From NCBI RefSeq assembly GCF_009914755.1, contig NC_060928.1: 64,000 bases of DNA; one strand, written 5' to 3'. Positions 1 to 64,000 of this stretch are shown piece after piece; the first letter of the stretch is position 1; every line of letters begins with the position of its first letter. Origin of the DNA: the human T2T-CHM13v2.0 reference genome, Homo sapiens. The notes under the pieces are model-generated. The model was not told where the DNA came from. It worked only from the letters and a program-made list of their open reading frames with translations, and made no database searches. The translations under genes were made by a program, and so were the position numbers.

Positions 1-299
1 TAAGCTATGAAGGCTCTGGAGAGTAATACAGGGACAGCATCCTTGAGATAAAATAGAGATATTTTCATCTCATATTTCAGGGTCCCAAATTCCTTCTAAG
101 ACCCTCACCTCGCATAATAGATCTTCTTTAAGGGCTGAGCATTTAAAGGTCTGCAAAGCTCTGCAGACTTCAGTTAGCTGCTCTGCTTTATTTGCTCTTC
201 CATTGCAAGAAATGAAATTTTCTTTTTAGAATTAATAAGTGAGGATTCCCTTTTCCTTGAGTTTTTTTGAACAGCTTCAGTATTACTGGTACTAGTTCT

Positions 300-2450
300 T
301 CCAGGATACAAAATCAATGAACAAAAATCAGTTGCATTTCTATACACCAGTAATGACCAAGCTGAAAACCAAATCAAGAACTAAATACCACTTCCAACAG
401 CTACCCAAAAAAGTGCGTAGGAGGCTGGGTGCGGTGGCTCACGTCTGTAATCCCAGCACTTTGGGAAGCCGAGGTGGGTGGACCTGAGGTCAGGAGTTTG
501 AGACCAGCTTGACAAACATGGTGAAACCTTGTCTCTACTGAACATTCAAAAATTAGCCAGGCATGGTGGTGCACACCTGTAGTCACAGCTACTCAGGAGG
601 CTGAGGCAGAAGAATCGCTTGAACCCAGGAGGCAGAGGTTGCAGTGAGCCAAGATTGCGCCACTACACTCCAGCCTGGGCGACAGAGTGAGACTCCATGT
701 CAAAAAAAAAAAAAAAACGTGCCTAGGAATACATTTAAGAAGATGAAAGATCTCTATATGAATAACTACAAAACACTGATAAAAGAAAATATAGATGATA
801 CAAAAAAAATGGAAGAACATCCCATGCTCATGGATTAGGAAAATCAATGTTATTAAAACAACATGACTCCCCCAAATAATCTAGAGTTTCAATGCAATTC
901 CTATCAAAATGCCAACTTCACTTCTCACAGAATTAGAAAAAAAAAATCCTAAAATTCCTGTGGAATCAAAAAAGAACCCAAATAGCCAAAGCAATCCTAG
1001 GCAAAAGAAAAAAGCTAGAGGCATCACATTACCAGACTTCAAATTATACTACAAGGATATAGTAACCAAAATATTATGGTACTGGTATAAAACTGGACAG
1101 CTAGATCAATGGAATAGAATAGAGAACCTAGAAATAAAGCCACATACTTAAAACCAACTGGTCTTCAACAGAGTAGAGAAAAACATACGCTGGAGAAAGA
1201 CACTCTATTCCATAAATGGTGCTAGGGAAACTGGATAGCCACATGCAGAAGAATGTAACTGGATCCCTATGTCTCATCATGTAAAAAAATTAACTCAAGA
1301 AGGATTAAAGGCTTAAATATAAGAGTTGAAACTATGAGAATTCTATAAGAAAACCTAGGAAAAACTCTTTTCGACATTGGCCTTGGAAAAGAATTTATGA
1401 CTAAGACCTCAAAAGCAATTGCAACAAAAACAAAAATAGACAAATGGAATTTAATTAAACCAAAAGGCTTTCACACAGCAAATGAAATAATCAACATGGC
1501 AAACAGACAACCTATAGAATTGGAGAAAATATTTTCAAACTATGCATCCTACAAAATGGATTCATTTATCTAGACTAGTATCTAGAGTCTATGAAATACT
1601 CAACAGGAAAAAAGCACAAAATACCATTAAAAAGTAGGCAAAGCACATAAGCAGACGTTTTCAAAGGAAGACATACAAATGTCCAAGAAACATATGAATG
1701 TTCAACGTCTCTAAACATCAGAGAAATGCAAATTAAACCCATAATGAGATAACATATTACACTCATCAGAATGACTATTATTAAAAAGTTAAAAAAATAA
1801 AAACAAAAACAAGTTGGTGAAAATGCAGAGAAAAGAGAACACGTTATACACTGGCGGTGGGAATGTAAATTAGTACAATCTTTATGGAAAACAGTACAGA
1901 GGTTCTCAAAAACTAAAAAACGGAACTATCATTTGATCTAGCCACCCCACTACTAGGTATCTACTCAAAGAAAAAGAAATCATTATTTTACAAAGACACC
2001 ATACTCATATGTTTAAAGCAGCACTCTTCACAACAGCAACAATATGGAATCAGTCTGTGTCCCTGAACAGATGACTGGAGAAAGAAAATGTGATGTATAT
2101 GGAATAGTACTCAGCCATAATAAACAATAAAATCATGCCTTTTTCAGCAATGTGGATGAAACTGGAGATAATTATCTTAAGCAAAATAATTCAGAAACAG
2201 AAAAGCAAATACCACATGTTCTCATTTATAAGTGGGAGCTACATAATGTGTATACATGGACTTAGAGAGTGGAATAATAGGCATTGGAGACTCAGAAAGG
2301 TGAGACGGTGGGAGGAGATTGGGAGGAGGGTGACGGATGAGAAATTACCTAACAAATACAATGTACTCCATTTGTATGACAGTTACATGGAAAGCCCAGA
2401 TTTCACCACTACGTAACATATACATGTAACAAAACTTGTGCCCTGAATCT
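300..2450 (+). mobile_element. 5'-truncated LINE-1 (L1PB/L1MA-type), 3' part of ORF2 plus 3' UTR, interrupted by an Alu
   Basis: ORF2 remnants such as [27 protein letters not shown] (909-1151) and MPFSAMWMKLEIIILS (2135); L1 3' UTR motifs to ~2440; many stops and frameshifts. Confidence 0.92.
423..717 (+). mobile_element. AluS-type SINE inserted in the L1
   Basis: Full dimer GGCTGGGTGCGGTGGCTCAC...poly(A); flanking TSD aaaaaagtgcgtagga / aaaaaacgtgcctagga. Confidence 0.95.
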
Positions 2451-3524
2451 TTTTGTTTGTTTTTAAGCTACCAAAAAGCCACTCTGACTCTTATATCTAG
2501 CCTTTAATCACTAGTCCTCAGCTTCTCATTATCTCTCTGCAGGCCATCAAGACAACTTGACAGAAATCAGCCAACTTTGCTATTTTTGTAGGCTTTGTTC
2601 CTCTATATCTTTCACATGCCTGAGGTTTTATTTATTTATTTTTTTTTACCTTCAAGAGCCTTCCTCCCACTGGGACAGTTTTTAAAGTTATTGGAGAAAT
2701 ATTTGTTAAGTGTACTACCAACTTTTTCTAGGTACTAAATGTGCCTCACAGACCATTCAAATAACCTCCATTTTGCCCAACAAGTAGTCTCTCTTGCACA
2801 TTTCTTATGTTAATCTCACTACATCATACCAAGAAGATCTTACATTCTAGTTTGCCTGAGACAATCCTGATTTAACCTGTGGTCCTGGCGTTATTGTTAA
2901 CACTGCCCTCTTTCCTTCTAAAGATTGTCTACATTGCATGATAAATTACTGATCATCCTAATTAGAATACACTCCCACTTCTCACATTTTACCCATAGCA
3001 AAGATTTATAATTCTTGACATTGGCAGTAATGTCATACTTTATAGGCCATTCTATGCCAGAGATACAGCTTATGTATATTATCACATTTAATACAATAAA
3101 TTATTATTTCCCACTTCTAAAATGAGGAAATTGAGTATGAAAGGATTTAAATAATTTTCTAGATATTACCTGCTGATAAAGGGAAGGAAACACAATGTAA
3201 AACCAAATCAGTCTGATTCCATAGGCTCTATATTATGACCCTTTGTATTCATTTCTGTTGCCACATTATTATAATAACTAACTGAAAATAGTTCCATTTC
3301 TGCCACCAATTTTTCTGGGCATTAGTTTCTCCCATGTAAATGTATATAGGTTGGCTACATAATTTACAATGTTTTCTTTGAATCTATAATTCTATTATCT
3401 AAATTAAGAAGCTGGCTTTATTACGAATGTTATCAAACTGCTTTTGAATTTTGTGAAACAGGGTAGAAACATAACTGATTTAAAAATATAGTTGTACATA
3501 CATTCTTTAAAAGCAGCTGGCAAG

Positions 3525-3971
<447 letters not shown>

Positions 3972-4221
3972 TCAACTATTCTTTAAAAAATGAGAATGTT
4001 TCTGTAAGGGCAACATGGATAACATAATATTGTTTAGTGATACCGAATATTGAAGCACAGCCATTCATTTTCTTTAATTTTACTTCACATAGTTCCAACA
4101 ATCAAAAGGATCTATAAAACCTAGTGAGAGAAATAGCAGTCACATGCCCTTATCCCATTCTCTTAGCTCTTTGGTTAGGCATTTTTCTTCACATCTATAA
4201 AATATGTGCTTACCTTGCTAC

Positions 4222-5580
4222 TGAGAGATGACAGCATGCTGGCAGCCCTGGCAGCCCTCGCTCGCTCTCGGTGCCTCCTCGGCCTCAGCGCCCATTCTGG
4301 CCGCGCTTAAAAGGAGCCCTTCAGCCCGCTGCTGCACCGTGGGATGCCTTCTCTGGGCTGGCCGAGGCCGGAGCCGGCTCCCTCGGCTTGCTGGGAGGTG
4401 TGGAAGGAGAGGCACGGGCGGGAACCGGGGCTGCGCGCCGCGCTTGCAGGCCAGCTAGAGTTCCGGGTGGGCGTGGGCTTGGCGGGCCCCGCACTCTGAG
4501 CGGCCGGCCGGCCCCGCCTGCCCGGGGCAGTGAGGGGCTTAGCACCCAGGCCAGCAGCTGCGGAGTGTGCGCTGGGTCCCCCAGCAGTGCCGGCCCGCCG
4601 GCGCTGCGCTGGAATGCTCACTGGGCCTTAGCCGCCTCCCCGCGGGGCAGGGGCTCGGGACCTGCAGCCTGCCATGCCCAAGCCTGCCCCCACCGCCCTG
4701 GGCTCCTGCGCGTCCCCAGCGTCCCCGACGAGCACCGCCCCGGTTCAGTGGCGCCTGGTCCCATTGACTGCCCAAGGGCTGAGGAGTGCGGGCGCACAGC
4801 GCCGGACTGGCAGGCAGCTCCACCAGCTGCCCACTGCGGGATCCACTGGGTGAAGCCAGCTGGGCTGCTGACTCTAGTGGGGACTTGGAGAACCTTTATG
4901 TCTAGCTAAGGGATTGTGAATACGCCAATCAGCACTCTGTATCTAACTCAAGGTTTGTAAATGCACCAATCAGCACTCTGTATCTAGCTCAGGGTTTGTA
5001 AATACACCAATCAGCCCTCTGTATCTAGCTGATCTACTGGGGACCTGGAGAACTTTTGTGTCTAGTTCAGGGATTGTAAACGCACCAATCAGCACCCTGT
5101 CAAAATGGACCAATCAGCTCTCTGTAAAACAGACCAATCGGCTCTCTGTAAACTGGACCAATCAGCAGGATGTGGGTTGGGCCAGATAAGAGAATAAAAG
5201 CAGGCTGCCTGAGCCAGCAGTGGCAACCCCATTGTGTCTGCTTCCACGGTTTTTTTTTGTTGTTGTTGTTCTTTGCAATAATTCTTGTTGCTGTTCGTTC
5301 TTTGGGTCCACATTGCTTTTATGAGCTGTAACACTCACTGTGGAGGTCTGCCGCTTCACTATTGAGTCACTGAAACCACGAAGCCACCAGAAGGAAGAAA
5401 CTCGGAACACATCCGAACGTCAGAAGGAAGAAATTCTGAAGACATCTCTGACCACATCTGAGTGTCAGAAGGAATAAACTGTGGACATGCCGCCTTTAAG
5501 AACTGTTGACACTCACTGTCAGGGTCTGTGGCTTCTTTCTTGAAGTCAGTGAGACCAAGAACCCACCAATTCCAGACACA
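4222..5580 (+). mobile_element. Solo LTR12-family (ERV9) LTR
   Basis: Begins TGAGAGATGACAGC, ends AATTCCAGACACA; perfect 4-bp TSD CTAC; GC/CpG-rich U3 followed by ~41-bp CCAAT-containing tandem units. Confidence 0.96.
4921..5225 (+). promoter_or_regulatory. LTR12 enhancer/promoter: CCAAT (NF-Y) array, GATA site and AATAAA TATA-like box
   Basis: CCAATC at about 4925, 4966, 5007, 5085, 5110, 5134 and 5158; AGATAAG near 5184; AATAAA 5193-5198; matches known ERV9 LTR promoter architecture; activity not demonstrable from sequence. Confidence 0.7.
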
Positions 5581-5838
5581 CTACTTCATTTTTTTAAAGA
5601 CAGTATGTATTGGCTTCTACTATGAAAATTTAAGACTAAGCTCCCATCTGTTTCCCATGTTTTAAACCATATTTTCCCATATTTCACACTTCTCAAGTCA
5701 TTCTCAAAATATAATATTATTGTTTTATTAGTATTCAGGTTTTCATTATGAGTATATGTAGAGGGGTGAAGGCTAGTCACAGTTTAGTTTTGGTTTGTAT
5801 CTACATAGAATTTAACTTCTGGCAAGACTTTAGTTTTC

Positions 5839-6117
<279 letters not shown>

Positions 6118-6456
6118 AGAACTTTAGTTTTCAGACCAGTTTTCTTCTCTTATTTACTTAACTGTCTGGGAACATACCATTAATTTACTCCAAAATTCCT
6201 GCTGTTAGTGTCAATCTCCTCAGCACATTCAAGCACGTCAAATGTTTTACTGACTTAGTATATCACAGACATATTTTCTCATGAGCACTAAAAGTCACCA
6301 GCCTGGGCTGATTGCTCTTGAGGCTTGTGACTCAGCTGTCCTACTGGGAGGAACTTTCCCCTTTCATCCTGGAGATTCGCTTCTCTTTGCACATTGAATC
6401 TTCCTTCTAGGCCACATAGGTTTTTTTTTTTTTCTTGGTTTACTTCATTTTAGTGG

Positions 6457-7020
6457 TATATTAGGATTCTGCAGAGAAACAATCTGTAGGATATAAAGAG
6501 ATTTATTCTAGGGAATTGATTAATATGGTTATGGAAGCTGAGAAGTCCCATGATTTACCACATAGAAGCTGATGAGGGCTTCTCTCAAACTAACGATCCC
6601 TACTTTTTCATTAATTTATATGTTTAGGGCACTTAAAAGAAGATAGGAAATTTCTGGGCATGGGTTCAACTTACGGAAGCCAGTCGTGTAAGTCAGTCTG
6701 GGTCTAAAGGCTTGAGAATCAAGGAAACAAAATGGTGTATATCCTGGTCCCAGGGCAAGAGAATAATTACATGCCAGCTAAAGGAGTGGGACAGACAAAG
6801 AGGTAAATCCTCCTTTCTTCCATGTTTTATTCTATTAGTGCCTCAGTTGATTGAATGATGTCTACTCACATTGAAAAAGGCCACCTGTGTTACTGAGTCT
6901 AATGATCCAAATGTTAATTTCATCTGAAAACATCCTTATAGACTTCCTCAGAAATAACGTTCAACCATGTATCTGGGCATCCCTGATCCAGTTCAGTTGA
7001 TGCAAAACTTAAACATCACT
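6457..7020 (-). mobile_element. MLT2 (ERVL) solo LTR containing a foreign ~100-bp insert
   Basis: tattaggattctgcagagaaac...ttatggaagctgagaagtcccatga...ccagttcagttgatgcaaaacttaaacatcac; 5-bp TSD agtgg/ggtgg. Confidence 0.8.
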
Positions 7021-7024
7021 GGTG

Positions 7025-7790
7025 GAGTACATCAGCTAGCAACTTACTGAGAAAAGAGGAATAGAGATAATTTTTGAGACTATGCATGTGTGAAGAAAAT
7101 GTTTTTCTATCTTCATATTTGATTGATAGGTGATACAATATACAATTTTATTTTGGGAACAAGTCCCACCAGGACTTTGAAAGTGCTTTTGCTTTGTTTT
7201 TGTTTTTGTTTTTTTCAACTGGTTGCCTGTACCACTACAGAAATCTCTGATGCGATTATGAGTCCTGATCCTTTTCATGTAACCTATATCTATATCTTCT
7301 CCCACTCTCAAAACCTTTAGGATCCTCTCTTTGCCAAACTTCAGTTTTCTAAAATTTCAATGTGATATGCTTTAATACAAGGGTGCCAGAAACCGGGTAG
7401 TTTCTTTTCACCTGGGAAACATGCTCTACTGTGCTGGGAAAATCCCTTGAATGATTTCTTTGATATTTTATATCTCTCCTTTTCTCTATTTTTTATTTTT
7501 GGAAATATTTTTAGGTGATGGCATATTGATCCTCTAATTTTCTTTACCTGTCTCACTATTTCTCATCAATTCTTCTATTTTCTAACTTTTCAAGCTGCTT
7601 TCTAGATTTTTATCTTCTAATGTTTCAAATGCATATTTTCTAAAAAATTCTGAACACATGCATACAATTATTAATACATTAATAATAAATTACTTGTATA
7701 TTAATAATAAATTACTTGAATTTTTAATTACTAAAGTGTCTCTTTTCTCCAATTTCCTTTTTACTTTTTTCTGTTGTGTATTTTGGTTTC
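7025..7790 (-). mobile_element. Ancient L1M-like remnant, probably continuous with ~6240-6450
   Basis: T-rich degenerate sequence resembling antisense old L1ME; resemblance only. Confidence 0.4.
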
Positions 7791-8029
7791 CATCTCTCTC
7801 ATTAGGGCTTCTCTCAAACTAACAATCCCTACTTTTTCATTAATTTATATGTTTAGGGCACTTAAGATGGGAAATTTCTGGGCATGGGTTCAACTTATGG
7901 ATCTATGGGCTGGTCAAAGCCTCAAGGAAGATTCTTTTGTCATCTATTATGAGGATTAAATTTGTCCGTAAAATTTGGAGGACCAAGAGAATCACAAATC
8001 TAGTTTAAAAACGTTCCTGTAATTCTCCA

Positions 8030-8345
8030 TTTTTTTTATTTTTTATTTATTTATTTATTTATTTTGAGACGAAGTATTGCTGTATCACCTAGGCTGGAGT
8101 ACAGTGGTATGATCTCGTCTCACTGTAACCTCTGTCTCCAAGCTTCAAGCAATTTTCCTGCCTTAGCCTTCCGAGTAGCTGGGACTACAGGCATCTGCCA
8201 GCACACCAGGCTAATTTTTGTATTTTTAGTAGGGACAGGATTTCACCATGTTGGCTAGGCTGGTCTTGAACTTGACCTCAAGTGATCCTCCCGCCTCAGC
8301 TTTCCAAAGTCCTGGGATTACAGGTGTGAGCCACCACACCAGGCC
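8030..8345 (-). mobile_element. Alu (S/J type)
   Basis: (TTTA)n tail followed by reverse Alu dimer ending ccacaccaggcc. Confidence 0.93.
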
Positions 8346-8356
8346 TATGGCCTATC

Positions 8357-9317
8357 TTTTTATTTTTTTGAAGTCACTACCACCAATAGTACTGTGTAGT
8401 TTTATTAACCATTTAAATATCTTGTACTTAACTATTTAAGCATCTGGTAAGATTGGGACACAATTGGGATTGAAAAGTGAACATATATTATTCAGCAATT
8501 AAAAGTTCTAAAGAAGCCACTACATACTCTTCACAATATGTTTTCACAGAGAAAAACAGTACTTGCCATTAACCCAGCACACCAAGTGTACCGAAATAAA
8601 AAAGAGGCAACAAGAAAAATATCTACATTAGAAAGAACCACACTTTCAGTTTCTCCCCTTTATCCCCTAAACCAACATATTACCCTATGGGTTTATCTAT
8701 ACAGCTGCCCATTAGCTTCTAGAGTATTGTCAGAAGGGAAAGAATAAATGACACTGGCCAGTAGTTTTTGGATATTTAGGAAAGAGAGGTGAAAGTCAGT
8801 TCTCAGAACAAATTAGTCAGCTTCAGTCTCATCAACAGGACCTCTGGATTCTTTGTTCTTCTGCACCTGTTCAGTGTGCTTATCCTTCTCTGGCAAACAC
8901 TCCAGTTTGACAGCCATTTGTGCCTCTCTATTCTCTTCATTAGCTTTCATTTTGTGGGTGAGGTTCTTTTTGCCATTTTGCTGAAGTTAGTATTCTCTTC
9001 TATTGCTTTCTAAACCACTTATTTCTCCATCCTTTGCAAGCTGCTTCAAGATCTCAGCTTAGTAGGACTTGTGCCTTTCTTTTGCAGCTTCTCATATCTT
9101 CTGAGTTTCCTCTAAGGAAATTTTCCTTCTTCTGTGGAGAGGGGAAAGGGAATTATAGAATTGATTCCTTTGACTGAGGGCTGAGAATTAGTTCAAAAGC
9201 CTGGCCTGAAGCACCCTTCTCCAGTTCTTTCACCTGGATATCAAAAGAAGCCGGGTAAATAGATGACAAGAGACAGGCAATGTGTTCTATAGAATCCACT
9301 GGGGTAATGAAAGGCCA
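8357..9317 (-). pseudogene. STMN1 (parent): Processed pseudogene of stathmin 1
   Basis: Minus strand reads [30 protein letters not shown] ... DETEAD* (stop 8813-8815), intronless; ATG lost near 9253; internal stops/indels; 3' UTR with AATAAA (tttatt 8401-8406) and poly(A) remnant 8357-8369; 5' UTR similarity to ~9317. Confidence 0.94.
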
Positions 9318-9690
9318 TGAGCCCACCATCCTTATCGTACCTCTGCTGGTGGGACAGGTCCTGGTAACAGGCTGAGTAGCTGAGAACCTCTTCCTCCTGT
9401 CATCCCTGACCCAAGCCTGTGCAACCCAAGCTGTCCGCACCCCACACCCCACAAAGAGCGTGGCCCGTCATCTGTCACCCACAAGGGTGATCACGGGGAT
9501 CTAATTCTCTCTTTTAAATGGTAAATGTCCCTTTAAATGAAGGACAGAAAGAAAGGGAATTTTTCTTGTTTTCTCTTTTCAGAATTTAAATGATGTTCAA
9601 ATCCTGAGGTGTTTCTGAAATCAAATAGTAGTATCTCTTAGATAAGTGTACTCAACAAACAAATGAAAATATAAGAAAATACCCTACAAT

Positions 9691-9995
9691 GGCCAGGCGC
9701 GGTGGCTCACGCCTATAATCCCAGCACTTTGGGAGGCCGAGGCGGGCGGATCACGAGGTCAGCAGATCAAGACCACCGTGAGACCACGGTGAAACCCCGT
9801 CTCTACTAAAAATACAAAAAAATTAGCCGGGCGCCGTCGTGGGCGCCTGTAGTCCCAACTGCTCGGGAGGCTGAGGCGGGAGAATGGCATGAACCCGGGA
9901 GTCGGAGCTTGCATGAGCCGAGATCGCGCCACTGCACTCCAGCCTGGGCGATAGAGTGAGACTCTGTCTCAAAAAGAAAAAGAAAAAAAAAGAAA
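9691..9995 (+). mobile_element. AluY SINE, Yd-lineage-like
   Basis: CpG-rich dimer; agaccacggtgaaacc junction; TSD aagaaaataccctacaat (9673-9690) / aagaaaataccctagaat (9996-10013). Confidence 0.93.
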
Positions 9996-11148
9996 AAGAA
10001 AATACCCTAGAATTTGTAGATAAAGATATAAAGACATAAGATGCAGGGTATACAATCATGTAGTTCATATTATACATTCATATGGAACATACCAAGTCAT
10101 ATTTGACAGTGTTCAGTAGGTGTCAGGTTGAGCTCAAGACAATCATGGTTCTTCCAGGAATATTCTACCCATCATTCTGATCTGTAGAAAAAAGGCCGTT
10201 CTATGTCTTTAGTCTGATTCTGGGGAAGAATTATATCGTTCTTTTACAATATATTAATTTATATATAAACCCTATTCTGTATGGGAAACCATTGTTAATA
10301 ATGTAGAAAGACTTCACTAAAAATTGGACAACCAATTATTTGCTTCTTTATTTTATAGTAAGGATATAATATGGAGACCTCTCTATATATGCTCTTCTCT
10401 TTATTCTGTAGAATTAAGACCAAAGATTAATCCTTACATGAACAGATTCCCATCAATATAATAAATTTAAAGTTTAGAGAATATTGCATTTTTAGATTTG
10501 ATTCTGTCATCGCCTTATAGAAAATCCACAGGTGCTATCATGGGATATATGGCGGGTGGTAGAAAGAAGATTAATTTTTAAAGGTGTTTCAATATGAGGA
10601 TGAGTGGTTTACAATGTGTATAAATCTTTATAAAGAATTCTCCTTTGAGCCAGTTGTGGAATATGGCAGTGACCACTTCTATGTAGGTATCAAATATCAT
10701 AAAATCAAATCTCATAAAAATCAGCAAACCAAAAGTAGACTGATCTCTAAATCACAAGGAAATTGTATGCAATGGAGTGGTGGGAGCAATCTGTATACTA
10801 AGGAACATTTGCTTCATCAATCAGATGTGAATGTGCCATTCTAATACATGTTTTCTGATTCTAATAGCTTTAGTGGAGTACACCTGAGACATAAAAGTTT
10901 ATACTTTTACCATAATACAGACAGTGGGGTTTCAGAAAGCGTTAGTGTGTATAACAGCCTGTCATGACTACTACATTTGGCAAAGAAAATCTTTCTCTAA
11001 TTTTTTCCTACTGAGAAAACAAGAATTTGGCTTTCATTATGTTCAGTTACTCAGGGGAGAACTTATTATTCATCAAAAGACATACTCTTTAGTCTTCCTT
11101 TAAACTGGGCAGAGAGACTTTACTACATATAGAAAATAACCCAGCTTG

Positions 11149-11455
11149 GGCCGGGTGCGGTGGCTCATGCCTATAATCCCAGAAGTTTGGGAGCCCAGGG
11201 CAGGAGAATCACTTGAGGCCAGGTGTTTGAGACCAGCCTGGCCAACATGGTGAAACCCCATCTCACTAAAAATACAAAAATTAGCCAGTAGCAGTAGCAT
11301 GTGCCTGTATTCCTAGCTGCTCTGGAGGCTGGGGTGGGAGAATCCCTTGAGTCTGGGAGGCAGAGGTTGTAGTGAGTGAGCTGAGATACTGCCACTGCAC
11401 TCCAGCCTGGGTGATGGGAGTGAAATCCTATCTAAAAAAAGAAAAAGAAAAGAGA
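11149..11455 (+). mobile_element. Alu (J/S type)
   Basis: Full dimer; TSD core aacccagctt on both sides. Confidence 0.92.
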
Positions 11456-12744
11456 AGAACCCAGCTTATTTTTCTGATTGGCTAATGTTTCTCAGCAAAG
11501 GGAATATCTAAGTAGTAGATAGAAAAGGGAAACACTCTAAATTCAGTCCCCAGATATCCCTGGTTAAACTGAGACTCTCCATTTGAAAACTTTGGACTGA
11601 TTTCTACAACTGCATTTTTGGCTAGCCATCCTCGATACATTTTACCTCTTAATATGAGAAATTAAACTGTATTTCTACTACGTCTCATACTAATGTACAT
11701 ATCATTTTAAAATCCACCTTTGTGGTTCAGGGAGAAGTCTATTGAAACCCATAACTACATGTAAAACATCAACATTAGCAACAACAAAACATGAAAAGAA
11801 AACGTTATTTTCTTTTCAGTCATTATCCACAAATCTTGTCAGCAATGTACCTGAAAAAATAAGTGAAAATGCTCCTTATTTTGATTCGTATTGCAGTGGT
11901 TCAGGCAATACTACTTAACTAAACTGAAAAATTGTATACTGGGTTTATTAGTGCTGATTTTGATACTTTCAGACATGCTATAAAAATACTATGCACTTTG
12001 GCAACAACCTTTCCTGATAGAGGAGTAGAGTAACAAGGTATCTATAAACAAATAAATAAAAGACTGCATAAATAAGCCAATGCAGTCTACTGTCATATAA
12101 ATTGTCTGCAAGAGTTAAGCTTAGAGAAAAAAAAGTTTTTGTCCAGTTTCTGTGATCCTTTGCATCATATGTTTGCTACTAATATTTTTTCTTAAATTTA
12201 TAAAAGACAATTTTAGCAATGGGAACAGTAGTTGGAATAGGTTATTTTCTGTTTACTTTGATACTTAAAGGCCATCAGAAGCATGGACTTTTTCCTTTAA
12301 TTCCCTTCCTGCCTTCTTTTTTACATATAGTAAATTTCCAGAAGAAAATAAAAGGATTCAATTTATTTATCCTATGTGAAAATACATTTTGGAATCTATA
12401 ATAGACTTTACTGAGAAATACTCTAATTATGCTCATCAATTTTACCTAGACAAAGCTGTACTTGTTAAAATATAAATAAGTTTATTTCAGTTACTTTTTC
12501 ACCACTTAACCATTATCATCATCAAAAAGCATGTATTAAAAATATATTTCCACTTAACCTAATTGTGGTTGCTATACATAAAATTTGATTAGATATAATT
12601 ACTGGCTATGATTAGATTGTACAGAAAAATCAGAAGTTTTGCACTGCAGTTTTCCAGTGACTTAGCAATATAGGCAGATAATTTAGACCAAATTACTCAT
12701 CCTCACATATTTCAGCCAAATTTAAATGATAACAATTATTGTTA

Positions 12745-13063
<319 letters not shown>

Positions 13064-15557
13064 TGATATAGTTTGGATATTTATCTCCATCCATATCTCA
13101 TGTTGAAATGTAATCCCCGATGCTGGAGGTGAGGCCTGGTGGGGGGTATCTGGATCATGGGGGCAGATCCTTCATGAATGGCTTGAGCCATACCCTTGGT
13201 GATAAGTGAGCTTTTGGTCTGAGTTCACATGAGATCTGGCCATTTTAAAGTGTGTGGCTCCTCCTCACCAACTCGTGCTTGCTCCTGTTTTTGTCATGTG
13301 AAGTGTCTGCTCCTGCTTTGCCTTTTGTTGTTAGTAAAATCTTCCTGAGGCCTCCCCAGAGGCAGATGCCAGCACTATGCTTCCTGTACAGCCTGTAGAA
13401 TCACGAGCCACTTAAATGTCTTTTCTTATAAATTACCCAGTCTCAGATATTTCCTTATAGCAACACGAGAATGCCTAATAAAGAAAGTTGGTACTAGGTG
13501 CTGGGTATTGTTATAAATATACCTGAAAATGTGGAAACAACTTTGAAACTGGGTAACAGGCAGAGGTTGGAAGAATTTGGAGGGCTCAGAGGAAGACAGG
13601 AAGATGAGAGAAAGTTTGAAATTTCGTAGAGACTGGTTGAATGGTTGTGACCAAAATGCTGATAGTGATACGAATAGTGAAGTCGAGGCTGCCAAGGTCT
13701 CATATGAGTATGCAGAACTTATAAGGAGCTGGAGCAAAGCTCACACGTCATTCCTTATCAAAGAGCTTGGCTGTATTCTGCCCATGCCCTAGGCATCTGT
13801 GGGAGTTTAAACTGAAGAGTGACAGTCTAATGTATCTGGTAGAGGAACTATCTAACTAGCAAAGTATTCAAGATGGGGTCTGGCTGCTTCTAACAACCTA
13901 TGCTCAGTTGCAGGAGCAAAGAAATAACAAAGCTGGAATTTATATTTAAACAGGAAGTAGAGCATAAAAGTTGGGAAAATCTGCATCCTGGTTATATGAC
14001 AGAAAAAGAAAAAGCTTTTTCAGGAGATGAATACAAGCAGGCTGTGGAACAAGCACTTGCTAGAGTTATTTCTATAACTAAAAGGGAACCAAGTGCTAAC
14101 ATTTAAGACACTGGGGAAAATACCTCAAAGGCACTTTAGAGATCTAAGAGGCAATCCTTCCTATCACAGGCTCTGAGACCTAGGAGGACAGAATGGTTTT
14201 GTAAGCCAGGCCCATGGCCTCACTGCCCTGCAGTCTTGAGACACTGCTCCCTGCAACCCCGCCATTCCAGCTCCAGCCATGGCTCAAAGGGCCCCAGGTG
14301 CAGCACAGGCTGCCACTCCAGAAAGCACAAGCCATAAGCTTTGGCAGCTTCCAAATTGTGTTAAGCCTACAGGCAAATAGAATGCAAGAGTGAAGGCTTG
14401 GCAACCTCCATCTAGATTTCAGAGGATCTATGAGAAAGCCTGGGTACCCAGGCAGAAGCCTGTGACAGGAGTGGCCCTCACAGAGAACCTCTTCTAGGTC
14501 ATTGTGGAGGGAAAGTAAGGGGTTGGAGGCCCCACACAAAATGCCCACTGGGGAACTGCCTAGTGGAGCTGTGAGAAGGGGGCCACCATCCTACAGACCC
14601 AAGAATGGTAGATCACTAGCAACTTGAACCCTAGGCCTGGAAAACCTGCAGGCATTCAACAATCTCAGAGCAGATATAGGAGCTTTACCCTGTAAAGACA
14701 CAGGGAGCAGAGCTGTCCAAGGCATTGGGACTCTACCCCTCACACCAGTGTGTCCTGGATGTGGAACATGTAGTTAAAATAGATTGCTTTGGAACTTTAA
14801 GATTTAATGACTGCCCTACTGGGTTTCAAACTTGCATGGGGCCTGTAGTTCCTTTCTTTTGGATGATTTCTCCCTTTTGGAATGGGAATGTTTACCCAAT
14901 GTATATACCCCCATCGTATATTAGAAGTAACTAACTTTTATTTATTTATTTATTTATTTTACAGGCTCATAGGTGTGAGTGAGGGACTTGCCTTGTCTCT
15001 GATAAGACCTTGAACTTTACACTTTTGAGTTAATATTGGAATAAGTTAAGATTTTGGAGGATTATTGGGAAGACATGATTGTATTTTTCAATGTGAGAAG
15101 AACATGAAATCTGGTGGGACCAGGAATGTAATTGTATAGTTTGGATATTTGTCCCCACCCCAATATCATGTTAAAATGTAATCCCCATTGTTGGAGGTAG
15201 GGCCTGGTGAGAGGTGTTTAGATTATGGGATGAATCCCTCATAAATAGCTTGAGACATCCCCTTTGTGATAAGCAAGCTCTCACTCTGAATTCACATGAG
15301 ATCTGGTCGTTTAAAAGTGTGTGGCATCTCCTCCCCACTCTCTCTCTCTCTCTTGCTCCTGTTTTTGCTGTGTGAGGTGTCTGCTCCTGCTTTGCCTTCT
15401 CCCATGAGTAAAAGCTCCCTGAGGCCTCCCCAGAATGAGATGTTGGCACCGTGCTTCCTGTACAGCCTGCAGAACTGTGAGCCAATTAAACCACTTTTCT
15501 TATAAATTACCTGGTCTCAGATACTTCTTTATAGTAACACAAGAATGGCCTAATGCA
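13064..15557 (+). mobile_element. Complete MST-family MaLR element (LTR 13064-13482, internal, LTR ~15132-15557)
   Basis: Two direct ~420-bp LTRs starting tgatatagtttggatattt; MST/THE1-int sequence between (MEGSEEDRKMRESL remnant); 5-bp TSD aaatc/atatc. Confidence 0.92.
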
Positions 15558-17414
15558 ATATCCTTACTTCACATTTAGAAAAATAATTCAGCCTTTAGTC
15601 TATAAATAATTTGAGTGTCGGAGTTCTTTTCCTCTCATTTATGTATTTTCATACATAGAAATATTCTTATAAAAACAAGACTAATATTAGATTATGATGT
15701 GGGATGGAGAGTTTTTCAACTGAGATCTAATGTTCTACATTAGTTCCTTCATTTTGAGATGTCTTTGTAAATCCTCAGCCACCAACTTCACCTGCAGAAT
15801 TTCGTATCATTGATTGTTATGGTTAAGTAATAGTATAAGAAATTCTTTTCCCTGAAAACTACTGAACTCATGAAAAATAGTATGGAATGAGAAATACAAA
15901 TAAAGCTCAAGGTGGGGAAAGATTTTTAAATGAACATGAGCTTCTAGAGAGGTTGCAATCTGATACAAATTCTGTGAACCCCCAGAGGGAAAGAGCAATG
16001 TGGAATTACCATTAGGTTTCTGAGAATGTGGAAACTATTTTACATGCCAGGATATGTGAAGCAAAGCCGAGTTCCCAAATGTGAAACTGTCTGGCAGGCA
16101 GAGTTTTATTTTTAAAAATTTTACAACTCTTGGTTAAAACTTCAGCCATTACCTGACACTAGATGGATTTTTTTTTAATTCTATAGTAAAAGCATAGATT
16201 TGTATGCATTCAAAGTTTGATAGTATCCAGAAATTTAAAGAAAAACAAATGAATTGCTAGATAACTTAGGAAAACATGTTTGCTTTGGACACACAAACAA
16301 ACAATAAAAACCATTTGGGTTTAAATTTAAGTATATTGCAGTTTTCTTGCTGACTAAGGAATGGAATGGCATTCTGAGAATGGGAATGGGGTAGAAGAGG
16401 GGACAAATGCCTCAACAAAACAATAAAGTATCAGTGAACAACTGTGGCTGGAAATGTACCATCTCTTTGAATGAGTGTGCTAGTCTCCTTTTTTCTTTCC
16501 TAACAATCTGGTTTCTCCATTAAAAAAATGAAAGTACTTTCAAATGAACTGAAACATTACTCTCACGAAAACATAATCTTCAGATTTTTCCATCATCTAC
16601 CAAAAATGAATGTGGAACAGTGTTTTAAGATAATATCCTGCTCATATGATCAGTTAATTTTTATGTTTAAAAAATTATGTTAATTGCAATGATACTTTTG
16701 GTAATGTTTAAGTCATTCTTATTGTCCCATAGTTGTATTCAATTTTTATTCATCATTTCTATTTTCTCTACATTAATATTTTAAATTTTAAATATACTAG
16801 TTACTAGAAATATAATTAATATTTCTTAAAATAATTATCAGGTATGGAAACTAGATCTATGCTATTAAATAACAGAAGATTGCATTGAGAAGGAAGAAAA
16901 CAAGAGGCATATAATTTTAGATATGGCAGAGTTTTGATCTTGAATCTATCTTTATGTTTATGATTTTATTTTAATGTCTGTATTTGGTTTTTAGAATTCA
17001 AAGAATCACAGCTAATAAAACTGGCATAATCAAGCATTTATGCAATTAATAGCATCATACTCCCAGAAGTCACACATCACATCATCAAGAAACAGAAAGT
17101 TGCATTTTCCCCAAGTTATGGAAACTGTATGAAACAAACATAGAAAAATCTTCCCGTAGCTGCTGTATGTGGTTTCCAAGAGACTTGAAATTCTATTTCA
17201 CCTTTGGAATTTTACCTGGGTCCCTTTGTATTCATATCTTCAATTCTCTCAAATGTTGATAATACTTTTAATTTTTTTTTTGCATGACCTTTTTGGTGTA
17301 TTTTAGTGTTTTCTCTTCATGTCTTCATTTACTTTCAGCTCTGAAGGTTTTTAATTTATTTTTTATTAAATTATCATTTAGGAAGTTGCGCTTCATTTTA
17401 GAATCAGCCTCTGA

Positions 17415-17706
<292 letters not shown>

Positions 17707-19699
17707 TAATACTTCTTTATCAACTGGCATTTGAATATATTCCTGACCATGACCACCACCCTAGTAACCTTGCTATACCTACCAGTGTTCTCCAGGTCTT
17801 GCCTTTAGGCTTTCCTTATGCCATCCTTGTTCTGACATTCAGAAATGAGACTTTCAAGTTTCACTCCAATGATATCATTAGCTAATCTCTTATCTCCAGA
17901 TTAAATTTGCCATTAGATTTTCAAAAATACTTCCACAACATTCTTAAGAACTATCCATCACGAAAGATAATAACATTGCTTTTAAAATATTTTTCCTCTA
18001 TTGTTGACCAATATAACTCAATTTAGAGGCTGTATGTGAATGTTAATATTCATGATTTTGGCATATGGGAATTCTACTTAGAGTTTACACAAAATTAATC
18101 AGAAATTTTAAGAGCCTCAGCAAATAATATACTGTAATTGAGACTTATATTATAGGCCTTCCAAGCTTGTGAGTAAGCAGGCCATGTTAACCTTTATCTC
18201 CAAATTGTAATGTTCTAAATGTTCCACCGCAGAGTCTTGGGAAGCCTAGTACATTACAATAAGCTTTTCCCTAAATATTTTAAGAAGCCAGGATGCGATT
18301 CCATTGTCCACAGAGCTGGCCAGTTTATGGATCATGTTTGCTGGTCCTCCATCAGGATTACAGAGTTCAGGGCTGTCCAGCCCTCCAAGATGCTGCCTTC
18401 CAATAGCATTTCATGTCTTTAACTCTTTATGTCACCACTGCAGTTACTATTGCTGTTGGAATTCCATCTCATCACGCTTCTGAACTGAGAGGAAAGTGTC
18501 ATTATCTGTGATGGAAGATGGGAAAAGATCTCATTAAAAAGCACTTCAAGCTTCAGAAATTTATAGTGAGTGCTACAGGTTTTGCTCTCTCAGCTACGGT
18601 GAACTAAGATGATATTCATAGACTGGGCTTCAACAAACTCTCTCTCAGAGATAAAATCTGTCATAGAGATTTCATCATAATTAGCATCTATCTGGTCATC
18701 ATTATCAGAGATCTCACTGCCATTATTACTGCTACCAATTCAGATAAAATAGGAAATCCTCTAAAATTACAATTGAGGATATAACATATGCCAGGAGTTT
18801 GCAATAAGGAGCCCACTACAGTTTCTGTCTGTCCTTCATTGCTCCACAGTGCATTCAAAGGGTTGTTTGTTAATTTTTTTCCAGTGTTTACAATTATTGT
18901 TCATGGGAGGATAGGTCAATGGAAGATATGCTGTCATTTCTGAAAGAGGATATCATGTCGTGTTTTGAATTCTCCTTTCCATTACCCTGTCAGGCACAGT
19001 CAATGGTTGTGCCATTTTCTAGTTTATTGTGGAAAAATTTCTTTAGACTTAATACTTTTATACAGATAGGAGACTTGTTTCCAAAAAATTTTATATAAAG
19101 AAGCCTCAACCTTTTTTTTTACTTTAACAATTCATTGTTATTTCTATTCAATATGTTCTTAACATGTCATTAATTTTCAAAGCTAGTTGTATTCTTCTGC
19201 TATTAAGAACTGTCCAAATGTTTGTTTTTCTTACATAATTCTTGATACATAGAGCATAAAAAAGACATACAAACAAGGGTTTGAAATGACTACTTAGAAC
19301 TACAAACCTAGAGTGTTTTATATCATCTATTTCAAACTCCGTAAAATAATGTCTGTATTTCATATCATTTCCTTTTGGATATGAATGGTATAATAAATAA
19401 ATAGGTAAATACCAGCAGTGCGATCTTAATTTTTCCATTTTTCAGGTTTCTCTTTCAAATATTAAATATTTTAGACTATGTCTATTATTTCTTCCTGTTT
19501 AAAATTCTGTAAGTTTATCTTTTTGTTTCTCTCCTTTTTATTTGCTTCTCTCCTGTCAAATTTTCCAGCCGATTTTTAATGCCACACTTCCTTTTTGCTT
19601 GTCTTTTTGAACTAATTCCCTCTTTATAGCTTATAAAAAGAACATAATATATACTTAAGTCATTGGGTTTTGTAGGAATTTTTAAAATTCCATTGTCTG

Positions 19700-22340
19700 T
19701 CCATGGGTGTGTATCACACAGATCTCCCTTCAAGAAGGCCTACGATTTCAGGAAGACTCACAACCCCCTACCAGCACACCTTCAAATTCTCCATGGGGCT
19801 CAATCTGAGGCTTCATTTCCTAGAGGCTGCTGCAAGACAATGACTGCGTGTATCAGGGGGTACTACAGATGGAACATTTCAGCCCAATATGATACTCTTT
19901 TAATGACAGACCATTCCTAAGATCTCCCCATCAACTTTGTCAAAGCAGTTCTACAACACAAACTCTTTCGAGTTCATCCTCCTTTTTCCCTTCTCTTATT
20001 TCATAGGGGACATGTCTGCTTTATGTTTTAAAGTCTTTTTTCATCATTCATGAGTCCTCTCTCCTTAACCTTCACAGGCATTTACCACAATAATTCTTAT
20101 TTATGTCTAATCATATCTTGAGATCTTCTAAGATGACACGAGCAAAGTTGGTTTTGAGAGTGTTCAAGAAAATAAGTAAAAAAGATAGAGTTTAGAACTG
20201 GTTCACTTGCATCCTGGCTGGCAAGAAGAATGCAATCCTGAGTAAGCTGTGAGACACAAGTAGTTTTGTGCAAAAGTGGTGACCCAATTGCTAAATATTT
20301 CACTGGTAGTAACTTAGAGAAATGTCTATTGGAGGCAAACACCTTGCTGGTGTAATAATGTAGTCGTTTGTATAATGGGAGGAGGGGAATTGGGGAAATA
20401 CTATAGGGACAGTGAACTTGACTGTTCCTTAAGTCGTATTAATACCGAACAGAGGGAAAATGTTTAAGTGATAACAAAAACGTAGGTATCCACAGTATGG
20501 ACAGTAAAAATTAAGTTGCTTCATTTTGCATCCCCTGTCACAAAGACAGAAGCACAATGCCTGGAGAGTCTCTTAAGTTTCCAAAGGCAACACATATAGA
20601 AACAACTGGAAATACTTTTTTGGCCCATATACCAGGAGACTCAGAAGGCTATTGGGCTTGAATGGGGTTCAAAACAGGAAAGGCTCTGCAGCAGCTGCTG
20701 GCTACGGTACAAGCAGCCCTCAGCTTGTATCACAGCATGGCAAACTCTGGAGTTAGAGATTTCAGTGGTGACAACATACAAGTGTAGTATTTATAGCAAT
20801 ACACATGAGAGAATCACAATGTAGTCTCTTGAGACTTGGGTGCAAGGCCATGTCATCTGCACTAGAAAATTATATGCTTTTCAAGAAACACCTCCTAGAA
20901 TGGTATTGAACCCTGATAGAAAGAGGACACACTTGGGCAACAATTGAACATGATTCATAAATGCCCATCATGACCTATGACTCTCCCAGTTATAAATTCG
21001 ACGAGGCCAGTAGTAGTTCATTATAAGGTGAAAATGGGACACAAGTTATAGCTCCAAGTAGGATGAGAGGGCATGAGTAGGTAGATAAACAGGTAGTCAG
21101 AATCCCCGTGCTACCTGCCCTGACTATATCTGTACCTATCCCCTACCTTGTAGCTGACAACCTGAAGGAGGAGGAAAAAGCTGATATGGTTTGGCTCTGT
21201 GACCCCACCCAAATCTCCTCTCAAGTTATAATTCCCACATGTCAAAGGAGGGACCTGGTGGGAAGTGATTGGACCATAGGGAGGTTTCCCCCATGCTATT
21301 CTCATGACAGTGAGTGAGTTCTCACAAGATCTGATGGTTTAAAAGTGTGACACTTCCCCTTTGCTTGCTTGCTCTTCTCTCTCACCTGCCATCATGTAAG
21401 AGGTGCCTTGCTTCCCCTTCACCTTCTGCCACGATTGTAAGTTTCTCAAGGCCTCCCAGCCATACAGAACTTTGAGTCAATTAAACCTCTTTCCTTTATA
21501 AACTACCCAGTCTGGGGTAGTATCTTTATAGCAGTGTGAAAATGGACTAATACAAAAGCCCTTCTTGGTTTATTGATGGGTCATCTTGATGTGTGGAGAC
21601 AAGCAAAAATGGATGGTGATTACATTGCAACTATATTCAGGGAGGGAGTTGAAAGACTGAAGAGAAGGAAAAATTCTGAGAAGCAAATCTGTAAATGAGG
21701 CTCCCATCACATTTTTTGTGGAGGCAGAAGTAGCCTTAAATGAGACTATATCCAGATTCACATACAGTGCCAATGATCTCATCAGCTGGTCAGGGTCCTG
21801 GAAGTAAAAAATCCTCTAAGATCAGATATGAGAAAGCCTGACACAGACACAAGAGTCAGTAGATATATGAGAGTTAGCACAAAAGTGAAAAGATATTTGA
21901 ATCACACATTAACATCTACCAGAATGCAACCCTCATGGAAAAGGTACTGAAAAAGCAAAGAAGAAAAATTCCTTATCCAGTAGATATTAACCAAATTTTG
22001 CCAATGTCCAACCATGGAACTGACCCAGTGGGCGCTTGAATGGAGTAGACATGTGGCAGAGGGTACACATAACCCAACCACATGTTCTCCTATGTACCAA
22101 GGCTGATTTAGTCATGGCACCTCTGAATATTCTAACTGACAGAGACTAATGTAGAGCCCTCACATGGCATCATTTCTCAAGGAAATCAACTTACTGCTTG
22201 GTGCCAATTTGACTACATTAGACCCCTTCTGTCTTGGAAAGACCAGTAATCCATCCTCACTGGGTACAGGTTTTCTATTCTGCAGAGTACGGACCCTCAG
22301 CCAGTATCACTAACTGAGGGCTGATGGAACACTTGATCTA
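19700..22340 (+). mobile_element. Ancient ERVL relic: LTR16-like LTR (~19700-20145) followed by internal sequence with pol remnants
   Basis: LTR16-like 3' end (cttcacaggcatttaccacaataattctt); 20513-20600 reads KLLHFASPVTKTEAQCL like ERV-L RT (KLLHLAPPTTKKEAQRL); RNaseH/integrase-like remnants to ~22300; boundaries approximate. Confidence 0.65.
21182..21554 (+). mobile_element. THE1/MSTA-type solo LTR nested in the ERVL relic
   Basis: TGATATGGTTTGGCTCTGTG...AATGGACTAATACA; perfect 5-bp TSD AAAGC. Confidence 0.94.
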
Positions 22341-23884
22341 TGAGTGTGTAGAAAACCTTAGAACAGTGGCTTTCTGCTTGGGCTTCTTAGCTCTTTCTTG
22401 CCAGCTTCAAATTTCAGCAAATGCTAACAATAAAAGTAACAACAACAGCATACAGCTCACTTTTCTTGCCAGTCTTCTTTCCAGGACCTTGCACCTCAAA
22501 TCCTGGCTGCCCTGGCAGCCCTGAACTCAAATTTTTGTCTCCAGAAACTTGGTACTTACTGTTTGGCTAGCTTCTCTGCTCCTTGTCTGCAGCCCTTTGC
22601 ATTTTTTTTTCTTCTTACACGGAGGTAAGCATTGACAAATGCCCTAAGAAGAAAAATGGCTTCCAGAATGATAACTCTTTCTTTGTGGTTCCCTTCTCTC
22701 TCGAATCTTGGCCTCCTAGTCCTGGCTATCTCAGCAGCTTCCAGAATCTTTCATACTGAATTTGTCTGGTACTTTAACCATATGTTCTGTTTTCTTCAGT
22801 AGAGGGGCTGCAACATTATATTGCCACAAGATAAATCTTTCTAGCTGAAAGTAGGATATGTACTTTAAATAAAACCCTAAGGGCCAAATGTCAACAGTTA
22901 CCACTCTACAAATTATTCATTTAGAAATTACATTTGTAATTTTTATAGTATCCCAATATCTATGTCCAATTATTAGCAAATATTTCTTTGAATCAATTAC
23001 TTTTTACTTCCATGAATGGAAAATCAGTATCACTTGAAATAAATGCAAAGTAACAAGAGAATAAATGTGATAATTAACACTTTTAAGCCACAATAGGTGA
23101 CAGAAAATATGTTTGAAATTCTTAGTGAGTAAATATTGTATCATTATGATCTAACAATCCTCAAAAGTAGTGCTAATTAGGAAAAATTGGAGCACAAAGA
23201 GGTTAAGATACATATCTTGCTTACCTGAGGTCTCCAAGCTAGTTGAGCCAAGAATTAAAACATGATAGTCTGGCTTTCAAGAACAAAGACTTCACAGCTA
23301 TAATTCATTACAACAATAAAAATATTTCAATGGTATTAAGCTTCAGTTAAATTCTATTTCCTGCTGAGAGATAATGAAAAGTGTTAGGAAAATGTTAAAA
23401 TATACTAGCAACAAACTGATATTTTCTCCATAATGCATTAACGAGGACTAAAGGAAAATCAAAAAAGAAATAGTTGTGTGATTCAATGATACTTAGTGCT
23501 AAGCCTCTCTACCAGCAAACATCATCTTACACCTTGGGAAACACTGTTTAACCAATAACTTTTACTAACTAATATTACTTGATTTGTCTAAACAAATCAA
23601 GAGACTGCTATGCTGAGTACAAAAAAAAACAGTATTGTTAAAATTCTATCAGATTCCCTCTAATACAATTTCTATTATAAGATTTCAGATAAATTTATCA
23701 TCTACTAAACACTGTAGAATATTAACTTTCTCCTTTAAACATCTTCATGGTTATTTGATCAAAATGAACAAATTATCATCTTTGTGGTTTGCCAACACAG
23801 GGAAAATAAACAAAATTTTCAAGAATGTTGCTAAATGATGGTAGCAAAATGATGTAAAAAAAAAGAAGAAGAAAGAAAAAAATT

Positions 23885-24760
23885 TTGCACCACTCTATAC
23901 TTATTAAAATGATCAAAATCCAGAACACTGACAACACCAAATGCTGGTGAGGATGTGGAGCAACAGGAACTTCCATTCATTGCTGATGGGAAGGCAAAAA
24001 TGGCAAACTACTTTGGAAGACTGTTGGGTGAGTTCTTACAAAATTGAACATATTCTTACCATTGATCCAGCAATCAATCCCCTTGAAATTTATCCAAAGA
24101 TAATGACACACACAAACCTGCACGCATGTTTGTAGCAGCTTTAGTTATAATTTGCCAAAGCTTGGAAGCAACCAAGATGTCCTTTAGGTGAATAGATAAA
24201 CTGGGTACATCTAGACAATAGAATATCATGCAGCACTAAAAAGAAATGGATTATTAAGCCATGACAAGACATGGAGGAATCTTAAATGGATATTTCTAAG
24301 TGACCAGACTCAATCTGAAAAGACTACATAGTGTCTGCTTCCAACTATATGACATTTTGAAAAGGGCAAAATTTTAGAGTCATTAAAAAGATCAGTGATT
24401 TCTAGGGGTTGGAGGGGTGGGGGTGTAATAAATAGGTCAAACATGAAGAATTTTTAGGACAGTAAAACTAGTCTGCATAATGCTATTATGCTGGATACCT
24501 ATCATTTTACATTTGTCCTAACCCACAGAATATACAACACCAAAAGTGAGACCTAGTGTGAAATACGGACTCCGGATGATAATGATATGCCAATGTAGAT
24601 TCACCAATTGTAACAAATGTACCACTCTAATGGCAGATGTTGATAATGGGGAGGCTATGATTGTGTAAAGCGTGGGGGTAAGAGAAATGTGAGAAATCTC
24701 TGTGTCTTCCTCTCAATTTTGCTGTGAACCTAAAACTGCTAAGTGAAATCTATTAATAAA
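23885..24760 (+). mobile_element. L1MC/L1MB-type 3' fragment
   Basis: aaatgctggtgaggatgtggagcaacaggaac ... ttttgctgtgaacctaaaactgct, typical old L1 3' end. Confidence 0.85.
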
Positions 24761-25370
24761 ATATTGTTTTATATTACAGTTGAATTATCTAGGATGACTA
24801 CAGTAATTGAATTAAATAATTTATCAGATTTTCCCTTAATATGTTTTTTCAAAGCCCTCATCCTCTCCAAAATATACATTGGTGTAAGATCATATAGGAT
24901 GATTGCTACTAAATGCTGGTTAAGAACACCAATTAAATAATATCACTTTATGAAAAATATTAGCTGGCATATCATTAGCTTTTAATTCATTTTCAGTGAC
25001 TGCAGTGATTGGAAATCACCTGGCTTGAAATATATTTCCTTAGAATCTATTATTTTCTCAACTTCTGTTAACTATTCCAAATGAGGCTTTACTCAGATAT
25101 ATCAAATAACTATTATTCATGCCTGTTTCTCTTTCATGTAGAAGCACTATTCAGATGCATTCAGAAAGGTTTGAGAAAATTAAAATATCATTAATGTAAA
25201 TTTTGATAAAATTCTTCTTCAGTATCATATGCTGTATAGCCTTGGGGCTGATATTTTGGATCATTCAATCATTATAAAAAGAAAATGTCTGACATATAAC
25301 CAATACACAAAGCTAGACCTGCTGTCAAGGAAAACCATAGTAGCATTCTTCCTGTCAGAAAAAGCCTGAC

Positions 25371-25520
25371 TGCACACCTGTGGTCCCAACTTCTCAGGAA
25401 TCTGAGGTGGGAAGATTGCTTGAGTCCTGGAGGTCAAGGTTTTAGTGAGCCATGATTGCTCCACTGCACTCTAACCTGGGTGACAGAACGAGACCCTCTC
25501 TCAGAAAACAAACATGAAAT
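25371..25520 (+). mobile_element. Truncated AluJ/FRAM right monomer
   Basis: Right-arm sequence only; TSD aaaaagcctga on both sides. Confidence 0.82.
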
Positions 25521-27839
25521 CAAAAAGCCTGAATTCATTTCCAATTCAAGTAAATATATGTCAATTTGCATCCCACGAGGATAATTTCAATTCTGAATTC
25601 TAATTCTAAGATACATAAATAGTTAGATAATAGCTGGATAGATGATATATAGATGCTTGGATAGATACAGGGCTTTGTCGGGAGTTTTATGACTAATACT
25701 TTGCTGCTTTCTTCCTTAGAAACAGTGCATTATTTGACAGAATGATGAACAAATAAAGGTCATCAAATGAAAATTATTGCTGCGAAAGTCAGAGGGTAAT
25801 TATGAAAGGGACACGAGAAAAGAGACCCTGCATGACCGCCTCACCCATACAAAAGGATACATAATGACATTCAAAATCTAACAATTGTTATCCTTACAAT
25901 TATCTGTGCCCATTTACCATGTGAGAAGTCTTCCTGACCCTCCCCACCAAGGGTACTTATACCCCAATTTGATGATCATTGCTATAAAAATATTTTGTAT
26001 GATTTGTTTATACTTAAACTCTTTTGAGTGGTTTATATAATTAATTGTTTGGAAGAAAATATTAAATACCACATTGTATGATCAGATTTCTTTTTCACTT
26101 AAAGTTCAATTACCCCAAAGATGTCATTAAAATTTAGTACAACAGGGAAGACACTTAAAGTATTTACGTGAGCTCCCTCTTCCTCAGCACACAAAGGCCT
26201 TAATTTCCATTGTCTTCTTCAGTTTCAAATACGTCTTTGGTATAGGTTCTATGATATATCAAATATACTCAGATCTGTTTATGGATTAATAGAACAAGGT
26301 ATGATCTGCCATCACTCCAACTTTAATAAATGATTAATTTTATTCCATATAATAAGGCAGAGAAGAGGTAGGCATAATTTAAATGTGTTTTAAATATCAC
26401 TGCACATGGCCAGCAGTATATTTTTCAAATGCACAGCAAATAACTGTTTCATACTTCTTCTTTTAAAATTCCTTAGAGAAAATATTTCCCTTAGGGTATT
26501 TAAGATATAAAAGGTCTTTCCGAAGAAGCCATTCAGTTTGACTCACAATAGGAAAAACACATTTCAGATCAACGATCTACTTGAAATAGGATTTGTGAAT
26601 TGTTTCTGAAGTCTGAATAGATCTTTGGGAAAGGTTACACATAATGAGATTGAATGGTAATGAAAAAAAATGAGAGATAGGAAACTTATAAAAAGGCATA
26701 AGCAGCTGAGTCCTAGTTATTTGATGTTATAGCTAGGAGCACAATTTTTAACTATGGTCAAAACTTTCCTTGCAATAGAGAATAATAATAGCAATGTTTA
26801 CAAGCCCCTCCTAATGAAGTGGAACTTTAAAGAAATTCTTTCTAGCTCTTGTTTTAACAAGGAAATTTTATAGATATTTAAGAAGTAGAAGTTAAAATAA
26901 TTCCCCTAAACAGGTTTCAGGTGTATTGAACACTATTTCAATGTTGCTGACTAGTTTCAGTGTGGCTTTGAATAATTCATGTCCTAATCATTGTTTTTTT
27001 CAGACTTGGTAAAGAAGCCTGTCGTATTCCATTGCTGACTCACCTATTCCTTTTTCCTTACCACCTGACAAGTATGTTTCTAATTGAAATGCACAGTAAA
27101 GTTTGCCTGTCCAGAAAAATAAATGGAGAAAAATAGTTTATAGTTAATCTTATTTCAGTTTGACTGCTTAAAATCAAAATTAAATCCTCTTGAAGTTTGA
27201 ATAAAGAAAACAGAATACAATCCGATTTGTCAAGCACCATATATTGTAGACTTATTTATAGCAAGAAATAGGTTACTATTTTCTGAAATAAATGCTTTTT
27301 ATAATAGCCCAGTTTGTTTTATATCACAGATGGATGGGTGAAAGAGCAATGCATTCTATATAGAATACTAATAAAACCATATTGAGCATGCTAAAATATT
27401 AACAAAAACTCATATACCTCTTCATTATTTACAATGTAAACATTGAAAAGTTGGAAAAAAATTTGTAAAAACTCATCGCCATGTGGTACAGGCTTTGGCG
27501 TTTTCGATATTATTCATAGCTTAATGAACTGCTTCTAGTACTACACAGCTTTTTTCTGTTAACTGGATTCTCTATTACATACATAATCATCTTCACTCCC
27601 AAAACAGCGTCTTTCTTAACATGCCTATTACTCTTGGTGGCACCATCAGCCTCCCAGTCACTGGGTCTCAAATCTTGGTGTGATTTTTAACTGCTTTTTC
27701 ATTTTTTTTTTTTTTTTTGCCACTCACATAATAAGAAATCAGTGCTATATATTCCACTTCTATGATTTTCTTACAGATATCCCTTCTTTTCCATTTTCAC
27801 TGCTATCAGTCCAGTTTAGACTTTTATTAACTTTCACCT

Positions 27840-28050
27840 AGCAAATTATGGCCAAGTAAAATCAGGCCTGCCACCTGTCTTATAAATAATGTTTTATTGG
27901 TACACAGCCATGCTTGTCCATTTGCATATCATCTATGGTGCTTTTACTCTTCAACAATACAGTTGAGTAGTTGTAACAAAGACCATATGCCCACAAAGCC
28001 CAAAATGTTTACTATCTAGCCTCTCACAGAAAACATTTGTCATCCTCTGG
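27840..28050. mobile_element. MER58-type hAT DNA transposon remnant inside L2-like sequence
   Basis: gttttattggtacacagccatgc...gaccatatgcccacaaagcccaaaatgtttactatct. Confidence 0.75.
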
Positions 28051-28857
28051 CCTAAGATATTGTTATAAGAATTCCTACTGGTCTCGTTATCTCCGGACTC
28101 TTCTAAAGTTAATCCTCACATCAAGCTGTCTGTTGGATCTTTTTGAAACATCAATATTCATGAAAGTCATGCTCAAATCCCTCAAAGCCTCATGCTTACT
28201 CACACACTAACACATAATTCTGAGCCTAGTAAAAGCCCTACCTGTGCCCATATAAATTGATAGGGACTTTGTTTCCTGGGTATATATGGCCTTGAACTTC
28301 CCAGTTCAACTTGTGATATCCATCTTTGTGCTGTAGAAATATTGATAATGGTAATTATAAGCCCATCTGAAATAATACCTACTCTTGGAATCTTTCGCCA
28401 ATACGTCCAGCCATATGCAAACCTGCATACTTTCCTCAGAAGATTTTCCTTTTGCTGTAGCCATTTATCATCCACTCTCAGTACATTGCAAGATTATTGA
28501 AGAATAAAACTTTGCCCTACTTCATCTGCTGTTAGTTCTGATTTGGTTCCTTGCATTTGTTTATTTATTTAACAGACATCTGTTTTATAACATACATCCT
28601 CAGCACTATGCTAATAAAGAAGGATGCAAAGAAAACATAGTTGCCACCCTCAAAGAGTTTACTTAAGACTTTTAAAAGCAAACAATGTAGTATAATGCCA
28701 TTAGTGTAAAGGTATACCCAAAAGGAAGCTAAGACTTCTACTTAAGTCAGACTGGAAGATAAGGAAAGGAGCCTCAGTGCAGTTGGCAACTCAGTGGTCC
28801 TGGATAGGAGCTAGCCCAACTGCAACATGATTGAGGAACATTTTAAGCAAAGAGAAA

Positions 28858-29152
<295 letters not shown>

Positions 29153-30116
29153 GGGAATGGAGATAGGATTTGTTAACTAAATATAAGGATCCATTAACTA
29201 TGAGAATTTTTTAAAACATGTAGATTATAAAAAAGAAACTCAAATAGTTCACCATTTCTCACAGAACCATTAGAAGTTCTATGAGGCCATGTGTGTTCTG
29301 CTTCATTTTGCATCTCATCTGTTATCATGCTTCCCCAGTCTAATTTTCTTCCAGCAAGTCAGTCCTTTGAGCTGCTCTCACTGTGCTTTATCTGGCCTGA
29401 CAGGCTTTACACTTGCAATGCCCCACCTGGAACTCTCCCTTTTCTACCTTATAAACCAGTTAACTCAATGCTCATACTTCAATCTCCTCAAGTTTCCCTT
29501 CCTCTGAAAAGTCTTTCCTGATTTCCCTGATTAAGCTAAACATTCCATTAAATGTGTTCCTGGAATTAAATACCTCTCTTTATAAGCTCTTAATATAGCC
29601 GGATTTTCATGGTTTTGGTTTTTATTTTGTTTGTTTTTTGATTGTTTAATATCTCTCTTATCACCTAGAGCAAAATCTCCAGGAATGCATGAAGTGTTAC
29701 CACTGTATCCTCGGTGCAGAAAACAATTGTTCTCTGCATGTCATAGAACACATAAAAAACTGTATAATGTTTACTTAATAGAATAATTAATTACCTGTAA
29801 TTAATAAATATAGGAGGACAAAGTGAAAAATATTTTAAGATTTATGACTTGGCACTGAGCACATGGTTGTATGTTTATTATGTAGGAAACACAACAGCCT
29901 AGGGCAATATGAGGGATACGATTACTTTTGTTTTTTGACATGGCATTTTTTTACATGCAAGATGAATTAGAATGTTAGTCTGGAGGTTGGAAGACAAAGT
30001 CTGAGTTAGCAATAGGCATTTTGAATCTCTCATTGTAGTTAGCAAGATAACCCAAGCAGAATATATCTAATTAAATAGGAAGTTTAAGAAGGGCACCCTG
30101 AGAAATAACTGTGTAA

Positions 30117-30458
<342 letters not shown>

Positions 30459-31454
30459 TGATGGCACAGAGTAGTGGAAAGAAAACCAAGAAAGAGTATT
30501 TAGAAACCAGTAGGGGAACAAGTTTTGAAAAGGAGGAAACTTTACTGATGGACACTGGAGTGCTTCAAATCTAACCAAACTCACTGATGAGTTACATATT
30601 TCAAAGAACATATAGATGGAGAAAAACAAGGTTGCATTCATGAGAAGTCCATATTTCTTCCATGTCTTTAAGACTCTAGAACTTTTCCTCCAGGGAAAGT
30701 TCCTTCAGTGTAGGAATGGGAGTGTCATACAGATTTGAGAGTTGGCTAAGACACAGTGAATTTGGACTAGGAAGATCCAAGCTTTTTACCTTCTACCTGT
30801 GTGACTCAGACTATTTCTATTTTTCTGGTTCTTCATCTGTACATTGGAGATAATAATACATATTTTCCAGAGTTACTTGGTTAAGGAAAATATAAATAAA
30901 GAGATTTATTTCATTTTTTCTCTATATTATATTTTTGTAGAAGCAGTCTATTTTAATGCTAGTTTGAAGATTACAAAAGGTAAAAATATTGGCCTAACTT
31001 TTTCCTTACAATAACTTCCTGAAAACTATTCAAAGTACTTTTTAACAGAAAATGCAACAGTAGTGCATTCCACAAAAATTGCAGAGCCTTAGCAAAATCT
31101 ATGTGGCAAAGTAAGAGAACTCAGAAAATTGTTTTATAAATCTCTCCACCTGCAATAATACAAACAAATATTATAAACAGAATCCACGTTCAAATTAAAC
31201 TCTAGATATTTAATTACCCATAGACATCCTATAATGGGTGAACAATTGTCATCATGTAGCCCTATGTAAGTCACTCTTAATATTGTTCATAAACAGGTTG
31301 GCAATATAAAATAAAATAAGACCCAAATTCAAGAGTGGATGATAATTCTATTAGCATTAAAGTATTTCTACGGTAAGGTGTTTTATCCACTTCAGAATCA
31401 TCCGAAACACAATGTGCTCTTAATGAATAAATAATTTCTAGAAAGTTTAAAAGT

Positions 31455-31957
31455 CTCTCTTTCGCTCAGGCCCTTGGCACTGGCAGGATGGGCAAGTGTC
31501 GTGTACTTCGTAATGCTAGGAAGCTCCATAGTCACCGAAAAGACCAGAAGTGGCGTGATAAACACCAAGAAAGCCCATTTAGGCACAGCCCCGAAGGCCA
31601 ACCCTTTTGGAGGTGCTTCTCCTGCAAAAGGAATGATGCTGGAAAAAGTAGGAGTTGAAGCCAAACAGCCAAATTCTACCACTAGGAAGAGTGTCAGGGT
31701 CCAGTGCATCAAGAATGGTAAGAAAATCAGAGCCTTTGTACCCAATGATGGTGAGGAAAACGATGAAGCTCCGGTTGCTGGATTTGGTCAAAAAAGTCAT
31801 GCTGTTGGTGACATTCCTGGAGTCTGCTTTAAGGTTGTCAAAGTAGCCAATGTCTCTCTTTTGGCCCTATACAAAGGCAAGAAGGAAAGACCAAGATCAT
31901 AAATTTTAATGGTGAAAACACCATAGTGATAAATTTTCATTTGAAAAAAAAAAAAAA
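31455..31957 (+). pseudogene. RPS23 (parent): Full-length processed pseudogene of ribosomal protein S23 (uS12)
   Basis: 5' pyrimidine tract ctctttc; ATG 31488 [13 protein letters not shown]; frameshift near 31563-31570; then [39 protein letters not shown] (31902); in-frame loss of CLNFI; intronless; poly(A) 31944-31957. Confidence 0.96.
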
Positions 31958-33286
31958 GGATAAAAAAATGGTTCTGCTCCAAATAAGTTTTTTGTCAACA
32001 CAGCATTTAGGGAGTCAGTTCTTACTCAGTTGGTATGATGTGCTATCCAAGGACTAATTTAAAGAGCTTAATCAAATGGTCATTGTCGAAATGATATGGA
32101 ATATGAGATAAATATGTTATCAGAAGATCTATCTTGTCTTTTTCTTAAAACTAAATTTTCCATTAGAATGTTATATGTTCCCATATTTTATTTTATTCTA
32201 GTATTTAGTTAGTTGCATACATAACATTATCTGAAATCCTTTCTTTATATATGGTATATAATAATTATTTACAAACATATGTTAAACTGGTTAAGGTCAG
32301 GTATAAAAATTTGTCAAAAGCTTGAAATTGTTCTTTTCACACTGTATTTCTATCACAATAAGTGAAATGATAAGGTTTTTTAATTAAACATTAAATTATC
32401 TAGAAAAAAGGTATATTAAAAATATTTAAAGTGTCTTAAATTTTAGTTCCAAGCTTTGATAAAATTCAAGTAATTCCTAAATACCTTTTTGCTATTCTAA
32501 TTCAAGGCCCAATGTTATACCTACTAATAAAAATATAAATTTGAGTTTATAGTAATTTTAATATGTATTTATATATCAAATAAAGATACAAGTGTTATTT
32601 TAATCGAGATATTATTTTATTCAAGTTATATCTTTAATCTCTATAAACTCTATAGGAGAAAATACAAAAAAAATTTTTCACCAATATCAGAAACAGTTTA
32701 TAAAAGATAATTTACTTTTTGAAGGTAGTAAACCTGGGGTATCTTTTCATGAAATAACAGAGTGACGATTTCTCTATGTAATATGATTAATATTATTAGC
32801 CAAAATAGATGAGTCAGAACTTTATCCTATTGTCACTGTTTTATTGTTCACACTAACTAGAATATTCATTTCTATCTTATCAGTGGATCATTTGCAAGAA
32901 ATGAAAATACTTTAAAGAAGTCTATATAATTTAATATATTTACTTGATATTTTTTACCTATTAAATATGTGTAAAAGGAAATGTACTAAGATCATAAAAT
33001 TAAGGAAAGATAAGAATGGAATTATTAAAAATGCTTATAGTCATTTTGATTTCAGAGCATGTGGCTAAAATAATCTAAATTTCAGTGTTTTGAGGAATCA
33101 TACATTGATTAAGCTTTTGGAAGGTTTACCTTAGGGGAGTTTAATGGAAAGACACAATGGGGAAAGAGTCATGTTTAAAATCAAACATTCCTTTGACTAG
33201 AGGGTGAATGTTGTCAAAAGTAATGAAAGCTGGCCAGATTTTATGTATGAGGCAGTTTTCATCCACACAAACCAAAAAGAAGAGGC

Positions 33287-33386
33287 AAATATATATATAT
33301 ATATAATATATATATATCACATAGATGATATATATGTGATATATATATGATATTCAATTCAATATATTCTATATATATGATATTCA
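33287..33386. repeat. (TA)n low-complexity tract
   Basis: Degenerate TA dinucleotides with repeated tatatatatgatattcaa. Confidence 0.85.
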
Positions 33387-34393
33387 AAATTACTTTATTT
33401 GGATTTGAAATTAAGGTCACTTTAGTGTTCCATGCTGCAAGTGCTAAATAACTGCATAGCAACAGAATAGTCTTTGGAATTTTTCAATATTTCCAATACA
33501 GACATTAGCAAAATATCAGATGTCATCATCTTTAAACAAGACATGAAATAAACAAGTTAAGGACCTTCAACATGATGGCTAATAGCTATATGTGAGTTCT
33601 AAACCAAACAAACAGGTTCCTAAGGATCCTAAAGAGACTTACGTCACAGTCTGACAAATTATTGTTATATTGAAAAACATTAAGAACACATTCTCTCCAA
33701 AATAAAGTTTCCATTTAGGCACAATCAGCAGGGCTTAATTAGAAAACATGAATAATTGAACATGCTGCTGATGTCTTTGAGCAACAAACCTAAGAGTCAC
33801 GTAGAAGCAAATTTTTATTAGACAAAAGGGCATGTTGTACTGAATCATTCTCCAATGTTTTCCTGTATCTGATGGCAACATTTTCAGTGATAATTCAAAT
33901 GAATACCCTCCGAGCAAATACTATAAATATGTCTTCAGTTAAAATAGGAAAAAAAATCAAATAAATAAAACAAACAAAAACTCTTGCAATCTCTACACAA
34001 AGCCATGTTTCTAGAAATATAATAGAGAAAGAGGGAGAGGGAAAAGGTATAGATTAGAAATACCTTAGTATATTGCAGTCTTCATAGAATTAATCAGTCT
34101 GGCAATGGTATTAAAAGCCAAGCTTACAAATACTCTCTACTGAAGCACAGTTTGAATTTATGTACCGGTTTCTCACTGTATGTAAGTCCCTCCCTAGTCG
34201 TGTGCTAAGAGAGCATATGCTAAATGCTTACCTAAAATCCTCAGTGGCTATTCCAGGTTCAGTGTGTTTACTTGAGGTTATTAAAAATATATCTGTTAGT
34301 AAGCAGTGTTTAAATTACCTAAAACAGTTTGGGCACACATAAACAAAATCCAAATAGCTAAAAACAAAATAAAATTAAACACAAAAGCAAAAG

Positions 34394-35272
34394 TGTTGAA
34401 ATAAAAAGCCAACTCTGTAAAATACTTAAAGAGGTTTATTCTGAGCCAAATATGAGTACTCATGGCCTGGGGTACAGTCTCAAGAGGTCCTGAGAACATG
34501 TGCCCAAGGTGGCCAGGCTAAAACTTGGTTTTGTATATTTTTAGGGAGACAGAAGTTGTAGGCAAAGGTATAAAACATATAAGGTATTCATTGGTTTGGC
34601 TTGGAAAGGTGAAGCATCTTGAAGCAGAGAGGTGGTAGAGGGAGTGCTTACAGGTCTTAGGTGGATTTCAGAGATTTTCTGATTGTCTTGAAAGAGTTAA
34701 GCTTTGCCTAAAGTTGAAGTCACCAGAAAGAAATGCTTGAGTTAACGGGAGTTGTCGAAGCCAAGTTTCTTGTTATGTAGATGAAGCCTCTAAGTAGTAG
34801 CCTTCAGAGACAGTAGATGGTAAATGTCTCTTTTCAGACCTTAAAACCTGTCAGATTTTTAAGGTCTGAATCCAGAAAAGACTTAAAAAGGGAAGGAGAT
34901 TCTCCACAGAATGCAAATTGCCCCAACAAGAGACATCTTGTCAGGCCCCTTTTAAAATATGTCAATTAAATACATTTTGGGGTAAAATGCCTTGACTTCC
35001 TTCAGGGTCATGTGATACTATACCAGTGTCAGGTTGGAATTTGGTACTTCATTGCTATAGAGTCTGTTTTGTCAGTTTTATGTTCTCTATTTTAATGTTA
35101 ATCCTGGTCAGTTGTGCAGAAACCCCAAAGGGCGGGGGCTTAATGAGGCTTGTCTGACTCCCATTTCCTGCTATGGCCTGAACTAGTTTTTCAGTTTTTG
35201 GGGGATCCCCTTTGGCAAGAGAAAGGAGTCCCTTCAGTCAGTTGGGGGATTATCATTTTATTTTTGGTTTAT
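34394..35272 (-). mobile_element. MER4-family (ERV1) solo LTR
   Basis: ggtttattctgagccaaatatgagt...gagaacatgtgcccaaggtgg; ends tttatttttggtttat (reverse of MER4 start). Confidence 0.85.
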
Positions 35273-35656
35273 CTAGTTACTGATTTTCCTGGAGCCATGC
35301 CCAACACTATTTCTATGTCTTTCGTTTTTGTTATCTTTGGTATTATGGTCCATGTATCATTTTCTTGGATTCCCTGTTTGTTCAGGATAACTAACCAAAG
35401 GGGTCTCACCTCTTTCTGTTTTATTATTTTATCTACTGTAAAGAGGAATTGCAACATTGTCTGTAAAAGCTGCAGCTCCTGCTCCTGCTCTTGCTGACTT
35501 TGCAAAGTCTTCCTTGCCCTCTATATAACCTTCCATTATATTGCTCTCTGCTTTTCTCAATTTGCTTCTCTGTCCATATATTGCGCTATGCCTCAGGACT
35601 TCCAGACCTGAAGGAGACATCAGAGTACACCTTAAAAACCCTGAACTAAGTGAGAT

Positions 35657-36348
35657 TGTGACCGCCCAATGGGTTCACCTTGCCCACTGCCTAGACAAAG
35701 CTGATTTATCAAGACAGGGGAATTGCAATAGAGAAAGAGTAAATCACTCAGAGCCGGTTGTGCAGGAGACCAGAGTTTTATTATTACTCAAATCAGTCTC
35801 CCTGAGCATTCGGGGATCAGAGTTTTTAGGGACAACTTGGTGGGTAGGGGGATGCCAGTGAGCCAAAAGTGCTGATTGGTTAGGTAGGAGATGAAATCAT
35901 GGGAAGTTGAAGCTGTCCTCTTGTGTTGAGTCAGTTCCTAAGTGGGGGCTGCAAGATCAGATGATCTAGTTTATCCATCTAGATGGTTCCAGCTGATCCA
36001 TCAAGTGCAGAGTCTGCAAAATATCTCAAGCACTGATCTTAGGAGCAGTTTAGAGAGGGCCAGATTCTTGTAGCCTCCATATGCATGACTCCTAAACCGT
36101 AATTTCTAAACTTGTGGCTATTTTGTTAGTCCTACAAAGGCAGTCTGCCCTCCAGGTAAGAAGGAGGTTTGTTCTGGGAAAGGGCTGTTATCAGCTTTGT
36201 TTTAAACTATAAACTAAGTTCCTCCCAAAGTTAGTTCAGCCTACGCCCAGGAAGGAACAAGGACAGCTTAAAGATTAGAACCAAGATGGAGTCAGTAAGG
36301 TTAGATCTCTTTCACTGTCTCAGTCATAATTTTGCAAAGGCAGTTTCA
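35657..36348 (-). mobile_element. LTR8-family solo LTR
   Basis: TGTGACCGCCCAATGGGTTCACC...TTTGCAAAGGCAGTTTCA; perfect TSD AGAT. Confidence 0.92.
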
Positions 36349-36761
36349 AGATCACTGAGCAGTTTTTTCTTACTGGCAATGGCAGCCATGACCTGTGCCC
36401 ATTGCAGTGATACCAATACATGCTGACTAATTCCTCCATGTTTGCTTTCTTGGGTCTTCCAGTCCTTCCACTTGCTTCTCTCAGCTCTCTCAAAACAGAC
36501 AACTCAATGTTTCCATTTGAAATAACTTTCCAGGAGCTTCTGTTTAGAAGACAGTTCCTCAGTTAAGCCTCAGAGGTCTACTCTGTTTCTCTACAACATA
36601 GTCTCCAAATTCCAGGATTCCAGCAGACGCATTTCCACAGAGTTACTGCCCAGAAAGACCTTGAGACATATTTTAATTGTCATCCAGGATATTCAAACCA
36701 CACACAATAAATTCCTCACCCAACTCCCATTTACTTGTCGCTGTCCTTAAACATTTTATGA

Positions 36762-37085
<324 letters not shown>

Positions 37086-37345
37086 TAAAATTTTTAAAGG
37101 GATGACCCAAAATACCTCAATTTGAAGAGGCAGTATAGTGCAATAGTTCAAAATTCATATTCTGTGACCAGACTGCCCGAGATTCTAGTCTTAAGGCCAC
37201 TGCCTCCCTACCGAAAGGACCTTCAGTGTTTCATTTTATCTCTCTGTGCCTCCATGTTTTCACCTGTAAATGGGGTAATATTTATCTTGAGCTTTTTGGA
37301 AATAAATGTGCTAATTATGTAGAGTGCTTAGAAAAATGTTGCCAT

Positions 37346-38012
37346 TAAAACTGCCTTTGCAAATATTGTAACTGAGGCAATTATTACAGTGAAAGAGATC
37401 TGACCTAACTGACTCCATCTTGCTTCTAACCTCCAAGCTGCCCTTGTTCATTCCTGAGCGTAGGCTGAAGTAATTTTGGGAGGAACTTAGTTTATGGTTT
37501 AGCTTTTAAAACAAAGACGTTAACACCCCTTTCCCAAAACAAACCCCATTCCTGCCTAGGGTCTAGATTGCCTTTGCAGGAGTAACAAATGAGTCACGAG
37601 ATCAGAAATTATGGTTGAGGAGTCATGCAGCTGGAGGGTGCAAGATTCTATACCTCCCCAAATTGCTCCTGGGGATACCATCACTATTTTAAAACATAAG
37701 ATGAGATCCTGAGATATTTTGCAGACCCTGCACTTGATGGATTAACTGGCTCATCTGACCTTGTGGACCCCACCAAAAAACTGACTTAGTGCGAGGACAA
37801 CTTCGACTCCCTGTGATTTCATCTCTGACCTGACCAATCAAAACTCCCAATTCACTGGCCTTCCCCCTACCAACAAAATTATCCTTAAAAACTCCGATCC
37901 CCAAATGCTCAGAGAGACTGATTTGAGTAGTAATAAAACTCCGGTCTCCCACACAGCCTGTTCTGCATAAATTACTCTTTCTCAATTGCAATTCCCCCAT
38001 CTTAATAAATCA
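37346..38012 (+). mobile_element. LTR8-family LTR lacking its 3' terminus, inserted in a MIR
   Basis: aaactgcctttgcaaa...aattcccccatcttaataaatcag is the reverse-complement homologue of 35657-36348; MIR-like sequence on both sides. Confidence 0.88.
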
Positions 38013-38075
38013 GTAATAAGCAACATATCAATTGTTAGCTATCAATGTTATTATTATTACTATTATTACTAGTAT

Positions 38076-38656
38076 TGTAACTAAACATAGGCTCAACTGC
38101 TTGCTGCTTGCAAAGCCAATAACAGGGATGAGTTAGTGAAAGGAAATTGACTTTATTCCAGAGCTAGCAGTGAGGAAATGGTCAAGGCTAGTACCTTAAG
38201 GAAACCATTTCAAACTTTAGGCTGGGACAAGGGGCTTACAAAGGGAACTTGGAATGGGAGGCATGTGGAAATAGTCCTGAATACAAGGTCTGTGTCTTCT
38301 GTTCTGGTGGCTTTCTTGAGTTGTGCTCCACCTGGAGTGCAGGCTGGCATTATCTCAACCATGGCCAGGTTGTTAACTAACCACTTTGAGGTAATCTCTG
38401 GAATTTTGCAGTTGGGTCTCCCTGCCTGGTCTGTCTCATGATTAGCCCCTGGAACTTCTAAGTAAGCACATAGTTAAGTGTGCATGGTGTAAGTTTAACA
38501 AGCATACAGTTACATAAATGTGCATGGTGTAAGGGGGTTGTATGATGGAAAAAGGAGGAAATAAAGGGTTTTCAGGTACTTTTCAAGGCTACATTCTCAG
38601 ATTAAGAAGGGAAAAAAGCTCTAAAATGCATTTCTAGGCTGGTATACACAGTTACA
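38076..38656 (-). mobile_element. ERV1-class solo LTR, subfamily not resolved
   Basis: Termini TGTAACT...AGTTACA; perfect TSD GTAT; reverse poly(A) signal tttatt near 38152. Confidence 0.8.
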
Positions 38657-40285
38657 GTATTAGTGAGAGAAAGCCAGATGTTTATCTTTTATTTTCTACT
38701 AATTCAATGAACAATTTTACAAAATTATAAACTTTTTGCAGCTTATTTTACTTTTAAGGAAAGAATTGCCAGTTAATATACAAGACCTTTCCTAACACTA
38801 AAAATATGAATTTCAAACTGAAGCAAAGCTGTTCTTAAAATATTTAAAATGAAGTGTATTTAAGACTACTTTATTTTTACATTACATATTATTATAAGAC
38901 AACCTCTTAGATACTATAGAATAATACATTAAAATTTTTATTACCTATATATTTTATAATGTGATTTCATTTTAAAACAAAATTATGTTAATAGGTTTTT
39001 CCCACATTATTTTTTTCTGACATTATAATTGATATATGCATTTTTTTACCTTGAATCACTATTTACAATTATTCCTAGAAAGAAAAAAATGTCAAAATGT
39101 GTCGTTTCTTTCTCTATAATGATATTCTGTGTGAATAGATGCATCTGAGATTTTTTCTCATTTCAATTCATTTCACATGTAATATTACATAGCCTGGAGT
39201 ATAAACAAAAACTAAAAATAAAAACACATATTTCTTAGCTTGTAACAGCTATGATACACTTCCTGTAAAGAAGAAATAACCTAACCAAAATAGCAGTTTC
39301 AGAAAACACCTCTTCAAAGAGAAATTGTTTAGAAAAGGTATGATCTTAAAAGAAGAGCTGAGATGTTAAATAGTTAAGTTTTTACCTAAAAAATCAAACA
39401 CCTATAAAACATCAATATTTCTAATAATCATTAATCTTTGGCTTACAAGTACCTGGGGCGGGAAGCTTGTTACTTAACAAGGCATCACATTCCTTTGCAT
39501 TTCTGAAACACTCAAATTGAGTCACAAGTCGCCTCCATGTCATTTCCCTTCAGAAGTCCCGCCTCTACCCTCTATTTTGTAAGAAATAAATGCACTATCT
39601 TAAGATATTTCTTATGACATGATTCTTAGCTTTTAACTATCCTAATTGTTCTTCCCTAGTCATTCGTCTTTGACAGTTTTCCTCTGAAAATCTCAGGCAA
39701 TTTCACAGTCATTTCTTGTTTCCTTTCTAACATGAAATACACAAATGTAAACTTAATGAAGCACACAGTTGAAAATCAGAGGACTGCATTTTTTTTTCCT
39801 TTTGTACAACAACTTTTATTCTGCTTCTTCAACAAACATCTTAGAACATAGTAGCAACAAAAACATACATTTAGTCCAAAAATTAGAATGACCTATTTCA
39901 GGTCAATTAAATTTAAATGGCTGCCATCAATCCCTTTGCTTTGCATTTTATCATCAAGCATTATGTTACTGATTTTAATGTCCAGTTAGCTACTTATCTA
40001 TTTTTATTTGTTGCCAAAATTAATTTCTTGGGTTTCTATTATGCGGTAAATCTATTCTATAAAGAGCTGAGAAAGTGTTATGCCTTAATTGTAAAATTAG
40101 GAGATAAAAAATCAACTTGTTTAAACATATTGCCAAACTCACCAATAAGTATGAAACATGAAATAAAGTTCTGTCATCCAATTTGTGAGAAATCAAACAC
40201 ATATATTCTCAAAGATAATTAGAAACCAACTTCTCTCCACAGTTTACCTCTGAATGAATAGGCACATACCTGGTGTTTTTATTAA

Positions 40286-40551
40286 TTCCACCCCCAACCC
40301 CCACATATAGATGAAAATTCTACCATGCTGCCCCAGCTGTAAAGGAGTCACCTGCAATCCTGAGTGAGACATTCTTTGTGATGACTTCTTCCAAATATTG
40401 TAGTTATACAATTGTAGTTATACAATCTACAGGAATAGATATTTGGAAGAAGTCATCACAAAGAATGTCTCACTCAGGATTGCAGGTGACTCCTTTACAG
40501 CTGGGTCAGCATGGTAGAATTTTCATCTATATGTCGGGGTTGGGGGTGGAA
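40286..40551. repeat. Long near-perfect inverted repeat: 113-bp arms, 40-bp spacer
   Basis: 40286-40398 is the reverse complement of 40439-40551 with 2 mismatches by hand alignment. Confidence 0.97.
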
Positions 40552-41361
40552 ATTGAAGAATGATGATAAATAAGAATAAAAGAAAAATGGAAACATACTT
40601 TTCTGGAATTTAAAATAACTCATGATCTAGCCAAGTTTGTTTTTACAAATATTAAATGAAATTCCAAAAATCTATAAATACAAAATTGCTGTTAGCAATA
40701 CAGCCGGTAGGAAGGTGAGGAAACAGGGCATGCTCTGTTTGAATAAAGTTAATATAAGTGAATAATAAATTATGGGAAGAGAAATAGGCACTCTAGTAAC
40801 TTTGCTTCTTGAAGAACATGTTTTATGCATTTATGAAAATTCTCCCATAAATTAAGTAATGCATTAAAGAATGCAAGAAAAGGTAAACATTTTATTCAAA
40901 CCAGTTGTGTTTCATTTCCCAGTTTTATTATATACCATGGAAAAGTGATTTTAAATTCCTAACTAAACCCTGACTTGCATCAGAAAATAATCTTCAATTC
41001 CACTTTTAAATTTACTTTTAAAAAGGAAAATGTGTATTTTACTGAAATCTTGTATTAATAAGATAACTTTGCTTTTTATATAACACTTTGGCCAGAAATC
41101 CTGAGTTTTACTCTATGTACTTGCTTACGTTTATCTGATGCATCTTAACAATAAATCTGTGACAATTTAGGCAATGCTGGTAAAGAATATCTTTAGTTAA
41201 ACCAAACCAAAGCTGTGCTAAAGGTTGTAACATCATGTGCTGGCAGTTCCAAGTGAATTAGGCAAACTCTAATTTTACTAATTCAAAGATTATTAGGTAT
41301 GTACTTGAGGTAACTGTCACATGCAACTTGAAGATAATCCCAAGATTTAGTCTGGGACTTT

Positions 41362-41914
41362 TGTTACTGGAAAGGTGTCCCCATCCAGACCCTAAAAGAA
41401 GGTTCTTGGATCTTTCCCAAGAAAGAATTCAAGGCAGGTCCATAGAATAAAGTGAAGGCAAGTTTGTTAGAAAAGTAAAGCAATAAAAGAATCGCTACCC
41501 CATGGACAGAGCAGCCCCATGGGCTGCTGATTGCCCATTTTTATGGTTATTTCTTGATTACACGCTAAACAAGGGGTGGATTATTCATGCCTCCCTTTTT
41601 AGATCATATAGGGTAACTTCCTAACATTGCCATGGCATTTGTAAACTGTCAGGTGCTGGTGGGAGTGTAGCAGTGAGGATGACCAGAGGTCACTCTCATC
41701 ACCATCTTTGTTTTGCTGGGTTTTGGCCGGCTTCTTCCCATGCAACATGTTTTATCAGCAAGGTCTTTATTACCTGTATCTTGTGCTGACCTCCTATCTC
41801 ATCCTGTAACTTAGAATGTCTTAACCTCCTGGCAATGCAGCCCAGCAGGTCTTAGCCTCATTTTACCCAGCCCCTATTCAAGATGGAGTTGCTCTGGTTC
41901 AAACAGATCTGACA
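41362..41914 (-). mobile_element. MER41A solo LTR
   Basis: TGTTACTGGAAAGG...GGTTCAAACAGATCTGACA; perfect TSD CTTT; colinear with MER41A consensus as recalled. Confidence 0.92.
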
Positions 41915-42058
41915 CTTTCATGAGACCTGGGAGAGAAACTGATTCTAGTTAATGTCTGAACACTTAGAAAGGGATACATAATTTAACTGCACAGCTTAGA
42001 ATTAGAGTCTGAAGCTCTTATTCTTACTCAAGGAAGGCACAAATGACTCAACAAATAA

Positions 42059-42514
<456 letters not shown>

Positions 42515-44064
42515 TAATGATGATTTGCTTTTTGAAAGGATCATTGAAGGTTGCCCTCATGTTCTATAAATACTACCCAGGGATATGTCTCACCAATTAT
42601 TGATACTCTCTGAGCATCTTGCGAATGTGCAGTTTGAAATTTTTATACTTATCTGTGCATTAAGTCAGTAGAATTTTGTACAGGCTATTCTCTAACTCCT
42701 TGAGATATGGCCATTAATGTGTAACAAATATGTAGTGGTAAGACTACCACTAATTACCCACTCTAGGGAATTTATCCAAAGAAAATAATTCAACAGAGGA
42801 AAATTTCATTTACAAACATTAATTGCAGTATTATTTATAATTGCAAACCATTACAAATATCCTAAATGTCCAACAGATAAATATTTTTATATCTATACAG
42901 ATGAATGTTTTGTAGGCATAAGCTTGTATTTATGAAGATAATTTGATGATAAATATGAAGATATTTATAAAATCATGTGAACTGATAAAAGCACAATGTG
43001 GTCTTAATAATATAAGAAATATACAAACATTTTAAATTTGTTAGAAGGACAAATGGACTTAGTCTGGATAGGTTTTCTAATTGTAAATTGATTTTTTTCT
43101 TTAAAAATGCTCTGTACCAATGTTATACAGTTGCATAAAATAAAGTCAGTCTAATCATCTGGTTTACGATACTACAGAAATAGCAGAATACTACCTCTAT
43201 CAGATAACTGCCCATGTTTTTGGAGCATGTCTAGTTAAAATGATAGGATCATATTTGAGTTTATTCTCTCCTGGGTAAGTACTGCACAGTAAAGACAAAG
43301 AGATGAGATCTATGGCAATTTATACAGGTAAAAGAATCTAAGATACATGAATGATAACATTCTATTCAAAACTGAGTCAGAAGTGCTTGGGTAAGATAAT
43401 ATTGACTGCTATTATTGAGCCTGCATCTGTCCTTCACTGTGCCTTATATTTATTATGTCACCTAATTGCCACAATTATGTTATGTGATTGCTATTCTTAT
43501 GAGCTCTATATTATCGATGAGGAAACCAATTCGTAAAGAAATTGACTTGCCTGAATTGCAGAGCAAGTAAATGTCCTAACCATATTTAAAGCCAGTTCTG
43601 TGTAGCCCCAGACCCTTTGACTTTAGCCACTATACAGTAGTAGTTATAGCATGAGCTTTGATTTCAGGTTCAAGTTAATCTTGATGAGCATAGGCATGCT
43701 TTTTCATTCCTGCCAACTTCAGATTTCTCTTGGTAAAATGAAATAATTGGAACACCTTTTTCCAAAGAAGTGTTCTGAGGCTTAGCAATATAAAACTTGT
43801 CATTTCATCCGTTCATTCAGCCAAAATTCATCAAACAGCAACTTTGTACCAATTCTTCAACTGTAGCTAGGAGATACTATGATGACTCAAAGAAGAGATA
43901 AAGACTTAATCAAAATACTTATGCAAATTAATGCATAATTGCCAAGTGTGTGAAGTATTATGAAAGAAAAATAAGTGGGGGGGATGTCTTTAATACTTCA
44001 GGGATTGGATAAGTCTTCCCTGCGGAAATGCTACATCATCTGAGATCTGAAAGATAAGTAGAAA

Positions 44065-44687
<623 letters not shown>

Positions 44688-45135
44688 GAAAATTCTTAAA
44701 CAGACAGCATGTGAGCTTCTCTGGCAGAGCACTGCATGCGTAAAGACCCTGAAGCAGGAGATGTGTGTTTGTCGAATCAAAATTAGGCAAGTAAATGACC
44801 TTCTGTTTCTAAAGCAAAAGAGCAGCATAAAATGATGCCAGAGAGAGGAGCATGGGCCACAAAATGAAGAGCCCTTTCGACCATTTAAATGATGTTGATT
44901 TTTTTTTTCTTTCCTTAGAGGAATGTAAGTCATTTAAGGTTTTTGACTAAAGCAAGAACCTAATCAGATTTGAGTTTGAAAAGAATGGAGAAACAGTGAG
45001 GGATGATAGAAGTGGGGAGATAAATTAGCAAATGCCGTGTGGGGGCGGGGCGGTGGATACAAGTAGACTAGACTAAAGCCAGACTCTGAGGATTTCAAAC
45101 ATTTAATCATTGAAGCCAGCTGAGCAACTTCATAA

Positions 45136-45836
45136 TGAAACCACCTTTGCAAAAGTTATATCTGCGAGAAAATTTTAACAACAAGCTAACCTAACCCACC
45201 CCCCATCTTGCCTTTCCCTAAATTATTCCTGGGCTATTGGATCAAGCTAACTTTAAAAGACATTTAGGCTACAGTTTAAATGATAATTGTCTTTCCCAAA
45301 ACTCAGCAGCTTTTGTAAAGCTAACAGGAGGCCTCCAGGCTACGGGGAGAGGAGTGTGAGTCCTGCTAAGATGCGGACATTATTCCGGAGGTTGTAAGAC
45401 ACGCAACTTTCCCCAATTCCTCTTGCAAAATAACACCAGTATTGTAGACTGGCCTGTTAAGATAGCTTGTCAGGTTTCTTTGCATGTCTGACACACATGG
45501 CTCCACCTGGACCCGATGACTCCACCTGAACCGACAACCCCTCTCCTGTGGCCCCACCCAGAAGCAATTCAGCCAGCAAGGGTTTCAACCCCGCTATGAT
45601 TTCATCTCTGCCCCAAACAATCAGCAGCAAGCACCTGTTAACTGACCACCCCTACCCCTTCCCCCAAGCTGCCTTTGAAAAGCCCCTAACCTAAGAGCTT
45701 TGAAGGAGATGATTCGAGTACGAACTCCATCTCCCACATGGCATGGCTGGCCTCCTGTCTATTAAACTCTTTCTCTACTACAATGCCATGGTCTTTCTTT
45801 ATGCAGTGGGCAGGAAGGAACTCTTGGGCAGTTACA
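45136..45836 (+). mobile_element. LTR26/LTR8-group ERV1 solo LTR
   Basis: TGAAACCACCTTTGCAAAA...GGGCAGTTACA; ATTAAA poly(A) signal 45761; degenerate TSD ataa/acga. Confidence 0.82.
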
Positions 45837-46089
45837 ACGAAGAGCAGCTAGAGAGACAAGGGAAAACCAAGGCTGGACAGTGTAAGAGAAACCAAGGGCT
45901 TCAATTCTGAAGGTGTAATGAATTATAATGGAAAATAACTTTGTTTTTATTGTCCCCACGGATTTATGTTCTGGTTCTGCTTCTGATCTGATTTTGTCTG
46001 TTCCACTTTTACGTTTTCCTTTTCAAGTAACAATTATTACCATTAAACTTTGGAGTAATTTCCAAGGATATACTTTTTATAATTTTAAT

Positions 46090-46393
46090 TTATTTTATGT
46101 TATTTTATTTTTTGAGACAGGATCTCACCTGATCACCCAGGCTGGAGTGCAGTGGAGCAATCATATCTCACTGGAGCCTTGAATTCCTGGGATCAAGTGA
46201 TCCTTCTGCCTCAACCTCCCAAGTAGTTGGGACTACAGGGATGTGCCACCACACTTGGTTAATTATTTTATTTTTAGTGAAGGTGAGTTATTGCTATGTT
46301 GCCCAGGCTTGTCTTGAACTCCTGGCCTCAAACAATCCTTTTGCCTCAGCCTCCCAAATCACTCGGATTACAGGCATGAGCCACCACATCTGG
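46090..46393 (-). mobile_element. AluJ SINE
   Basis: Diverged reverse dimer. Confidence 0.88.
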
Positions 46394-46841
46394 CTTCCTT
46401 TTTTATAATGTACAACCCTTACTAGAAATGATGAAAACAGAAGACATTTAGTATCAACATGGAAAACAAAACCAAATCCATTTCTACTGAGTTTGGATTT
46501 TTCCTGTGTTTTGACAGTTAGAAAAAGTCTAAGGTTATTATTTTCAAGGATGACCAGATGTTTACTCCTTATAAATGTGACTTTAAAACTCACTATGTGA
46601 AATAAGAAAATAGACGTGTACCTCTGGAATTTTAGGTGAAGTTTAGTAAACTGAACAAAGTTGAATTAGCTCACTTATTTTTTGAATTGCCTCCCAGATA
46701 ATTGTATAGCTTATGAATAAAATATGTAGTCCTATTTTCAGATGCACTCGAACCAGAGCAACTTCATCTTGAGTGAGGGTTAGGAAAAAAATGAGTCAGG
46801 GACTTGCTGGGCTGGATTCTCAGAAAGATAGGTATTCCTAA

Positions 46842-47549
46842 TGAGAGAGGAGAGAGGAAGGAACCAGTTAGGCAGATAGTTAGGACAAGGCCCCTGATAG
46901 AAGTCTTTCCAACAAAAGAGCAGCCTGGAAGCAATCAAGCTGCAAGCGCAGATAAGGAAGCAAGGTCCAATGCCTTTGTCTCTTGTGCAACCAGTGAAAT
47001 CTGCCTATACATGGTGGGCTTCAGTGAGCACTTTCCTCTCCTTTTTGGGCATACTCAGATAAGGGAACTTGTACAGAGGGGCTTGCCTAAGACAGACCTG
47101 CAGCCATATAGATAAGAAAAATTACACAGAACCAAACACACCTGCAGTGGAATATTCCATCTCCTTACACATACACAGTAAGGGAAATAAAACAACATGG
47201 AGTAACTCAGGCTAAGGACCCAAATGTGCACTAGAAGGATGGAATGGAGCTAACAAGAATTCATCCCTTATGCAAATAAGACATCCAGCCCTAACTGGTT
47301 TTTTGTGCCTCATGTAAATAAAACCCTCTGCCCCTGTAACTTGTTTATAAAAGCCTTTGCATTCAACTGTGAAATGGCAACTCTTTTGGGCCCCTTCTCC
47401 ACTGTGGAGAGCTTTCCTCTTTAGCTTATTGAACTTTGCTCCAACCTCACCCTTGGTGGCTATGCTCCTTAATTTTCTTAGTCATGAGACAAAGAACTCC
47501 AGTAATACTTCAGACAACGAGACTCCTCCAGTGACTGTAGACTGCTTCA
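46842..47549 (+). mobile_element. MER50-type solo LTR nested in the MER41 5' LTR
   Basis: TGAGAGAGGAGAGAGGAAGG...GACTGCTTCA; TSD ctaa/ctag; removing it restores ggtattcctagcctctag seen in the 3' LTR. Confidence 0.85.
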
Positions 47550-47687
47550 CTAGCCTCTAGATGTTTACAATTAAGGGAACAGATTGATAACATTTACTAA
47601 ACATACTCAGACTTAGGAGTGTCCTGATGTCGCTATATCTTCACAACAGAAGCATTCCTAATTTTGCTTTAAAGATAATAATATTGA

Positions 47688-48061
<374 letters not shown>

Positions 48062-51000
48062 TTACCATAAACCCTTGTAGCAGAGCATATTTCCCCATGG
48101 TCTTTTTAAATTTTTATCCTGTATATAAATAAGCATTGTACCTAGGGTGGACATGTTCCTGCTCTTACTTTTGGGAACGACCTACTCTGTCTATGGAGTA
48201 GCTGTTCTTTCACCACTTCACTGTCTTAATAAATTTGCTTTTGCTTTGCACTGTTGACTTGCCCTGAATTCTTTCTCGCATGAGTTCCAAGAACCCACTC
48301 TTGCAGTTTGGATCAGGACTCCTTTCCTGTAACGTCTTTCTGGTGACCACGAAAGGATGGTACTGAAAAAAAAAAAAAAAAACTCAACCCAAGGGAAATA
48401 GACTGAAGCACTGATTGGTAGACTTTGGGTAAATATTGAGATACCCAAATAAAAGATGGGATTGGGTTAGAGGCCCAATTTAGGGGAGTTAGAATCTCTC
48501 CTAAGACAGAGAAGGTTAAAGGCCTCTCTTAATAAAAGACAAGGATGTTTGACCGAACTTGGGTTCGAAGCCCAACTTAGAAAGGTTAGAGTAATTCCTA
48601 AGATTTAGGGGGTTAGAGGCCCCTCTCAGTAAAGTCCCTCTTGTCTAAGAATGGGTTTGGCACTATGGGATGCTAACTGCTATTCTCTTTGGGTTATTCT
48701 GCCTTGCAGTTTTTGCTGACGGGTATGGGTGACAGAATTAGGCATGTACAGGATGGTGAGACATGGGGAGCTCTTTCCTTCCTAAAAATGAAAACTGGAG
48801 AGCTAATGGAACTGCTGCAAAAGATCCCTTTGCTACTGACAAGTGGCCGCCTGAACTTTTTAGTTTTGCTGCAATGCGTGTGTCTTTCTCTGGCCTCCTT
48901 GAGCACTTTGCCCTCCTGACCCTGCCACATGCAAAGCTTTTCTCTCTCTCTTTCTCTTTTCTATCTTTTCTTTTACTGAGGGCGACCATCTTGCCCAGAG
49001 ACTGCATGTTGAAACTCATGGTCAGAGGTTGCATTAACGATGATCGGGCCCAACCGGGGGCAAGTTTGAGCCTTGCCTGTTTGATATTGGGTGCTAAACA
49101 GAGTGGTTAATGTCTATGTTTTGTCACATGTAGTTTGCTCTGGACAGAATGGAAACAGATAATTTTCCTTTGTATTGTGGCTTGGCCCCCAGGGCTCTGG
49201 TGCAGTGAGCCAGGTCACTAGGGCTGCTCAGGGAAAGGCAACCCAGAAACTTGTCATGCTGGCAAAAGAATTTCTTACCAGTCAAACTTCTGGCCTCTCT
49301 CTCCCTCTGAACAAATGGTAAAAATCACTGTTTATCTCTGTAAAGTTCTGATTAATGGGAAAAAAGATTCATGAGGCTAATTTAAGCTGTGGTGGATCTG
49401 GTGAACTTTGTTTGTCTTTCTGTATTGTTCTGTCATAATGAAGGGTACCTTAGGATAGAATGCAGGCCTAGGACTCCTATAAGCCTGCTGTTCAAGATGG
49501 CCCAGCAAACTGGTCAGTCCTGTCCTTGGGAGCTTGACCTTGTAACCATGTGGCCATGCTTTCTCTTTTCACAATGGTGGCCCGGGGTCAGGGTTCAATT
49601 CCTGGCTTAGGGAATGGTCCTTTATCTTCTGCCTGTCTTTGGATTTATATGTGTTATGTGTGTGATGTTTATATATGAAAGAGCTTTAATTAATTGGTTT
49701 AAGAATAATAAGAGCTTAAATCAAATATTTTAAAAGAAAAATAAAAATTGTAATGCCTTTTAGTCCACAGGAGTTTAATAATCTTTGGGAAATAAAAACA
49801 GCTTTAAAGATTATTAAAAATGAAGACATTTGGTCTAAATTAGGTAGGTCAGATGTTAAGTTTGTTAAATGCCTTAAGGTCATAAACTGCTTCTTTGACT
49901 TAAAAAAAAGTTGTTCAACTTATTTTGGAGGGTTAGATTCTAGATAAGGCCTGGGGACATGTGGTGTTAGCCATGCCCCCTAGCTATGCTGTAAAAAGTC
50001 AGACCTTATCTGGTGTCCTAAGCTCCACACCTAGTATATAATTAAAATTGATTACTTAGCAAGGTTTTCACCAAACATAAAAGTCACTAAGCATTAATAG
50101 TATAACAGTATTTGAGACTACTGAAGAAACAGTTTTACATGCAAGGTGTGTGAGGAAAGTGAAATGTGTTTGTGATAAAAGATTATAAAATGTCATGAGA
50201 ATGTAGATTTCTTGCCTAAATTAAAGGGTTAACAGATTGTGGTAAGTTAGATAGAATAAAGCTGAAGGTTTGAAAAAATTGTGCAAGGTTTGTGAAAAAT
50301 TAATCTCATGAAAGAAATTCTGTGTGTGAACATATTGGCTAATGTTAAAGGGGTATTCAGTTTTTCCTTAAATTGAGCATTGGAATAAAGCACAACAGGT
50401 TTTTCTTAGAGCACTGATTTGCTCTTTAACAAAAATTTGTAAAGAGTTATAAAAGGTTTATTGGAATATTACCTTATGGTCATACTGATTAAAACTGAGT
50501 AGATTTATCTATGATGTTTTATTAAGAATTGGGTTTAACATCAACAGTACACTAATGCAAAGGTGAAATTTGGCTTATTTGGTATAAAAGTAATACAGGA
50601 AACATTGTCAAATATAAAATTGGCTTTCTTTGGGCTGTATTTGTATAAATATGTTATTGGTATTTGTTCCAAAATTATAAAGACTTCTATAATTCTAATA
50701 TGGCTTAGCGTATGTTATTAATAGTTGTAAGTGTTAGGTAAAATTTTGTATGACACAGAAGTAACCAAATTTCCTTATCAACTGTGGCTTTAATTGTGGC
50801 TGTCTTACAAGTTTTTGCCATCCACAGACAATTACCTTGTGTTGGTCCTCTTCAAATGTGGTTTACAATAAGCTACCAGGATTTGATAGATGTTCTTAAA
50901 TGCAAATTTGTGATAACTTTGGAGATTGTGACATTAGAATACAGAAAAAAACTTTCAGGGGTCTCATGAAGACCTGAAATGTTCATGACTATCAAGTAGA

Positions 51001-54000
51001 ACAGGAATTAATTACATGGACTGAACTAATAGGAGACTGAAGTAATCTTTTTGACTTTTTTCTTAAAACAGTGCTGATCCCTTGTTTTGTTTTTCTGAGT
51101 TGAGGAAACTTTTTAGTTATTTACAGCTTGTAACAATTGAGTAAAGTATACTCCTGTGAACAAAGTTTGGAGCATATTTATTTCTCTCTACCTGATTTCT
51201 CCAGAATTTGGAAACTATTTGTGAGTATTCTCAATTTATGGCATAGTTATTTGCATAAGAGCAATAAGAATTTTTTTTTCTTTGCACAAGACACAATTGG
51301 AGAAATTGCTTATTTTGCCAAAGTTTGAGGGGAATGGTATGCTTTCTTTTAAGGAATCAAACTTGACAAAGCCAATTAAAGCCTCTTGGGAAAACTAGCC
51401 TCATACCTTGTCTACCTAGTCCCTGTACAGAATTCCTGTACAGGGTTTCTGACCTGTAGTAAATAAAGAATGTCACTTTTTGACAGGCCCGGGAGCCCCA
51501 AGTTATCTTGGGACCTCAAGAGGAGAGGAGTTTACTCAACTCATATGTATTTGAAGGTACAGACCTATGGCAGGGCTTGGCTTTAAAAAAGTCTTATTTG
51601 AGATTCCTTCTATGGAACAGTTTCATCAAAGCCAATTCTTTAAAAAGCTTATGTGAAAAATAATTATTCTTGCTTCACTTTATACAAATAATCAGGCCAA
51701 TTATAATAAAGCAAATTGGTCTTACCATGATTTGTCTTTAGTAAAAATGGGAGGCTGGAGAGAGAAATTATGTTTCAAAAACTATGGTACACTTACTATT
51801 AGATTCTCGTCTCATTTGTTGTTTTTGTGTTTGTTTCTGAAATTTAGGCTAATCACTGGTTGGTTCAATGGAATATGCAATTTAATAACCTTGTTTATTC
51901 CAGTGAACCAACCAGTGATCTCTGACTGCAGCTCAGAAGAAACAAGAGAAATGGGTAATGTAAAACTCTAGATCAATATTCTAATTCTGAACACATATTG
52001 GAATCAGCCAGCAACCCTACATCAGCTTGTTTCCAACAACTGCCCAGTTCTTAGAAAGCCTTCCTGTTTAGTTTGCTTGGAATGATTTTACTTATTTTAC
52101 TTTCACTGTGATTGTACTCTTTGTATAGAAATGCAAGATAAGCTTACTCAGTGCTTTCTTAAATTGGACACTTATTAATCTTCCAGATATCACCTTTTGT
52201 TGGAACTAGAAGTTATGAACAACCCTCACCATACCAACACTTTCTGACTGTGCTCCTCTCTACCCTGAATGGAAGAGACCCAATAGTTAGGCAGGAATAT
52301 CATTGCCCCTATTCAACCTTAAGAAGCTACAGAAGACAGATCTTCATTGGTCTGCAATGCTTAGGATTAACAGCCCTCCTGTAAAGGGAGGAGGGAAATA
52401 CGTCAGAGGCATTTGAACCAGAGCAACTCCATCCTGAGTGAGGGCTAGGAAAATGAGGCTGGGACTTGCTGGGTTGCATTCCCAGTAAGTTAGGTATTCC
52501 TAGCCTCTAGATGTTTACGGTTAAGGAAACAGATTGATACTGTTTGCTAAACAGACCCAACTTAGGAGTGTTCTAATATCCCGATATCTTGAGATCAGAA
52601 TATTCCTAATTTTGCTTTAAAGATAATAATATAGATCCTTGCAAAATAGAGTAATTAAGAAAATTAATACCTTACCACAAGCCCTGTGGCAGAACATATC
52701 ACCCCATGATTTTTTTATCCTATATATAAACAAGTATCAGACCTAGGGTGGATGCCTTCCTCCTCTTTCTTTCAGGAATGCCCTACTCTGTCTATGGAGT
52801 AGCTGTTCTTTCACTACTTTACTTTCTTAATAAACTTGGTTTTGCTTTGCACTGAGGACTCTCCCTGAATTTTTTATCATGTGAGATCCTAGAATCCTCT
52901 CTTGGGGTCTGGATCAGGACCCCTTTCTGGTAACACTATGATGAAATGGATAAAGTTAAATCAAACTGATATTTATGTTTTTTCTTTTCTGAGAAATTCA
53001 GTCCATAAAAGGTTTTATGTCACTTTCACTTTGTTCTATTGTTTGGTTTCTGAAGGTATTACTTTCTGAAAAGAAATCCCTAATCTCTTATGGATAGAGA
53101 ATATAACTTATTCTTTTACCCTATGAATTAATATTTAATTAAATTAGAAACTATGAGTTTGAATATTAATTTCCTTGTTTTTAGAATTTCTTCACAAAAT
53201 CAGAGTGTTCTCCTATTTTAATGCTCCAAAGGAAATTATGCTCCAAATCATAAATGAATTCAACCATTCTTTTGAAAACATCTTAATATCTGCACTCTAT
53301 TTCTTCCATTTTGAATATATTCTCATAGCTAGTAGTCTTGCTGTGGACAAGGAATAGGTATTAGAATTTGTGAGCAAATAAAGATATGCAGAACCATGGG
53401 TTCCTACTTTAAACTATCTTGAGCTTGTAGAATCTATATCATGTCAGGTGATAAAGAATAAACTGTTAACGTAGAAAGGAAACAAGAAAAACTGAGGGAA
53501 TTAACCTAATCAGTTATACATTTTAGTGCCTTGAGGAACTAAACTGTTTCATTCTTCATGAACCAAATGATATCTGCAAAAATGTTGTTCTTTCTTTGTT
53601 CCCTTTTGGTCTTATGATATTTCTCCTCATTGGCTTTTCAAGTCTTGCAAAAATTGGTGCTGTTGTTGTTGTTCCAAAATAGTTGCTGGCACATGCTATG
53701 TGGCAGACATTAAACTCAAACTAACACATCCTTACTGATTAGTTTCTAGTTTATGGTTGCTGAGGACTGAGCAGAGCTCTTCCAAAGCTTAATTTATAAA
53801 GCACTGAAAACTATAAGCGAGGGCATATTAAAATCTGTTCATATAAAAGTAAACTAACATTTGTGCCATATATCATAGGTGTAGAACCTGTATGATTAGA
53901 AATAGAACATCCAAACATCAACTGAATTATCCATTACTAATAAATAGTAAAATTGTGAGTAAAATATTAAAAATCCATATGTGTACAAATAGGAAAGCAA

Positions 54001-54729
54001 CAAAGAACAAAGTATTCTACTTTATTATTTAGAAAAAGATAATGAAAGGAGAGCAATACCTGTATCAATAGTTAAAATAATACTTAAGATAAATGTCTCA
54101 ATTTTCTCTTTCACATCGTTCTTTTCCCTACATCCTTTAATTATGAATTTCTTAATTAAGAATTTTATTTTAGTAGGTAAGATATATTCTTTGATTTATT
54201 AATTTTTTTCAGCAACTATTGCCTGAACATGTTCAATTTGTCAGATCCTCTACTAGGCTCTGGAAGTGCAACAGTGAACAAAAACAAACATCCCTTATAT
54301 GTACATGGTACTTTCAGTAAGGTTGTAAAGAAAGAACCAAATCAAATTATCTCTGAAATAAAGCCCACATTGTCCTTTTGCAAATACTGTAGGGGAAAGG
54401 TACATGTGGGGTTATAATGTTACCAAAGGGGTCAGGAAATGCTGACTCAACCACACTAAGGAGACTGACTACAGGAAAGAATGGACTCTACTGAGAGGGA
54501 AGTGGAAAGCATATCCAGCTGATGGAGTAGGGTCTGCAAAGAAGTGTGGTGGGCACAGGAAATCTAGATAATTTTACTCTGGATAGAGCAAAGGAGAAAA
54601 TGAGGATAAAAATCAAGCTACAGAGGTTGTTAAACACAGACCATGGAGAGCTTCTCAGGCTAGGTTAAGAATATTGTTTTCATGCCAAGAGTCATTGCAG
54701 GGCATTGAAATATTATGAGCACCTGATAG

Positions 54730-55050
<321 letters not shown>

Positions 55051-55414
55051 TGATTGAGTTTTGAAAGGAACACCATGACTGTACAGTGCAGAGTGGATGA
55101 CAAGGAGGACAATTTAGTTATGAATAAGCCAGTTGGAGGTTAGTTTCACATGTTTTGCAGGTGAAATGTAATATTCACTTTAACCAGAGTAATTGGAAAG
55201 CTCTTCAAAAGATGTATTAGAAAGTGGTCATATATTCTATACAAAAGCTTTTGAGAAATATCAGTGATTTTAGGTTTGCACAATATTTTTTGTCTCTGTT
55301 AGTCAGTGTGATAAATAAGGCTGGAGATTTTGAGGCTACAAGTGAACACCTTACTTGGATTTTGTACATGTTAAGTTTATTTACCATCAGAGAAGGATAA
55401 TTCTATTCTCAAGA

Positions 55415-55635
55415 GTGGGGTCAGAAAGCTACAGCCAAATCCAGACTCACTGCTGAGTAATTTTGTAAATATAGTTTATTGAATCACAGCCACACCCATT
55501 CATTAGTGCATCATCTTTTAATGTTTTTGCACAGTGGTGGAGTTGAATAGTTCCAACAGAGATTATATGGCCTGCAAAGCAGATAACATGTATTACCTGC
55601 TCCTTTACATAAGAAGTTTATTGACTCGTGCCCTA
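55415..55635. mobile_element. MER58-type DNA transposon remnant
   Basis: tttattgaatcacagccacacccattcatt...atatggcctgcaaagc; homologous to 27840-28050. Confidence 0.72.
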
Positions 55636-57108
55636 GAAAATGGAGATAATTTTATTTTTACTTTCTTTGTTACTCCCTGCGTTGATGTTTGTCACCAAAA
55701 AGGTAATCACTCCTAAGTAGCCACATTACTTAATGTATGTGTTCAAAAAATAAATTATTAAATCTCTACAGCTTGTAGGCACTGGTAATATTTAGGATGA
55801 TGCTCCTAGTTTAAGGTGACTCACGTGCATGAACGATTGAATCCAGTCAGTGTGAAAGTGCTATGTGATATAGCCAATCCCCTTCCAAACCATCTTTACC
55901 TAAAGAATATTCCCCAAATACAAAACAAATAAACACACAGAATCCATGTTTATAGCTTATAAGATTTTAGAAAATTACTGAAACATAACATAATTTTATT
56001 TCTTTGCATTAGTAGCTTTCATGTTTCTACAGTATCTACCCTGTAAAATAAACTCAGGCACAAACTGCCCATTGTCTCAGAGTGACAGGGCCAGAATTCT
56101 AACCCATCTTGTAATTAAGAAGCTGGGTCCCCTTGAACCCAATAATTGATTTAATGTACACCAATTTGTGAACAATATTGTTCACTAATGAAAGATCATT
56201 CTACTAGGATTTACTACTAGAATAAAGGTTTAACTGTGTATGTAGCCTTGTGAGCTCATTGCCTCATTTAGTTCAACCAATAATAATTAGAAAAATTATT
56301 TAAATATCTAATGCATACAATAGAGCAATAGATATTTCATTTCCCAGAAAAAAAGATTTTTTGAAGGCATAAACCATTAAAACTGTTTTGTCCTCCACAG
56401 CAGAGACTGCTCTTCTAATGTAAGGAATCTAGATGATTATGGAAGGAAAAGAAGTGCTGTCATTTCAATGAAAACTACTCCAGTAAGTCTCCTAAATAGT
56501 CAAAGGGATGAACCAAATTACTACTTACGTAGTTCCTTTCAGTTAAATCTTTATGAGCACCATGCTGCTTCCTTGAGGTATAAACATGTATCAAACACAA
56601 GGGAAAAGATATGTGTGAATAATATGGTTTGGAATAATGTCAGCATCACACTCCTCATATAATTAAAATACCTAATTGAATATGATCACATAAAGAAATA
56701 ACCACTTATTTCTAGAAATAAGTGGAAGGAAATACACCAAAATATTAACTTATTTTCTTTTGTGGAATTAGTGCATTTTTGTTCCTGTTTAATCTCTGTT
56801 TTCCAAATGTACTTTAATACAAATGTATTGCCTTTTTAATAGAAATATATTTTATGGAAAAAAGTAAAATATTAATAGATTCTTAAAAAGATTTGTGCAC
56901 ATTAAATTTAATCTCCATTGATTATCCAAGATAAATTGATATTATTGATTTATGAACTATTCTGAAAAAATACTTTCAAGGCTAGTAGGTGCAGGGAATG
57001 CACCAAATGATGCAAAGAAATAACTGTTAGGAAAACCCAAATCTTTTGCATTTCAATGCATTAAAAGGCATTCAATGATAATAGTTCTCCTGTATAAAAT
57101 AGCATAGT

Positions 57109-57494
57109 TGTCTTAGCCCATTTTTGTGCTGCTGTAAAAGAATACCTGAATCTGGCTAGCTTGAAATGGAAGAAATTTATTGGCTTACAATTCTGGAGGC
57201 TAGAAGTCCAAAACTGAGGGGCCAGCATCGGGAAGGGGCTTCTTGTTCATCAATCTGTATTGAGAGGGCAAAGAGAGGGCGAGAGAGAGCAGCAGTGGGC
57301 TAAACTCATCCTTTGATAAGGAACGCACTCCAGCGGTAATGAATCCACTCCTGCAATAACAACATTAATCCTCTCATAAGGACAGTGCCGCCATGACTCA
57401 AACACTTCTCTTTAGGTCCCACCTCCCAACACTGCCATATTGGGAGTCAATTTTCCAAAACATGTACTTTGGGGGAGACATTCAAACTATAGCA
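57109..57494 (-). mobile_element. MaLR solo LTR (MSTC/MLT1A-like)
   Basis: TGTCTTAGCCCATTTTTGTGCTGCTG...TTCAAACTATAGCA; TSD atagt/attgt. Confidence 0.85.
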
Positions 57495-60400
57495 ATTGTG
57501 CTGAATACTTAATTTAATTTAACTTGAAATAAGTGATGATTAAGTTTTGCTCACCAGCCTGTTGGTGACAGATGGTATTGGGAAGCATATTCATGACCAT
57601 AGAAACATGTTCATGAAAAAGCAGTAAGCCTACCCTCATTTATGTCTTAACTACTAAGGGATCTTAGAAAGAGCAGAGGTTTAGAGTAAGCTACATGTTT
57701 TTAATTTCTCTCTTGTTGTTCTCAAAGTTGGAGTCTTAGCTCCTTCATCTTTAAGAATGGGGTTGACATCTATTCTACTACCCACTAAGCATTAGTTCTT
57801 ATTTGTAACAGTAATAGGTAACCTTTGCTGAGTGTTTCCTATGCAAGAGGAACTTTGCATCTGTGAAAATTGTCTAATTAAAATGGTCCTATTAGAATCC
57901 TTGTGTGCAGAATATAGTATTCAGGATCAGAATGGTTTAATAACTGGGTTAAGGTCTTGCAAATGGTAGGGGAATAGCTGGAATCTTATCCAGACAGTCT
58001 GGTATTTGAGTTCAAGCTGATAACAACTATGAATTCAGCCTCCTATTCTCATAGAAACTTGATTTAGCTTTTTCATTTCAACTGATATGCTAATACTAAT
58101 ACTCTGATTACATGAGCACCACCAGACTTTAATTAACTCCAGTTTCTTTCCTATCAAAAAATTTCTTTAGGCTTTCAGATGTAAAGAGATTCATAAATTC
58201 AGCAAATCTTCACTTTTAGTTACAAGTATTTCTCCTTCACTTAGATAAAAAGAAATCCCACAAATGATTTTATAGCAGCCCTCTGTTATTTGTCTGCTGA
58301 TAATTCATTAAACAAAGCCAAAAAAGGAAGAAAAGCTTTTCTGTTTTTATTTTTTTGACTTGTTAATCCTTGCAAAGTTGATCCTGCTAGGAAGCTGCAG
58401 GGTACTTTAAACCAGGTCATTTTAACTAAACATAAATACAGCACAAATTGGATGTCCCCTCAGGCCTTTGAACTGACTTGAAGCTAAGACTTTACCCAGG
58501 CCTTTGGTTTTATCTATGCATGTCCTTGGAGGAGAGCCAAATTCTCAGCAGAAACACACATTTGCAGGAATAGGACCAGCTGCAGAAGGTTTTGAAGCTA
58601 TAAGCACTAGCACTTTCTAAAAGCTGAAAAATATAAACGATCTCTGAACTTTAATTACTTGCCTTCTCCAAAGGCACATGTAGAAACCCCCATGTCCATG
58701 CCTAAACTGTTCACTGCTGTGGGGTATGGTGGAAAGACAATTAGCTTTGGAGCTTGCCCAGTTTTGCAATACTGGCTTGCTATGCATTTCTGCAAATTGT
58801 TGAAGTTTTATCCTCAGTTTTATAATAACTTAATGGGGTTTTTTGTATGTTCCTGGAATATAGCAGAATATCAACAAATAGTTTTATGTTGAAGCTGACC
58901 ACTTTGCATTACCAGTATTCAGAAGTATGTCATTCAAGATATTCATTTTTTAGTAAGATTTCAAATATTCATCTCATTCTAAAGCTATCTTGCCTTTTAG
59001 TGAATTCTCTTTTTCTTTTCCTTTCACAGCCTTCCACTGCAACTGTCTTTCTAACGACTGTATCATTTTGCACCACCACTATACAGAAGGCTCATCCTTT
59101 AGAGCAAGAAAAACGCTAATTTGTAGAGCATTCATGAAATACTCCTTCAAACTTATTTAAGCTGAAATGATACAGTCTCAAGTACCAAATTTCTAAAAAT
59201 GGCTTGAAAGGCTTTGGAATTAAATGGGAGAAAATGTTTTTTCCATGTCTCATTAAAAGAAATGTATTTAAACAGTTCAATTAGGAAAGACAAAATAAAT
59301 TTATTCTTTTAAGTATGACAATGGAAAGAGGCATCTTACCAAGTAATGTCTTCTGAACTCAGGCATATTGGTTTAATTTTCAAGATTAACTAATCTTACA
59401 ATTACTTATATTATGATCTGCAATTATATCCTGTAACATGAGCATTTTACCCAAGTTTAATGGCATTGTAGATCCATTTCCTTTCCTAAGAGATAAAGAC
59501 ACTGAAGGAGATTTTCAATGCCCTGTGTCCAGAAGTAGAAAGAGTACTGCGTTCTGCTTCAATGATATGAACACCACTCTCAAGCTTGCCTGTTTATAAC
59601 ACACAAAAAATAAGACAAGTGTCAACTTTAGAAGACTACAAAGAGAATAAATTTGAAGTAAACTACGGGATGCCTATTTTCTTTTTCTGGATTCTTGGAG
59701 TTAAGTGAGGTCCTGAGAAATGCCCATCTATATATTCTGAAGGCCTTTCAAATGATGCCAATAATTTACAGTCACTTAATAACTGAAGATACCTGAACCA
59801 ATGTTGACTAAAAACTCTGGCTTCCAGCTTTACTGAGTGTTCTGGGAGTTAATAGAGGTCTCTAGTATATGCAAAAGACACCCACAATTGAAACTCTGGG
59901 ACACAGAAAAGAAGACCTTCAAAGTCTCATGAATTATGTGCCAACTCAAGGCCCTTGTAGCGGCAGGCTAGCTCCTACTTAGAGGGATAAATCAAAGCAT
60001 TAATCGGTCTTGTCGGGAAAGCAGGTGTTTTGACTGCCTTTATGGTTCATTTTCATGCAAAAGGGTTGTGGGACACAGAAATCACAACGGATTGCAAATA
60101 AATGACACTGACAGGATTGATCCCACCAGGTGAGGGGGCTAAAATCAGCCCGTCTTTTCGTATTATGAAATATACCTAATAGCAGAGCCTCTTTAAGCTC
60201 TAGCTCCACAACAGCCTATTTGTGAGCTCAGGATTTTTTTCTTTTTTTCCCCTTGTCTTTTCTTTTTATAATAAACTATTCCAGCAACCGTAGCAGGTTT
60301 AGAATGTTAAAGAACCATGGTGCGCAAGATTTGACAAAAGGATTTTTGTTTTTAAAGGACTTTAAGGACAGGATATACAAACTCTGTAATCTGGTTCCAA

Positions 60401-60814
60401 GATGGAAGGGGAGGAAGAGGATGAGGAGAAGCGAATCCTTCATTTCACCCTCATCTCAAGATTCAGTGATAGCAAAAATATCATCAAAAAGTTCCAGGAA
60501 CATAAACAACTACCAAGTGTTGGTTTATGTGAGGCTTTACACTTTAAAAGGTAACTAAATTTGGAGAAAAAAACTTTAAAAAAATCTCAAATAAATTTAT
60601 GGTCAATTTGGCATTTTATAGAATGGCACTTTTGACTTATTATGTCATGATCTGCTAGGTTTCTTCAGTGAACGGTCATTGATGTGGTAGAATAAAACTT
60701 GAAAAAATAACTAAAATGACTGTTGCGAATTCTCCAGATTTTGTGATTATTCTTCTGTATAGTAGTACACATTTAGATAAATTCCAAAATTACGTGCCAA
60801 CTAGTTAATAGCTA

Positions 60815-61030
60815 ATTATTGAGCATTTACTATATTCTAAAAATTATTCTAAGAACTCTATATGTGTAGTACTCATAACTTCCTGTGGCAAATAATATTA
60901 TTTCCCTATAAGGAAACATAAGCACAGACAGGATAAGTAATTTGCTCTATGTTATATAACAATTAGGCTGAAATTCAAGCACAGACTGACTCCAGAGTTC
61001 TTATGCTGAGCCCTAACATTCTTCTGCCTC
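60815..61030 (-). mobile_element. MIR remnant (others near 3010-3240, 30730-30880, 37125-37340, 43410-43800, 57810-58030)
   Basis: ttattgagcatttactat...aaggaaacataagcacagacaggataagtaatttgc MIR core. Confidence 0.65.
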
Positions 61031-61077
61031 TTCAGAACATCTTATTAGCTTCTTTGTTCTCAATATTAATGTTAATA

Positions 61078-61379
61078 GGCCAGGCACGGTGGCTCATGCC
61101 TGTAATCGCAGCACTTTGGGAGGCCGAGGTGAGCAGATCTCCTGAGGTCAGGAGTTCGTGATCAGACTGGCAAACACGGTGAAACCCTGTCTGTATTAAA
61201 AATACAAAAATTAGCCAGGTGTGGTGGTGGGTGCCTGTAATCCCAGGTATTCGGTAGGCTGAGGCAAGAGAATCAATTAAACCTGGGAGGTGGAGGTTGC
61301 TGTGAGCCAAGATCACACCACCGCACTCCAGCCTAGGTGACAGAACGAAACTGTCTAAAAAAAAAAAAAAAAAAAAAAA
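61078..61379 (+). mobile_element. AluSx-type SINE
   Basis: Full dimer with 23-nt poly(A). Confidence 0.94.
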
Positions 61380-61713
61380 GGCAAAGTTTGAACTGTTACA
61401 ATAAATACATATTTTTGCAATACAGATTTTTTTAAGAAAGCAAGCTAAGTAAGAAGTACATTTCTTAAGCCAAATTAGGTTTAACCTCCCGGTTTCTAAC
61501 ACATAATAAGATCTTGCTGGAGAGTTTGTTTTACCTTTTCTAATATCTATTTTAAGAAAACCTAATAATTTCATTATTTACCTGAATGTCTAGAAGCTAT
61601 GGCTCAGGAGCAAGAAGTGGCCATGGGTGACAAAGAAGTTTAAAGGTAGTTTGAAGAAAACATTACCTCAACTTGCAACCTGATATAAACCTTCCTTAAT
61701 CTCTGTTTTAAGG

Positions 61714-62162
61714 TAAGGGAGGAGACCACCCTTCATATTATCTTATGCTCAATTTCTGCCTCTAAAGAAAGAAGTAAAAACTAAAAGACAGAAATGAAAT
61801 CCTCAAGCAGACAGCCCAGCACCACACCCTAGGCCTGGTAGTTAAAGATAGACCCCTGACCTAATCAGTTATGTTATCTATAGATTCCGGACATTGTATG
61901 GAAAAGCACTGTGAAAATCCCTGTCCTGTTCTGTTCCGATCTGATTACCAGTGCATACAACCCCCAGTCACGTACCCTCTGCTTGCTCAATCGATCACGA
62001 CCCTCTCACGTGGACCCCCTTAGAGTTGTGAGCCCTTAAAAGGGACAGGAATTGCTCACTTGGGGCTCTCAGTTGTTGGAGACGTGAGATCCCAGCTGAA
62101 TAAAGCCCTTCCTTCTTTAACTTGGTGTCTGAGGGGTTTTGTCTGCAGCTTGTCCTGCTACA
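61714..62162 (+). mobile_element. LTR2-family 5' LTR of HERV-E/Harlequin
   Basis: TAAGGGAGGAGACCACCC...TGTCCTGCTACA; AATAAA at 62099-62104. Confidence 0.93.
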
Positions 62163-62167
62163 TTTCT

Positions 62168-62185
62168 TGGTTCCCTGACCAGGAA
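62168..62185 (+). other. Primer-binding site complementary to tRNA-Glu
   Basis: TGGTTCCCTGACCAGGAA directly after the LTR, one mismatch to TGGTTCCCTGACCGGGAA; defines HERV-E. Confidence 0.88.
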
Positions 62186-62706
62186 GCGAGGTGATCGATG
62201 GATGGTTGAGGCAGCCCCTTAGGTGACTTAGGCCTGCCCTGTGGAGCGTGCCTGTGGGGGACTCCGGCCAGCTTGAGCGACGAGGATCCTGAGAGCACTC
62301 CTGGGTAGGCAATTGCCCCAGTGGAACGTCTCGCCAGAGCAGCATATGGCAGGCCCCCATGGAGGATCAATGCAGTGGCCGAACACCAAAAAGGAACTGG
62401 CACTTGGAGTCCAGACAACTGAAACTTGGTAAGACTAGTCTTTGGAAATTGCCCACTCCATTTGAGTGGAAGTGTGACCTGATCACCCACAGCATGCCTA
62501 TACTAGTACTTTGGTTTTTGTTTTTGACTTGACTTGGATTGCTTGATACTTTGGTTTTGGTTTTGACCTGGCTTGGATTTCTGGATACTCTTATTTTGGT
62601 TTTGATTCTGGTTTGGTGTAAACTGTAAAAGTGTGTGTGTGCCCTTTTAACCCATTGTTTGGTGGTGTGCATGTGGTGTGAGTGTGGTGTTTTGCCTTGA
62701 GGAAAC

Positions 62707-64000
62707 ATGGGTCAGGCACAAAGTAAGCCCACCCCACTAGGAACTATGTTTAAAAATTTCAGAAAGGGATTTAAGAGAGACTATGGAGTCACTATGACAC
62801 CAAGAAAACTTAGAAGTTTGTGTGAGATAGACTGGCCAGGATTAGAGGTGGGTTGGCCATCAGAAGGAAGCCTGGACAGGTCCCTTGTCTCGAAGGTAGG
62901 GCACAGGGTAACCTGTAAGCCAGGGCACCCGGATCAGTTCCTATATATAGATTCTTGGTTACAGCTAGTTTTGGGCCCCCCAGAGTGGTTAAGAGGACAG
63001 GCAGGAGCAGTATTAGTAGCAAACGGATAGTTAGTTAAGGAAGGTTCTCACTCCACCCGCGGAGGGAAGTCAGCACCAAAAGTCGTGTCTGACTCAACAC
63101 CAGAAGAATCATGGCAGGAATTGGTACTAGCAGTACCCCCTCCTTATCGAGAGGAAGGGCTCCCCACTCCTGAGGCCACAGCACCTACACCTCCACCAGA
63201 TAACCACACCCCTAGACCACCCAGAGTAGAAAAAAGAGGAAGTGAAGCTGCGGGAGAAACTCCTGCCTTGGCAGCTCGCTTATGCCCCAAGACTGGAATC
63301 CAAATGCCCCTGAGAGAGCAGCAATATACTGGGGTAGATGAGGATGGACACATGGTGGAAAGGCATGCTTTTGTGTATCAACCTTTCACCTCTGCTGACC
63401 TCCTCAATTGGAAAAATAATACTCCATCTTACACTGAAAAGCCTCAAGCTTTAATTGACTTGCTCCAAACTATTATACGGACTCATAATCCTACTTGGGC
63501 TGATTGCCGTCAGCTGCTCATGTACCTCTTTAATACAGATGAAAGGTGAAGGGTGTTCCAGGCGCAACTAAGTGGCTAGAGGAGCACGTCCCAGCCGATT
63601 ACCAAAACCCCCAAGAATATATAAGAATTCAGCTGCCAGGAACAGACCCCCAATGGGACCCAAACGAAAGACCAGACATGGAGAGGCTAAGATGGTACCG
63701 TGAGGTATTTATAGAAGGTCTAAAGAAAGGGGCTCAAAAGGCTACAAATGTAAATAAGGTCTCTGAGGTCATCCAAGGAAAAGAGGAGAGTCCAGCGCAA
63801 TTCTAACACTGTGTGAGGTTCACTGTATGTACACTCTTTTTGATCCAGATAGCCCTGAAAATCAGTGCATGATTAACATGGCCTTAGTTAGTCAAAGTGT
63901 GGAAAAAATCAGGAGAAAATTGCAAAAACAGCCTGGGTTTGTGGATATGAATACCTCACAGTTACTGGAAATAGCCAATCAAGTGTTTGTGAATGGAGAT
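62707..64000 (+). pseudogene. gag: Disrupted HERV-E gag (matrix, late domain, capsid), runs off the window
   Basis: MGQAQSKPTPLGTM matrix start; PPPY late domain; p30 YQPFTSADLLNWK..NPTWADCRQLL; MHR VIQGKEESPAQF; stops ending at 63030, 63549 and 63806 plus a frameshift near 63565. Confidence 0.92.

What the first reader, a model, noticed from the sequence alone, without database searches (positions are those of the whole stretch)
40286..40551. 113-bp near-perfect palindrome in apparently unique DNA with a scarred, self-duplicated loop
Seen: arms 40286-40398 and 40439-40551 are reverse complements at 111/113 positions. The 40-bp spacer holds a 14-bp tandem duplication (attgtagttataca x2, 40397-40424), each unit itself a mini hairpin (ttgta..tacaa). 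I recognise no repeat family or TSD, and the arm identity is far higher than between the paired LTRs in this window, so it is young or homogenised by arm-to-arm conversion. Inference: made by multi-step replication template switching (fold-back). If transcribed from either strand it would give a ~113-bp dsRNA stem, a candidate de novo miRNA/endo-siRNA hairpin or ADAR substrate; in DNA it could extrude a cruciform.
Basis: partly seen in the sequence, partly recalled or inferred. Interest (0 to 1): 0.8.

Follow-up and report, generated by a model that had tools for sequence, protein, structure and literature searches.

The report
Single-copy 113-bp inverted duplication
A 113-base stretch of ordinary single-copy human DNA sits next to a backwards copy of itself, most likely left by a one-off copying slip during replication or repair, and nothing suggests it has a function.

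Summary
Arms 40286-40398 and 40439-40551 are reverse complements at 111 of 113 positions. They are separated by a 40-nt AT-rich spacer that holds an exact 14-bp tandem duplication. No shuffle folds as well (0 of 200; z about -30).

The arm sequence occurs nowhere else in this 3.1-Gb genome. The same search finds 84-88% identical repeat copies for neighbouring DNA. There is no target-site duplication, and complementarity stops sharply at the outer ends. A MITE is therefore rejected.

The best reading is a local inverted duplication made by polymerase template switching (fold-back). A 14-bp slippage in the loop and two substitutions came later. This mechanism is inferred, because no outgroup or haplotype data were available. 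At 113 nt it lies in the far tail of documented template-switch events (mean 11.6 bp, per-person maxima 97-180 bp).

The RNA-gene idea has no support. No Rfam family reaches threshold, the stem is about three times pri-miRNA length, and the site is intergenic and CpG-poor. Cruciform extrusion would cost about +60 kcal/mol. This is a real, tidy, probably neutral example of a known kind, of low to moderate interest.

The parts
40286..40398 (.). Left arm of the inverted repeat (113 nt, 45% G+C)
   Evidence: (I1); the only other place in the genome that matches it is the right arm
40399..40438 (.). Asymmetric AT-rich spacer (40 nt, 27.5% G+C); it would be 26 nt before the 14-bp duplication
   Evidence: its last 14 nt (40425-40438) have no template within 1 kb at up to 3 mismatches, and none in the window beyond chance
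40397..40424 (.). Exact 14-bp tandem duplication; its first 2 nt overlap the end of the left arm
   Evidence: D3: 40397-40410 and 40411-40424, 100%
40397..40426 (.). Two overlapping 16-nt mini-hairpins (6-bp stem, 4-nt loop) at 40397-40412 and 40411-40426
   Evidence: inward pairing at k = 13-18; fold of the centre, -4.8 kcal/mol
40427..40438 (.). CTACA (40427-40431), complementary to TGTAG at 40399-40403 and 40413-40417, followed by an unpaired 7 nt (40432-40438)
40439..40551 (.). Right arm, the reverse complement of the left arm at 111 of 113 positions
   Evidence: (I1)
40302..40302 (.). Mismatch 1: C here faces C at 40535; the right-arm version contains the arms' only CpG
40331..40331 (.). 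Mismatch 2: C here faces T at 40506

Best explanation
This is a local inverted duplication of 113 bp of single-copy intergenic DNA. It was most likely made in one event, when a DNA polymerase left its template a few tens of bases past one arm. The polymerase re-annealed by a short microhomology (the self-complementary ATAT at the inner arm ends) to the complementary or nascent strand. It copied the arm backwards and returned to the original template at the outer edge. This is a template-switch (fold-back) mutation. Afterwards the loop gained a 14-bp slippage duplication and the arms gained two substitutions. Today it is most likely a neutral structural relic. It can form a very stable hairpin when single-stranded, but the 40-nt spacer damps both cruciform extrusion and fork stalling. 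There is no sign that it is a gene. Shown here: the anatomy, the single-copy status, the sharp boundaries, the absence of a TSD and the folding energies. Inferred: the mechanism, the order of events, the age and the neutrality.
For: The arms are 111 of 113 complementary with a 40-nt spacer. The arm sequence is present only at this locus. The 113-nt arm, the 1113-nt left flank plus arm and the 366-nt whole unit each match only this place. A 34-mer with up to 3 mismatches hits once forward and once reverse, against 0 and 0 for the reversed-pattern control. The same tool recovers 84-88% identical copies for neighbouring repeats, so its sensitivity is adequate at that level. Complementarity ends abruptly: 18 of 60 outward positions pair, which is chance level, as expected for the copy of a discrete fragment. 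There is no TSD. The spacer's right-hand 14 nt have no nearby template, which fits native sequence that was replicated before the switch. In print, template switches create perfect hairpin stems in a single event at loci with no prior similarity (PMC10710096, Results read). Their length in human haplotypes averages 11.56 bp, with per-individual maxima of 97-180 bp in unmasked DNA (PMC9435742, passages). So 113 nt is rare but within range.
Against: No outgroup or second human haplotype was examined, so the derived state, the polarity and a single-event origin are unproven. 113 nt is about ten times the mean template-switch length. The centre is not clean: it holds a 7-nt unpaired stretch and a 14-bp duplication, which need either native spacer plus one later event or extra steps. 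The two arm differences give only a loose age of 17.7 My (95% 2.1-63.9) at 0.5e-9 per site per year, or 8.8 My (1.1-32.0) at 1e-9 (the rates are recalled). Arm-to-arm conversion would make the true age older. Neutrality is assumed from context, not tested.
Confidence: 0.7

Rival explanations
1. The product is the same but the process differs. A double-strand break was repaired by snap-back synthesis (synthesis-dependent microhomology-mediated end joining, or MMBIR). A resected 3' end folded on a short hairpin at the centre and primed on itself. Alternatively, an initially near-perfect palindrome (117-nt arms around the GTTA loop) was later scarred at its centre by hairpin nicking and end joining.
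For: A ready-made 6-bp/4-nt-loop mini-hairpin abuts the inner end of the left arm, and a 5-bp TGTAG/CTACA pair lies in the spacer. Either could prime a snap-back. Snap-back priming at structure-forming sequences during alternative end joining is described in PMC5728401 (search listing and start of abstract only). Hairpin-nicking and slippage models for palindrome rearrangement are cited in PMC4319165 (passages).
Against: The PMC5728401 abstract describes 'limited' synthesis, whereas 113 nt is long. The perfect-palindrome version needs one more event: a 14-nt insertion for which no template was found in the window. Present-day sequence alone cannot separate the break-repair model from the fork-based model.
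Confidence: 0.15
2. It is a functional or nascent hairpin RNA locus (miRNA-like, endo-siRNA or ADAR/dsRNA-sensor substrate), with the high arm identity maintained by selection or conversion.
For: If transcribed, either strand would fold into a stem of about 113 bp (-221.5 kcal/mol). Template-switch hairpins have given rise to annotated human miRNAs. A multi-copy LTR-like repeat starts about 0.8 kb downstream, at about 41355. TE promoters within 1 kb are considered possible drivers in PMC10710096.
Against: None of the 8 Rfam matches at E <= 10 reaches its gathering score (best: plant MIR530, 51.3 bits against 85). The matches fall on both strands and to unrelated taxa, as a generic long hairpin would. 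The stem is about three times the ~35-bp pri-miRNA stem. RefSeq lists no transcript here, and the nearest gene is a lncRNA 26 kb away (hub annotation). CpG o/e is 0.10-0.16 around the site, with no CpG-rich window within 3.6 kb. Only 57 of 6,054 (0.9%) suitable genic TSM hairpins are annotated miRNAs, and 99 of 111 (89%) TSM miRNAs are intragenic.
Confidence: 0.05
3. It is a miniature inverted-repeat transposable element (MITE) or another mobile element with long terminal inverted repeats.
For: The shape, two long inverted arms around a short AT-rich centre, resembles a MITE. A self-complementary AATT lies at both outer edges, offset by one base.
Against: There is no other copy in 3.1 Gb at the sensitivity tested, while the same tool finds thousands of candidates for true repeats nearby. 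The 8-nt flanks differ, so there is no TSD. 98% arm identity is inconsistent with the age of human DNA transposons (recalled knowledge).
Confidence: 0.02
4. It is an assembly or library artefact in this genome assembly (a chimeric fold-back read incorporated into the consensus).
For: It could not be checked against reads or a second assembly. Palindromic chimeras are a known sequencing artefact (recalled).
Against: The arms differ at 2 positions, and the centre is asymmetric with its own internal duplication. In-vitro fold-backs should give perfect arms. The structure is 266 bp inside unique sequence, which long accurate reads should span many times (inference).
Confidence: 0.03

Closest known systems
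Template-switch mutation (TSM) hairpins of the primate lineage (Monttinen, Frilander & Loytynoja 2023, PMC10710096; Loytynoja 2022, PMC9435742)
   Same: An inverted copy of immediately adjacent unique sequence gives a perfect or near-perfect stem with sharp boundaries. No repeat family and no TSD are involved. Later point mutations occur in the stem.
   Different: At 113 nt it is about ten times the mean event length (11.56 bp) and lies among the per-person maxima of 97-180 bp. It is intergenic, not intronic. It is not annotated or shown to be transcribed. The ancestral state was not reconstructed here.
Recombinogenic long inverted repeats (criteria of Wang & Leung 2006 as quoted in PMC4319165) and closely spaced inverted Alu pairs (Lobachev 2000 and Voineagu 2008 as cited in PMC7999016)
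   Same: It meets the quoted criteria of stem >30 bp, identity >85% and spacer <2 kb. It is hairpin-capable on single-stranded DNA.
   Different: It is made of unique DNA, not two transposon copies. Its 40-nt spacer lies between the 12-bp spacer that stalls forks and the 52-bp spacer that does not stall them in eukaryotic cells. No instability was shown here.
Palindromic AT-rich repeats (PATRRs) and spacer-less near-perfect palindromes (718 longer than 200 bp in the catalogue summarised in PMC7999016)
   Same: Long, nearly perfect two-fold symmetry in non-coding DNA.
   Different: The arms are 45% G+C rather than AT-rich, and the 40-nt asymmetric spacer would exclude it from spacer-less catalogues. 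The calculated cost of cruciform extrusion is +60.3 kcal/mol.
MITE-derived hairpin RNA genes (for example MADE1-derived miRNAs; recalled, not tested)
   Same: A palindromic DNA unit able to give a hairpin transcript from either strand.
   Different: Those are multi-copy with TSDs. This one is single-copy without a TSD.

Membership tests
MITE / non-autonomous DNA transposon | Many related copies dispersed in the genome | tested here: not met
   The arm, the arm plus flank and the whole unit match only this locus. A 34-mer with up to 3 mismatches occurs once forward and once reverse, both at this locus. Controls: neighbouring repeats return 40 scored hits out of 1784 and 3738 candidates.
MITE / non-autonomous DNA transposon | Target-site duplication flanking the terminal inverted repeats | tested here: not met
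   The 8-nt flanks differ. The only shared feature is a self-complementary AATT offset by 1 nt.
MITE / non-autonomous DNA transposon | Match to a curated repeat consensus (Dfam/Repbase) | not testable with these tools
   No repeat library is available. The stretch is not among the masked stretches listed by the hub.
Template-switch (fold-back) inverted duplication | Reverse-complement copy of sequence lying within a few hundred bases, with discrete boundaries | tested here: met
   The arms are 40 nt apart and 111 of 113 complementary. Pairing outside the arms is at chance level (18 of 60).
Template-switch (fold-back) inverted duplication | Ancestral or outgroup allele lacks the inverted copy, and the difference is explained by one switch-and-return path | not testable with these tools
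   No primate or second human haplotype sequence is held. A supplement search of PMC9435742 for the approximate GRCh38/hg19 coordinates (derived from recalled gene positions) found 0 occurrences in files 2-12 of 22.
Template-switch (fold-back) inverted duplication | Length within the documented range | tested here: met
   113 nt compares with a mean of 11.56 bp, per-individual maxima of 97-180 bp in unmasked DNA and a longest event of 318 bp (PMC9435742 passages).
miRNA gene (pri-miRNA hairpin) | Match to a described RNA family | tested here: not met
   0 of 8 Rfam matches at E <= 10 reach the gathering score; the best is 51.3 bits against 85.
miRNA gene (pri-miRNA hairpin) | Stem of about 35 bp with an unstructured apical loop of at least 10 nt | tested here: not met
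   The predicted stem is about 113 bp with two single mismatches, and the loop is partly self-paired. The criterion is as stated in PMC10710096.
miRNA gene (pri-miRNA hairpin) | Transcription and precise ~22-nt read stacks | not testable with these tools
   No expression data are available. No transcript is annotated in the hub's RefSeq table.
Cruciform-prone palindrome (PATRR-like) | AT-rich arms with little or no spacer, so that extrusion is easy | tested here: not met
   The arms are 45% G+C and the spacer is 40 nt. Two hairpins minus the duplex comes to +60.3 kcal/mol by nearest-neighbour DNA parameters, with no junction term.
Recombinogenic long inverted repeat (Wang & Leung criteria) | Stem >30 bp, stem identity >85%, internal spacer <2 kb | tested here: met
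   113 bp, 98% and 40 nt. The criteria are as quoted in PMC4319165. Meeting them is a formal classification, not evidence of instability.

The most novel reading that the evidence does not exclude
The palindrome is a very young, ape- or human-specific locus that may still be polymorphic. It would be transcribed, for instance by read-through from the LTR-like repeat 0.8 kb away. The transcript would give a ~113-bp near-perfect dsRNA that is diced into endo-siRNAs or heavily A-to-I edited. That would make it a de novo hairpin RNA gene caught right after its birth by one unusually long template switch.
Probability: 0.04. Interest if true: 0.6.

Novelty: new member of a known kind. Interest (0 to 1): 0.25.

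Why it matters
If the reading is right, this is one of the longest clean examples of a template-switch inverted duplication in unique human DNA. It has an informative centre (a mini-hairpin, a slippage duplication and an unpaired stretch) and few later changes. With complete ape genomes and pangenome haplotypes it could be dated. Its switch points could be read directly and its stability across haplotypes measured. That would give a small natural test of how long palindromes arise, how a spacer stabilises them and how often they become transcribed. It changes no established view. The mechanism, its frequency and its link to new hairpin RNAs are already in print.

Tried and rejected
- **Repeat-family membership.** Four own-genome searches found no further copy, so the MITE reading was rejected.
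- **Rfam.** Only sub-threshold, shape-driven hits to unrelated hairpin families on both strands.
- **Extension of the inverted repeat outward.** None; 18 of 60 positions pair. An eroded older, longer palindrome is therefore unlikely.
- **Base composition as a sign of foreign origin.** The arm G+C of 0.451 is reached by 8.4% of 113-bp windows in the local unique stretch, so it is not an outlier. G+C is 0.42 just left of the left arm and 0.20 just right of the right arm. This hints only weakly that the left arm is the native one, and I do not rely on it.
- **A nearby template for the spacer's last 14 nt.** None within 1 kb at up to 3 mismatches. There is 1 hit in the whole window at up to 2 mismatches, against 0.6 expected for shuffled queries.
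- **Rarity sample.** I planned 100 stretches of 10 kb. In those 200 kb my scan (11-mer seed, arms >=30 nt, >=90% identity, spacer <=300 nt) found only two pieces of one head-to-head pair in L017, which looks like Alu (family name recalled). In the 64-kb window it found only the reported palindrome. The sample is too small to give a genome-wide rate.
- **Print searches for the locus.** 'PCDH18' with 'inverted repeat' returned 0 papers. 'PCDH18' with 'palindrom' returned 1 unrelated paper.
- **Supplement search of PMC9435742.** Approximate coordinate prefixes gave 0 occurrences in files 2-12; files 1 and 13-22 were not searched. The coordinates were derived from recalled gene positions, so this is a weak negative.
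- **DNA between the arms of the larger upstream inverted pair.** The search was swamped by an Alu and told nothing more.

Full report
**Observation.** The sequence at 40286-40551 is as described. The repeat finder on 39500-41500 gives arms 40286-40398 and 40439-40551, 113 nt long, 98% complementary, with 40 nt between them. It also gives an exact 14-nt direct repeat at 40397-40410 and 40411-40424. A script places the two non-complementary positions at 40302(C)/40535(C) and 40331(C)/40506(T). With 10 nt of flank on each side, the strand folds as RNA at -221.5 kcal/mol, against a mean of -68.7 (sd 5.0) for dinucleotide-preserving shuffles. That is z = -30.3, and 0 of 200 shuffles fold as well. 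As DNA it folds at -141.1 against -28.2 (sd 3.7), z = -30.4, with 0 of 200. Among the 22 inverted pairs found in the whole 64-kb window (seed 12, length >=30, distance <=3000), this is the only one at 95% complementarity or above; the next best is 90%. Apart from a 77% AT-rich quasi-palindrome at 33288-33368, it is also the only one with less than 1 kb between the arms.

**Copy number.** The 113-nt arm matches two places in the 3.1-Gb genome: itself and the other arm. The left 1 kb plus the arm gives only those two matches even at E <= 10, with a single first-look candidate. The 366-nt unit with 50-nt flanks matches only itself, once on each strand. A 34-mer from the arm, allowing up to 3 mismatches, occurs once forward and once reverse, both at this locus; the reversed-pattern control gives 0 and 0. 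The search does see diverged repeats. The right-hand query picked up 39 copies at 84-87% identity of a repeat beginning near 41355, out of 1784 candidates with 40 scored. A stretch 4 kb upstream returned 39 copies at 85-88%, out of 3738 candidates with 40 scored. The tool warns that it skips very common words and scores only the best candidates. Copies below roughly 75-80% identity could therefore be missed, and no repeat library (Dfam) was available.

**Boundaries and centre.**
- Outside the arms, pairing falls to chance at once: 18 of 60 positions pair.
- The 8-nt flanks are different. The only shared feature is a self-complementary AATT at both edges, offset by one base. This could be a 4-nt continuation of the copy with a 1-nt slip, or it could be chance.
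- The arms are 45% G+C, the spacer 27.5% and the 200-nt flanks 29%. The arm value is reached by 8.4% of 113-nt windows in the local unique stretch, so it does not mark foreign DNA.
- The centre reads as follows: the left arm ends in ATAT, then TGTAG (40399-40403), a 9-nt stretch, TGTAG again (40413-40417), the same 9 nt, CTACA (40427-40431), seven unpaired bases (40432-40438), and then the ATAT that opens the right arm.
- Each 14-bp unit plus the next two bases is a 6-bp/4-nt-loop mini-hairpin, at 40397-40412 and 40411-40426.
- Removing one 14-bp unit leaves a 26-nt spacer.
- The last 14 nt of the spacer have no template within 1 kb at up to 3 mismatches. In the whole window there is one hit at up to 2 mismatches, against 0.6 expected. 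They look like native sequence rather than a templated filler.

**Age.** Two differences in 113 sites give 17.7 My (95% Poisson 2.1-63.9) at 0.5e-9 substitutions per site per year, or 8.8 My (1.1-32.0) at 1e-9 (the rates are recalled assumptions). Conversion between the arms would make the structure older than this. Errors made during the copying itself would make it younger. The data do not say whether it is human-specific, ape-wide or older.

**Mechanism (inferred).** The anatomy is an inverted copy of the immediately adjacent unique sequence, with sharp ends, no TSD and no family. That is what polymerase template switching produces.
- PMC10710096 (abstract and the whole Results section read) shows that such switches generate perfect stems in one event at loci with no prior similarity. 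It counts 53,666 putative events in genic regions on the lineage to human, of which 31,007 created a new stem. It notes that most such loci later gained point mutations.
- PMC9435742 (passages) gives a mean event length of 11.56 bp, per-individual maxima of 97-180 bp in unmasked DNA and a longest event of 318 bp. So 113 nt is a far-tail event but not unprecedented.
- The simplest path has four steps. Synthesis passes one arm and about 26 nt beyond it. The 3' end re-anneals through the self-complementary ATAT at the arm's inner end. The arm is then copied backwards, and synthesis returns at the outer edge. A later 14-bp slippage and two substitutions follow.
- Which arm is the original cannot be told from this sequence, because the two models are mirror images.
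- A break-repair version (snap-back priming at the mini-hairpin; PMC5728401, listing and start of abstract only) cannot be separated from the fork-based version with the data in hand. Nor can a perfect palindrome whose centre was later scarred (models cited in PMC4319165 passages). The scarred-palindrome version needs one more event, whose 14 nt have no identifiable source.

**What the structure can do.**
- On single-stranded DNA, each strand forms a hairpin of -140.4 or -144.0 kcal/mol.
- From duplex DNA, two hairpins cost +60.3 kcal/mol relative to the 266-bp duplex (-344.7 kcal/mol), before any junction penalty. This is mainly because 40 bp of spacer must stay unpaired. Spontaneous cruciform extrusion is therefore unlikely without strong supercoiling (inference).
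[quoted passage not shown] With a 52-bp spacer they stall forks only in E. coli. It also reports that longer, more similar arms and shorter spacers raise the risk. A 113-bp arm with a 40-nt spacer sits near the tolerated side.
- The repeat formally meets the 'recombinogenic LIR' criteria quoted in PMC4319165 (stem >30 bp, identity >85%, spacer <2 kb). That is a classification, not evidence of breakage.

**RNA reading.**
- None of the 8 Rfam matches at E <= 10 reaches its gathering score. The best are plant MIR530 (51.3 bits against 85), a Wolbachia sRNA (39.6 against 65.3) and mir-1419 on both strands (32.6 against 62). That is what any long perfect hairpin gives.
- The stem is about three times the ~35-bp pri-miRNA stem stated in PMC10710096.
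- The hub's RefSeq table shows no transcript over the site; the nearest gene is a lncRNA 26 kb away.
- CpG observed/expected is 0.10-0.16 in the surrounding 0.7-4.3 kb. The nearest CpG-rich 200-bp windows start at 44186.
- An LTR-like multi-copy repeat begins about 0.8 kb downstream (the label 'LTR-like' is my recollection of such sequences, not a tool result). A TE promoter within 1 kb therefore cannot be excluded.
- In PMC10710096, only 57 of 6,054 miRNA-sized genic hairpins are annotated miRNAs, and 99 of 111 template-switch miRNAs are intragenic.
- I put transcription with any small-RNA or editing outcome at about 5%.

**Rarity.** I intended to scan 1 Mb of other euchromatic DNA but received only 200 kb: 20 stretches of 10 kb on contigs C2 and C3. 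With one scanner (arms >=30 nt, >=90% identity, spacer <=300 nt), the 64-kb window gives only the reported palindrome. The 200 kb give only two collinear pieces of a head-to-head pair in L017, which I recognise as Alu. Such structures are clearly not common, but the sample is far too small for a genome-wide rate.

**In print.** Searches for 'PCDH18' with 'inverted repeat' (0 papers) and with 'palindrom' (1 unrelated paper) found no description of this locus. A search of the supplements of PMC9435742 for approximate GRCh38/hg19 coordinate prefixes found nothing in files 2-12 of 22; files 1 and 13-22 were not searched. The coordinates came from recalled gene positions, so this is a weak negative. 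The supplements of PMC10710096 were not opened; that genome-wide scan covered genic regions only.

**Verdict.** The origin by template switching is the best-supported explanation (0.7), with a break-repair variant at 0.15. It remains inferred until an outgroup allele is seen. The hairpin-RNA and cruciform suggestions are possible in principle but unsupported. This is a new, unusually long member of a known kind, of low to moderate interest.

Noticed in passing
window 35701-36318 and 37386-38013: A much larger, older inverted pair lies 2.3 kb upstream. Its arms are about 620 nt in several collinear pieces at 71-90% complementarity (I3, I4, I7, I10, I13). Unlike the reported palindrome, its arm belongs to a high-copy family: 3738 candidates, with scored copies at 85-88%. 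An Alu-like insert lies between the arms at about 36768-37083. I did not resolve whether this is one element with long inverted ends or two insertions of one family.
   Followed up: partly
window 41355-41760: A multi-copy repeat, LTR-like by my recollection, starts about 0.8 kb downstream of the right arm. 39 scored copies at 84-87% identity cover query positions 957-1153 (sequence). Its orientation and family were not determined.
   Followed up: partly
window 28858-29082 and 30216-30440: An inverted pair of 225 nt at 85% complementarity, 1133 nt apart (I1, with I14 alongside). The printed pieces look like Alu (recalled). It is an ordinary inverted Alu pair.
   Followed up: no
window 33288-33368: An AT-rich quasi-palindrome with 39-nt arms, 77% complementarity and a 3-nt spacer, inside (TA)n-like sequence (I20).
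   Followed up: no
L017:9560-9820 (G000:C3:112009560-112009820): In the 200-kb control sample there is a head-to-head pair of Alu-like sequences (recalled label). It shows two collinear complementary pieces (44 and 43 nt, 91% each) and only 26 nt between the inner ends. Closely spaced inverted Alus are said to be rare in the human genome (title of Lobachev 2000 as cited in PMC7999016).
   Followed up: no
window 44186-44806: This is the only CpG-rich patch within 10 kb of the palindrome: 7 windows of 200 bp with CpG o/e >0.6 and G+C >0.5. It overlaps a stretch that the hub lists as masked repeat (44056-44692).
   Followed up: no
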